From: Phoronis australis
Taxonomy: Eukaryota > Animalia > Phoronida
Direction: 5' to 3'
Length of the DNA stretch: 64,000 nucleotides
NCBI GenBank assembly: GCA_002633005.1
Contig: NMRA01000154.1
Location: 752,841 to 816,840 of the forward strand
The notes beneath the pieces are model-generated. The model was not told where the DNA came from. It made no database searches and worked only from the letters and a program-made list of their open reading frames with translations. The position numbers were made by a program, and so were the translations under genes. This document shows, piece after piece, positions 1 through 64,000 of this stretch. The number at the start of each line of letters is the position of its first letter. Position 1 is the stretch's first letter.

Positions 1-129
1 CCCGTCCGTCGCATTCTGCCGACCTCACCACCAGGTGAAGCAATGCCCATGAATGCTAAATGATAAAAAGGGGCCTTTATAATACGGTGTGTTTTACCAC
101 ACATTTGAAAACCTGGCTTTCACTGGAGA

Positions 130-1280
130 CCCGTAGAATGTTGAAAAATGTATCTGAGGAATGGTGTGAATGTCAGTGCTTGTTGGTTTTCCCAGCATTG
201 CAGACAGACAATCTCTTCTACAAGGTATTACTGTAGCCAAGGCTGTTCAAAGCCCCTTCCATCCATTACACAGTCAAGCGAAGACTGCACTTGACAGGTG
301 CGTGAACCCCGTCCCTGCAACAGAAACTTATGGACTTCGTCCTAGACCTTTTCGCAATGCCTCCCACCAAAGACTTAGCAGGTGCTCGTGGACTGTCGCT
401 GCTGTTAACGCAACCATGGGTCTCATCAGCGAACACATGATCGCGCAAGATGCTGCTTGGCTGCCAGTACAAGAACTTGGTGAGGAACCGAATGTCATCA
501 TTGCTTTCAACAGGGAAGCTCGGGAATGGCCTCCTGGAGTAGCACAAGCATTGTGCCGTTAGCAATGGCGTGATCTTGGCGGTATTAATGCCATCATTGT
601 AGCAACTGATGAATCCTTCGATGGTGAAACTAATCGTGCGGGATGAGGTTATCAAATACGCTGTGCTAACAACATCATTGCGGAAGGTAGTGGCTGCCGC
701 CACCATGTATACACAAGCAGTACGCGGATGAAGTTTGAGGCTATACAACGTGCCCTAACCAAGCTGTCACTCCTAGACCTGTAGAATCACACCATTATCT
801 TTGCCACCGATTCCATGGCAGTGTTGATGAAAGTTCAATCTGGAAACCTCCCAGCCAACTGGGGTGTCTTCCGATCACGCCACCCTCGTCATGTAGTGAT
901 CTGGTCTTTCATACCTGGCCATGCCGGTGTCTTGATTAATGAGCGTGCAGATTACCTCCCTGGTTCATGCACCACCAACCAACCCCTCTACTTATATTCG
1001 GCTGACGTTAAGCTGCTGGCCCGCAAACACAACCTCGAGCAGACTGCATCCCAACTGGCTGAGTTCAATGATGGCAGCCGACTGCTCGAAGCCGGTATCA
1101 TTTATGGCCATGCTGCGAAGAGTCACAAGGAGAGCCGTGCCCGAGTGTTGTCAAATCAAATGCTTACAGGCAACGTCAGCCCTGGAGTTCTGCACCTTCT
1201 GCTGTCACGGGGATGGTCTGGGGAGGGGAATAATGCACCAGCACATCCCCAATGATCCTGTCCGTGACAGGTATTACAGG
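130..1280 (+). mobile_element. Decayed 3' fragment of an RNase H-containing non-LTR retrotransposon (I-group-like LINE)
   Basis: From 593 the + strand reads IIVATDESF..AG*GY..TSSTRMKFEAIQRAL..IIFATDSMAVL..WSFIPGHAGVLINERADYL. These match the RNase H motifs TDGS / E..AI..AL / TDS / W.PGH.G..GNE.AD, with stops and frameshifts. The upstream ORF (FPSIADRQ..K...PFHPLH) resembles the post-RT connection region. Confidence 0.8.
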
Positions 1281-1429
1281 TCAGTGCTTGTTTTGTCCTC
1301 TGATAGCAAGGTCAACTATGTAATCTTCTTTCCTTTGTTGTCTAAATGTTGGGCTTGCAATTACCTGACTAGTTGAAAATTACCTTGTTTTGTTATAAAA
1401 GAGTTTCTAAATTGCTTGGCAAAGGGGAA

Positions 1430-1590
1430 CTGCTGATTGGCTAAATGATTAGGACGCTTAACAATCAGGTGGTTGCTGGTTCAACACCAAGCTGAACCAA
1501 AAACGTAACATTAGTTTGATTCACATGTTGGAGCTTTCTATACCACAGAATAATGAGCATTATTCAGTGGGGGCAACTGGTTAAGAAGAA
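1430..1590 (+). mobile_element. Possible tRNA-derived SINE (degenerate)
   Basis: A-box-like TGGCTAAATGA (1438-1448) and B-box-like GGTTCAACACC (1478-1488) at tRNA-like spacing. No intact cloverleaf. Confidence 0.35.
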
Positions 1591-3055
1591 ATACTTCCGT
1601 TATCAAACTTTTTCTTCGAGCGGTCCCTCGTTCTGAGGTCCCAAAATCAGAAACTGGCCTTTTTTACACTGGGCACGCCAGTGGATATGATGTCATACCA
1701 CGTGCCGTGCACAGTATTAAAAATGGTGAGTTTCTGCTAGAAGAAAAAGTTTGATAACGGGAGTATTTCTTCGAGTTGGAAGGAATTAAATACATCGAAG
1801 GCCTCCGTCCCTCTATTCGCAAAAGGTATTTATAACAACATGACTTTGATGTTTTGGTCAATGTGAGGCATAATTCGCCGAAAACCTTCCGGCGTATGAA
1901 GCTGCAGTAGGAGCCACACCATTCTTGTATTACTGCACTGTTACAACACCATCCAGAGCAGAGACAGAGGTCATTGCCACTGTCTAGACAAGTCGGTGTC
2001 GGCAGGTTGAAACAACTGAAACAACCAATCAACTCTATGTGGTCCACTGTTTTGCCATGCATAATTAGGAACACTGTTTCTCAATTAAAAAACACAAAAC
2101 AATGGTTTTCAAAGTTAGCGCTGCTGTGCATGGGGATATGGGGTTCAAAAAAAAGTCAAGACTCAAGAAAACAAAGACCACTCACGTTCTCTCTACTTTT
2201 GTTGTGTTCGAGGAATAAATATCTTCTAAAGAACTCAGATACTTGTCTTCGTGTTTATCCCTGCAAAATACAAATACAAAATAGTTCAGATATTCGTCAG
2301 TTGATGTCGCATATGACACAAAAACGATTTCCTTGGCTTGGTATTGTGTATCACAAACATACCTTTCTTCCATGTTGAAACTGCTTTGAACCTTCAACAC
2401 CGGAGAGCTCCCAAACATGTTGTCAAAGACACTGTCACGTCATCTTTAGGCAAACTAAAACAATACCTGATGCCATAATTTTGAGTCCAGAGACCGTCGA
2501 TAAGAGTGGATAGTTGTGACGTGGTGATATATTTTAACGATTTCGCCCCGCTTAGCTGGCTTAAAAAACAAATTAGGTCTTTTAATCTCTTAACATTCCT
2601 TACCGTGACAAGATGTATTTCCAAATATCTCAGTGCGCAACTAAGCGCCGTTTTGCCTTTTGAATTCGATATTTTAGGGTTAGCCAATCCAAAACACTCT
2701 AAAACGTTTTCTTAAGTCGCTGATGGTTTCAACGTTTTTATTGGATTCGGAAATTGTCGATTCTATCATAGTAAGGAGTATGAGACCGATTTTAAAAGAA
2801 CAAAATGGCTTAATTCGATTTTCGTTTTCTACCCCATAGCGATCGAAATAGACGGGAGGGAAGACCATGACGTAATTAGCTCTAGGCTTACGACGTTGAA
2901 ACAAGGGGAAACTCTAGCTGTATAGGCCTACATTTAGTTATATTGATGTCATTGGTAAAAACATACATTGTTGTTTTAACAAACGCTGCTACTGCCCGGG
3001 GTACTATTCTAAGCCTGGCGCCTCGCATTTCAAGAATGAGTCTGCACTGGATAAA

Positions 3056-3199
3056 CATGGGCGGCACAACACTGAAAAAAGTGGGGGGCTAGAGCCCCCT
3101 CAGCCCCCCTGAAGTGCACCTTCTCTAGACCATGTGCGGCGTAGCATTGAAAAAAGTGGGGGCAATAGCCCCCCAGCCGCCTATGGTGCGCCGCTCATG
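3056..3199. mobile_element. Short dimeric MITE-like element (CATGGGCGG...CCGCTCATG termini)
   Basis: Two ~70-bp head-to-tail units. Clearly homologous to 42824-42966. Confidence 0.65.
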
Positions 3200-5664
3200 A
3201 CACTTCTGGATAAACGAAACTGTGATGCAATAAACGGGGTGTGTTATAATCGCAATGCAAAAATTAAAAACCTCAAAAATGGAAGGATCTTTGGAAGCCC
3301 ACAATATCGTGTTGAAGCGGATGATGGCCGTGGAGGGGCGCACGCCGATACAGAGACCTAAAACTTGCCTGCCGAGGACTTACAACTTCATAAGTAGGTT
3401 GTTAAGTCTCAAATCACTCCAACACTGCACATGAAAAACGATGAAGTAACTAAAAATAGTGTGGCTGCAATTTGAGTGTTTAGTGTGTAAATATTCCGCT
3501 ACCCGACCCGTGGTTTGAACTCCTCACATGCCCAAAATGCTTGACTAGGTCAGATACAATGTGGGACGTGACGCTTAGACGAGTATTTTTTACCAGTTTT
3601 CTTAGTTTGGCCTTGTGCAAAAGTGGCTTTCACGACAAAGTGAGACTTAGAACGGTACAAACGGATCATTTCACGTCAGTACTCAACAGAATGGTTCACC
3701 TTTTATTAAGGTTGATTAAAAGGTCATAAAAGTCGCTAACGATTACATAAATTGCATAAAACACGGCATGATTTATGTCGATATAAAAAATTTACGCCCA
3801 CGGAAACCCTCCAGGAGCATTAAAGACCAGGTCACCGAAATTGTCGAATCTATCACGCTTCCCCTCCGACAGGGGGCCCTTTAAATGAAAGGGTACTACA
3901 TCGGGTACCTCTAGGAGAGGGCCCCTAAACATGAAACCATGTTACAGTATAGAAACTTAGCGATACGTTGCTGTAATCTAAGCGTTACTCTCATTCACGG
4001 GGCTCAATACTATACATGTAAAACAATTCGTAATTTAAAAAACGAAAAAGGGAGGTAGTTAATTCCACCATTAGTTGCAAGAGAGGGTACACTGGGGCAA
4101 CGGAGCTTTTATTTTCTAAAACTTGCCCCTAGACCCCGTTTGAGCCATTGAATGTAAATGAGCAAGACACTCACGATAATTAATGTCTTGTTCAACATCA
4201 TAGCATTCCCCGCAACAACTTCTTCGTTATCACTGCCTGAAAAGTTGGGCGACTCCGCTTCCTACGTCTACATACGTATAGTACGTAAGATTGCTGCTGG
4301 ATTAGGATACCGGCACCAATTGGCAGAGTGGACTCGACATAGGAACGAGCATTCGCAACAGGTCATCATTTTCTAGAGATTTCCTTCATAACCACGCTCA
4401 CCTGCAGGAGGTACTTCCAACTGTTTTTTAAGACATTAACGTTACGTGGACACATTAAAAGTATGGAAAAATACCAGATACGGTATTTGAGCATTTTTAT
4501 CAAAGTTTTACAGAAAATTTAGGGAAATGATGGTGTAAGGTCTTTCTCCATATTAATGTCCCTTTCAAAAAAGTAACATTTTGTCTAAAATGCAAGGTCA
4601 CGTGACCATGAGACTGTCACAATGTTGTGAATGATCTGCTTCGATTCCTATAACTTCATAAATTGACAGTCGCTAGTTACTTAGATATTTCAAGAAAAAG
4701 ACAGTGCACATTAATTAGGGGTTCACGTAACATTAAGCCTGAAAATAGACATACATGTAGATTGTGGCTTGAAACGGTATGATTAGAGATGCCATATTGT
4801 AAAATATAGGTTCATCTTTTTCAACCTAAATTTTAAAAAATAAATTGCATCACGTTACGTAAGACTTTGTCGACAAGTCTATGTATTTAACCAGATATAG
4901 AAAACTAGATTTTAATTCAGAAAAACCATTTATTTTCTGATAGTAGACAATTTACAGATTCTGATTGTTTTTAACGTTTTCAATAGATTTAGCACAAAAT
5001 TTACATTCACAGCAAAACAGCAATATCAAGGACATGACAAAATTTCATCTCGCATAAATATTCAGCGTGAAATCGCAAGAACGCTGTTACAGTTTTCTAT
5101 TTGATCATTTCCTTTTCGTTTTATGCAACTTTTGAGTTTTTCCATAAAAATCGTAAAATTTCTATGCTTTCATAGGCCTTTAATAGGCAACTTATTTAGA
5201 GAAGGCACCCTTCAGGAGGGAAATTTGTCGAAAAAGGCACCGTTTCCATAGGAAAATCGGTCGTGAAAAAAACACGAAGTACTGAACGGCACGTCCCACA
5301 TACTCCATCTGCTCGACAGGTCCCGTAGACCTCATCGATGGGGGAAGTCCCGGGACGTTACCCATCTTAGTTTTACGTCCCGTACTGTAAAATCTCAACA
5401 AATTCATACTAAAATAATTGCCAAAAATACCCTTTCTTTATTTTTCAAGGTCTTCTAACATAATTATTGTATTCTAAATTGGTGAGATTCTATCGTATTC
5501 CTTTTCACCCCCGCCCCCTGGTGTTGGCTTACACAGTTATAAACTCAGTGTATGTGAAGTGGTTACCAAAAGCAGAAAAACGATGGGCATGTATACTAAA
5601 ATTTCTTTGATTTCTTTGCTTTTACTAATCTATGCCAATTTATATCGTTTCTTCCAGGACATCT

Positions 5665-5730
5665 GTTCCGACTGCATCAAACAGTAACAAATAGGGACTC
5701 AACTTTGTCCCCGAGATCTTCTTTGTATTT
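5665..5730. repeat. Fragment of the TIR family seen at 63524-63942
   Basis: aaacagtaacaaatagggactcaactttgtccc matches the TIR aaacagtcccaaatagggactcaactaagttccc. Confidence 0.5.
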
Positions 5731-6149
5731 GACTTTCTTTAACCACAGTTGTTATTTTCATATTTTTTCTATTATTTTATCTAGTACTACGCGGTCATAC
5801 TGCGGCTCAGACGAGGGACTTGTTCAAGGCCAGATTCCTTACGAGAGCTTACTTTTTACGTTAGAACTCAATAAAACGGTTGATTTTTGAACCAGAACTC
5901 TACAGAAGGGTTTCATATTTTATCAAGGTTTCTTGAGTGAAAAATATAAAGGCACGTTCAGATTTTTATTGTATTTGTACGAATGAGCGTTGTTGTCATT
6001 GTTCGTTCATGGAGTAATGGATTTCTGCAAGGCCGGTCAAAAATGTCAGACCATGAATGATACAGTACGGTCTACCAAGGTCTTTGAACGGGTGGTTGCT
6101 TAAAGGAGTTTTAATATGTGAGAAAAAAATCGTGAAGAAATTACCACGA

Positions 6150-7000
6150 CGATGCTTGTTAACTCAGTCGAAGCAGGGATGACTCGAGCTCAGTTGGAGC
6201 GCTACTTGCTATAAAGGGGGCATAAAAATAATGTAGAGGGCAGCGAAAATAGGTCGCAACGGGAAGGGTGGCGCATTTCCTCGCAGTTTGCGGGTGATGT
6301 TGAGACAGACTTGCCCCAGTGGACTTAAAAGGATTTGCCATAAACACGTAACCCCCCAGGCACACCCCACTGACACATTTCGCTCCGAACGCCAGTCTCT
6401 CTGATGAACCCACTCAATCCTGTGAATGCGAAAGGCTAAAAAATTGACGATGGGGATTTTCAGTTTGCATGACAGGGTGGATCACTAGATCTACGTCCAG
6501 GACACTTTTAATTTATTTGTCTCTTGACAAATGATACAGGTATTTTTTCTCGATGACTGGAACTCATTGAAAGTCGTCCTGCAGTCATGTATCGACGTAA
6601 CAACCGACCAGGGACACTTTCACGGGATCAAAATTTAACGCTGCATCGGCTGAGAACGACTCAGAGCTTTTATGGAATCCCTGACGACAACCGTCGGTAG
6701 CGACACATACACCGTCCATCGTAGCCGCACTGCACGCAACAACATGTCTCACGTTATCGCTCGCCGCTGCCTAATCGTAACAAATTAACGTCACTTTGAC
6801 AATTCGAAATCCCGAGTGAGGAAGCAAGTGCACCACCAATTACGTAACGCAAGTCGTTTTCTTTTCTGATCACTCCAAAATCGTTGAATATTGAGTGTGC
6901 GGTCCATTACAGGCTTTTGTTCAGCGCTATGTAGGACTCGTGTGACGTCACTGCTATGACTACCGTGCCGTTTTCTCTGGCAAACCCGGGTTATTTTCGC
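6150..7000 (+). promoter_or_regulatory. Putative CpG-rich promoter of the NCX gene (CRE, D-box/PAR-bZIP, CCAAT)
   Basis: Visibly CpG-dense compared with downstream sequence. Palindromic CRE GTGACGTCAC at 6942-6951, CCAAT at 6836-6840 overlapping ATTACGTAAC at 6839-6848, followed by a consensus donor at 7281. Confidence 0.45.
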
Positions 7001-7280
7001 TCGATCAATACACCCCATTGTGGCGATCTGCAGTTGCCAGGTTTTCACCAAACTCGACGGACGGCTATTCACGTGCGATGTTGATTTTGATTTGTGCCAA
7101 TTATTTAGCGTTCAATGACAATTGAGTCGTGTATGAATCGGACCTTAACATATATGTAATTCGAACTCGCGCTGTGGGCCTTTACCTCCTAGCAAAACGT
7201 TATGGCCTCGAAGATTTTCACCACGAAACCAAAAGTTTGTTAGTGGAAGTTCAAAAATTTTATCTGTCTAAGCCTCTAAG
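7000..7280 (+). other. Candidate non-coding first exon (5' UTR) of the NCX gene; start uncertain
   Basis: Consensus donor AAG|GTAAGT at 7280/7281, at the edge of the CpG-rich region. The first coding exon has its own acceptor (21860-21861), so an upstream exon is required. Confidence 0.4.
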
Positions 7281-10200
7281 GTAAGTTATACGATGCTGAG
7301 GTATCCGAGTGAATGACGACTTGCTTCTAAATGGGTTTAAAAGAGCTTAACTTTAAGTTGTTCGTATTTTTTCACAGTAGGCCTAATGGACTACAGAAAT
7401 GTTAAAGATGACAAGGCCTACGATGCTCTAAGACTAAGGAGTTAGTACGGTATTGTCAAGAACTCTGACCCAAATGTGCGTTTGTGTTGTAAAAGACTGG
7501 ACGGTTTAGTTGTTGTAAATTTATTCAAATGTAGTCGGCATATAGTCTGTCAAGTATTTTTAGTAAATACAACGCAGATCTTTATTGATATGCTATGTGT
7601 ATGTTGAGGGATTAAAGTGTTTGCACTGGCAATGGTTTTCAAACAAGCTAAGTTTACTGTCGCAAGAAGTTGGGTAGACATTTCTTTTATGTTACAGAAG
7701 ACACTGTTAGTATTAAGGTGTAGGAAAAGGCTTCGTTATATACTCTATCCCTAACATTTATTACAAATTCATTCTTTATCTTGGGGAAATATTGCACAAT
7801 TAGAAGTGGTTTTGATTATTTCATTATAAGCCTGTCAATCAAATCTGCTTAGCCTGTAATCTCATTAAGAGGAATTTAATTGCACCAGCTATAACATCAA
7901 TGTGACAAAACTCTGAAGTAACATCCTTTGATTTCTATTATGAAAAATGTTGAAAACCTTACGGTTGATTTGGCTACATAAAGAAATGGTATTCGACAGT
8001 AGTTTTCAAAACCTTAAGGATGTTTAGTCTGGGATTATTTTCTCGTGAGCTATGGTTTTTTCGATGAGAATTACTAAATCCGCTCTCATCACAGCAGAAT
8101 TTCTTCAGAATATTTGACAACTAGAGTTAACTGGCTAACAATACAGTGAGCTTTTGAAAAATTGAAAAAAATACAATTTTGACAATTCTTTGTGTTGAAA
8201 TTTTGGGAAACTTTATTATGGCAAAAATCTAAAGAAACCAAATTTCGATTGAGGCCAGTTGCCCTGTAGTAAAACTTGTGTCAACTTGTTTCTAACTCAG
8301 ATGAGAACTGACTTCTGTTTGTTATTGCTCGAGACCGTGCTCAGGGAATACATTCATTAGCCATGACAACTAAGCTTAACTAGAGCCTTGTCTCAACTGA
8401 ACAATAATAATCTACCACTTCTTTCCATGTCCAAAAATTTCCTGTTTTATTGACCTTAAGGAACACTTTGAAACCAATTTGATAATAATGAGAGGTCTGT
8501 AAATCAAAAAGTGTTTTTATACGGAGCTTTAATCTTTCAGTTTCAGTAGTGTTGTTAAGATACCTAGGACTTGAGAGATCACATGATTTCACCAAGTCAG
8601 TATTTACTGCATGTTTCCTACATGTTAGCGAGTGGATCCATGTAGCATTAGATATGTTTGGCTTGAGGATGGTGCATATTAATTTGTTGGCACCCATACC
8701 TGGGACATTTACATGAGAGAGAACTGTCACAGAGCAACTAACACTGAACAGCAGATTGGATGCAGGTGTGTGTGTGTGTGAACTAGAAGCAGGTTGACAC
8801 CACAGCGGCCATTTTTGAATCCGGTTTTAGAACTAGAGTGAGTTGGACTTGATCAGTTTCTCTAGTTTGAACTACACGTCTAAAACACAACTGGGGCAGG
8901 GCGGAAAGGGATCATCTTTCAATAGACTCGCCGATCGAATAGCACATACACAGGTGATCCACTGGAAACCCATGTGGTTTGGACGTTCATTTATGTTTAT
9001 GCGAGCATGCGCAGACAGTCTTCATGTGACTTGTGCTGATCCAGTTTACGATCTAATGTTGTGTAAATGCGACCAAAGTGGAGCAAGTAGCGTTGCGACA
9101 ACAGACATGGTGACAACTGTCTCTGGTGTAGAAGCGGCTAAGCACATCTGGCTAGAGGGCTACTCGTGCTTGAAAAATTTGAATCATAAGTTATTTTGCA
9201 TCCTAACTACACAATACCTGAAAATACAACTGTGATAACGGAACGTAATAATGTGTACATATACATACATGTATAGATTTATGTTTACATCTGTATACAA
9301 TTTGTCATTGCTTCAAAACACCTCTGTATCATTTTGTGAACTTGGTAAATTGTAAGAACTTTAATTCTTCCTCTAGAATCCTGAGTGTTGTGGTCTATGC
9401 TATTGTTACATCATTGACTAGACATGCAGACCTTTGGGTTTTGACTGAAATGTTTACCTAGATGAAAGCCTTAAACCTGGGGCTGTTATTATTTGTCAAC
9501 TTAAACTAGTGAAAGGAGCACAAATGACCATTCTTCCTTGGTCAATTTGTTTACCACAACTATTGAGTGTTAACTACAGGATCTCAATAGACAAACAAAC
9601 TTTGAGGTTGCTTTCCATGTGGTTGAAGGTTTGTGCATGTTGAATGTTACAGGTCTGTATATCAGAGTAATTTTCCTTCTTCTCTAGACAACACCAGGAG
9701 TCACTCCTTCATAGGATTTTCTTCTGAGATGCATTTAAATGAGGCACATTTGACATTGAGCAGTTGACCCGAACTGCTGATCGGGCGCAAGTTTTCATTT
9801 GTACGTGCATGTTCAAACAAGACTGGCTTGATGACATTTTTGACACCGGTTTGAGAGGTAGCAAGTTGCACTCAAACAGTTTCTCTAGTGTCAACTACAC
9901 AGTCTAAACCTAGGGCAGGGCTGATGGGGTAAATGGCTCTAGATGCACCATCTTCTTTTGTATTAGGGATTTCTAGATGGTTGAATGTTCATCCCATTAG
10001 GCCTGCAATGAGATATGTCAACTTGTCATGAATAAGTGCACCATTTGCTATAAAAAATTTAAAAATATAGATATGGTATAAAAACTTGTGCAGAATGAAG
10101 TTGGAAAAAGGAACCTTTTGTAGAATTTTGATGTCTGACAGAGAACCCTTGTGTAATGGGACTGTTGTCAGAAAAGACACTCTCGAAGGGATTACTTGTA

Positions 10201-13200
10201 AGAAAAGAAAATTTCGTAGAAAGTTCTGTTGGAAGAGCCTCCTTCCATAGGCAAACTGGCTATCAAAAAATGACCCATCTAAGCAACACACTGTAGCTAG
10301 CTCTTTTATGAGAGTACCTTGGTGACAACGGTACTGATCAGTCTGAAATGTAATAACCCTTGGCTTGTTGTGCATCTTTCCTTAATGTACAATCAGCACA
10401 AATGTATCCGATGACAGAAATGCAATCCCTCTGTGGTGATTGCAACTGAGCATGGCAAAGTGCAAAAAAAACAAACAAACAAGACAATGCTACATTGACC
10501 TATGCACTTTTCATTGATGATGGCAAACAAAGATTTTTTTGCCAGCTGTTCCAGCCAAGTGGAGTGTTTTTATTTATGATGGCATGTGATTTTCAAAACT
10601 GTTTTTTCTGCAAAGACAGGGCTCTGCGCTTAAAGCATAACTTCAATACTCCAAATGAAACCCCTGGCAAAGTTCCCAGGTCGCCAGTTGAGAACTGAGG
10701 TCGCCAAACAACGAAAGGGTTTGCGAATTGCGAAAGGTCTTGTTTTTTATTCATCTTTAGACAAATGGAAAATTAGGAGCGTCTCGCATGCTTGCAGACT
10801 CTTCTAACTAAAACAGAAGCAGATGATGGACACACATTGCCTTGGTACCTTTGGCTCGATCATGATTTTCCTTTCCGATTTTTGCTTAACGATTCAGACC
10901 TCCACTTCCTATAACATTTTGAATACATGAACAATCATATTACACCCTCAAGTTTAATTGTTACATAATTACAATTGTGAACAGACAGACATCATTTGAC
11001 AGTCGCCAGATGACTCCCCTGAATGTTTTGATGAGTCTAGGTTGGCCAGATCAGCATTGGGAAAATCATAGACATACAAGCAGTGCTCGAAAATTTTAAA
11101 CTTGTCTGATGGAATTATATAGTGATTGCTTATTTTTAATGCTGACTGTATTGATAATCTCACCGGCAATCATAAATGCCCCCTATGGCCATATGCAGTA
11201 TTCATCCACAAACTCATGGAGTGGCCGGAAGCTTTTAAGGATGGGATATTGCTAGATAAGAATTTTGGTAAGCATCTTCAAGTGAGAATTGAAAAGTTTT
11301 AACTATCAAACCATCATCCTGATGTTAACAGAAATTTGTTCATAATTCATTTAACTAATTAGATTTCACTTGATTTCATTCTGTTTGTGCTGTGCATTAT
11401 TGATGTGATAGGCTGTGGTAACCACGCTGGGAATTGATCAAAAACAAGAGAGAATAACACTTATAGCTGGGCTCATGCATACCAAAATGAAACTATGCAT
11501 AGAGTTTAAGGTTTCAAGCGAAAGTCCAATTCTTATGATTTTCGCTTCCTAGTAACGTATCCACTATTATTGATGAGACAAATCGATAATTCCCTTAAGT
11601 GGCCAGTGTTTAGTTCGTTACCTGAAACATCACAGGTAAATGGGGTTTTCACTGAAAGATGAAATTATACCCTCCTGTGATCATGTAAAAAGCTGCGTTT
11701 TGTTGAATTGTAAGCAATACCCATAATTCCCCCAACATTCTCAGATTCAACTCTTGTCTGTGGCAGCGGTTAAGAACTAGGTTTAACTTACTTTTTGAAA
11801 GGCTAATTTCACTAACACATTTTCCTTTTAGTGAAATTTTATTCTATTGTAACTCCAAAGCAACTCACTTACCTTTCTCACTAACTCCTGGTGGTGACAT
11901 CGGAGTTACCATGGTTTTAGAAGTAGGCACCAGACGGCATAGATGAGTTGCACTCTCAATCAAATACGACATGTTCTTTGTGGCGACCACTAGCAATGAC
12001 TCATCCCGCTGCAGGGGAATTGCACATCTTCACAGATTAATCCTCCTTAAGTTAGAGAGGAGTTGTGGCTGTTTCTAAATCCTGAAACTATGCTTTCCCA
12101 CTGACCGAAACTCTGTAGATCAGTTGTGGCATTGATGAGAAAGCAACATTGAGGGTGATCAGGCAAGCCAGACATTAGTAAAGAATTATATTTATCACGT
12201 CTCGCTCATCTTTTCTCGTCATGTATTTGATGCTTCCATTGCATATGTATGCATTAGTGAAATTTTATTGGCATTGGAATAATAAATGACATGCTATCTC
12301 ATTTCAAATGATTAGCACAGTAATTAATTTTGCACATAGTGAAGCTGTTAGTGCTCTGCATATGCACGGCATTGTGGGTAACTACTGCAGAACCAGAGGT
12401 GACTGTTGTGTTGGCAAAGTGGCTGTTGTCATGGTGATCAGTCTTATTTACCAAGCAAGAATCTAAGTAGAACTTCACAATTTTAAACCGCAGTGTGAAT
12501 GAATTGGCATTAACTTTGAGATTCAGTTTTATTATGCAATTCACTTATAGAAATTATGAAGAAAAAATCCTGAATAAATGAAAAACATGTGGCTGGTCTT
12601 TGATGTGCTCATTAAACTTGATGGCTCTGGGATTACCTGTACCTTAGGCGCAACGATACAGTTCAATAACCTCATTCAAGATCTCTCCAAATTTCAATCT
12701 GTAAGCTTCATCTCCTTAGGCAGTGAAGGTGGGTCTCTCATTTACCGTAAGTGCTGTATTAGGAGTTCAATCTGTTTTGAATCAATTAGCGATTTACTCC
12801 TGATTTGTGGATTGCATAAGTGTATGGGAAAACTCTGGTGCGAAACGTGATTTAGTTCTTTAATGACTTTCCAGTGGTAGCAAATTTTTGACGGGAGTTT
12901 TAGTCCGAAATTGTGAGACTGTTGTTGAACTGCGTGTCTAATTTCTTATCTTTTTCATGAGTAAACGTAATTTCTAGCCTACTCACTTGGTTGCTCAATG
13001 CAACATACTCTACTCTGTGCAGGCCCGGGTGAAATGTCCAAAGTTAAGTATTTACGTCAAACTCCGTTTTTTTTGTGTTTTTATAGTTACCTAAAAACCC
13101 TGCGTTACATGAAGGCAAATCTCATGCTAACGGGATTGGCACTGAAGTGGACAAGAACGTGTGCAGTGCTTACCCCCAGGGTAGCCGGCGCATTCCTGGG

Positions 13201-14990
13201 CACATCTAAAGGCCCTTTCCTATACAGTTTATTTCGCTACAATTGAAGCTTGGTATACTGTGGTTTACCCCGAAGTTAAGCTGAGTGTTCAGCGAAGTTA
13301 TCATAAGATGGCACCAATATGATCTTTATGTTATCTCGTTGGTCCTGTATACGCCTTACTGTTTTTGTCCTTGCCTTCGAAAATGACAAGGACCTTCCCC
13401 TCTCCCTACACAAACACGAGGACATCAACTTCAGAAGGTAACCAATGGCTGCTACGTTGAGATGGAGAAGATTGATGACATTTAGGCCTAACAGAAAATT
13501 GGGAATCATGCATGTGGCTTGCAGCAGATCCGTGTAAATGCAGTATGATGTTTGGCAGGAACTTGTTTTGCGTACACAAAACTGTTAGTGATTTTTAAAT
13601 TTTTTTAAGGAAAGAATCTAGCAAGCAGGTGGAAAAATTGAAGCAGAATGCTTATACTGCCAAAATAACTAATATTGAAGCGAAATATTTTACAAGTATT
13701 AACCAGTTACTGCCTGCTGTTGGCAAACACAGTGACACCTGCCGATAACTCCGAATTTAAAGTGTTTCATCATACCGAAGTGTCGTTGCTTCGCTGTTAA
13801 ATCCACCTCTTAGCTTCAGTGTTAACTAGCGCTGTTATTTTCTATAAAAGACCGAAGTTAAGTGCATGTTCCCACGGTAATAGCAATAGCATAGCAAGCT
13901 TTGGCGGCAGTGGGAAAGATTGGTGATGCCATTAGGGATTGAAGTGAGCTAGTTGCTATCAAGGGCTTGACTGAATGCCTATTGGATGAGATAATTGCCT
14001 TGTAAACTAAGGCCTGTTTAGGGTAGGAGTTTCAAAGTAAAAAAACAAACAATGAGTAAGGAAAACGACCTGCCTGTTTGTTTTCAACATGAAAAAGTAA
14101 AAAGAAACCATCTTAGAATTTTCATCACAGCTCTTGCATGGGCTAATGTCGTCAGGTTAGATTGTGTCTGCATGTCAGCAACTTCAGTGACCAACAAGAG
14201 CACTGAGGAAATTGGTGGGACGTGCCCTTTTGATCCCAATACATGTATAAAGTCTGGGGCACCTTTTGACCATTTCAAAGACTGACTGTTTATCATGAAG
14301 CTCTTCTGGAATAGTTGCTGATTTACTTGTGTCAAGTTAGTCATTTGCTGGTGTGGTAATTGTGTTTAATATCATTCTGGCTTACTTTTATCAATTTAAT
14401 CTAGTACTACTAAATGTTGCAAGCTGTGATGAAGTTGTTTATTGATTTGTGTACTAGGATGTTGTGAAGTGGAAATTAGACATCTCCCGACATGAAACAT
14501 CCAATATTGGGAATCTAAATTTTTCATTTGTGGTGTCTTACAAACTGGGCACTGGGAGGAGCTGGGATAAGTGCAGCTTGCACCCAGTCATTGGAATTAT
14601 CAATTTTTGCAGTGGACATGGTTATTCTTTATACTTCCGAAGAAGTTTTGGACAGGTTCTCTGTCATGTAATGGGTAGGTTTGTGTGGTAATATCGATGT
14701 GATAAAAAGCCATACTGGAGACAACACCTCTTTAGCTGTTGTGGAGCTTTCATCTGAGACTATACCATCAAACCTTTGAGTTGACGCGTCATAGGGCAAT
14801 TGATACACATCTTGCCCCACAGCACAGTAAGAGTTGCATTCTCATGCTGCTGCTGGTGTCCACTGCCAAAACTGAGTAATAATTAGGTAATAATAATGGA
14901 AGCCCCCTGGAGAGTGATGTTTGGCAAAATTGAACAAAACCATAATAATGGTGATCACTGCAATGCCAAGTGTGACTATTACACGACTTT

Positions 14991-15219
14991 GAGATAAGAG
15001 ACAAAAAACCATCAAAAATAATAAAAATGTACAAAAAAGGCATTGTTTGTCCGTCTGTAGCTAAGACGATCATGTGTTCAGTTTTTAATTTGCAAACAAT
15101 TCATTGGAGATAAGAGACAAAAAACCATCAAAAATAATAAAAATGTACAAAAAAGGCATTGTTTGTCCGTCTGTAGCTAAGACGATCATGTGTTCAGTTT
15201 TTAATTTGCAAACAATTCA
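14991..15219. repeat. Tandem duplication, period 116 bp (two identical ~113-bp copies)
   Basis: 14991-15103 is identical by eye to 15107-15219. Confidence 0.9.
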
Positions 15220-16757
15220 AATTTTGTTAACTTTGAAACTTTTAGTAGTAGATGGTCAGGTTCATATGAAACCTTCAGATGCTTTTTACAGTGTTCTCCA
15301 AACGTTTTTTGGAATTCTTTTAAAATGTCCCGCATTTGTTTGAGGGGCTTTCAAAATTAGGATTTTCATGAAAAAATCATAAAGTTGCATAAAAACAAAA
15401 ACAAAATGATATTTTAGAAAACTAACAGCGTTGTTGATATCCCATCATATACATTTATATCAAATAAAATTTGGTCTTGTAATGTTTTGTTATAAATGTA
15501 CCTTTCTTTTTTGCTAAATTTTCCCTTGACATGGTCATGTGACTCAATTTACTAAAGTTTGGTAAAAAGTCAAAAATCAAATTTTGCAGACTTCCTACCT
15601 TCACTAAATGTATGTTTTTTCTGATTCTGGTTAATTATTCAAGCTTGTCAATAAAGTCTTGTAAACATAAGTGTAATGGTGGTTTATGATGGTGGGGTTT
15701 CAAGTTGAATGTGCTTTCCATCACATTTACGTCAGAAGCAGTATTTTGTTCTTATAAAAACACAGCACCGCCTTGCAAATGTCTCTGTGGGTTGTAAACC
15801 AACAAAAGTGAAAATGAAAATCCAATGAAAGAACAGTTATCTGTAATCTCAAGCAGCAAAAAATGGACGACACACTTCAGATAACCATTGACGAGGTCTA
15901 CTGCTATTTGTACACAAAGTTCTGTCATGGGACACAGGAGCTGTCCCTCTATAAAGAAAGAAAATTTCTGCTCCTCTCCACTATTGTCCTATGTAACCAA
16001 AAAGGAAGCTGTTTATAAGAGCTATGTTGTGTGTGAATTTGCCTATTATTTGACAAGACATGTCAAAATAAAGTAACAAACCAACAAACAAACAAACAAA
16101 CGGGTAAAAACAATCTCGATTGACAACAAATTGGCAAATTGCCAATCAATAACGTGTCTGAATTGCTATTGTCGGCTTGGTCTAAACTATAATTGAGAAT
16201 GACTAGTTTGAAAAGGTTGTTTATGCTTTTAAGAATGTTTGAATGGGAGGTACATAAAACTCAAATTGTAATCCCTGCAAAGAGATTTGGTTGAATTGAG
16301 GCTGAGCCAAAATCATGATTTCGGTTAATTGTATTAACCCTGTAAATTATTTTGTATTCCCTGGAGTTCACCAACCCAATTGTACATACGTGTAGACTCC
16401 TTCCTTGTAAAATGGCACATCTTTTGCAAATTCACTTAGGTTCTCTTTAAGCAACGTAATTCATTGCTCGAAACCAATAATCCCTTTGGAAATTCAGCTC
16501 CAGTAATTGGATGTCCATACCATGTAGAATCGATGAAAGGTGCTGAATTCAGACAGCTTTCATTCTGCAATCACTCATGTTTATACGTGAGCTGAGTTTG
16601 GGTTTAGATAAATGTTGGTTTCAGCAGTTATACTTGAAAGGTTAAGATTATGTTGGCAGTCGTGGACAAAGGTCCGAGTAATTTAGCCAAATAACCAAAA
16701 AACTATAGACTTTTACTTTGTGAAAGTGTAATCTAAGTCTTTTGAATGTACAAGGTA

Positions 16758-17101
16758 CCTAAACTACACGGATAACGGGCTCATTAACACAGTCACGGAC
16801 GAATGAATACGACTCACGTACCTGCAAACACCGTTCACTGACTCACAAACACGGGTCACGGACTCATCGGCTACCTGGGTCAGCTGACATCTACATTTTG
16901 TCCGTAAACCATGTTTGGCGGTCCATTAACCGTCTTTCTTCGTGAATGTGAGTCCGTGTCCCGTGTATTTTGGTGAATGAATCGTGTTTTGTGAGTTTGT
17001 TCCCGTGTTTGTGAGTCAGTGAACGGTGTTTGCAGGTAGGTGAGTCGTGTTCATATGCGTCCGTGACCGTGTTTATGAGTTCGTTAACCATGTAGTTCAG
17101 G
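16758..17101. mobile_element. MITE with ~100-bp terminal inverted repeats and flanking TA (Tc1/mariner-type)
   Basis: Left arm cctaaactacacggataac...tacctgcaaacaccgttcactgactcacaaacacggg is the reverse complement of the right arm. TA at 16756-16757 and 17102-17103. Confidence 0.8.
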
Positions 17102-17814
17102 TAACGATGTAGAAAGCATGTAAGGTTTGATTTTAGACTTTTTAGATATCTGACATTGATTGGGCCACTTGAACGTGTGTTTTCATTAAAATCAAGAACG
17201 GGGAATAATAACAGACCAGCAGTATCAATATTTCCTAATTTTATTTAACACTTTGTTTAAGTTGATATTTCGTGAACACTTACATTTTTTAAAGTTATCT
17301 TTTCATTTTCATTTGGTACAACCACCTTTGGGAATTCCATGAAAAGCATAAAAGTCCATTTTTTATACTGTACTCTCGTGCAAAATTTGAACATTCAAGA
17401 ACAATTCCTGAGTATGTTTCGGAAAACAGTGTACAAAGCAGAGTATCTGAAAGTTTCTTATGAATCCGATCACTCTGATTCAGAGATGCAGCGTTCTGAA
17501 GTTGGCCAGATTCGGCCTTTGTTTTTTTACATTACCTTAAGCCTCTGAGTTGTAGCGTGACAACTTCACTGAAGTGCTGTACACCTTGCGAGTTACCCAA
17601 GGTTTAGTAGTTGTGTGAGAGTTACTTGTGCACCACAGCAACTGAACACGCACATGTATTTGACAACTACCCCACCTTATCAAGACAGGGTAACCTTAAA
17701 GCCCTCATGCAAGTGGTAGTGTCAAGGCAGAACTAATTACCAGCTGTGCGCATCCTTAGTTACACACATGGGTGTCTAGTAGTGCGTATAGTGTGTGGAG
17801 GCTCACCTGAACTG

Positions 17815-17905
17815 GAGCAAGTTGCTCTAGGTCATGTTGCTCCAGGGCACATTGCTCTAGGGCAAGTTGCTCCAGAGAAAGTTACTCCAAGGCTAGGTGT
17901 TCTAA
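17815..17905. repeat. 15-bp degenerate minisatellite (GTTGCTCYAGGGCAA)
   Basis: About 6 units, visible as a 5-aa periodicity in the spurious ORF 17746-17961. Confidence 0.7.
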
Positions 17906-20784
17906 GGGTGACTTCTCTGGTGGAAACGACAAAACATAACAGTTTGGCTAAGCCTAACTAACTATCTTTATTTGAAGTCTTACGAAAAACTGTCTCCTTT
18001 TCATATCACCATTTGTTGTGTTAAGTTTCAAAGAATATTTACTTTTAGAATCTTTGACAAAAACACTGTATTTACACGAGCTTAAAATAGATAATGATAT
18101 TTGACAGTATAGTACTTAAGATAAATCCTTGAGCTTGTGGTTGTGGAAATACAATCCTTTGAGACTAAGGCAATGTCCCCTAATTACACAAGGTTATTAC
18201 ACCTTGCCAAAATCACATATCCATACCATGTATCAGTCAATTAGCTACATTGTAACTGCTTTACTAATCACAGGTTCTAAATCTTGGCCATCTTCAAAGA
18301 AAAAGTAAACAGTATTAGAATGGCCTTATAAGCCAATGAGTCCTTTTTCTACCGCAGTATAATGTCATCTCATTATGGGAATCAGATCCACTGTAGCGCC
18401 CCTTGTTGTCCAGTTTTAGTTTCTGACAAGATATTGCTTGACAGATGATAAGTGTCAAAATGGCTCCACAGATTTTTTGATGGTCCTTGGCAGAGAGTTA
18501 GTTGTATGACTGTGATGTGCGGCAACCAGCCCATTGTAACTTTGGCAGTTGGGTATATGGGTGGGATGTGTTTCAAGCAGTCCATTTGATTAACATTGAC
18601 AGTTCTGTGTATTGGTCAGCATGTGTCTGCCAGTAGCATTAGATGACTTCAGCTTAGAAATCATTATGACCAAATTAGTCCAATTATATTACATGAAATT
18701 TATAAACATAATTTGAAGCCTATTATAGCGCATGCATGGACAAGATTTAGGTTATTCTTGAAGTCAGTGTACAGTTGCTTTGGGCTAATTGCTCTCTTTT
18801 CAAAGCTAAAATGTGTGTCTGGTTAGTCTCTGCTTGTAACTACAAGTAGTGTTGTTTTATGATGAAATCATGGCCCTAAGTGCAGTAGTTTTCACTTTAT
18901 TAACTTCAAGCTAGAATGCTTTACTTGAGGATGGAGTATTCAGGCTTCTGTAAAGACTGTGATTTGATGAATAATGCCACTGTATGTGTGAGCGATCTAA
19001 ATTAACCAGCAGATTTTTCATTGTTCTTTATGAAATTAATTAGCATTGGACATATAGCGCGCATAATATTGGTTTCAAAGGCCTCTCATATTACGGGCAG
19101 CTACAAGGCTGTTCAGTAATTAAAAATAAAATTCAGTAAAAATTTTACGGTTTTGGACGTAATGTGGTGGACATGTGAAATTTCTTTTTGTCAAATTTCT
19201 GAACATAAATAACTTTTCAGGAAAATTTACTTTTCCTAAAGATGGTTTGTATGCTGTAGCTTTTACCAAACAACATTTGGTAAAAATTTGAGCCTTTGCA
19301 ACAATGTGGTAAGCCTCCGAAAAATAGAAATATGGCAGTTTTAACAAGTATTTTTGTCTCCAATTGAAGAATTTTTGCTATAGATTTGCAGTTCGTCATA
19401 TTTGGGTATTATTTATTTATCAATACCTGCTACTGAGACATAAGGTAAACTGTGCAGTAAAATGTCACTAATTTCACACTGAAATTACCCGTTTGTTATT
19501 TTATCCATGAGCTCCTGACTCTGTGCACTCAAAATATTGCGTGGTGATAGTTGCGTTTGACATGGTCATAAGCTCTGATTTGATGTTACTTACCGGGTAT
19601 GTTTTATTTTAAAAAGTGAGAAATACTTTGCGTGTCCTCTATATTGTTTCCTCAATTGGTGAGATTGAGATTTGACCATACCGAACACCACTGTACATTA
19701 AAATGGTGTAACTTATTCACTCAGGTAAATGTCAGGTGAAGAACTGACAACCAGTTCCTTTTGAAGGCATTCACTCTCTATTCAATTACCAGCCACTGAA
19801 CAGAAGGGTTTAGGAATTCTTTTCAATTAGAATTTTCAAGTAGGAATTACCTGCCCAGTCTCCAGTGGTTGAGAATAATATAGGTGTCAATCAGATGGAT
19901 GTCTGGCTCTATTCTTATTTTGGTTAAATTGCTTTGTTACCGTGGTGATATAGTCAAGTGGAAGCAACAATCATTGCTACAACACTGTCCTAAATTCCCA
20001 GTGTGGAGTTTTATGTAGTTGTCAGTAGCGGTGGAGTATGTCTTTGTTGCTGTACTGCAGACCGTCAAAAACAACTTGATTTGTAGTCATAAGTAAAAGC
20101 ATATGCCACCCGTTTTAATTTTTTGCGAGTTTAATTGGCCTGTGTCCGTATCATCTTGTGCCAGCTGTCCACCACACCGGGCCAAGACTTGGTGAATGGC
20201 CTGGCTAGCTGAGTGGATTGGCAGTGAAATCATATTCCAATCTACGGAGTACGGTATATATTGGGTAGTCATCAACACTTGCCAGGTCAGAGCCCCCTAG
20301 TGTAACTCAGTGTTACTAAAAGTTCAGCCTCTGAACCTGAACAATTCGTTGGTTCTAAATTCCAATACACCAGGATGGTCTTTCTTTATTGCACAAAAGG
20401 GTTTGAATTGTGGCCTATGCAATTTACCGGTAATTATTACCTTATCAGGGGCCATCTAGTCATTGGTGGCCTGTATTGAGATGGGGGAATTTTCATTGCA
20501 CATCTCTTAATCCTAGCCAAAGGGAGACCAGCTGATTATTTGGTATACAACAGGTGTCATAGAAACTTGAAGCAATCATCAGTTGCCGGTATGAGTATAA
20601 AATGTAATAAAATTTCGCCAGTTTCTGACAAGAATTAGTAGTCAAAATGACCTTTCGTGTTTTCAAGGTCTTCCAGCATTGTTGCGAAGTAGTCATCAGT
20701 TGCTATTATAAAACATAAAATTTTGCCACTTTCTGACAAAAAATGAAAGTCAAAATTGACCACATTGTTGTTATTGCCCTCAAT

Positions 20785-21430
20785 TTCATGTTCCCATATA
20801 TAAGTGTCCATTTGTCTGATGTCCGCTTGGTGTCCGGTTCTCTATCTCAAAAACCCGTCTATGGATATTCATGAAATTTTGCAGATGATGTTGCCATCTT
20901 GGATGAGATGACATGACACTTAGTGGCAATTTTTGCTATCTGTTTTTGGCGTCTACCTCTGTCTCTCTCGGCCAAACCACCCTGAGCATCATGATGAAAT
21001 TTGGCATGTGCATTCTTAACTGTGAAGAGCACAATAGACGATTATTTCCAGAATGTTCCGACTACTGTGGCATCCTCGAGTGGCAGTTTTTTTTTGCAAT
21101 GGATGACGCCCACTTTCAGGCGCAGGCCCTAATACCGCTGTGCCCCGTAGTGTTATTTTTATTTTTTCCATTTTCTTCTGTATCTATGGTTCTTGGAGAA
21201 TTTTCATGAAATTTGGCAAGGTTTCTATTGGAGAGGCACTGACACCGTACGGATTTGATGTAATATATGTCACCTAGTGACCATTTTTATCATTTACACC
21301 GCCTTCCCATTTTTGGATGGGTTTGATGTATTCTAGGTCATCTAATACTGATACTAAATAAACATTCCAGGAAGCAAACCATTTGCTATGCATTGTGGGT
21401 GCATTTCAATGCTCTACATTGCCCTAATTG
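20785..21430 (+). mobile_element. Dispersed repeat with internal degenerate ATGAAATTTGGCA / CCTAGTGGCCATTT subunits (HINE/DINE-1/Pearl-like)
   Basis: Same motifs recur at about 53265-53570, 55820-57000 and 60878-62020. GTCC-type short repeats near the 5' end. Class assignment is inference. Confidence 0.5.
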
Positions 21431-21632
21431 TTTATCATATTGTCTAGTTGTGGCTGTGGTTCAGAACTTGAATGGGGAAAAGCAATAACTTAATTGATGC
21501 TACGTACCATTCATAGAAATTAAAGTTCACTTGTCCGTCACATTGTGAAATAAAATTGGTGACTTTACAACAGCAGGAATCCTTGCAAGACAAGTTAAGA
21601 TCAGTGTAATCTTTTTATTTATTATTGTATGA

Positions 21633-21805
21633 ATTGACCTATCCCCGGGATTTTGAGTAACTGCTTAACTGACCAATCAGAACGCAGCATTCTTGGCACA
21701 CCTGCGTTTCCAAGCTGCCATTTTACCCGACAAATAACTCGTCGGGTAAAACTTATTGTTTGTTTGTCAACTTTTTGCAGGGGTCGGAACTTGCGATAGG
21801 TCAAT
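21633..21805. mobile_element. MITE with 11-bp TIR ATTGACCTATC...GATAGGTCAAT and an internal hairpin
   Basis: Perfect TIR. Internal stem TTTTACCCGAC/GTCGGGTAAAA at 21721-21751. Inverted copies at ~34389-34568 and, truncated, 36118-36225. Confidence 0.8.
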
Positions 21806-21897
21806 CGAAGTTTTTATTGACCACTAAAAATCTGTTTCATTGCATATTTATGTTTTTTCAGGTCTGATTCGCGTGACAGTGACTGTCACTATTCAAC

Positions 21898-22653
21898 ATG
21901 GTTCAGACTATGGACTTCAACCTTAAGAGTGGTGAGCAGTTGCTGTTCACAAACTTCTCTAATGGCTGGATTATTGAGAAGTACTCCAACACTACAGCGC
22001 CCTGTGAAAGTTGGTTATTACTGCCTGGTGAAAACATGTGGTCTAGTGGTGTTCGATTCGTTCTCTATCTAATTGCCATGATCTATTTCTTTGTTGGTAT
22101 CGCCATTGGCAGTGATATATTTATGTGTAGTATAGAAGTGATCACGAGCAAAAAGAGAACAATAGTTCGTTACGATGAGGAGCGACAAGAACCAGTAAAA
22201 AAAGAGGTCCTCATTTGGAACGAGACAGTTGCTAACTTGACACTAATGGCGCTGGGCTCAAGTGCACCAGAAATCCTCATCGCCGTCATTGAAGCTGCTA
22301 GGGAACTGCCGGCGCCATACATACCTCGTGACAGTCTGGGTGTATTTACCATTATTGGTAGTGCATCTTTTAATCTACTCATCATTACTGCCATCTGTAT
22401 TGTGAGTGTGCCATCACCAGAAGTGAAGAAGATTCGGGAAGTGGGCGTGTTCATTCTGACCTCATTCTGGTCCATCTGGGCCTACGTCTGGGTTCTGCTC
22501 GTTGTCACCGTCTTCACGCCAGGGGTTATAGACATCTGGGAGGCATGTGTTACACTTGCCTTCTTCCCTGTCCTTGTGCTCACTGCCTGGATGGTTGACA
22601 ATGGCTTCTGGATTAAAAAGGCCAAAAAGGTTGATGTGCATGAAACCAATGAG
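21898..22653 (+). CDS. SLC8A: Na+/Ca2+ exchanger (NCX/SLC8 family), first coding exon: N-terminus, TM1-TM5, alpha-1 repeat
   Basis: Acceptor ttttttcag|21862, in-frame TGA before ATG 21898. [50 protein letters not shown] and [11 protein letters not shown] match NCX1 motifs. Donor GAG|GTAAGC, phase 0. Confidence 0.96.
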
Positions 22654-25600
22654 GTAAGCTTTAGTGTTTATTTCTGCATACAGAGGGCGTATCTATTCTG
22701 TACGCTACAGCTATGCACTGCATCGATATGGCGCTTTGCCCTAACTTAATGTTCTCCTATGTGCAACATGCCCTGAGTCCCAGGTCCAACTTGCTCCTGA
22801 TTAGCTGAGTATATAGGTCCCTATGTGCAAGATGCCCCTAATCAGCCTAGTGTCCCCCAGTCCAACATGCCCTAATCAGCTGGCTTTCCACACAGATGTG
22901 CCTGTGGTTTTGGGTGTTAGGTTCATAGAAAGAACTGATTGCAATAAAATTGCTATCATGTGTAACTTGAGGTGCTGAGTGTTCTTATGAATATTAAGGT
23001 GCATTTGCTCCAGAAATATTAAAATGTTCTGGATCTTTTTCAACCATCTCATTCTAATAAAGTATGATTTTGCTTAGACTTAGTTTGAAAGGGAAGCACT
23101 TTATTTGTTAGAACAGCTTAACTTACACCTAAACAAATAAGGTAGTGAGCATTCAAATAATTCCGCCTCTCCGAGCTGTTGATCAAAATCACTTATGACT
23201 AATTTGTAAGCCAATCGGTGAATGCGCTTCTGCAGAGTGTATACGGTTAGCAAATTCTGTAACTGTATCTGACAGATTTGTAAAGAGGTCTTCAGAACCT
23301 GTCATTAAAAAGTCTCAATTTACAGCCACAGTTAAAAGTGACATGGTACCAAGGTAACCTGTGACTGACTGTTTGATTCCACTCATTCCACCCTAGGAAC
23401 CAATAGATTAACTCCTTTCCATCCCAATACAAGCCAGGCTCAATAGCTCAGTCTAAGAAGTTGGGTAAATATTGGGATAAACATTTAGGGGTTTAATCCA
23501 TTTCCTAGAGTGTTACTCAAACAGGGAACACATTGTGCCTGGGCAGTCCATTCAATGTTTTATGCCAGCACTATTGATCATGAATGCATGGTTCTGTAAT
23601 CAATTCTATTGTTTACCCATGGTCGCCAGGGGCAACCACTGCATTTTGATTGCCTTGGTTTATATTGACTTAAAATATTGAATTTATAAATTATTGACCA
23701 AAATAGCAGGCATGTTGCGTTGCGAGGATGGCAATGTTGAAAATTGTTACAAAGTGCAAATCACTTAGAGACAGATTCCTAACTGATTCTTGGTAATATA
23801 CTTGATGATTTTCAACTGAGTTAGGAAACTGTAAGAAATGATCTCATGATTTTAAAAATTTATGTATGTTTTGGAATTTTTAAGATGCTGCGATTGTGTA
23901 GTAGGAAATGAAAAATTCTGATTAAGTGAATTATTTTACTCTTCTTAGTGTGTTATGTATCCCTACTGGAAGCTGTCTTAGCATGTATATTGTCATGTTG
24001 AAGTGAAGATTTTTTGACCCGATAAGATTTCAGAACACAGTGGAAGAGCATGATACAAACATTGTAAATTTAATAGTCACCCAAGCTGTAGGCTTGACAC
24101 GCTCACTGTAAATTTGATGCACCCAAAAATCACGATTTTTGAGAATGAATGCAATCGTTTGATTCTGAACATCTGGGCATTGCTTTCGTCCACATATTAA
24201 TAAGATTCTCTGTAATAATCGAGGATTTTAAAATTACGGAGTTTTATGTGTGTACTATTATTAGGTAAAAAGTTATTGAAGGTAACTTGATCCTTGGTTA
24301 CAGAGATAGCCTATTACTTAAATATACTGTATCCTCGGCAACAACCAATGTGGATGTATTTTTATAAGTTCCTTTCCTTTTGACTTATACTGTTCACCGT
24401 ATTATTGACTGGTCCATTCAATCACATGATATCTAGATTTTGTTATTACTGCCTGCTTATGTAAATTGAGCTATTCACAATGGTCCTCAGTAATTCTGTT
24501 GTTTATTTTATCGAGGTGTTGGAATATACCTTTGAACACACCTATAGCCTATACATTTCTGTATTATTTGGCATGCTTTTGATAATATTTAGGTAAAGGA
24601 AATGACCAGCTCACAATATTTATGTAGACAAATCATGGTTTCAAGAATCTGCAGCTAAAATTATCCAGTTTTGATGTCAAAATATATTGGAATATGCAGG
24701 ACAAGAGTATGAGGTTGTCAGTAATATTTATTAAATGGAATTGGCCACCATGTAGATTGTAAATTGCTCGACTGAGGACACGTTTTTTTAATTGACATGG
24801 TTAAAGACTTCATACCAAAGGCAACTGTTTATGCAGGGGGTTCATTCAGTTGAGGATTTCTAAAATATTGGGCATCTAAAATGGGTTTCCCAATTCCTGA
24901 GGGCATCTGTGACCACTGACCCATCACTGCCTAAATTTTACATCACTGTCAAATTGTTATAATACTTGCTTAGTGAACTCAGGGCCTCCAAATGCTGAAC
25001 AGGGTCCTCTAGCCCTATGACTTCAAAATTTGAGTTAGTATGTCCATTTGGACACCCTGGACACCAGGAATATGAAGGCTTGATTGTACTGGATAGTTTG
25101 GGTCTGCATGAGCGCAAGTTAACGTCACAGTAAATAGTTGGATTTATCAGCGGAGCATCGTCGCTGCAATGCATCATCAAAGCCATCGAAAGGTGGCATA
25201 ATATGACCTTCAACGTTGTCACAAAAGTGATGTGTGTTGATAACTTCGATGGACACCAAAATTAAGTATTCCCGCTGTAGTGAGATATCAATTCTGTGCT
25301 GTGAATCCACCTGCTTATTGCAAACTGAAGTTAAAGATCTGAACTTCGATCCAAAAGCGAATTTAAGCATTCCCAGTGACCAACACTCCACTAAACACCA
25401 AAGTGAGACATTAGGAGGAAAAGCCTTTAACATTCTAAAAAACGTGCAGCACAAGAGGTTATTGATTTACGTATTAAACTCAAAAGATATTAGTTACGTT
25501 CAAGTGACCCTGAATACGGACTGATTTGTTTCAAATATAATTGATTTGTATTGTTGCAAAAACATAATTTCTTTCCAGTGGTGTAATAACTAAAAAGAGA

Positions 25601-28600
25601 TATTTTTAATGATGTACTGGTCACTGGCTGGCAAAATGTGTCCATTTTGTTTGATAAAATTTTTTGGTTCAGAATCCATCAGAACGTATGAGTAGACAGA
25701 GCAAGCTTAAGTAAAACCCTGGATTGTTTGTTTTATATGATAAAAACAAAAGCTTTGCTGCTTGAATAACAGAAAATTGTGGGATTTCATGAAAGGGATT
25801 AAAGAAACATTCTTTTCTTTACAGTGCCTAGCTCCTTTGTTAAAATTTGGGTTAAAACCAAATGTGTCACTTATTATTCAGAGTTAACCCAATTTTGCAA
25901 TGACTTTCTTGAACAAAATGCTTTCTAAAATGCAAGAAACAAGCTCTATGTAAAAAATTTTTGCAGAAAGTCCGCCATAAGTTAAGGAGACATGTCCTTT
26001 GATAGATTTTAGTAGCTTCAGTGTTCTCCACAACAAAAAATTCAAACTCATCTGGAATGACAAAATTCATTTGCACGTTCGAAATTCCATATCCCTTTGA
26101 GGGGAGTTTGTGTGCTACCGTAGGTCCAAAATGTCCTAATTTGCTTAAGAAATGACCAGTCTCTCAATACTTCAAACATGCTGCATAGCTTTTCAGATCG
26201 TCGCAAGTTACTCAAACTTGTTGTGGCAAAATTCATACTCTACGCAGGGACGAGACTATATGGGTTGTGGAGAACATTTGGCCCATGTGATCCAGCAAGA
26301 TTCCACCTTCTTAATGTTGGTAGTGTAGAACCTTGAATATTGCTTACGATACGAGGAAAGTGATTAGAGATTTTCTTTTGAACTAAAACTATGAGTGCAG
26401 TTGCACAGCACTGGGACCTGTACTGTGTTTGAATTTGTCATGAGTGAAAAACAATGAAAAATAAGATCTTTAATGTACAAAACATTCTTGGGTGATCACA
26501 GAAATTGTAATCATATAGAAGATACGAAAGAAATAGATAGGGATTGTAAAAGGCTGTGTATTGTTACTTTCTCATACTTGCTAGGGATAACTTTTGAGTA
26601 AAAATATATTGAAAACCAGATAGCCCACCAAAGTCAGAATTATTTATTTTTGTGTTTTTTGATGCTCTTGGATCCTTTACTTCTGCAATTTAGGTAATTG
26701 GATACCTCCGCCTCCCAGGGTCACTCTTCTCTAAAATCCTTCAAAATACAACTTGTCATCCCATGAAGCATATTTATATTTTTATTTTTATAATTTATAT
26801 TTATATAAATAGTAATATAGTTTATATTTTTCAAATCCTTGATACTTTGCACACTTGTAGTCACTTGATTGTGTCTTTTCTTTAAAAATGCGAAGTCCGG
26901 GGGGGGGGGTGACTGCCATATGCGTGGCAAATTTCACAAGAAACTTGAAAATTCTGTATCTATATCTATATTCTGTGAGGAACAATCTGTCGTCTGGAAA
27001 AGTTATCAAGACCTACTTAGACCAAAAACCCAGTTGTCAAATATTGAAACCACAATTTAGTTGATTTATTCGTTTTTTTCAATGCGTTATGTGTTCACAT
27101 AATCCAGGGTTATTCACCTAATTCGTCTGTTCTTCTCTTGGGTAGTAGTAGCCTGTTTGGTTGTTTAGCGATGACGTGTCATGGCAGAAGACGACTCAAT
27201 TTGGATAGGGAAGTTATTATAGACATGCGGTCATACTGGGTCCAAAACGTCATAATGGTGTCAAAATGAGGTCATGCTGAACATTCCTATATCATACAAA
27301 ATTGGTATTCCTGTGTTATGATTAGTTGAAAATTCCTACACCTGGTAACTGTAATTTATGTTAACTTCAGGGGGTGGTTATCTACTGCACTCAACTTATG
27401 CCATCGATTTCGCTTGAAATGATTGTGTTAAGGAGTTAAAATGTTGTGCAATTTTTGAGATTTTTACTCATGATGAATTCAATTATATAATACTGTCCCT
27501 ATACAGTCACTGCTATCCTTGCTCTAAAGTCAAAGCAAATAGTATAGTGGCTCTCTTTGCCTTGAGCTTGTTTTTACAAAAACATAATTAATGGAAAAGT
27601 CACGCCGTTTATTGTCACCACATGTTGCCCTGAGAGATGTTATATTCTATTACTGTTGCAAGATTATTAAAAAAATGTTGGTATAACAGCTGCTCTCAAG
27701 GGGGCATTATTCAGACTTGTTTTTCCATTTTCTGTCATTGTTGGCCTGTTTATCTAATTTGACACCATGTGTACCCACACTATGGTAGACGCTACTTGTT
27801 CAAAATGTAAGCTTGTTTGCCCTGCGACCCGTAGTGAACATTGAGTCTACAGTTTTTTATTCGATTTCAAATGATTTTCTGTAGACTATACTGGAAATCA
27901 AATACTGTCCAAATACAGTTGAATGTTGTCTATAGTGACAAAGCCGTAGTGCATGTGTTCTTGTGACGTCTTTTCTCTCTGGTTTTTGTTGACTCTAGAA
28001 AAGCAGTCGACTCAATTGAGTACAAACTATTTAAAAAACAGTATAATAGTCGGACAGCTGATTCACCAAAACAAGTATTTGTCAAAATGTGAGTTTTTGT
28101 CATATCATAAATGACCTGGCAACAACAGTAATTGTCGTCTTTAGATATCTGTATGTCTAAAATGTGTCCCTTGTGTGAAATCAGAACAGCATGAGAAGAT
28201 TTACACACCTGTTCATGGCACTCATTCAGGGTAACCTGATTTAATTAAGGGTCAAAATGGCCTTATTGTAGTACTGTAAGGTCTCTACTCTTCAGTTTAG
28301 GACACAATATGGCCAAGAATTAAAATTTCATTCTCACTTTTTCGTAAAATGTAGCGTAGCATGAAATTGGGTACATCAGTTTTTGGCCATAAGCGGATCA
28401 AGAAACTGGCAATCATCGCACAAGTGAAAAAGTTCACATTGATTCCACGTTTTGTCTATTCATTAAAGGTCATCAGGTTATAAAGTGTCGATGTACCAGT
28501 CAAGTTACATCCGTGAAGTGAAGTGAGTGTTGTAACAATGACAGGAAATAGTAAATAGGTCATCACCATACCACAGTGTATTCACAGTTCTTTACCATAG

Positions 28601-30426
28601 CTCCATCATAAAATATTGTGAAAAATTACGGGCATTCACAGCAATGTTGAAATTTGAATTTCAAAAAAGGTGATTTTGGCAATTATTTTTGTTCAAAATT
28701 GGTGAAAATTTATTGTATGGTAAAGCATTTTCATACATACTCACTGACAGAGTCGGAAATTCTATAGTTTTGTAGATATTTGGCTAAAAGCCCAGATTTG
28801 TTGACAAGGTCCTTTAACCTTGAAATATTTACACATGTCGTCTTACACTGACATCATTATTTTACAATGGGCGAGCGTAGTTTTATCGACGTACAAATTT
28901 TTCATCAATCAATACCAATTAATAAGGCAAATAAAAGTTAAACTAATCTGTTGAATCATATTATTAAAGTAAGGTGTAGAAGAGTTATTTCTAACTCTGT
29001 TAAATCTTATTGTCCCTGCGACCCCTTTTCAGCTGAAAATGTGGTAAAAGTTTACCAATTTTGTATGTTTTCTATGTGTAGGTACAGTTCTTAATTTAGT
29101 GCATTGTTTAAATTCCCTCCCCTAATTTTCTGTCTATTGAATCATTGCTGCTTTGTTGCAATATGCTTGTACTTGTCTGGATAACTGCCTAAGACACTTG
29201 AATTTGAGAATTGAAAAATCAGGGAGTGAGCTTATAAACTTGAGCATGGGTGCTTCAGAACGAAGTTTGGGGCGTAGAGAGAGTGCTAACCCGAGCAGTC
29301 GATCAAGCTAACACCCAGGGAGTTAAATAAAACATCCACAGGTTGTAAACAATGAAGTACTGGGCTTACCATCTTCAATGAAATTATCTTGCACAGTGAA
29401 TCAATTGCATGACTTAGCTTTGTACTCATCTCGTCCACAGTGCTTGTGAGAATAGTGTCCCTTCTCCAGCTAGGTTATTTTCATTCATTGTACAGTGCAC
29501 GTGCTGAATAATCGGACGATACCATTGAGAAATAGCGATGTTCGGTAGCAGTACTACGTATCAGAACATTCATAACTCAAGGAAAATATCTGTATCTCCT
29601 TCAGTAACGAACAGGGGAGTGTGCCGGTATTTCTTTCCCAAATAGGGCAAGGTTCTGCTGAAAATTACTGTTCATTATTGAAAGGTAAGTAAGTTGTGTT
29701 CCTGTGCGGCAGAAATTTTTTTGGGGAGATGTTCATTCACAAGGAAACGAGGACAGGAACATTTAAGGGTCTGGAATGTTTTGTGAGTGGGTGCATGTGA
29801 GCTGAGTATGGACGCTTAAAAGTGAAAATTTAGATATTTTGTTAGAATTTTCGGTATTAAAAGCTGAGCATGGGCATTTATCCGGATGAGTATGGCATTT
29901 TATCTCCGTGGTCTAACTTGAGAAATCATTAATTAATGTATCGAAATTAAAGTGAATATTTGAGACTGTTTGCATATTTGTTCTTCACATCCATCAATTG
30001 TGTACTGATATGTGCACCAGGTAAACATGGGAGCTATAAGTCTATATAGATGTGTGAACTATTAATCCATATCTTTTTGTACCACTCTGACATGCAAGAT
30101 GAGCCTCCCATCAATCCTGTTGTCTTTGTATGTATTTGAGTTTAGTGAGTATGCAAGATTTGTCACTGGCAGATTGAACTAACTTAAGACAAGTGAAAAC
30201 AAATTTAGATAAGGCCAAACAGCAGAATTGGTTCAGCTCGACTCATTTGGTTACCTGCGCTTACTGAGTAAACTAAAAAATCAAAAACCGAAGTCTCCAG
30301 CTTCATGAAGGCACATAAGCAAAGGAAAGCAAGGTTTGAAACGACATGATTTGCCATGTAATGCATAAATTACTCGAGATGAAGCAGCTTTTCCACGTTT
30401 GCTGTCGCCAATGAGGAAATCTTTTT

Positions 30427-30638
30427 GAGCACTGTCCCTATTGGCCGCCAGCCCACTCCCCACCTGAAGATGCTTAGAGTTGAGCGCTGCTCCTGTGGCC
30501 ACCAGCCCGCTCCCCACCTGAAGATGTTTAGAGTTGAGTACTGCCCCTGAGCCCGCTCCCATCTGAAGATGTTTAGAATTGAGCGCTGCCCCTATGGCCA
30601 CCAGCCTGCTCCCCACCTGAAGATGTTTAGAGTTGAGT
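30427..30638. repeat. Minisatellite, ~54-bp unit, 4 copies (one 45-bp unit)
   Basis: Repeating gagcgctgc...ccagcccgctccccacctgaagatgtttagagtt. Confidence 0.85.
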
Positions 30639-32609
30639 TACAAAACAAATACGGCATCATTTTGGCTGGTCTCAGCTGGATTTGCTGTTTTTGAAAACGG
30701 GAACAACCGACTCGATTAAAAAAACAAAGCAGGTTAGAAACAACTGTACTTTGTTGACCTTACTTTAGTCTCTCAAGTAATGGCTGAAGATTGCTAACAG
30801 TGTAAAAGTGTCACCGACTCTTACCAGTTTAGACCCGAGATGGGCGCCTCATTGATCACTTTATGCTGTTAATCCGATCAGTATGAATAATAGACCACCA
30901 TAAAGTGTCGTCGTGGGATTGATCACAGATTTTTTGACGTCAGTCAAAGCATTTCTTCATTGAAGCGGTTTCTGTTGAAGGGCTACAGCTGTCTGAGCCG
31001 GAATTTGCTCAATAATTAATTTCAGTCTTACACCAGGAAATCTTTGCAGATAATCAAGACATGCAAAGTAGGAAAAGTATGGCTGGTTAATGACTACTGC
31101 CCTTGAATGTCTAGACATTTGAAAAAATGTTTCCATTTTGACCTGTTATTTGCCTCATGATGGTCGCACTATTTTTTGGAAAACAAATTTCAGCATCCAA
31201 AATTGATTCATCTTTACTACTAGCGTTAAAGAAATATATTTGAATTTGCATGAAGAGATGTCACGTTTTCTAAAATGAGTTCATTTTTTTGCAACAAGTT
31301 TTAAAAGTATAAGATAGTATGCAGTAAATCTTCCACAGTTTTTTTGGTTGGGTGAAAGAAATTCATTAAATTTCCATGGTTTTGATCTCACAAAGTGATC
31401 ATTTGTAGGGATAAGGTGGTATTTTATAGGTGATTTAATTGGAAAAGGGCACTATTTTCTTGCTCAGGAATTTTGTCCGAAAAGGCATCCTTAGTGAAAC
31501 TGGTTGTGAAATCACTCTTCTGATCACTGAGCAGGATATCCTTCCGCTGCTTCTATGGTAGCACCACCCCCCCTCCCCCCGGGAGTTTATCCAACCAGCT
31601 AAAATAGTGCCGTTAACGTGTAGTTTGAAATCTCAAAAATATTTCAGGAATAAATACACTGGATTAATTCCCCCAACGGTCGGTCGTGTTCCTAAAGGAT
31701 TCATGAATACTGGCAAGTTGAGTAATCCCTATTGGTCGACTCTGACACCTACACACTTTGTATTAATCGAGCGAAATTTGTTAGAAATTTGTGCCTCAAT
31801 GCAAAAAAATTCTCCTAGGAAAACTTGCTTGAAATATATATGGGCCTATTCTCACATGTTTTTACATGGGAATGGTATTTATGTTACAACACTGAAGTTA
31901 GTGGAAATAGATATATAGTTGCAACACCACCACCTCAAAGGGATTTTAGAAGTCCATGAATAAAATTAATTTTCGCGGATCAAGTCTTTTATCATCAACT
32001 CCGTAAAAATTGCTAAAAATCTGTTCACTCAGTTAGGAACTCACAAATCTGTCAATTCACGACTAAATTCATTCAGTTTTTGTTCTCGTGAGATTTCCTA
32101 CATCCACCCTCATTTGTTTGCCATAGTACAGGAAATTTAACAGGTTTTTCTTTGAATACCTGCTGAAATTGGCTGTTGCCATGCAGAAAATTGTCATGCT
32201 TCAGGTATCCACTAAGAGATAAAGGAAATTAATGTTCATAAGATGAACCAATTAGTGGTGCCCCTTGGCTAGCACTGATTAGCTAGGTATGATTATGAAA
32301 TACTAGAATATAAAGATTTTTAAATAACCTCTAGTGATCATTGGACATGTGCTCAATAATGTAATTTGTTTTATTTGCTAAACGCTGCGAAAGCAGATAA
32401 ATTAACCATTTGGGTATGTTTGTATATAATATTTTTGTATGCCCTCCTAAAAACATGTATTTCATTCAGCAGGCCTGATGTTGTTATCCACAGTCTACAG
32501 TTCTAAAGGAAATGGGAATATTCTCTAAGATGTTAACAAGTTCTGTCAAAAATTCTCCCTTTATCAACTACCGGTATAACAAATAGGAATAATCGGAAGA
32601 AAACTGTAA

Positions 32610-35600
32610 ATTACTAGTTGATCATTGGGCATATTGGAGTGTTGTAGCACCCTCTGTTGGCCTTTTTAGTTTTGACAAGATGTTGCTAATGTATTGTAGT
32701 TATTGCAAAATAATTTGACAGTTTTTGATAAAGAGGTGGGTACTGGATAGGAGGGTGTACTAACACCCTCGCACAGTATGATTATTTTTTGTGTTAAAGG
32801 TGTCTTGAGCGGCCTGCATCAGATTCTATGAATAAACAGCCGTCCAAAATGAAGTACCGGGGAATATTGTGTGTGTTGCAGACGTGGGCGCATTGCAAGG
32901 CCTTATTGCGTTCATATTGTCGTGGTCTTGAAGGTGGTGAATCTCATAGGTCGATGCACGTGGCAAATGTAAAATCCTTGACCACTCCGAGACAGTCAAG
33001 GCTTGAGCAGCCTCATACAAAACTTGAGAAACTCTGCCTGATAATTTTCCTAAATTAATTGGCTATCTCAGATGAATACAGAACTACCGCATGTCAGGGG
33101 TGATCTATCTGTGAACCAATAGGTGATCTATCTGTGATCCAGTAGGTGATCTGTCTGTGTACCAATAGGTGATTAGTCTGTCAATCAATACCTGATGTGT
33201 CTGATAATCAATTACTGATCTGTCTGACAATCCTTTGTGCTTGCCTCTGATTACATGTTACTGAGCATGTGTGGCTCATTGTGTATTCAATTATCGGAAC
33301 CTTGGCCACTTTGACCAGACATTGATAAATTACCAGTGATTATTGGAGGATTATCCTAGCTTCTTCTTGATGAAGATTAAAACTGAGTTTTGTTGACATT
33401 CCAGTGATTCAATTTTAAACTATTCTAAGGCTTTTCATTTCTCCATTCAAGGATTCAAATTTATGGGAGGAAAATTGTAATCATGGCTTACTGTCGCCAA
33501 CAAACTGGCTTGACCGAACAGCCAATTTCTGTATATAATTGATCAGTGTGCATCGTTAATGGAAAAGTGATTAGCCCCACTGCTCCATACATCAATTTGA
33601 AGTAAATAATTTAGTATTGGGACAAAAACGAATCTAAAAGCCCTTTCATACTGACTTGTCTCCGGTCTGAGTGTAGTGTCAACGTAAACTGCGATGTTAA
33701 CTAAACCATTCATATTGTCTTTAGTAGCTAACTGACATCGAAGTGAATGGTAGGTGACGCTGTTGTTATTGAAGTAATCGGAAGGTAGCGCTGATGCATT
33801 GTGTGCTAAGATTTTTTGTAACGTGACAAGTTAGGAACATTTACATGTCCTAATTGACATAAAACTTATTTCTAATTCAGTTGGTGCCTATTCGAGCAAA
33901 ATATAAGCAACTATTAGCGACGACACGTGCCCTTCAATTGTTGAAAATAAAGGTATTTTGAGGGGGACGCATATCCCATCGGTCGCTTTAATTGACAAAA
34001 TGAAGGCTATATGTAAGAAATTTAAGTTATTTGTTTCGATCATTTTTTAATTCTAGGGAAATTTATTAAGGTCTTCTTGAAAAGGGGGAACGTGAAGTTA
34101 GTTTGTAAAATTGATACAAGGTTTCATTGAGGGACGGCTTTTCCAGTGGGTGCTGCTGAAAGTACACTGTTTAATTGTTATCCAAATGTTAAGCTTAGAA
34201 TTTGGAAAATTTAGAAATTTTGGGGTTGCGCATTAATTATGGTGAGGTAAGGCTGCAAGACCACTGACAGCTGAAAGCTACAATGGCGGGGATACCTGCA
34301 ATCTTAACTGGTAGTTATTCTTGTGCGTACCTCATGGACTTTAAGTTTGTTCCGCAACAAGAGATCAGCTTTCGTTAAGACAGATCCAAGTAACCTATCG
34401 CAAGCTCCACCCCCTCCTTGCATAATGTCGACTAACAAACAATAACTTTTACCCGGCAACGTGTTGTTTGTCGGGTAAAATGGTGGCTTGGAAATAAAGG
34501 TGTGTCAAGAATGATGAGTTCTAAATGGTCAGTTAAGCCGTCACTCAAAATCCTGGTGATAGGTCAATTACAGCTATGCCCCTTTGTTGCGGTTTTGTCT
34601 TTGTATGTCTGCCTGCATGTGTACCTTCAAGTTTGTTGAAGAAACTTCACTAAATTTGCTCAATGTGCAGATAAAATTTGAATCTAATACTGAAAACAAA
34701 ACTTAATAAAGTTAGTGATGTTGCGTCCGTCTCTCACGGACNATTACTAGTTGATCATTGGGCATATTGGAGTGTTGTAGCACCCTCTGTTGGCCTTTTT
34801 AGTTTTGACAAGATGTTGCTAATGCATTGTAGTTATTGCAAAATAATTTGACAGTTTTTGATAAAGAGGTGGGTACTGGATATTTTCAGCTAAATAATAT
34901 TAAACACCCTCGCACAGTATGATTATTTTTTGTGTTAAAGGGGCCCTGAGAGGCCTGCATCAGATTCTATGAATAAACAGACGTCTAAAATGAAGTACCG
35001 GGGTATATTGTGTGTGTTGCAGACGTGGGCGCATTGCAAGGCCTTATTGCGTTCATATTGTCGTGGTCTTGAAGGTGGGGAATCTCATAGGTCGATGCAC
35101 GTGGCAAATGTAAAATCCTTGACCACTCCGAGACAGTTAGATCAAGGCTTGAGCAGCCTCATATAAAACTTGAGAAACTCTGCCTGATAATTTTCCTAAA
35201 TTAATTGGCTATCTCAGATGAATACAGAACTACCGCATGTCAGGGGTGATCTATCTGTGAACCAATAGGTGATCTATCTGTGATCCAGTAGGTGGTCTAT
35301 CTGTGAACCAATAGGTGATCTATCTGTGTACCAATAGGTGATTAGTCTGTCAATCAATACCTGATGTGTCCGATAATCAATTACTGATCTGTCTGACAAT
35401 CCTTTGTCCTTGCCTCTGATTACATGTTACTGAGCATGTGCGGTTCTTTGTGTATTTAATTATCCGAACCTTGGCCGCTTTGACCAGATATCGATAAATT
35501 ACCAGTGATTATTGGAGGATTATCCTAGGTTCTTCTTGATGAAGATTAAAACTTGACATTTCAGAGATTCAATTTTAAACTATTCTAAAGCTTGTGAAGA

Positions 35601-36397
35601 TTAAAGAGGCTTTTCATTTCTCCATTCAAGGATTCAAATTTATGGGAGGAAAATTGTAATCATGGCTTACTTTCGCCAACAAACTGGCATGACCGAACAG
35701 CCAGTTTCTGTATATAATTGATCAGTGCGCATCATTAATGGAAAAGTGATTAGCCCCACTGCTCCATACATCAATTTGTAGTAAATAATTTAGTAATGGG
35801 ACAAAAACGAATCTAAAGGCCCTTTCATACTGACTTGTCCCCGGTCTGAGTGGAATGTCGACGTAAACTGCGATGTTAACTAAACCATTCATACTGGCTT
35901 TAGCAGCTAACGGACATCGAAGTAAATGATAGGTGACGCTGTTGTTATCGAAGTAATCGGAAGGTAGCGCTGATGCATTGTGTGCTAAGATTTTTTAATG
36001 TGACAAGTTAGGAACATTTACATGTCCTAATTGACATAAAACTTATTTCTAATTCAGTTGGTGCTTATTCGAGCAAAATATAAGCAACTATTAGCGACGA
36101 CAGGTGCCCTTCAATTTGTGTTGTTTGTCGGGTAAAATGGCAGCTTGGATACAAAGGTGTGTCAAGAATGATGAGTTCTAAATGGTCAGTTAAGCCGTCA
36201 CTCAAAATCCTGGTGATAGGTCAATTACAGCTATGCCCCCTTGTTGCGGTTTTGTCTTTGTGTGTCTGCCTGCATGTGTACCTTCAAGTTTGTTGAAGAA
36301 ACTTCACTAAATTTGCTCAATGTGCAGATAAAATTGGAATCTAATACTGGAAACAAAACTTAATAAAGTTAGTGATGTTGCGTCCGTCTCTCACGGA
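32610..36397. repeat. Diverged direct duplication (32610-34740 vs 34743-36397) around a single n; probably two uncollapsed haplotypes
   Basis: Copy 2 restarts at attactagttgatc right after n34742. Scattered SNPs and indels, plus a ~520-bp indel. Confidence 0.85.
33098..33230. repeat. 23-bp VNTR (AGGTGATCTATCTGTGAACCAAT)
   Basis: Tandem units decay 3'-ward. The duplicate at ~35245-35400 has one more unit. Confidence 0.75.
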
Positions 36398-36952
36398 TTT
36401 CAGCCTGACTATTATGTTATTATCATTCTGGCTAATAGGTGGTGTTTTAACCAGATGGCACGGCGTTCTTTTTGCTCAATGTGTTTCTTTAAAGAATATT
36501 AAGATGTCAGCATGACTCCGTTATGTTGTGCACTGAATAGTGGTGATATTAGCAGCTTGGTTCTATTTTTAGCATCCCACAAAATTCTATCTCTGAAACC
36601 AATTACATTAGACTAATGTTCCAATTTTCCTATTTGCTAAAACCTGGATGCTGGCTTCTCCTTGAGCAAAAATCCAAATATGCTTAAAATTCCATGTTGT
36701 GCTTTTAAGTCTGAAATCTTTCCTCGGGAGCAAGTGCATGATTTTCAACTACGGAGCATTTTACAATCAATTTTACAATTTATGTTGTAAAGGAGAAAAA
36801 TCTCAGTCTTTTGAAGTCACAACTTTCCTCCAGACATGCATGGCTCATTAGTTTTCCAAAACTTCATGTTTCGCAACTTTTCTATGGTGGTGCAGCACCA
36901 CGTTTTTAGTGCACGTAGGGAGAAGACTGATGTGAATATAATCTGGTTTCAG

Positions 36953-37062
36953 GCCATGCCTCATGTGAAGATAATTAACCAGGATCACCATGGCAGTGTG
37001 GTTCATCATCCTCATGGAAGGGAGCTGATCGCACTGGAGAATGAGAAGAAACTCAAGCACAG
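36953..37062 (+). CDS. SLC8A: NCX coding exon 2 (His-rich cytosolic linker: AMPHVKIINQDHHGSVVHHPHGRELIALENEKKLKH)
   Basis: tggtttcag| acceptor, CAG|GTAAAT donor. Phase 0 to 2 fits both neighbouring exons, and the frame is open. Confidence 0.75.
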
Positions 37063-37145
37063 GTAAATTGGGCAACGGTTCATGCTTCACGTGACACACA
37101 TGCACTAACACGTGAATGGAGATGGGGCTGCTTCACATATCACAC

Positions 37146-37445
37146 CAGTGGCGGATCTAGGATATCATATGGGGGCCTAAGAATTTGTGACGGGAGCGTG
37201 GGAGCACCCAGCCTAACATATAGGGAGGCTCGGATGTGGACGACGAAAAAAAAACGGGAAACCGGTTGCGCAACTACACGCATTGTTAACTTTCCTGTCA
37301 GTCGCACGTTAATTGCCAGGGTTAGTTAATAAACTCAATTAATTTCCTCACGGTCCTGCTGTTTTATTTTTTCTGGCAGCCGTGTGTGTGCATAGGCGGA
37401 TTTGGGGGACCCTGGAGACCCGGGCGCCCCCTAAATCCACCTATG
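37146..37445. mobile_element. MITE with CAGTGGCGGAT / ATCCACCTATG termini and 5-bp TSD CACAC
   Basis: CACAC at 37141-37145 and 37446-37450. Internal hairpin at 37391-37445. Related to 53624-53775 and 63967-64000. Confidence 0.6.
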
Positions 37446-39509
37446 CACACACATGTACACTAGCACAGGAATAGAAGTGGTGTTGATTCACATATCACAC
37501 TTACGGTTACAAGTATGTGAATAGAGCTGTAGTTCCCAGTCATCTAAATGGTGATTGAGTTGCTGCTTCACGTATCACGCATACCCCCATACTGTATTCT
37601 ACATTCAAAAATATATTAAGCATTCATCGACATTGTCTACCGTAGTAGTTACTCATTTTCTCATTCAATGGATGGCTGGTTTTATGACTCTTAACACTAA
37701 AATTGAGTTTGTGCGTAGCGCCATCTATGTCTGAAAAATATTTACCTCATCAGGCCCATACAAAAAATTGATACAGAGTTTCAACGGACTTTGGGTATTT
37801 GACATCTGGTGAGTAATTCTGTAAAGACAACTGCGTGGGATTATTTCGAACTCAAGAGCTGTTCCCCATTTTTTTCAAATATTTGAAACCTTTATTTATT
37901 GTGGAGGAATATAGTAAATGAATTCCAGAAAGAGTGTGACTATAACACATTTTAAACGAGTTCTCCAAAATTATTAATTGATACATATGTACACCATTGG
38001 CAGCCACATACAATAGTTGTTTCTTAGATAGCCAAATGATAATTCTTAGCAAATAAAGTTAGATTACAGAAATAGTTGCCAGCTCAGAATGTTGTCTAAT
38101 AATTTTCAAAGCTCTGAACATTGTTGTAGCACTTTTTGTGATGTTTTGTATTTACTTTTCAAAAGCTGGTGGCCTAGAAATAAATCAATAAATATATATA
38201 TAGATTTCACAGTATGCTGAATAACTCTTATTGTCCATATGTGTTATCCATATTTGACTGCAGTTTTCTTTATCAGTGTTGTACATTGTAGTTCGCTACG
38301 TGTCATTTACCTGTCTTTGTCATAATTTTTTTTCATGTAAGGTTATTATTCATTTAATTACGTTTTATTGCGGTATCGGGTATGCTTTTAACCAGAGTAC
38401 CAGGGAGAACGGTGACTCTAAATAGCGGTTGATGTAGCGACAACCCAGTCTAAATCAATAATCAATCAAATCCTATCAATCACCAATTCTCTTTTGTAGC
38501 CATGCTAACCTCCGAAGTGACGGGCATGAAACGTAAGTATTGCCACCTGTTGTGAAAACAGCCTCACCTAACACATTGCTGTTTGATTCGATTGCAGCTA
38601 AGTTTTCTGATGTAATGTTTTATGGAGTTACGTTGACTGTGAAATCTCCACCAGATTGTTCCACCAGATCTTTGCTTTGTAAGATCCACGTATTCCATGT
38701 TTTCTGCTACTTCTGGTTGAAAGTTTTGATTGTTTTGTTGTATTCACACGACACGTTGTGTGCAATTAATGAGATGGTATTTGCCTCACCTCGCATGTTG
38801 TTTAAGTGTGGACTGACTAACGAGGTGTGCAATTTAAGTAATCGGAGTTTCTACTAATTCACTGCAGGAGGTTTCATCATCATTTTCAGTCAATTTACCA
38901 CGAATCTTTGGACAAACCATGCTATGAATACCAACCCATGCTGCATACCTGAACTAATGGGGCTTGTACTGTATAGACACCTGGGTACACAATAAACAAC
39001 TTTTTTCCTACTAACCTACTGCTGATTTGCTAATTTACCGTATCAATATGCGTGTTTACATTTGGTGCGGTCCTTTTCGTCTCACAACTTGCAAAGGGAT
39101 GCACGATCAACCTGATAAAAAGAAGTTACCAAGCAGTTACCTCTGTACCTCTGTAGAATTCAATGACCCTCCTCCCATCATCTACTTGAATCACATTAAT
39201 TATAACACCCTTACTTATGATACTTTGAGACTATGAATTATAGTCTGTATGAGAACAGGCTTACACCAGCCCTAAAGTACAGTGTGGCACTTGTGCTGCT
39301 ATATAAACATACAGTTTATGCATGATACAACTGAATTAATGAATGACGCTGAGAAATAATTTATACATGTCTGAATACAAACCACACTGCATTCTGTTTC
39401 AAACATTGAAATATTGCACACTGAGCTGATATATCCAGGTTCTGGTACAAATAATTCTTTTGCGGTTAAAAGTGTTCATTGCCGTCTCCTGTGATGAAGG
39501 TAAAAATCA

Positions 39510-40000
39510 AAAACAAATACTTACTAAGCGACATTTAGTTAATTGAGTATGGCGTTTCAAGCTCGCAGGCTTAGGCTCTTGATCACATGACTGTTCTTCC
39601 CTCCTTTGTGAAACCGGAAGTAACACCTGGTCGTAAACAGGAGGAACTTGCAGTTCCTGGTCACGGTTATGGGGGGGGGGTGTGTGCACTGCTTAATGTA
39701 AGTGACCTTTTTGATCTCATGGGAGAGCCAATGATCCTCTCTGGATGAAGCTGGTGTATTGTCCGTATTGATGGTATGGCCAGATGAAACTATAGTCACC
39801 AATAGCAGTAGTTTGTCGAGATTTTTGTGTTCTGCAAAACTGGTGCCGAGAGCAGATTTGGTTTCACCAATGAACAGGTGAGAAGGATCCTGGTGACACT
39901 GGATCTGATAAACAAGACACAACTGCTTCTCAAGTGGGGTTACGTTCTTAAGTTTAGCTGACTGTTAAGAGTGTTAATGGGTTTAAAGTAAGCGTTGGTT
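39510..40000 (-). mobile_element. Decayed Penelope-like element, GIY-YIG endonuclease region
   Basis: Minus strand reads FKPINTL..TPLEKQLCLVYQIQC..LFIGETKSALGTSFAEHK..GHTINT..REDHW..EIKKVTYIK..RDQ..VPPVYDQVL, the typical PLE C-terminal pattern, with frameshifts. Confidence 0.85.
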
Positions 40001-41197
40001 GTTATCGACTTCCTCCTACTTACGATCGGGTATTACTTCCTGAACAGTGGTGTGGTCAAATGCCTGAGCTGCAGGCTTGAAATGTCATACTCAGCTAACT
40101 AAATGTCTGCTACTAAGTAATTTTTCTCTTTTTCACAATGATACTTTTGTACACTTTAAAAATAATGTTTCTTTTAGTAACAGGCCAAAATGAAATCTTT
40201 TGTAAATTCCTTCTATGGAAGTAGCATATATATGTTATGAAAATTATTGCTTATTCATGGAAAATTATATTTGCAGAACATTTTACAATTCGTATTTGTG
40301 AAAATTGCCTGTAGTTAAATTTCAAGTCACATATGATTGAATGCATTTTGGAAGCCCAAAAATTTGGAAGCTTTGTACCAACTAATATAAAAGAAGAGAT
40401 AATATAAATTCTAATTTATCCATACTGATTTTGCTGGTGAAATGAATTCAGGTTAGGATGCCCTTCATGCTCACAATTCTGAAACATTTGAGCCCTGCAA
40501 TGGTTCACGCTTCAAATGTCTCGTTTACGTCAGCCCCTGCCACATCTGCTTTGTCAAATTTTCTTCCATCCTTATTATTACAGTTCACGCACAACATAAT
40601 TTCCTGGATGATCTGGTCAATCCTAGTATGCAACGCTAAATAACAACTTCCCCACATGTGCACTACTTTTTTGCCTACGCAGCATATTGATATTGATTAA
40701 ATCAAAAGCTCAAACTGTCCAAAAGGTGGCGCTTAACAAGGCGGAGTGCAGTGAGGTATAGTTTGGTCTCGCGAATTTCAAATATTCCAAGACACCACTT
40801 ACATTTGGCAAAATGAAACTTCCTTATAAACTGTACTCGGCCTACCATACTGACTCATATATCAAACACTTTTTCATAATTAAGTATCATATGCCAGCAG
40901 TTGTATTCTATGAACTGGTGATAGGATGTACATGGGGCTATTTGTCTTTGATGAAAAAACAGAAAAATATAATTTAACTTGTTTTAAACCATATATTGTC
41001 CTTAATTAATTAGTGAGATTTTGCGGTATGCAGTGGCAAGTCCATGTATGGAAGGGTAATAGAAATGAACAACACACAGTCAATGCATTTTGGGGTCTTG
41101 TATTATGGACCCACTCATATTTGACCCCTTGGATGTGTTCTTCGTAATGGGAAATGTGTTCCTCTGAAGCTCACAACTGATGGGGATGAGTTCTGCC

Positions 41198-41281
41198 ACC
41201 CCTTGACTACCCCTTGACTACCCCTGGACTACCCCTGGGCTACCCCTGGGCTACCCCTGGGCTACCCCTGGGCTACCCCTA
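41198..41281. repeat. 11-bp tandem repeat (CCCCTGGGCTA), about 7 copies
   Basis: Direct reading. Units grade TTGA, TGGA, TGGG along the array. Confidence 0.9.
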
Positions 41282-41356
41282 GCCTGGTTTGATAATACTG
41301 AAGGAACGATGCTTTGAATTTCTCTTAAACTTGGTATTTTAATTCTTAGAAATTGA

Positions 41357-42131
41357 ATTATAAACCTTTGTTGTTGTAATAAGCTTAGCTTTGGGTGATG
41401 TGGGACTAATTCTGTTGTTGTCTTTCTACAAACTCTACTTGTATAAGTATAATGTATTTGGTCTCTATTCTTGTCTGCCTTTATACCTTTCTCAATAAAA
41501 TCTAATCAATTCATGTTCAAATCATCTTTGATGATGCTTTTCAAACCTATTGGACACATCCTGTACCATTATATACAGTCAGTAACTGCTGATGGTGGAG
41601 GACTCCCTGGTTAACTGTTATCTGCTCAAAATCTTGTTTTAACAAATCGTCTTTGATCAACCAGTGCCTCTAAAGTGTTAAATACCACCAGTTCGTACTT
41701 CCAACACCCTTAGTCCTGTTCAAACACAGCTTACCCTGGAACANATTGTAAATCTTTGTTGTTGTAATAAGCTTAGCTTTGGGTGATGTGGGACTAATTC
41801 TGTTGTTGTCTTTCTACAAACTCTACTTGTATAAGTATGATGTATTTGGTCTCTATTCTTGTCTGCCTTTATACCTTTCTCAATAAAATCTAATCAATTC
41901 ATGTTCAAATCATCTTTGATGATGCTTTTCAAACCTATTGGACACATCCTGTACCATTATATACAGTCAGTAACTGCTGATGGTGGAGGACTCCCTGGTT
42001 AACTGTTATCTGCTCAAAATCTTGTTTTAACAAATCGTCTTTGATCAACCAGTGCCTCTAAAGTGTTAAATACCACCAGTTCGTACTTCCAACACCCTTA
42101 GTCCTGTTCAAACACAGCTTACCCTGGAACA
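41357..42131. repeat. 387-bp near-identical direct duplication around a single n (41744); probable assembly overlap
   Basis: 41357-41743 vs 41745-42131, only about 3 substitutions. Confidence 0.9.
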
Positions 42132-42823
42132 ACTTGCTCTAATGCAACTTACCCCACTTTTAAGTGGAGAGTCCACACACACACATGTCCTGATAACTTA
42201 GGGTAAGGCGGAAGTTGTCACTCATTCCCAAGTCTTATTTCGCGCTCAAAAGTATGGTGGATTTTAACACTGACTTTAACCATAGGCTAGAAGTTCATTA
42301 TATTTCCATATTCTGCATTCTCGATCTCTCTCAATTAATGGATTAACAGATTACATAACTAATGGCAACAGTGGAAAAATAATCAATTTCAATTGTGAAC
42401 GTTTTGCTCAACAGAGGATCACCATGTGAACTAGGACAATTTCTCTCTGATTTCACACTGAAATTATTGCCAATGGTTATCATTTAACAGTGGTTACGTT
42501 GCTCGAAAGTTTGTCAAATGTTGTTTTATGTCACCTGCACAGTATACCTTGAGCTAATTACTGGCCAAATTTTTCTTTATTTTTTTTGTTGAGCATTTTC
42601 ATAAAATAAAATTTCACTTGTCCACCTTATTGTGCGCTAAATATATGGGGAACAATGAGAGCAACCTAGTTACAACTTGTCTTTAATCATGGCCTGTGTA
42701 GACTTTTTCTGTTTATTAATTTTGCGTTGTTTGCTATTGTTCCAGTCATTATAAGCACCGGTTTTCATGAGTATCAGGTCTCCAATTTACTTCTAGAAAC
42801 AAAGCTCAGAATACTCTGTTATC

Positions 42824-42966
42824 CATGGGCGGCGCAGCACTGAAAAAAGTGGGGGCTAAAGCTTCCCAGCCCTACTGCGGTGCACCGTCTATAGACCATG
42901 GGAGGCGAAGCACTGAAAAAAGAGGGGCTATAGCCCCCCCCAGCCCCCTATGGTGCGCTGCCCATG
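42824..42966. mobile_element. Dimeric MITE with CATGGGCGGCGCA TIR and 5-bp TSD TTATC
   Basis: TTATC at 42819-42823 and 42967-42971. Homologous to 3056-3199. Confidence 0.75.
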
Positions 42967-45900
42967 TTATCTTGAACATTTCACTCCCATGTTTGTACAT
43001 GTCACTCTCATATCTTGACCTCATCTGACTTTCATCTTTCTGAAGGTTTTCATCTATTGTATATGTGTCTATCATTATATTTCATTTGTTATTATTTTAC
43101 CAATGTCCATTTTCCTGTCTGGAAACAGAGGTGGGAAACAGTTTATTTCTCCAAAACCTAGATATTATTTATGATTTTTAGTTAAGGAAGGCTTACGATG
43201 CTTGGTTCATGGGGCATTTGTGTACTCTTAAATGGAAACTTTTGACTGGAACAAAATTGACATAAAGAAATCACATGTGGTAAAGTCTAATAAAATAACA
43301 TTTGTTTTGGGATTATTTGGGTTATTCACTTCTGGAAGCGAAGCAATGTTATTATTGCTGTTTTGTAGTGACAGTGGGAAAACGAGCTCTACGTACGTTC
43401 CCGGCATTGGGTCGGCAACGGAACTTCTTCCTATTAACAACAGCCTCAATTCACCTGTCAGGTATTTGTTTGTCACCATGGCAACCAATAGCGCATGGTC
43501 ACTGCTCTACTCCTGTCACTCAGTTTCTTTCCTACTAAATACAGTTCGGTCTCGTCTTTCTTCATCTTGAGTTAGATTAAAGTGTCCTTGGTATTGTCTG
43601 TTACATGTCAATATCAGTGAACGTGTTTTTCTTGTATTTCGTATTTTGATGTCAGTTTTGTCTTCCACACGCATCTCCATTGCAAAGTTGGCTGCATGAC
43701 AAATCAGATCAGAAATTTATCGAATTTGACCTCTTGAACTGCTTCCTTAGTTTTAGCGGCAACTTTGAATATTGTCTTGCAACGCTTTTGTGCTTTTTGT
43801 CATGTCTTTGTCACTGTCTGCATCGTTCTTGATCTTGTCCATTCATGCGCTTGTGCTTCACTGTTCGTCTGTGTTTACACGTGTGATCATCTGCGTGATA
43901 GTCTTATGGGTTTTGTTAGTTCGTGTCAATGGTCTAACTCTTGTTCATGTTCTAACCGTTGTTATGACAACAGGTTTAATGTCATTGTTGGCTGCTCCAG
44001 CTGGTCAACCTCGGGACGCTGAATTGTTGAATTCTTGGAATATGAAAAAGCCGTCTTTTTACTTCTTTTTCTAAGTGTATAAGGGTGGTTTTTGCGTAGA
44101 CCTGCTTGTAGGACCTGCTGGATAACCAAAGTACTTGAATTATATTATATCTAACAGTGCAGTTGAAGATTTTCTTAAAAGCCAACAGTTGAGCTGACGT
44201 TACAATGACCTTGACCTTAGTGTTTCACATCTGGCAAGGGCTGCGTTCCATGTAGACGCAAGAATCTTGTGAAGGAACTTGGTGTGGTCATGTGCTGTGC
44301 GTGGCGATGATCTCTTGTAGCGTCTTTTAATTGTAATCTTACGTTTTCACAAGTCTCATGCTTCTACGAAACGCATGCCCCATTACTCTTCTGACACAAG
44401 CTCGAATGAATTTTCGTTGTGATTTTTGTGAGATTTAGCCCGGCAGTACTCTTTGGTGACTTCTGGAATCATGATTGTGTGTCGGTGCCTTGGCTGTGAT
44501 GGGGTGGCTTTGGCTTTAGTGTTAAGAATGCATGTTCTGTGTACCCCATTTGGTTCAGTCTACTTTGTTGTTACTGTTACGAAAACTTATTGTAAAATTT
44601 TGTTTGTCTCCCATGTGAGCCATTTTAATCAATTTAATATCAAAAGTGTTATAAACTATTACTAAAATGGCACAGCCTTAATAAACTTTGTTGTTCAGAA
44701 TGTGTTAGGAATTGTTTTCAATTTTTCCAACTTTTGCATGAGAGGGTGTCAAAAACTAGGACTTTCATGGTTTGAGAAAACTCGAAAAGTGACGTAAAAG
44801 GAAAACAAAATGAAAACTTAGAAAACTTTAACAGATTCTTGTGAGACTCCGTATTGTACGTTTATGTCAAACAAAATTTGACTGTGTTATGCCGTTTCTT
44901 TGCTATTGACGAACACTCTCTTTTTTGCCTAACTTCACTACAGAAGCATGGTCACGTGACCCAATTAATAGCAGATTGGAATAAAGTCAAAGTTCTGCTG
45001 GTCTTTTACCCAAAGAAAATATAGTTACACTTTTACTGAGTTCAACTCTATAGCTTTATAGATATTAAGGTGTTAATACCCATGGTTCTATAACCTTAGG
45101 ACCATCTGTTCAGACCAACTATTAATCGCGTTGAAACCATTTCTATATAGTCATAACTGTTACCCCATGCATGGTAACCGCTTTACAATTTCGTTTAGAT
45201 AAAATAATTAAAATTTCAAGAGGCAGGGTATGCAAAAATAGTAGAAATATGTAAATATGTTGGCACGTTTTCAAGGGATGCGCGAATCAATAGAAAGTAA
45301 ACACGATCAGGGTTAATAATTAGTGTGCGTTCATCAGGGACGTGTGTGTAATATCGAGTGAACAATGGGGTCTTCTGCACCGTGTTCGAATTAAAAGGAG
45401 GGTAAAGTATAGTTTTGTTAAATAAGTTTGGGTGTGCATAAATTTAGAATGCGCGAAACTGTAGAGAGGCTACTGTAGTTGTTAAGGCACTGTTCCCATA
45501 GGCTATCCCTTTTGATTCACCTCAGTTAGTTTGACTAGTTAAAACTTTAACAACTGCTGTGTTCATGCCAAGATGCAGCAGTTGTACCCTCACAGAAGGT
45601 TACAATTAAATTTAAGACCTTTTTGTCGCTGACTTAGTTTGTTGAACATTCCCTCACTTAATTTAAGTTTTGTTTATTGCAACCATAAAAAGTAATTTTG
45701 TGAACGATATGGCTGCAATGCACTGATTTTCATACAAATATTACAATTTTATTAGAATGAAACTCACTGATAACTTGAGATCCGTGCAAAACCATCTTCC
45801 TCTTATTCGGAATTTTTCCATGCATTTTTTTTAAACCACGAGTACCTTGAATAACCTGTTATGCCATGTAGAACTACTGCGACAGATGGTCTATTTTCTG

Positions 45901-46070
45901 AAAAAAATAATGTATAAAATAAATAGACTGGGGCATTTTAATGTTACCATGGAAAGGTGCATGTTTTCCATGTCCTGGCGTAGTCACATTGTCAGTTGTG
46001 GTAGATTGCATGTGCTGACCTATACTCACGTAGTGTGTCCCTCACATTTGCCTGTTTATGTTTCTTGTAG

Positions 46071-46166
46071 TGGTCAGAATAATTCTGGGTCCACCACACG
46101 CCTTGTTACAGCCGTCGACAAAGAGGATATGACTCACGACCAACAGAGGTCATTTGCTAGAGCCAG
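46071..46166 (+). CDS. SLC8A: NCX coding exon 3 (SGQNNSGSTTRLVTAVDKEDMTHDQQRSFARA)
   Basis: tttcttgtag| acceptor, CAG|GTAACG donor, 96 nt, phase 2-2. Joined to the next exon it gives QQRSFARARFRHAA, similar to NCX1 QQKSRAFYRIQATR. Confidence 0.8.
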
Positions 46167-48076
46167 GTAACGTAATTCAACGTGATGTAATAGAAGTCTG
46201 ATTTTCTGCAGGCTTATAGTTATTCTGTCGCGTGGCGTAGAAGTGTAAATGGGATGCCATAGATAACAACATCAAAATCTGTTGTAAATTTTCTTTATTT
46301 GAAAGAAAATTTCTTCTTGCCTATGGTTCTAGCTGACATTTGACTATCAATAAATTTAACATTGTTGTAAACATATGTTTCATCAGCAAAAATAGCCTTC
46401 TGTGCAAGTGATTTTCATTCAAAAACAAACTAACATTGATAAACAATGAATTGTTAAAAGCCCCATTCAGCACCTGTTTTTTGTTCTTCACTGACCGTCA
46501 CAGGTCATTGCGTGAACAAGGATTCCCCTGATGGCCACTGGTCACTGCTTCTGGACTGAAACGGTGTGCCTTCAAACTGTTAGGAGACTATGATTAATAT
46601 AGGATTTTGCTATTAAATTTCTGTTCACCATTTTCATATCGAAGATAGGGTTAATGATGTGTTACACAGTGTCCATTGCGTTTTCTACTATTGCTATTTT
46701 TTATTGCTATTTCAAAAATCATGAAGTCATTTCCTTTTCTTAGGTTGCAAAAATTGCCAACTGCTTTGATATTTGTAGTAGAATTCCAGCAGTTAACAAT
46801 TTTGATGAACTTTCTAATGTCTAGCAGTCTTGAGAAATGTAAATTGCTTAGGGATATTCTAAGTGCTGGTAGAATTTTGATTCAAAGATGATTGGAACGT
46901 GCACGGCCTCTGTGTTTTTCGGTGAAATTAGCTAAAATGTTTTTAGATTAAACTGATTCATGTTGAAGCTACTTCCGTCACAAAAGCAACCTCTCACTTT
47001 CGCCATTGTTACCGTTATCAAATTGGAACTTGGATCGAATTGGAAGTTCAGAATTGGAGACCAGAGGCCTGTTTCAGGAAAAGTGACTGGAATTAAAAAT
47101 GGACTCCACTTAAATTTTTCTTAGAAATAATTAAATTTTACTTAAGCAAAAGTGCAAAGTTTCTGAGAATATACATAACTGCTAGTTACTGCCGATATAA
47201 TTTTTAAAAATTGTTTCTTGACTGTGATGCAGTCACACTTACTTGGTTAAACCTTTTTCCAGCAATTCTGAAGAATGAGTGAAAGGCCAAATTTCTATCT
47301 TAAGTCATGAAATGGACTTCAGGCCTTACATGTTGGCCAATATCACGGCCGGTCAGTTGATCACAAGTAACAACGAACTGCTGGTTGTTTTCAAGCCCAA
47401 GTATTTTGTGCGAGCAAGGAACCATTTTTGGTCAAAATCAAAAGTTAAATCTTTTAATGATTGAACACCAGTTTATTCCCGTTTTAAGGATACTCTTTCC
47501 TCTGTTCTCTCATGTTTACTAAAGAGCAGCACGAATCTCACCCATTAGACAACAAAATAAAAGCACATTTTGTGAATTACAGCTGTGTAAGCATTACATT
47601 TCTATTCACATGAAGTATGAAACTCAACGCCTTTCATTTATGCTTGCTATTGTTTTGGTGTATCACCATTAATTACAAAAGTAAACTGTTTACTTTTTGA
47701 AAGAACTGTGCAAAAAGTTCATTTTTATTGAATAAGTTTTGACTAAATTTGTTTGTCTTGGACTTCGTTTCGTGGGGTCTTAAACTAAAATGAAGTGGGA
47801 ATAGTGTCATTCAATAATTAAAATAAACATTATTATGAACCACTGTGAATAGATTTGTGGTGTTTCTTAGAAATGCAATTTTTGTACATTTGACATGTAT
47901 GGTGTCCTAATTGTATACCCTTGTTTTTCCCCATCGTAATATTTAACCAACTAATTCATTGGTAAGATGCGAGTACAGATTTGTTTTGTGTGTCTTGATT
48001 TTTTGAAAATATATTTTATGTTATGTTTTGGCAAGTTTTTATGATTTTGCGAACTCACTATGTTTGGCTTGTATAT

Positions 48077-48228
48077 CATGAGAGATAACTGTCGTCTTAT
48101 GCCCAACAACTATAAGAAAGTTTGTTTTTCATGAGAGGTAGTAATGTCTTCATGGCCAGCAATAATAAGAAAATTTGTACATCATGAGAGGTAACTGTTG
48201 TCTTCATGCCCGGCAATAATAAAAAATT
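48077..48228. repeat. ~53-bp tandem repeat, 3 degenerate copies
   Basis: tcatgagag..aactgt.gtctt.atg.cc.gcaataataa at 48077, 48129 and 48182. Confidence 0.7.
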
Positions 48229-49117
48229 CTAAAAACGTTTTTGTGGTAAAGATTCTTCTCAAGTGCTTAAAAAGTCTCAACTAAGTCTCCTTACTTTGCT
48301 AACGTGTAGCATGTACTGAATGACAATGCTATATGAACACCATCTCCACTTGTATTTATTTATTGACAACTTGTAAATGTGAAAACAAAAAATTCTGCAA
48401 ATAGATGACCTTTTCACTTATGATGAACCTTGGGGTTTCACATAGCCCGCATCATGCTGTGTTATTCCCCAACACCACATTACGATACTTACTAGACACC
48501 GTTGAGTGATTTACAGCGGATCATTTTCAACACAAAACTTGTTCTTAAAACTATTTGGTAATTTGTATCGCATTTAATATACTTATCATCGTCAATTGTT
48601 GCGTTTCTATCGAATTTGACCAAGCAATCACAGAGACTTAAGTTAGACTTAAATTGAAACTGAGTGCAATGTTCAAATAAACACCAAAGAGTTGTTTACC
48701 GAGAGTTGCGCAGTCCAAAAGTGCTGGGAATTATGGGGGAAGCTTGGTTTTATTATTATTGAAGCATTTTCCAGCCTATAAAACTTCTTTTTTTTTCTGA
48801 ATGAGCATTTTATTTTTATCGATTCACTGAATAAAAAAGTGTCTCTCGACTACTAATACGAAGAACCTCCTCAGTGTGTTGTGTGATTCAAGTAACATTT
48901 GTGTGCTAAGATTTACACTATGTGGGTGAATGTTGACCTGCTTCCTTTCCATCCGTCATGACGTCCTCAGCCTTGTGAACTCCTGCAGGATCTTCTTGAC
49001 GTTCGGTAGTTGTGGTGCTCATTTATTCACTAGTCTTTTCAAAGATTGCTGAAGTAGTTTTGGTCAAGTGTTTCATATATCAGCGTTTAGAAGTTTATGC
49101 CTGAGCATAGGTAAAAG

Positions 49118-49848
49118 TTGTCCCTTACATATAGGGGTAGAGGGGTGTAACATGTATTGGTAGAGGGGTATCACTTACGTGTATTGGTAGAGGGTGTCCC
49201 TTACATGTATTGGTGGAGGGGTGTCCGTTACGTGTATTGTTAGAGGGGTATCCCTTACGTGTATTGGTAGAAGGTGTCACATATATTGGTAGAAGGTGTC
49301 CCTTACTTGTATTGATAGAGGGTGTCCCTCACATGTATTGGTTTGGGGTGTCCCTCACATGTATGGTAGATGGGTGTCCCTTAATGCATTGGTAGAGGGA
49401 TATCCCTTACGTGTATTGGTTGAGGGGTATCCCTTACGTGTATTGGTAGAGGGGTGTCCCTTACGTTACGTGTATTGGTAGAGAGGTGTCCGTTACGTGT
49501 ATTGGTAGAGGGTTGTCCCTTACATTATTGATAGAGGGGTGGCCCTTACACATGTATTGATAGAGGGTGTCCCATATGTGTATTGGTAGAGGGGTGTCCA
49601 TTACGTGTATTGGTAGAGGGGTGTCCCTTACATGTATTGATAGAGGGGTGTCCCTTACATGTATTGATAGAGGGTGCCCCTTATGTGTATTGGTAGAGGG
49701 GTGTCCATTACGTGTATTGGTAGAGGGGCGTCCCTTACATGTATTGGTAGAGGGGCGTCCCTTACGTGTATTAGTGGAAAGGTGTCCCTTACATAATTTT
49801 GTTGATGGAGAAGTGTCCCTTACGTACATTGGTAGAGGGGTTTACCTA
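49118..49848. repeat. 27-bp minisatellite (CCCTTACGTGTATTGGTAGAGGGGTGT), about 27 units
   Basis: Contiguous 26-27-bp units with no unique spacers. Explains the repetitive ORFs at 49210-49992. Confidence 0.95.
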
Positions 49849-52800
49849 GCATGTAAAGGGTTTCTTTACTGGCACGTGTCTGAAACTGCATGGTTTTATG
49901 CCCTTTGTCTATTTTTAGAATACTTTAATCACATGGATTATTTCATTGTAATATTTAGGGCTTGGTTTGTTAACTTTTCTAAAGAATATTAACCACTGAG
50001 GAACAACCGTAGTACGTCTACTGATGATTTTTGTATATTAGACACCGAACTTCCATGACTGTGCAGCTATGTCTCCATCTGTGAGATCTTTGTGAATTAT
50101 GACAATTGTATTCCTTTGAATGTGTGAACATATCAAAGCTTCTTTTTGACATATCTGATTACTGCTGTGCCTTGTGGTGACGATTTTATTTTTTACCTCT
50201 GTCTCTGCATTTTGGAGTTCCATTTGGGATTTTCATAAAATTTGGCTTAAATAGGCTTGACTCCATTAGGGAGATGAAATTTTCTCATTTTCAGATGGCT
50301 TCAATATATTCTGTGCCCCTAGTTCAGATCTACACGATATCCTCTCAAATTAGCAAAATCCAGGGGCCCAATCCAAAAAAGCAACTTACCTAAGACAAAT
50401 CTTAAAATTTAAGTCAATTTTAAGATAAAACTCCACTTTGTCTTAAGTCTGTTCTAGGAAAGTGATCTTAAGTTTGTCTTAAGTTTTTGATGTTTTGTCT
50501 AATATCACTAACACACCGGATGTGGAAGTTTTAAAGTTTGGAAGCGGAGACAAATCTTAGACTTTAGTCAAAAACAAACTTAAGTCAGTTTCTTGGAACA
50601 TGTCCCAAATCTACCGTAGATCATATGACCCCCCCAAAGAACAAAGTCCAGATCTATATTATGTGCCCCCTCAAATAGCAAAGACATTATTCCTTGTCAA
50701 ATTTCTAAGAAGTGAGTTTGTGGCTTGGAAGGTTTGCCATTGTTTGAGTCCACTTAGTTCTACAAGACTAAAGTTGGCTTGTCATGCACCGAGCATGGTC
50801 CCAATCCAAGCTTAGAAACTACTTCTCATGCGAGTTAGAAACAAGTTGAGATCAGTTTTCTAGAGGTGAGTAATCAAAAGTTAGTTTCATTGACAAGATG
50901 CGAGTTTAAAGCCACTTTTAAAAGTGCAAAAACTGCTGGTCAGGAAACATATCAACTGAGCAATGCACAATAGGATATAATGCTGCAGTGCTACCACAAA
51001 ACAATAACATGAGGATGTTGTGTATTACATTAGGTGAAGTCCCATCAACCTGTATCCATTATACAGATGGTGTTTCCATGTGCTGGACCAATGTTTGTGT
51101 CATCCAATAAAGTGATTAAATGAACACCATGATGTGTTATCTAAATGATTTGCAATGTTTATTAAGGGCTTTGAGTTTGTAATATTTTTGTTCCCTTGTT
51201 TCTGTTGTAGAAAGTGTATCACGCACTTAGTGTTTGCTGCTGTGGCATCTTGGTCTAACTAATTTAGTTACAGCTTTGAAAGTCACTTACCGAACTTTAG
51301 TTTAAAAGTTTGCATCTCTGTATTTTGAATATGTAATAAGTTTGTTAGCCTTCGTGTGCGTTTTAGAGCTCATGGTTTTGTAATTAAAAGTAACTGCTTT
51401 ACTATCATTTATAGTAATTGTTACTATTCTAGTTTTCATTTGCATACTTAAACATCGGATGCTTGTCACAAGTAGCCGCCATTGGTTAATTGAATGGTGT
51501 TAAAAATGATTACAGGTGACTAGATTGTCAACGGGTTTTAAATTTAATTACTACACATTAGACATGATTATCAACTGAAACCTTTAATGCAGAAAATTTT
51601 TAATGTGCTTTTTGTTCCAATGGTGGTCATTTGTGTTTATTTACGTGTCTCTAACAATATTTTGCTTTTTTTCTTTTGCATTGCCTTGTGACTCTAACAG
51701 ACTCAGGTACAAGCTACACTCTGCTTGTTGTATGGTGTGATGTTATTATAACTACAGAGGTCGCCACAGTAGCACAGCATGATGCCTGTGGCACGTCTGC
51801 AACAGAAACTTGACTGAGAAACTGCCAACTGTCAATTTTGAAACAGCAGTTTACTGATTAGCTGTTCTAAAGCACTTGAAATGCAGTTTGAAAGTTTGTT
51901 TTATCTATGGTCATAAATCCAGTGGTAGCTAAGTGGGTCTTGGGCAGTGTGCTTTTCAGAGCAGCAAAAATGTTGCAACTACATAAAGTTGATAATTTAT
52001 TTTATTAACGACTAACTTCAAAAGCCCCGATACTGAACTGTTCGCAAATTGATATCGAAGTTGTGACTGTCTTAGCTCAAGCCCTGACTTGTGACCTTGC
52101 GATAAAACAGGCCCACGATGAAATTTGTAAAATTTAAAATTTAATAAGAGTCAAGTTTGAGTTGCATTTCCTCCAGCATGCTATGTGCTTTTCACTTCCA
52201 CTAAACACTTTGTATTGTTTTATTGGAGATCACTTGGACGAATGCTATTTAAGTTAAATGTATTGGTGTTTGGACGAATTAAGAAGTCCTTACGTTACTA
52301 CTGTAAATCTAATCCTTGTCATGCTACCTGAATTCCTCAGTTGTCACCTCCTTAATGTCTTGCTAATACTTTTGAATGAAATGATACTTTTCTGTTGTGC
52401 AGAAATGACTGCCCTTTTGTCTACAGTACTTAATGTGTTACCCAGTCCGTAAACCAATTAAAACAATAGTGTTCCTGAAGATAGATTTCATTTTGCTTCA
52501 ACGATTTCCATTCAAAATCTGTTTCTAATGTTGAAGACACCAAAGTTTGGCAGTTGATTGGGTTATATGTGGCTGTATACAATTTGGATTGTTTTCTCTG
52601 AAATTTCTTGTTCTTACTGTTTTCCCTCTGTTGGCGTCTGTTGTCTCTGTCTCAGTAATTAACTAAAACATACTAATTGTGCCCAAGGCATGTGGGATGG
52701 AGATCTAATAGCTTAACAAATTAATGTTTTGCGAAAATGATGATATGTGTGTAAAATTTTCATGAGATAATTACAATTTGGACTAGTAAATTCTTAGAAT

Positions 52801-53089
52801 CATTAAATTGGTGATTTAAATTTTTTACTTCCCCATAGTTGTCGTTCCCTAGTCCATTAATGCAACATGTTTTGCCCTATGTGACCTGGTGTTGTGTCAT
52901 GCCATACCTTATGACAAAACCCTTCCCATATGACAAATCCCTTCCCATAATTCACCGTCTGTGCATTTAGATACTCGCACATTTTTTGCACATTTTGCCA
53001 CCACAGAGTTACTCGACTTAGATTTTGTGAGGCAATCTTCAAATAAATATCACTGATCTGTTGATGTAAGCTCTTTTTCTCTCTTGTAG

Positions 53090-53223
53090 ATTCCGCCATG
53101 CTGCCATCAATTCCATTCTTGGTCACAAAAAGTCTCACTCCAGGCCTATAACACCCAAACCCAAAATGGTTGGCATAGTGGACCAAGTTCGTGCCAACTC
53201 ACAGTTGAATCAGATGAATGAAG
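53090..53223 (+). CDS. SLC8A: NCX coding exon 4 (RFRHAAINSILGHKKSHSRPITPKPKMVGIVDQVRANSQLNQMNE)
   Basis: ctttttctctcttgtag| acceptor, AAG|GTAAAG donor, phase 2 to 1, open frame. Confidence 0.85.
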
Positions 53224-53623
53224 GTAAAGAATTGTACTTCAAATGAATTAATGACAGTGTTTCATTTTTATGTGCCTATGTAAACATGTACATATCATAT
53301 GGGCGTCGAGTGTTTGCTGCTATATCTCCTAAGCCGCTAGCACGATCTTTATGAGATTTGGGGGATGTGTTTCTGTGAAGCTGACGACAGATACGACGAC
53401 AAGTTTTGGACAGATCCAGTCACTGCTGTACTCCTTAGAAGTAATTCTCTTTTTACCATTTGCGTCTGTATTTTTGGGGTTGCTTGTCGGATTTTCATAA
53501 AATTTCATAAACAAGTATGGGGGAGTTGGCTAGCTCTTCCCACCTGCAAACGGGTTTGACAAATTTTGTAGTACCTAATGCGTATCACCACCATAGGAAG
53601 CATACTGTTTGCGATGCAGTCGT

Positions 53624-53775
53624 CAGTGGCGGATTTTGAGGGGGGCCAAGTGGGCTATGCTCCCCTAAAATTCTCCGAGATTCCATTTGGCAGTTCGGGG
53701 GTGCCATTGTCTGACGGGCAACATCCCGGCAAACACTTGGCCCTGACCCCCACCCAAAATCTGGATCCATTACTG
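53624..53775. mobile_element. MITE CAGTGGCGGAT...GGATCCATTACTG with 5-bp TSD GTCGT
   Basis: GTCGT at 53619-53623 and 53776-53780. Imperfect TIR. Confidence 0.7.
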
Positions 53776-54137
53776 GTCGTTGGAACATTTCAGTGCTTTG
53801 TATTCTTGTTAAATATCTGGTGATTTAACTGAACGAGTGCAAATGTCAAACTTTTTTTTGACAAAACACTTGGACAATTTATGTAAACTTTAAATATATC
53901 AGCAAATCTATGCAGTATGACAAATACTGTACTGGAAAATTACAAAATTTAATTCTATAGGGTATTACAATTTTGGGCTTGATACTCAATCTGTCTACGA
54001 CTGTCAAGACTAAGTCCTTGGCTTATTCTAGTCTTCTAGTCAACACTACAATGCAGCTCCGTATTCAGTTGGATCTAACTATCCAAGTTAAAGTCCAGTG
54101 GGTACTGTGACATTTTGTGTTATATTGTTCATTACAG

Positions 54138-54237
54138 AGGATATGTGCGGCAAGTTTACCTTTGCTGCACCAAGCTATTCTGTTCTGGAGAGTGCTGGCA
54201 CGCTGGAAGTGGATGTGTTGTTTCACCGCAAGAAAAT
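54138..54237 (+). CDS. SLC8A: NCX coding exon 5: Calx-beta CBD1 strands A-B ([33 protein letters not shown])
   Basis: F.F....Y.V.E..G...V.V Calx-beta motif. ttacag| acceptor, AT|GTGAGT donor, phase 1 to 2. Confidence 0.92.
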
Positions 54238-54664
54238 GTGAGTGTTTATAAGTGATCTTAGAGCTCGCGAGGGCTCCTAAAAATTCAGTGTTACCGTGAT
54301 TTGGTACTCAAAGTGTATCTCTGCTGTCTTAGTTGTTGTGGACATTTTTATTCCGCTGTGGTTTTCTCAGTGGATAATGTTCCCACTGTAGTGGTGGTCG
54401 TCAGCTCAGTTTTTGTAATCGATGTAGGATTCGTGCTAGTTTTGAATGGTACCTCATAAGCTTTTCAGTTATCCTTTCAGAATTGTATAATATTATGTTG
54501 TATGCTGAACCTATTTGAGTCAAATTTCTTCTGACCTATCTAACGTCTTCACGGCACTGAACAAGAAAATCTATAATGTGTGAGATGAAATTATCAATAA
54601 AAAAACAAACGAAATGTTGACTTTTGCATGTGGAAATCAATTTGTTTTAAATTTTGTTTTTCAG

Positions 54665-54689
54665 ATCCAAGTCCACTTTAAAAGTTGCT
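54665..54689 (+). CDS. SLC8A: NCX 25-nt microexon (ISKSTLKVA)
   Basis: ttttgtttttcag| acceptor and GCT|GTGAGT donor. It converts phase 2 to phase 0, exactly what is needed to join 54237 to 55269. Confidence 0.82.
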
Positions 54690-55268
54690 GTGAGTAGTCT
54701 TTAAGTTCTAATTGTTGAAAAGACAAGTAATTTTCTCTAGTTTAGAATACCGTAGTTGCACTGGCTAAAAAATACTCGATTGAGACACTGTATATATGTT
54801 GCTGCTCTTGAACGATTTTTTTAATTCAAATTTTTACTTCCAATGTTTTACAGCTTGATGAACCCAGGATTAAGTAATTGTGTTCAGACCAACTAAATCC
54901 GGTTAATATACGTTTTTCACAGTTACTACCCTTATTTAATTTATAACCGACAGTCACAAAACTGTTAAAACCCAAGTTCCTGGTTATAGCATCCTTTGTT
55001 ATGTGGAGAGCATTAATTATTGCTTTTGCATTTCTGCTTAATATACTGTTGAGTTCAGGTTATAACGTTACAAGTGCTTTCTAAACCCCCTCACAGAGGT
55101 GTAGAACGGAGTGTTGTAACCCTTCGGTGGTATGGGACATTTGTAAAAAACAAAATTTTTAGTCTCCTAAAACAACAGTACATTACTGTGTCCTGTGGTA
55201 TGGAGTTAAGGTATGCTCGGGGTAACAATAGAAGTTATTTTACCCCCAAGTTATTTTCCTTTTCTCAG

Positions 55269-55448
55269 AATGGTGGAACTGCCATTGCCAACAACAACAC
55301 TGACGAAAAGGAAACCACTCTAACAGAAGTTACACCTATGGACAGGGAACTGGAAGACATTATCACAGGAGTTGTCTCAGTTGATTTTGAGACACGCGAA
55401 GGAACTGCTAAGATGGACAAAGATTTCAAATTTGCTCAAGGAAAACTG
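55269..55448 (+). CDS. SLC8A: NCX exon: CBD1 insertion plus strands C-D (NGGTAIANNNTDEKE...GVVSVDFETREGTAKMDKDFKFAQGKL)
   Basis: V.VDF.T.EGTA....DF....G.L Calx-beta motif. ttttctcag| acceptor, CTG|GTAAGC donor, phase 0-0. Confidence 0.93.
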
Positions 55449-55819
55449 GTAAGCTCCGTTTCAATTCCAGTGAAACTTATATTGTGCAATAATTTATCAT
55501 ATTATTTTGGAAATTAATCATTCAACCCGAATGCATTGTCAAGTTCAAATTTGAATATATCAATTTAACTGCAATCATTTTAAAATTATCTGATATCATT
55601 TTTGGCTTTAGTAATGGACTTACCCAGAGTATGAAAATGATATCTTTATACTAAACATGGAACCTGAGAGATCAGTGAAATGCCTTATTAGCTGGACACT
55701 CAGGTCTCAGTTGTGCAATGCTCCAAACTATATTTCATGAATTTAACTTCCAGAAAACAGCTGAGAAACCTGCATGTTAGGCAACCCGACGCAATGTTTT
55801 GCAGGATGATGCTTTCATT

Positions 55820-57000
55820 CTTATGTGCCACCTCCCCCCCAGGCTTTATATTGCCGTCATAAGCTCTGTTTGGGCATCTGGTGTAGGCTGTTGTATCTCC
55901 TAAATTCCTTGCCCGATTTTCATGAGATTCAGTAGAGTCGACGTGTTCCTTTGAAGCTAACTGCAGATGAGTTTCGGACTGAACCGATTGCTGCTGTTAC
56001 CCCTTAGTAGCAGATTTGGTTTTTTAACTTTGCTTCTGTTTCTACCAAGTTCCTTGACAGCTTTTTTCAAAAAATGGCAAACAGGTTTCTACTGAAACAC
56101 CAGCAGCTTTCGAATGCATTTGACGATTTTCAACCCCTGTCGGTCATCTTAATTTATTTTTAGTCTGCTTCTCTATTTGCCAAATCCCTTGAAGGCCATG
56201 ATTGGGAAGTTTGGAAGATATATTCTTATTGAGGAGAGCACTTCTGACATTGATTTTTCGACAGGTATTGCTACTGTGGTGTCCCCTAGTGGCAATTTTT
56301 CTTTTTGCCTTGTTTTAGTAGTGCCTCAGTATCTACTAAGTTTGTTGATGGACCCGAGTATTGTGCTGTTTCCTTGTGGAAATTATGATTTTCTTTACAT
56401 CTGCCTCAGTATTTACCAACTTCCTTCTATGGAACTTGGTGTAATAGAGCATATGTGCTCCTACACTCCTTATTCTGAAAATTGTATCTCGTATAATGGT
56501 TCCAGATTTTAGTTAATATATGTCTTATACAAGGATGGTAGTATGTTCCCATTTTTGGATGGATATAAAGTATTCTGTGCTCCTTGTGACCAATTTTTTA
56601 TTACTTTTACCTGCTTCTGTGGCATTTGCTTCTATATAGTCGCCAAAGTGCTTGAAGGATCATTTTGAAAATTGACGGGTTTGTTCCTAGTGAGAAGACT
56701 GACTTTGATATTCAGATGGTTCTATCTATTGTGGCACTCTGTAGGTGCATGTATTTCATCCGCGGCTATATTTCCTTTATCCTTTGTGGGATGTCTGTGG
56801 CAAGTGTTTCCCAGGAATGTGAGAACAACTTTACTTTTGGACATATCTGTGCCCCCTAGTGGCAGTTTAATTTTTTACCACGGCCTGTTTTATTTGACAG
56901 ATTTTCAGGAATTACAGAGACAACAACACCTTTTAAACTGTGGAGAGATTTGATTATTCTGTGCCACCTAGTGGCCATTTTTAGATTTGTGCATCAATTA
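55820..57000 (+). mobile_element. HINE/DINE-1-like repeat with degenerate internal subunits
   Basis: Recurrent ttcatgaRatt / cccctagtggcaatttt / ccacctagtggccatttt motifs shared with 20785-21430 and 60878-62020. Confidence 0.5.
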
Positions 57001-57565
57001 CCTAAAAAACCACTGAGTCACTGATCTGTCTTTTCAATCATGCTGTCCTTATCCATTAATTCCCATCACTTACCTATCATCCTGTCATTACCCATTATCA
57101 AATTACCTAACAAACTCTTACTAGATATAAATTTCACGATTCTCTTGTGTTTGAAGGCTGTTGTTTTTTGCCATCTTATGATGTTAGAGAGTGTGAGATT
57201 TTTTATGTAAATTTGTAATTTTACTTACAGTTAAGTAACTATGTAAGTAAAAGTATGCATAACCTTTAAAATTTCGGTGAGATTAGATGTTACTTAACTT
57301 CCATTTTCCTTCTGAATAATGTGATTTTGAAGAGATTCATTTGAGACTCATTTTAGATGTAAAATATTTTTCTTGTCACGTACACCGCTTTAAGGCAAAT
57401 GTCTTGAAGAGCCGGTCAAATGCTGTTAAAAGACGTCAAGTAAATGCAACTATTTTTGTTGAATCTCGTACTCTCTTCTACTCATTAAGAGATCCTGTAG
57501 TATGTCATTTAATTGTTGTGTTTCTATGGGTGAGTTTGATGACCAGAGAGATTCCACTGTTTTAG

Positions 57566-57728
57566 ATTTTCCACGAGGAAGAATTCTGTAAAACCATCTC
57601 CATACCCATAGTGGCTGATCACCAGTGGGAGGGAGACAATGAGTTTTACGTTATTTTGAAAAACCCACAAGGTGACTCGGGCCTTGGGGACCCCAGTGTT
57701 ACACGCGTCCTGATTATTGATGATGACG
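57566..57728 (+). CDS. SLC8A: NCX alternative exon A, CBD1 strands D'-G (IFHEEEFCKTISIPIVADHQWEGDNEFYVILKNPQGDSGLGDPSVTRVLIIDDD)
   Basis: tgttttag| acceptor, G|GTAGGT donor, 163 nt, phase 0 to 1. Calx-beta F...E..K.I.I.I..D...E.DE.F and LG.PS...V.I.DDD motifs. Confidence 0.9.
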
Positions 57729-58000
57729 GTAGGTGCAGACATGGTTTGAAAAGATCGCTTGATCGGCTTGGGTATGAGCAACTTCAAATTTAGCAAGCCA
57801 AGTGATTTTTATCAAAATAACTTTTTAGCTGCCGTAGTTGTGTTGAGCACCAATTGGTGCATTATACTGGCAGTGAGACTTGTAAAACAGATGGACAGAA
57901 ATTTTATTTTTTTTTTAAGTTGCTCAGGCTTGCTGATTAAGTGACTTGTTTGTTATGAGTTTGTGTGTGTTTTCAAAGATACCACATTTGTTCATTTTAG

Positions 58001-58163
58001 GTATTTGCAGAGCACGAGTATAGGAAGACAATTTCGGTTCCGATTATCAACGATTTGAATTTCCATAATAATGTTGAGTTCTACGTTATATTAAAAAATC
58101 CCGATGGGGACGCGGGTATTGGCGACCCAAGCATCACCCGTTGCACAATAGTTGATGATGATG
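58001..58163 (+). CDS. SLC8A: NCX alternative exon B, paralogue of exon A (VFAEHEYRKTISVPIINDLNFHNNVEFYVILKNPDGDAGIGDPSITRCTIVDDD)
   Basis: ttcattttag| acceptor, G|GTAAGA donor, 163 nt, phase 0 to 1. 32/54 aa identical to exon A, no stops. Confidence 0.9.
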
Positions 58164-60877
58164 GTAAGATAGTCCCCAGTTTTGCACTCCTCTATCCAAC
58201 TTTTCGCTGTTTTGCCTGTGTGTTTCACCTCTATGCCTTCCCGGGAGTTTCTCTTCACTGTTTTAAATGATTCAGCCCGTGCCTTTGCATACACTGAGCT
58301 TTAAATGCACTCTCCAGGTGTCACTCCTCAGCAATGGTCATAAGATAATCCAATGATTTGGACTTTTGTTACTAATACATAATGTCCGTTTTCTCTCCTC
58401 TATGCTTAGTTCTAAGGAGTGACCCAGGGATACCCACTGTAATTTCGCTCACACACAGTTAACCCAAGGGAGTTGACCTCAAACAATATAACTTTTACTG
58501 TTGCTGTGTTGTATCTCACATATTAAAATACAGAAAGCTGCTCATCTTATATATGTTTGTATGTGAGATTGCCAAATTCTGTTTCCATGGAGTGTCAAAT
58601 GTATTTATAAGGTGTTTATTTTTGCCACATTTTACTTTGGGAAAATGAAAAATGTGGACTACGCTTAATCAAATCTAACTTGAACAGATCTCTGTAAAAA
58701 TTGTATCATCAATCACATTTGACAAACTTATATACTCGTAAGACGCGTTTTGCGTGACTACCTCGGTCTTTACTGAATTCTGTCCCTTCGCACTAGTTGC
58801 TTCATCCTAATGTATGCTCCTCAAGCCAATGAGCTGCGAAAATAGTCACTGGAGAACATCTTCACTTAGTGAAGGTCACATTTTATTGAGCGATGAAACT
58901 AACAAGGTGATGTCACACTGCTGTTATTCCGTTTTGCAACATTCTTGCTGTCTCCACTGCAAGCCTATCTGACTGCCATGCATCATGGGTCCTGGGCATC
59001 TAACTGGACGCCCTAGCACTAATCTGGACACTCTGGCAAGGACGCCCAATGTATCATTTGGACGCCCACTGTCAATAGGAACCTTTCAAGTTTGGACTAG
59101 CACATTGTAATGAATATTAGGAAGCCTCTGAAGGCTCAAAGTGGGGGCTCTTTTTTCAAAGCAGGAAGAAATATACAATGTATATACAAAGTATATATAT
59201 TGTTGCTTTGCTCACACTTGGTAGATAGCATTGTAAAAGTCTTGGTCTACAGTTTTTTTTTAGTAAAAGTGCTCACTAGAGAAGGCTGTTTGTAAACTTA
59301 AATGTAAAAACCATGGTCTTTGCATTTTTTAAAAAAATCTGTGTGTTTAGGGGGATTACTTGGGGTGGGGGGTTACGCGTCGGAATCATGGATGCCCTGC
59401 AATATTGGGAACCCCATTTTGGACACCCTATTTTCGAAATCCTGGATAAAGGCCTGCTGACAGCACCACAATAGCTTAGGCTTTTGCTGGTGTTAGAAGG
59501 TAGAATGCAGTTGAATTTACACAAAAATAAAATTAATGTAAGGTCTGTAACTCAGCATAGTGGAACTCGGCCAATAAAACTATCTCAACACACACAAGTG
59601 TGAGACCCTCAGCAGAGACTAGCTGTATACAACAATGTGATGATAGACAGCACACTTTTGGAGAGCTTAGTTTGATTTCAGAATGAAGCTCATCCTTAGC
59701 AATCCTTTGGCAAAGTAATTTCTGTATCCTCATTTAACACACTCCCTTCCACACAGTGCAATGTCCTACACATACCTTGCTTTCATTTCCTTTCTTTTAG
59801 TCACGCTCTCAAAACTCAAGGGTAATAATCCTTTCTGTAGTTATTGAGTACATAGTATGTGCTTTTAAGACCTAGTAGTCATTGGTATAGTCTTGGTGTT
59901 ACATGTGACAGGGACGGATATGATTAGTTTAAGGATGGGGGCGTCACTAATATCTCTATGGTGCATCCTGTCATTATCATCTGTGTGAAATGATCCCTCA
60001 GAGTCAACTATGTGGAGTATCCCCCGTCGTCATCTACTCTCAACCAGGCTATTTCAGTTACTGAGTTTAGTTTAAGAATATGCAACTGCATAAGGCCAAA
60101 AAGCATAAGTGATTCTGGTATTTTTTCTTGCTCGTTAATAATTTTAAAACTAAGGAAAATGCACCTGAGGTTAAACCAAAATGACGAGGGATTTTTGTTA
60201 ATTTTGCCCATTGTTTTGTACATCATGGTCTTCAAAACATGGCTTGTTCTTGCTGACTGGCTTTTGTGCATCTTTTTAAAAAAGCACAAGACCAGTAGGC
60301 TGACATTGATGGGGCAAGCATTTTTTTCTTAGTCGATGAGTACTGGTCTCAAAGTGAGTCGGATTAACGACCAGAACCAACCAATGCTTTTTTGGCCTAA
60401 AATCAGATATGGTTGTGGGTGTATTGAGTTAATCCGTCCCTGTTCACTTTGCTATATAGTTGTATCTGGGTTACCATAGTAACTTTTAGAAAGCATTGCT
60501 ATTCAATTCTAGATGTATATAGCTGAAACTCGCTAAGCATTGATGTGTAGAGTTTGATTAGAATACATTTTAGCACTTGCTTGTTAGATTTTATTGAATG
60601 ATGTGTTGTGATGAAGGCGTAATTAGTTATTTTAACTAAAATGTTATTGGTTTGATGTGTAGATGACACCAGCTTGCAAGTTTTAGTAAAATGGACAAGA
60701 CATAGATCTGTCATTATCTTGCAAAAATTGCTACATGTAAACAACGCACTTACTGTGCATTTTTAATTATAATTAATGTTTTAGTCTCATTTTCTTAAAT
60801 AACACCAGTGGGATCATATGTTAGATTCTGTTGACTCTAAACTGATTCTGCATTTCAATACATTTTTCAGATACACT

Positions 60878-62020
60878 TTTATGCGCCTACGATATATGGC
60901 GTCATCCCCATCCATCCGTCCATAAGGCGTCCACTTCTGTATCTTCAATACCCCTTCATGGATTTTGTGAAATTTTGCAGACATGCTTGTGTCATGAATG
61001 AGACAACACAAATGAATTGTTTTGACAGATCTGACCACCGCTGTTCCTCCTAATGGCCATTTCATTTTTTTATGTTTGTCTCAGTCTGTAAATTAAAGAT
61101 CTTTCCTTGACGAATTTCCATCTGTGACGGATTCAACATAGCACCACTTAGTGGCCATTTTACTGTGGCACCCCGTAGTGGCTGTTTTTGCTAAGACCCC
61201 TGCAAGATATTTGTTAAATTTGGCAAGTGTATTTCTATGAACGGGACAATGGATAACGGCAACTTTCGGACATAATTGCAGCAACAGTTGTACTTCATCC
61301 CTGGTGGTAATTTTAGTTTTTCACTGTCTTTTGTATATTCAAAATTCCTTGATTAATTTTCATGAAATTTGGCAATAAGTTTACTTTTTTGGATGAATTT
61401 GCGCAAATAGTGTGCCACCTACTAGCCATTTTTATTATTTTTTTCAAATTTCATTTTGGTGTCTGCCTTCTATCTCCAAACCACTAAGAATTGATAATGA
61501 AAATTTATTTGGTAATTGTGTTTCTTCTGGAAAGTTCCTGGCAAAACATGATGTTTGGACAGACTTACTGATGTGGTGCCCTCTATTGACAATTTTGTTG
61601 TTTTTGCCTCAGTGGTTCCATATCTACCATGTACCTCAATAGATAGTCTTGAAATTTATACGTGGTTTTATTGAGGAGAATATAAGTGATGCGAATTTTG
61701 TGTCAAATTTAACTACTGTGGAATCTCCTACAGGCAATGTTTGTCTTTGCGTTTGCCTGAATATCAAGTTCTATGATGCATGTTCATGAAATTTGGCTAA
61801 TAAGTTACTATCATGAACACATCACAAACCCTGTTGCAGACGGATTTGACCTACATTGCCCCCCTACCGGCCTTTTTATTGTTTTTTGTCTGTTCTTTGT
61901 TGTCCTCCCCATAATCTTCCAAACTTTGTGGAGAATCGTGATGAAAATTGACAAGTGTGTTCCTATTAAGGAAAGCATTGCTGACTTCTTTTGCACCCTA
62001 TAGGGGTTATTGTTTTAAAC
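60878..62020 (+). mobile_element. HINE/DINE-1/Pearl-like repeat with degenerate internal subunits
   Basis: Begins tttatgcgcc...ccatccatccgtcc, then repeated (t)catgaaatttggc and ccacYtagtggccatttt units. Confidence 0.55.
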
Positions 62021-62839
62021 TTACTAGCATTGTTCCTTCCGGTGGGAATGTTTAAAATAGTAACTATCCCTTGTATCTGCTCTGTGTGCGATGCAAGCAG
62101 TGGGTACTTATTAATTTTTGCTTTGTTTACATTCAAAAAGATTTTAAAAGCCAGTGCAGGTACAAACATTAAAAACTGATGAAAACTGTGCTGGTTTACT
62201 TGTAGTGAATGCTCTACTAATCACCCTGAGTATGACAAAGATGGCACATTGATCACTTGTGAAATTATTGGGTACATCTAAGCTTTTTGACGTGGACTTT
62301 TACCTTGTCCTACAGTCTGTCACAGCCGTTGAGAAAGAGCAAGGCTTATATGTTTGGAAGATTTACTAAGAGATTTATTCTGCTTCTTCCGTACTTGGTA
62401 ATGGGGTAGCCTTTATACAGACATATAGTTTTCATAAATTCAATCACTAACAAGCCTTTTGGACCTTCTTTTGCAACACAAATTTGCACTTCTTTCACTG
62501 CGACAATGTCCATAGTTTTAATTTCCTGTGATTGTGTTTTTCCTGTCAATGAAATGCAAGCACTCAGATGACCTTTTAACTTTTTCGCGTACATGCATGT
62601 TGACCTTTGATCTGCGAACCTCACAGTAATGACACCGCAACTGCATGTGAGTGCTGGATCAATTCACATAGAATGTAGCTATCCACTTTTTTGATGAGTA
62701 TTTAGTTCACGGAATGATTCCATATTCACAAGTAATGTGCATAAACCATAACCCTGAAACATTTCAATACTAATTTAGTTTCCTTTGTTTTATTTCATCA
62801 ACTTAATGCATTCCTATGTGTTTTTAAACTCTTTTTCAG

Positions 62840-62963
62840 AACCTGGGGAGTTCACTTTTGAAAAATCTCATTTGTACGCTGACCCCAGCAATGGGGTCGC
62901 TACGGCAACTGTGATGCGGCAGAAAGGCTGTGATGGGACTGTTACTATAGAGTTCTCAACAAT
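62840..62963 (+). CDS. SLC8A: NCX exon: start of Calx-beta CBD2 (EPGEFTFEKSHLYADPSNGVATATVMRQKGCDGTVTIEFST); gene continues beyond the window
   Basis: ctttttcag| acceptor in phase 1, matching exon A or B. AT|GTAAGT donor. Aligns with NCX1 HAGIFTFEEPVTHVSESIGIMEVKVLRTSGARGNVIVPYKT. Confidence 0.92.
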
Positions 62964-63523
62964 GTAAGTTTCTTCAAACACTTTTCAGATTGTTTAGGAT
63001 AATTTGAATATGATGAAATTTTTAAGATATGGAGTAATCATTTTGAAGTAGAACAAAATGACATATTTCCTTTCAAGATCAGTCAGTGTGAAATAATTGC
63101 CTCTATTGGTGGAGAACTTTTAACTTATAACTGGCAATTTACATTGTGCTATCATTATACAAAAATCTGAGGTATCCTGTTGGGGCTGAAAGGAAAACAT
63201 CTTGGTAATCTTCTATTTTTGTGGTTACGTGTTATTACTTCAGTGTTGAAAATCCTTTATTCACTCACTTTAGAAATTTGTTCACAATTTTTGATTATTA
63301 GAATTTAAGGAAAATATGCCTTGTAGTTAAATGAAAACCAGTGGCTCGGTTGTATATTTTTCGCTAATTGTGTTTCCACCAACAGTGATGGTCTGGCTAA
63401 AGGGGGTCCATCACAGAAACCCAAAAGGCACAACAAAAACAAACAAGTTTATACTATTTTGCACATGCGGCCGATCACTAAATGAGCTACACAGACACGA
63501 AACGTTCTGTGTTGGTACCAGCA

Positions 63524-63942
63524 GTGTCCGGTTTCATGAAACAGTCCCAAATAATGACTCACCTACGTTCCCTAAATCTTTTGCGAATTTGTTTAGATCT
63601 TTACTCACAGTCATTTTATCTTTATTATGAGCTCTTGTTTGAAAAATGACATTTTCTAATGATTTAACTAAAATTGAGCCTTTAATTCAGTCAAAATAAT
63701 TAGGGACTGAGTAGTTGAATTAGGGGCGTTTCATGAAAAGATCCCTACTTGTTTTCAATAATAATGAGAATCCAATGTTGAGATTACTCTCGATTTGTAT
63801 CAAAGCCAAAGGCTGGCTTAGTGATGATAATAAAAACAGCATTAGAAAGGATAATCAGTGTTTTCATAAGTCCGCAAATACGCAGTAGATTTAGGGAACT
63901 TAGTTGAGTCCCTATTTGGGACTGTTTCATTCAACCGGGCAC
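63524..63942. mobile_element. MITE with ~55-bp imperfect TIRs
   Basis: ccggtttcatgaaacagtcccaaata..actca.cta.gttccctaaatct versus agatttagggaacttagttgagtccctatttgggactgtttcattcaaccgg. Confidence 0.75.
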
Positions 63943-63966
63943 AGAAACCCACAAAAATCTCATGTT

Positions 63967-64000
63967 CAGTGGCGGATTTAAGGGGCCATGCCCCCCCCCC
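63967..64000. mobile_element. Start of another CAGTGGCGGAT-family MITE (truncated by the window end)
   Basis: cagtggcggatttaaggggccatgccccccc. Confidence 0.5.

Follow-up and report, generated by a model that had tools for sequence, protein, structure and literature searches.

The closest described relatives of the arrangement reported here are the splice switches of other NCX genes. Vertebrate NCX1 and NCX3 (SLC8A1 and SLC8A3) carry a mutually exclusive exon A and exon B in CBD2 (PMC9820601, PMC4494069), a pair that is common to jawed vertebrates and has been characterised functionally. In Drosophila, CALX1.1 and CALX1.2 differ by five residues of the FG loop of CBD2 and keep the ligands of CBD1 intact, and the available text of PMC9820601 describes no duplicated CBD1 exon for this gene. 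In papers on NCX, CBD1 figures as a fixed sensor and tuning by splicing is attributed entirely to CBD2 (PMC11237548, PMC9820601), and NCX splicing is stated to be confined to CBD2 (PMC11237548). Tandem mutually exclusive exons in general have equal length and phase, encode homologous peptides, end within a fold and often have a length indivisible by three (PMC5740500; further examples in PMC9741552 and PMC8373072). Among the human clusters, 60% have such a length and few are covered by joining reads (PMC5740500).

The present work deals with two tandem exons, A (57566..57728) and B (58001..58163), on the + strand of an NCX gene of Phoronis australis; positions refer to the window, i.e., the whole stretch of 64,000 nucleotides that was analysed. 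The two exons are interpreted as old, maintained tandem copies that would be spliced either/or into two proteins of equal length, with a predicted difference in Ca2+ binding by CBD1, and a probability of about 0.75 is given to this reading. The pair resembles the vertebrate NCX1/NCX3 exons in that both would be homologous either/or exons of a Calx-beta domain, changing acidic ligand positions of the EF loop. Unlike them, the Phoronis swap is located in CBD1, comprises 54 aa with strands E-F-G and the DDD, belongs to another subfamily and seems restricted to one lineage; the two pairs are separate events. Drosophila CALX is likewise an invertebrate NCX; it has a CBD2 that binds no Ca2+ and a regulation modified by splicing (PMC9820601), two features predicted here as well. 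The general properties of tandem mutually exclusive exons are found here as well; however, the exon sets of PMC5740500 were judged by junction reads, whereas the Phoronis pair is known from sequence, and an orthologous counterpart of it is not known.

As a mechanism, tandem either/or exons are familiar and common, and the new element is likely to be their location in CBD1 of an NCX. The preliminary description knew of no earlier account, and none was encountered in the accessible full-text literature on NCX splicing, NCX subfamilies and tandem exons, a scope outside which subscription journals and bioRxiv supplements lie. If true, the upkeep of two either/or exons in CBD1 would be both an exception to the fixed sensor and a convergence on the EF loop. 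Two natural variants in one protein background would also allow to test whether a neglected invertebrate subfamily is regulated by Ca2+. The meaning of the pair is bounded by its occurrence in one lineage and in an uncharacterised paralogue.

The Gene and its Transcription

The gene is read on the + strand. Its first large coding exon (21907..22653, start codon inferred) encodes the N-terminal membrane half with the alpha-1 repeat (Pfam Na_Ca_ex, E 8.8e-22), is 57-69% identical to invertebrate NCX homologues and contains GSSAPE, a motif of the NCX alpha-1 repeat (PMC4232491). Where the cytoplasmic loop begins, a small coding exon (36953..37062) was inferred from tblastn and profile matches, with its splice sites read from the sequence, and is followed by 16 kb (37063-53089) without a confident exon match; further small exons may lie between it and 53090. 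At the place of 37063-53089, orthologues carry many variable, alternatively spliced loop exons. The loop exon before CBD1 (53090..53223) was recognised by a profile match and an RNA joint to 54138, where the exon for strands A-B of CBD1 begins (54138..54237; tblastn, profile and RNA joint), with a Glu at the position of NCX1 E385. An exon of 25 nt (54665..54689), absent from the preliminary description, was detected through an RNA joint; it falls within a long loop inserted in CBD1 and keeps the frame between its neighbours. Exon U (55269..55448; profile match, acceptor from the RNA joint) encodes strands C-D of CBD1 and ends in phase 0. Downstream of A and B, exon D (62840..62963) encodes the linker between CBD1 and CBD2, with the G503 equivalent, and the first strands of CBD2, with the R532 equivalent. 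By Pfam and profile matches the gene has two tandem Calx-beta domains, CBD1 being whole and CBD2 begun within the window. On the 3' side of exon D the gene extends past the window end, and the alpha-2 repeat and C-terminal membrane half found in orthologues would lie there.

The RNA data comprised three raw-read runs and one contig run, chosen by species label, the raw-read runs being covered to 18-19% each. The joint 53223-54138 was covered by 9 reads from 3 runs and the joint 54689-55269 by 5 reads from 2 of 3 runs, so that the gene is transcribed and spliced as far as exon U. Within this exon the coverage fades; few reads fall on U and D, and none on A or B in the four runs, at a depth of about 0-4. 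Reads from elsewhere in the genome pile onto an intronic repeat family (56253-56991 and 61017-61877), which has a short common core in 7-8 copies; the core presumably resembles a CTCF-type motif.

Assignment to an Invertebrate NCX Subfamily

As judged from the homologue listing and the accessions of published trees, the gene is a member of an invertebrate NCX subfamily lost in vertebrates and not an orthologue of NCX1 or CALX. The 120 best listed homologues cover animals as distant as placozoans, corals, amphioxus and a tunicate, and the named matches among them are all invertebrate proteins of the subfamily, none being from a vertebrate or an insect. Identity between NCX1 and the orthologue model amounts to 29-30%. 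Metazoan NCX comprise three subfamilies, one of which was kept by vertebrates (PMC6987452). The clusters matched by the window gene include XP_011444293, which is OysterNCX1 in the published tree of PMC6209159, and XP_022780412, which is Spi2 in that of PMC6987452, the clade of Spi2 being taken from the text order of the tree in the PDF. By these accessions, the window gene belongs outside the subfamily kept by vertebrates, in the third clade of PMC6987452, and probably groups with the coral NCXB of PMC6209159, a link that is circumstantial.

A FastTree tree (400 columns, 50 sequences) placed the gene among lophotrochozoans, where its neighbours are a bryozoan (local support 0.94) and a brachiopod (0.47). 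A search of 50%-cluster representatives was dominated by multi-Calx-beta proteins and was left out of further use. The function of NCXB is called unclear (PMC6209159), and many divergent invertebrate NCX-like genes were predicted to be devoid of NCX function (PMC2408596). In their available parts, PMC6987452 and PMC6209159 mention no splicing of CBD1 and state no function for the subfamily.

Two Copies of a CBD1 Exon

Exons A and B have 163 nt apiece, are preceded by AG and followed by GT, lead from phase 0 to phase 1 and have open frames. They are separated by an intron of 272 nt (57729..58000, + strand), the best branch-point-like site of which is at 57933. Their peptides are identical at 32 of 54 aa (22 differences). 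The coordinates, lengths, spacing, splice sites, phases, open frames and peptide identity put forward in the preliminary description were all re-derived. Of the 32 identical residues, 22 are specified by different codons; by codon position the copies agree at 34/54, 45/54 and 15/54, and the DNA is 58% identical with random third positions; the flanks of the two exons are unalignable to each other. Both match the Pfam Calx-beta domain (34.9 bits for A and 27.5 for B, curated cut-off 27) and score alike with the subfamily profile (74.3 and 76.6 bits), so that their resemblance is not due to chance. A scan of the window with this profile detected no third copy, and A/B is the sole exon repeated in the window. 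A perfect 14-bp palindrome (57847-57860), which may be a chance occurrence, is located in the middle of the intron between A and B.

Each copy encodes the end of strand D followed by strands E-F-G and a terminal DDD. The EF loop is ADHQWEGDN in A, equivalent to NCX1 446-454, and NDLNFHNNV in B; the DDD of A corresponds to NCX1 498-500. Several comparisons bear out the earlier placement of the pair in CBD1. When an abalone orthologue was aligned with human NCX1, the exon segment ended at D498-D500 and was followed by the CBD1-CBD2 linker, and over the EF loop both exons align without gaps to CBD1 of NCX1 and CALX. In a model of the abalone orthologue, which serves as a stand-in for the spliced CBD1-A and CBD1-B (mean pLDDT 75; 85-90 over the exon segment), the exon begins within strand D and then carries E, F and G. 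The model superposes on NCX1 and, over one domain, on CALX CBD1 at 1.4-1.6 A. Since the exon starts inside strand D and provides strands E-F-G, CBD1 needs exactly one copy. Among PDB entries, the stretch that fits each of the two exons best, with weak scores, is 3us9 residues 200-232, which is the A/B segment of NCX1 CBD2.

Predicted Consequences for Ca2+ Binding

In CBD1 of NCX1, the ligands of Ca2 are E385 and E451, those of Ca3 are E385, D447, I449, E451, D498 and D500, and those of Ca4 are E385, D446, D447, D499 and D500 (PMC3386913; assignments drawn also from PMC9820601), E451 being a ligand of up to three Ca2+ ions (PMC3386913, PMC9820601). The window gene keeps the equivalents of E385, the acidic residue 421, D447 and the DDD. 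The four-site ligand set of NCX1 is incomplete, position 454 being replaced in both copies and positions 446 and 451 varied: exon A has Ala446, Trp450, Glu451 and Asn454 and exon B has Asn446, Phe450, His451 and Val454 (NCX1 numbering). As aligned with NCX1, A and B have each lost a different ligand (446 vs 451). Eight of the 22 differences between the copies fall within the nine positions of the EF loop (NCX1 446-454); at least eight differences in this loop occurred in 12 of 396 equally distant between-species pairs, which are not independent of each other.

Across orthologues, E385 is found in 43 of 50 sequences, and an acidic residue at the D421 position as well as R532 in 50 of 50; the G503 and R532 equivalents of the interdomain tether are both encoded by exon D. 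CBD2 of the subfamily is devoid of an acidic EF loop, which probably leaves CBD1 as the sole Ca2+ site of the exchanger, and the role of "primary Ca2+ sensor" is carried over to CBD1 by homology. With CBD2 in this condition, the A/B swap would be the main means by which the gene tunes its Ca2+ regulation. The A form would contain the full Ca3 set (E385, D447, E451, D498 and D500 equivalents) and offer no side chain at 446 for Ca4, and the B form would keep the Asn446 of the subfamily and have His in place of E451. By homology to NCX1, the prediction leans slightly towards a stronger Ca2+ response of the A form than of the B form. In NCX1 mutants, changes of E451 are said to have affected regulation little and changes of D446 to have reduced affinity, results that would reverse the predicted direction. 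Given either/or splicing, the odds of a measurable change in Ca2+ sensing, as predicted from NCX1, are roughly even. That one gene produces a Ca2+-regulated and a Ca2+-insensitive exchanger by exchanging the ligand loop of its sole functional Ca2+ sensor, so that the vertebrate A/B switch would have been re-invented on the corresponding structural element of the other Calx-beta domain, in an ancient subfamily whose CBD2 is unable to bind Ca2+, is a tentative proposal.

One alternative retains the either/or exons and denies the tuning: CBD1 of this subfamily would have little or no affinity for Ca2+, and the loops would differ because of relaxed constraint or for a reason such as the domain interface, a partner, or Mg2+ or pH. 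It opposes the functional step alone, its splicing part overlapping the preferred explanation. Among the 42 bilaterians of the subfamily, Asn446 is found in 38, Asp447 in 40, Glu451 in 36 and Glu454 in none, and a residue other than Glu is fixed at 451 in the only copy in 6 of them and also in corals. The frequent Asn446, the absent Glu454 and the fixed changes at 451 suggest that loop changes may be tolerated. The lack of E454 and the prevalence of Asn over D446 across the subfamily speak for this alternative, as do the loss of loop ligands from the single copy of sea cucumber, mussel, octopus and corals and the state of position 450, a core residue of the NCX1 interface (PMC3386913), which A fills with Trp and B with Phe. 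The conservation of E385, acidic 421, R532, D447, E451 and the DDD, i.e., the Ca3-Ca4 and tethering network of NCX1, argues against it, and an absence of Ca2+ tuning is regarded as possible though doubtful.

Distribution, Age and Maintenance of the Copies

The second copy is absent from all 16 animal loci among the metagenome-contig matches listed, 9 of which, with 6 distinct exon sequences among them, reach across the two flanking exons; the 163-nt boundaries of the single exon were the same in 8 of 8 animal loci checked. Among 302 homologous proteins, 265 have one copy and none has two, a count that must be read with the fact that gene models can miss a second copy. A residue-by-residue comparison of the isoform sets of 22 species gave no alternative version of the segment, and ten further clusters contained no alternative segment and only variants of a few residues, as for alleles or sister species. 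In protein searches, which are word-limited and weak, exon B alone had no match and exon A alone had two, both from single-copy sea cucumber proteins. A candidate alternative upstream exon of Watersipora turned out to be a 7-residue insertion and not a CBD1 swap. Judging from the loci and proteins compared, the single exon is ancestral. The absence of the second copy from the 16 listed loci and the 302 proteins makes the duplication look lineage-specific, confined to the lineage of the window, in line with the independent origin proposed earlier.

The comparison of A with B gave a pS of 0.90 (saturated) and a pN of 0.29 (Fisher p 2e-10), pN being lower than pS in 2000 of 2000 bootstraps. The saturation of silent sites and the unalignable flanks indicate that the duplication is old and that both copies have been held under purifying selection, and the conserved residues and simulations of neutral drift lend further weight to this view, which the preliminary description had also taken. 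Of the 21 positions conserved in at least 80% of 49 orthologues, 1 deviates in A and 0 deviate in B, while variable positions account for 21 of the 22 differences between the copies (p 1e-5). In a tree of the 54-residue exon, A was placed with Tubulanus (local support 0.68) and B with Lineus (0.80). Such support does not suffice for dating the duplication, and the two nemerteans share changes absent from A and B.

The simulations bear on the alternative of a single constitutive copy, its neighbour having been silenced so recently that it persists as an undecayed relic. Under neutral drift of 0.02 substitutions per site, with an assumed indel rate, a copy was still this intact in 44% (A) or 25% (B) of cases, and by 0.1 substitutions per site in less than 1% of 3000, so that among losses of one copy only a very recent one is compatible with the data. 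A relic would agree with the lack of RNA reads on either copy, with the relatives, which all manage with a single copy, and with the 25-44% of cases in which a copy dead for 0.02 substitutions per site would look intact. However, both copies were constrained long enough for silent sites to become saturated, both have kept their splice sites and 20-21 of the 21 conserved residues, and survival in this state falls under 1% by 0.1 substitutions per site. Recent silencing of one copy is accordingly considered unlikely.

Reading Frame and Splice Routes

The spliced products U-A-D and U-B-D both read open. At the annotated sites, U-A-B-D reaches a stop 7 codons into B, and U-D, with neither copy, a stop 24 codons into D. 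Stops located far upstream of later junctions lead to nonsense-mediated decay as a general rule, and decay is expected for both products. The claim that the inclusion of both copies or of neither shifts the frame thus stands for the annotated sites and fails for a cryptic acceptor inside B, where an exon start at 58011 (10 nt in) would fuse the two copies in frame, for a product longer by 51 residues.

A constitutive A with B as an optional in-frame addition through 58011, which would lengthen the linker by 51 residues and uncouple the domains, is very unlikely. The A-B join at this site is open and in frame, and in NCX1 a longer linker results in lower Ca2+ affinity and faster release (PMC9820601). 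This reading is opposed by the acceptor of B itself, which is at the ancestral position and keeps the invariant Phe2 that a start at 58011 would remove, and by the retention in B of the full set of 21 conserved core residues, whose packing depends on strands A-D. In addition, AGs at 11-19 nt from the exon start were present in 9 of 9 orthologous exons of single-copy loci, so the acceptor at 58011 may be incidental. An assembly artefact, two haplotypes or a fragment of a duplicated gene can practically be dismissed in view of the 58% DNA identity, the random third positions, the unrelated flanks and the repetition of a single exon within the window.

For the preferred reading, either/or splicing of A and B in the mRNA is likely, as deduced from the layout of the exons and their frames. 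A steric block was rejected as the mechanism of exclusion, the intron of 272 nt being too long and the branch-like site lying about 205 nt from the donor of A. Competing RNA pairing in the 400 nt beside U and D did not exceed that of shuffled sequences in any of 6 segment pairs (12 shuffles per pair), and other long-intron sequence was scanned for repeats. Recursive splicing at the AG-GT start of B was discarded because the single exon of one single-copy animal locus (L002) begins likewise. With steric block and competing pairing, which not every pair of this kind employs, not found, the remaining mechanism is one in which regulated choice of splice sites would select one copy and nonsense-mediated decay would clear the products of double inclusion and double skipping.

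Other Variants within the Subfamily

Several additional variants were noticed among the homologues. Losses of CBD1 ligands are fixed in the single exon of P0105 (Octopus), P0054 and P0121 (sea cucumbers), P0076 (Mytilus) and corals, and the octopus exon has lost even the terminal DDD; Ca2+ regulation may have been dropped repeatedly in the subfamily. In bivalves, two alternative whole first coding exons, encoding the alpha-1 half, are found on a shared remainder (P0089 vs P0031 in Argopecten, P0095 vs P0040 in Crassostrea virginica), and the Pinctada model P0001 is longer and has nearly double the score, as if it contained both versions. The Montipora isoform pairs P0207 vs P0087 and P0215 vs P0212 differ by one residue of alpha-2, Ser vs Arg or Cys, which in the two species sits at an apparent exon junction. 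Coral isoforms of 685 aa (P0208, P0210, P0229 and P0232), of which both Montipora ones are devoid of the first membrane half, resemble in this respect the five-helix AyNCXB (PMC6209159), in which the first membrane half is also missing.

Follow-up and report, generated by a model that had tools for sequence, protein, structure and literature searches.

In the window analysed here (64,000 nucleotides of the Phoronis australis contig NMRA01000154.1), two adjacent homologous exons, A and B, each encode strands E-F-G of CBD1, a Calx-beta domain in the cytosolic loop of an NCX-like (SLC8) exchanger of the non-vertebrate type. The 5′ two-thirds of this gene lies inside the window. The locus raises the question of whether the two exons are alternatives to each other and, if so, of what their exchange would do to calcium binding by CBD1. 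An earlier note, with NCX1 as its reference, had answered that A would give a reduced but Ca2+-responsive domain and B a Ca2+-weak or pH/His-modulated one.

The gene and its surroundings

Judging from its alpha-1 motifs, its Pfam Na_Ca_ex match and its pair of Calx-beta domains, the gene appears to belong to the NCX/SLC8 family and would encode a putative exchanger. The first large coding exon carries the alpha-1 repeat motifs GSSAPE and GSASFN and is directly followed by a donor GT (Table 1). The cytosolic loop contains the tandem Calx-beta domains CBD1-CBD2, the window including the first CBD2 exon only. The alpha-2 repeat region lies beyond the window end; NCX-like alpha-2 motifs are found in most of the 42 relatives used below as subfamily representatives, most of which have NCX-like motifs in both alpha repeats. 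As regards the XIP/beta-hub, the alignment of a relative to NCX1 ends where TM5 ends.

Table 1. Features of the exchanger gene, in window coordinates.
Feature	Position	Strand	Evidence
First large coding exon, 250 codons: TM1-5 and alpha-1 repeat	21898..22653	+	Pfam Na_Ca_ex, E 9e-22
Cytosolic-loop exon, likely coding, limits approximate	36953..37063	+	weak tblastn, 7/46 subfamily proteins, best E 0.013
Coding exon upstream of CBD1, RFRHAA motif, limits approximate	53076..53243	+	tblastn, 27/46 proteins, best E 6e-7
CBD1 strands A-B exon	54137..54238 (approx.)	+	tblastn, 46/46 proteins
E385 equivalent	~54188-54190	+	E in 34/42 representatives
CBD1 strands C-D exon, phase 0 at 3′ end	55269..55448	+	sequence comparison
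D421 equivalent (in the strands C-D exon)	55422-55424	+	sequence comparison
Exon A, CBD1 strands E-F-G, 163 nt, phase 0 to 1	57566..57728	+	AG/GT, frame; Pfam Calx-beta 64-119, E 2e-8
Exon A, E-F loop: Ala446 (57614-57616), Asp447, His448, Trp450, Glu451 (57629-57631), Asp453, Asn454	57611..57640	+	alignment to 3US9 and CALX
Intron between exons A and B, 272 nt, 19 internal AGs	57729..58000	+	sequence
Exon B, CBD1 strands E-F-G, 163 nt, phase 0 to 1	58001..58163	+	AG/GT, frame; Pfam Calx-beta 64-119, E 4e-6
Exon B, E-F loop: Asn446 (58049-58051), Asp447, Phe450, His451 (58064-58066), Asn453, Val454 (58073-58075)	58046..58075	+	alignment to 3US9 and CALX
First CBD2 exon, phase 1 start; Glu at the H501 position, Asp (62932-62934) at the R532 position	62840..62963	+	sequence comparison

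Several other features of the window were recorded. Near-identical tandem duplications adjoin single Ns at 41357-42136 (N at 41744; 392 nt at 98.7%) and 32610-36397 (N at 34742; ~1.4 kb at 91% and 280 nt at 97%), a pattern that suggests overlap between contig ends or the joining of two haplotypes during assembly. A minisatellite at 49119-49855 comprises ~26 copies of a 27-nt unit and gives rise to false ORFs in both orientations. Dispersed short repeats with a CCACCTAGTGGCC-like core are found in the introns on either side of the exon pair (55900-57000 and 61000-61900); this CCACCTAGTGGCC-core family is probably a degenerate mobile element. A GC-richer stretch at 170-1373 has ORFs of 130-156 codons and resembles a retroelement remnant; the three of its ORFs that were tested gave no Pfam match.

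Relatives and placement

The first large exon shares 56-69% identity with invertebrate SLC8-like proteins among the best 120 of its 4885 matches. Those of the 120 with a named source are spread over placozoans, cnidarians, molluscs, annelids, nemerteans, a brachiopod, a bryozoan, echinoderms, hemichordates, amphioxus and a tunicate; no protein among them carries a vertebrate or arthropod name. When 37 N-terminal halves are placed in a tree, the gene pairs with that of the bryozoan Watersipora (97/93), both branches being fairly long; this pairing points to a lophotrochozoan source, likely close to bryozoans, and the bryozoan protein is the closest relative found. Nothing near-identical to exon A or B was found in the search with the first exon (proteins of 439-2000 aa) or in the searches with the A+B alignment (24 matches among 60 candidates, and 3/3).

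Two comparison sets were built. The subfamily baseline consists of 42 representatives, that is, 58 different exon sequences thinned to less than 48/54 identity, themselves drawn from 184 proteins after removal of two non-family matches and of proteins without the segment. The wider Calx-beta set (975/981 repeats from 150 proteins) was collected with the A+B profile; the cluster-representative search is dominated by multi-repeat Calx-beta proteins and was used purely as background.

Published trees include NCX subfamilies that were retained by invertebrates and lost in vertebrates (PMC6987452; PMC6209159). We infer from the taxon range of its matches that the phoronid gene has its place among them. 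It resembles oyster clusters 2/3 (PMC6987452) and coral NCXB (PMC6209159) in its range from placozoans and cnidarians to a tunicate, without vertebrate names among the best 120 matches; the likeness is one of description, not of accession, and the passages concerned of these two papers deal with neither CBD1 ligands nor a duplicated exon. For most invertebrate genes of this kind, On et al. predicted that NCX function is absent (PMC2408596). The alpha-repeat motifs kept in the subfamily would argue against simply assuming that exchanger function has been lost.

Age and splicing of the exon pair

Exons A and B are identical at 94/162 nucleotides and 32/54 residues, and 22 of the 32 identical residues are encoded by different codons. 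Silent sites are saturated (pS 0.93-0.96), whereas pN is 0.29 overall, 0.19 outside the E-F loop and 0.69 in the loop. This contrast between saturated pS and a pN of 0.19 outside the loop indicates that both copies are under purifying selection. In simulations of neutral decay, a stop-free copy with at least 32/54 identity was obtained in 0/5000 trials at d = 0.5 and likewise at d = 1.0; 5.8% of the trials passed at d = 0.3, a distance far under the observed silent divergence. With pS saturated, the loop pN of 0.69 is indistinguishable from neutral drift. The two duplications beside single Ns show that the assembly does have faults of the kind that could place two haplotypes in tandem. However, no N occurs near A or B, their flanking introns share no homology, and their silent sites are saturated, so that the duplication must be old and not artefactual. 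Since both exons are moreover stop-free, have intact splice sites and share no more than 94/162 nucleotides, we consider it extremely improbable that the pair is an assembly artefact or that one copy is a dead pseudo-exon.

No third copy of the exon was found within the window. Relatives show a single exon form in 20 clusters (118 of the 130 listed members carry the segment, with variants differing by at most three residues; in the two largest clusters 15/30 and 15/32 members are listed, and annotation might miss a minor exon). Single-exon ORFs from other contigs also seem to start and end at the same points as the 163-nt exon. The ancestral state is therefore likely to be one exon of 163 nt, and the duplication, as far as present data reach, appears limited to one lineage. 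A tree of the 54-residue exon neither recovers nor rejects A and B as one clade (p-AU 0.2), which leaves the duplication undatable against the split from Watersipora. It should be added that the Watersipora isoforms P0084 and P0168 differ by a seven-residue insert at the junction immediately upstream of the E-F-G exon; the intron upstream of this exon is thus also alternatively spliced in Watersipora.

Mutually exclusive splicing of A and B is likely from their layout: they are adjacent and homologous, of equal phase and of 163 nt each, with intact AG/GT, as is expected of such exons. Either exon alone reads into the next exon, and both together or neither lead to a stop. Exclusivity would then be kept by frame, the products with both exons or with neither having a premature stop and being removed by nonsense-mediated decay. 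Steric exclusion is unlikely, because the spacing is too long (a 272-nt spacer with its many internal AGs and a branch-point-like CTGAT 65 nt upstream of B). Searches for RNA docking/selector pairing gave best values of -19.4 and -22.0 kcal/mol, within those of shuffled controls (six shuffles each), and no telling inverted repeat was found. A second acceptor-like AG lies 10 nt inside exon B (58001-58010), and A joined to it gives a 316-nt product that is in frame and stop-free through the next exon. The two exons could thus be spliced together into a tandem E-F-G repeat instead of excluding each other. However, codons 1-3 of B encode conserved strand-D residues, including Phe2 (42/42), that are used with the first AG only, and an orphan three-strand repeat would presumably be unable to complete a Calx-beta fold. 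We regard this arrangement, or a bare residual use of one copy, as very unlikely, and it is highly probable that both exons are functional and alternately used.

Divergence is concentrated on the E-F loop

As the earlier note had observed, exon positions 16-25 are identical at one of ten residues only (Asp18), while EFYVILKNP, GDPS, Arg47, Ile50 and DDD are the same in A and B. Its assignment of this divergent segment to the Ca2+-ligand E-F loop is confirmed by the alignments and by a structural model. The alignment to NCX1, whose register is fixed by the Lys of 3US9, an E454K construct, runs through the loop without gap, and that to CALX CBD1 is gap-free over 43 residues; the numbering of the loop is therefore secure. 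AlphaFold predicts for the Watersipora protein (mean pLDDT 78) a fold best matched by NCX1 cryo-EM, CBD12 and CBD1 structures; the coil that links its strands 473-480 and 490-500 corresponds to exon positions 16-24, which gives the fixed loop window an independent ground.

The loop holds more differences than expected by chance. For at least nine of the 22 differences to fall in this fixed window, P is 0.0006 under uniform shuffling and 0.004 with subfamily site rates; for any 10-residue window, the values are 0.018 and 0.033, respectively. Among orthologue pairs, which are not independent of each other, at least nine loop differences are reached by 8/395 of those with 10-16 differences outside the loop and by 15/375 of those with 18-26 differences in total. 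The loop is slightly more variable than the rest of the exon among the 42 representatives (0.53 vs 0.39).

Ligand positions compared with the subfamily

Ligands were assigned to A and B by transfer through sequence alignment. Neither exon provides, with its common scaffold, the full NCX1/CALX CBD1 set (E385, D421, D446, D447, E451, E454, D498-500). The equivalents of E385, D421 and D498-500 are present and common to both isoforms, as the earlier note stated. It was also right that A retains the D447, E451 and D453 equivalents, D453 being outside the NCX1 ligand list as given in PMC3386913, and that B retains D447, with His at 451 and Val at 454. We can add that A also lacks D446 (Ala) and E454 (Asn). 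In total, the loop contains four acids in A and two in B.

The subfamily gives these residues another meaning. At position 446, 32 of the 42 representatives have Asn and none has Asp or Ala; Asp occupies 447 in 33; position 451 is Glu in 29, His in one (Trichoplax) and another residue in 12; at 454 Val is modal (n = 14) and no acid occurs; and Asp is found in 42, 41 and 41 at positions 498, 499 and 500. Most bilaterian members, across phyla, keep an N-D-x-Q-Y/F-E-x-D loop. Among the 975 Calx-beta repeats, position 446 is most commonly Asn (43%), then Asp (33%) and seldom Ala (3%, 30/975), and Glu makes up 93% of position 451 and 89% of position 454. The loss of D446 and E454 is thus subfamily-wide, and Asn446 and Val454 of B are of ancestral type. 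Consequently, the statement that B keeps only D447 was an undercount, its Asn446 being the subfamily norm and Ala446 of A having no counterpart among the 42, and the change of E454 to Val is not a property of B. In NCX1 itself, the E454K protein, in which Lys454 takes the place of Ca1, is regulated like wild type (PMC3386913). Against these counts, NCX1 is the wrong baseline for judging the loop states of A and B. The notable changes are His451, Asn449 and Leu448 for B, and Ala446, His448, Trp450 and Asn454 for A; on this comparison, A is as derived as B, the two having left the ancestral state at complementary places. His451 is the exceptional residue (0/975 Calx-beta repeats), although E451 is missing from the sole exon form of 13/42 representatives, which indicates that site 451 is labile.

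Some relatives depart further from the consensus. Seven proteins, some of them cnidarian (P0055, P0056, P0058, P0068, P0083, P0087 and P0091), replace N446-D447 by His/Cys/Pro/Tyr and lack E451 but keep D498-500; these His-rich loops might bind another metal. Of two Babylonia areolata proteins on different contigs (P0035 and P0054), one has the consensus loop, and the loop of the other is fully degenerate. They are likely paralogues, a gene duplication having yielded a split that resembles the A/B exon pair.

Coupling to CBD2 and pH sensing

The claim that A is Ca2+-responsive presumes the coupling of NCX1, in which Arg532 is the linchpin tying Ca3/Ca4 to CBD2 (PMC3386913). This position is acidic in all 42 representatives (Asp in 41, Glu in one) as in the phoronid gene, so that the Arg532 interdomain tether is missing. 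The His501 position, Glu in this gene, is an acid in 31/42. In the 14 rows listed of the 42, the E-F loop of CBD2 is short and basic instead of acidic, and E516 is absent from the listed column counts of the subfamily alignment. Phe450 forms the core of the hydrophobic CBD1-CBD2 contact of NCX1 (PMC3386913); exon A has Trp there. With no acidic loop in CBD2, the sole candidate Ca2+ sensor is CBD1, and the relay known from NCX1 should not be assumed for it. We may speculate that Ca2+ would bridge D499/D500/E501 to Asp532.

The pH modulation that the earlier note attributed to the His of B is without precedent in what we have seen. NCX1 devoid of residues 446-499 is still proton-sensitive, its sensors being His124 and His165 (PMC5806679), and A also has a histidine in its loop (His448). 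The position of His165 is never His in 46 subfamily proteins (Glu/Asp/Gln); this would leave room for another pH sensor and lends no support to His451.

Predicted calcium binding and its alternative readings

According to the coordination described for NCX1 CBD1 (PMC3386913), Ca2 is bound by E385 and E451, and by D421 in isolated CBD1, Ca3 by E385, D447, I449, E451, D498 and D500, and Ca4 by E385, D446, D447, D499 and D500. By transfer, A would keep full Ca2 and Ca3 sets (E385, D421, D447, E451, D498, D500), lose the 446 side chain of Ca4 and have Trp at 450; B would lose Ca1/Ca2 and, through His451, one Ca3 ligand, and would keep Ca4 in its subfamily form (E385, Asn446, D447, D499, D500). Since E451 serves as ligand for up to three ions in NCX1 (PMC9820601, section 5.1) and B has half the loop acids of A, fewer ions in B is the better bet: B probably binds fewer ions than A, and there is a good chance that the isoforms differ in some way in Ca2+ binding. 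The qualification of B as Ca2+-weak is therefore a fair prediction as regards the number of bound ions, given also the rarity of His451, but it overlooks the Ca4 set that B keeps. The reading that we favour, at roughly even chances, is that a tandem duplication gave rise to two E-F-G exons, likely used either/or, which set differently tuned loops on the same scaffold, with B binding fewer ions without being calcium-blind. Exon choice would then change the metal load and the stiffness of the CBD1-CBD2 hinge instead of operating the salt-bridge switch of NCX1, a hinge output being suggested by the lack of an acidic loop in CBD2 and by Asp at 532.

Two other readings have to be weighed against this retuning. 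The pair could be an on/off switch, as with NCX1 CBD2 exons A and B, with A a working Ca2+ sensor and B either Ca2+-weak or gated by protonation of His451. The role of E451 as ligand of up to three ions, the unparalleled His451, the two loop acids of B against four, the position of CBD1 as sole candidate sensor and the absence of His at the 165 position, which would place any pH sensor elsewhere, all speak for it. However, Arg532 is missing, and the Ca4 set is kept by B while A loses one of its ligands. Mutation of E451 or D421 is reported to have had little effect, and that of D446 a strong one, in work by Ottolia in 2009; if so, B would even be favoured over A as the regulated form. Furthermore, Ca3 and Ca4 are the CBD1 sites reported as crucial for regulation (PMC11237548; PMC5806679), the loss of E454 is silent in the E454K protein (PMC3386913), and the pH sensitivity of NCX1 survives deletion of 446-499 (PMC5806679). 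An on/off switch thus seems unlikely, its His/pH part being unsupported. Alternatively, CBD1 of this subfamily may be no Ca2+ regulator at all, its loop having drifted or having been tuned for contact with a partner or with CBD2, and the isoforms would then be equal in Ca2+ response. The absence of D446, of any acid at 454 and of Arg532 from all 42 representatives, the loss of E451 in 13, the fully degenerate loops of cnidarian members and of one Babylonia paralogue, a loop pN close to pS and the prediction of On et al. for most such genes (PMC2408596) would fit this. Nevertheless, it agrees poorly with a consensus loop kept by most bilaterian members across phyla, with the near invariance of D498-500, with equal loop divergence in just 8/395 matched orthologue pairs and with the NCX-like alpha-repeat motifs of most of the 42, and we consider it improbable. 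Retuning of both isoforms therefore appears to be the best reading of the residues involved.

Comparison with known systems and significance

A choice between two homologous exons that encode the Ca2+-ligand E-F loop of one Calx-beta domain is known from NCX1 and NCX3, in which these exons set the number of Ca2+ sites of CBD2 (PMC9820601, section 5.2). The parallel drawn in the earlier note with the Ca2+-binding and non-binding exons of NCX1 holds as an analogy, since the same loop is concerned, but it concerns another domain. The phoronid pair lies in CBD1, is wider (strands E-F-G, including D498-500) and belongs to another subfamily; it likely arose independently of the NCX1/NCX3 exons. With CBD1 of NCX1 and Drosophila CALX (3US9, 2DPK, 3GIN, 3EAD, 3RB5), both isoforms share the fold, a gap-free loop and E385, D421, D447 and D498-500; unlike them, they lack D446 and E454, as do 42/42 representatives, and have Asp for R532. 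A review assigns four sites to CBD1 in every orthologue and splice variant and describes splicing as confined to CBD2 (PMC9820601). Our literature search, which covered a minority of the subscription papers, found nothing on mutually exclusive exons in CBD1 nor on Ca2+ binding or regulation in this subfamily. By analogy, the A/B system would work like exons A and B of NCX1/NCX3 yet is no member of that system.

A bolder proposal, which we hold to be doubtful, is that a lophotrochozoan lineage independently invented vertebrate-style exon switching of NCX sensing and placed it on CBD1. CBD2 would be calcium-blind, a cadherin-like Ca2+ bridge between D499/D500/E501 and Asp532 would take the place of the Arg532 salt bridge, the sole allosteric sensor would be switched by the choice of exon, and His451 might add control by pH or transition metals.

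Published views disagree on the division of CBD1 sites into regulatory and structural ones (PMC3386913, PMC11237548, PMC10550945), one cryo-EM proposal being that CBD1 Ca2+ is mainly structural and stiffens the hinge (PMC10550945). Isoforms that differ at 446, 450, 451, 453 and 454 on one scaffold would offer a natural test of this distinction. The pair would also illustrate convergent duplication of exons that encode the same loop, in one lineage so far and with a function assigned by analogy. Overall, this locus draws attention to a widespread invertebrate NCX subfamily, without Arg532 and with a basic CBD2 loop, whose CBD12 module is unlike those of NCX1 and CALX.
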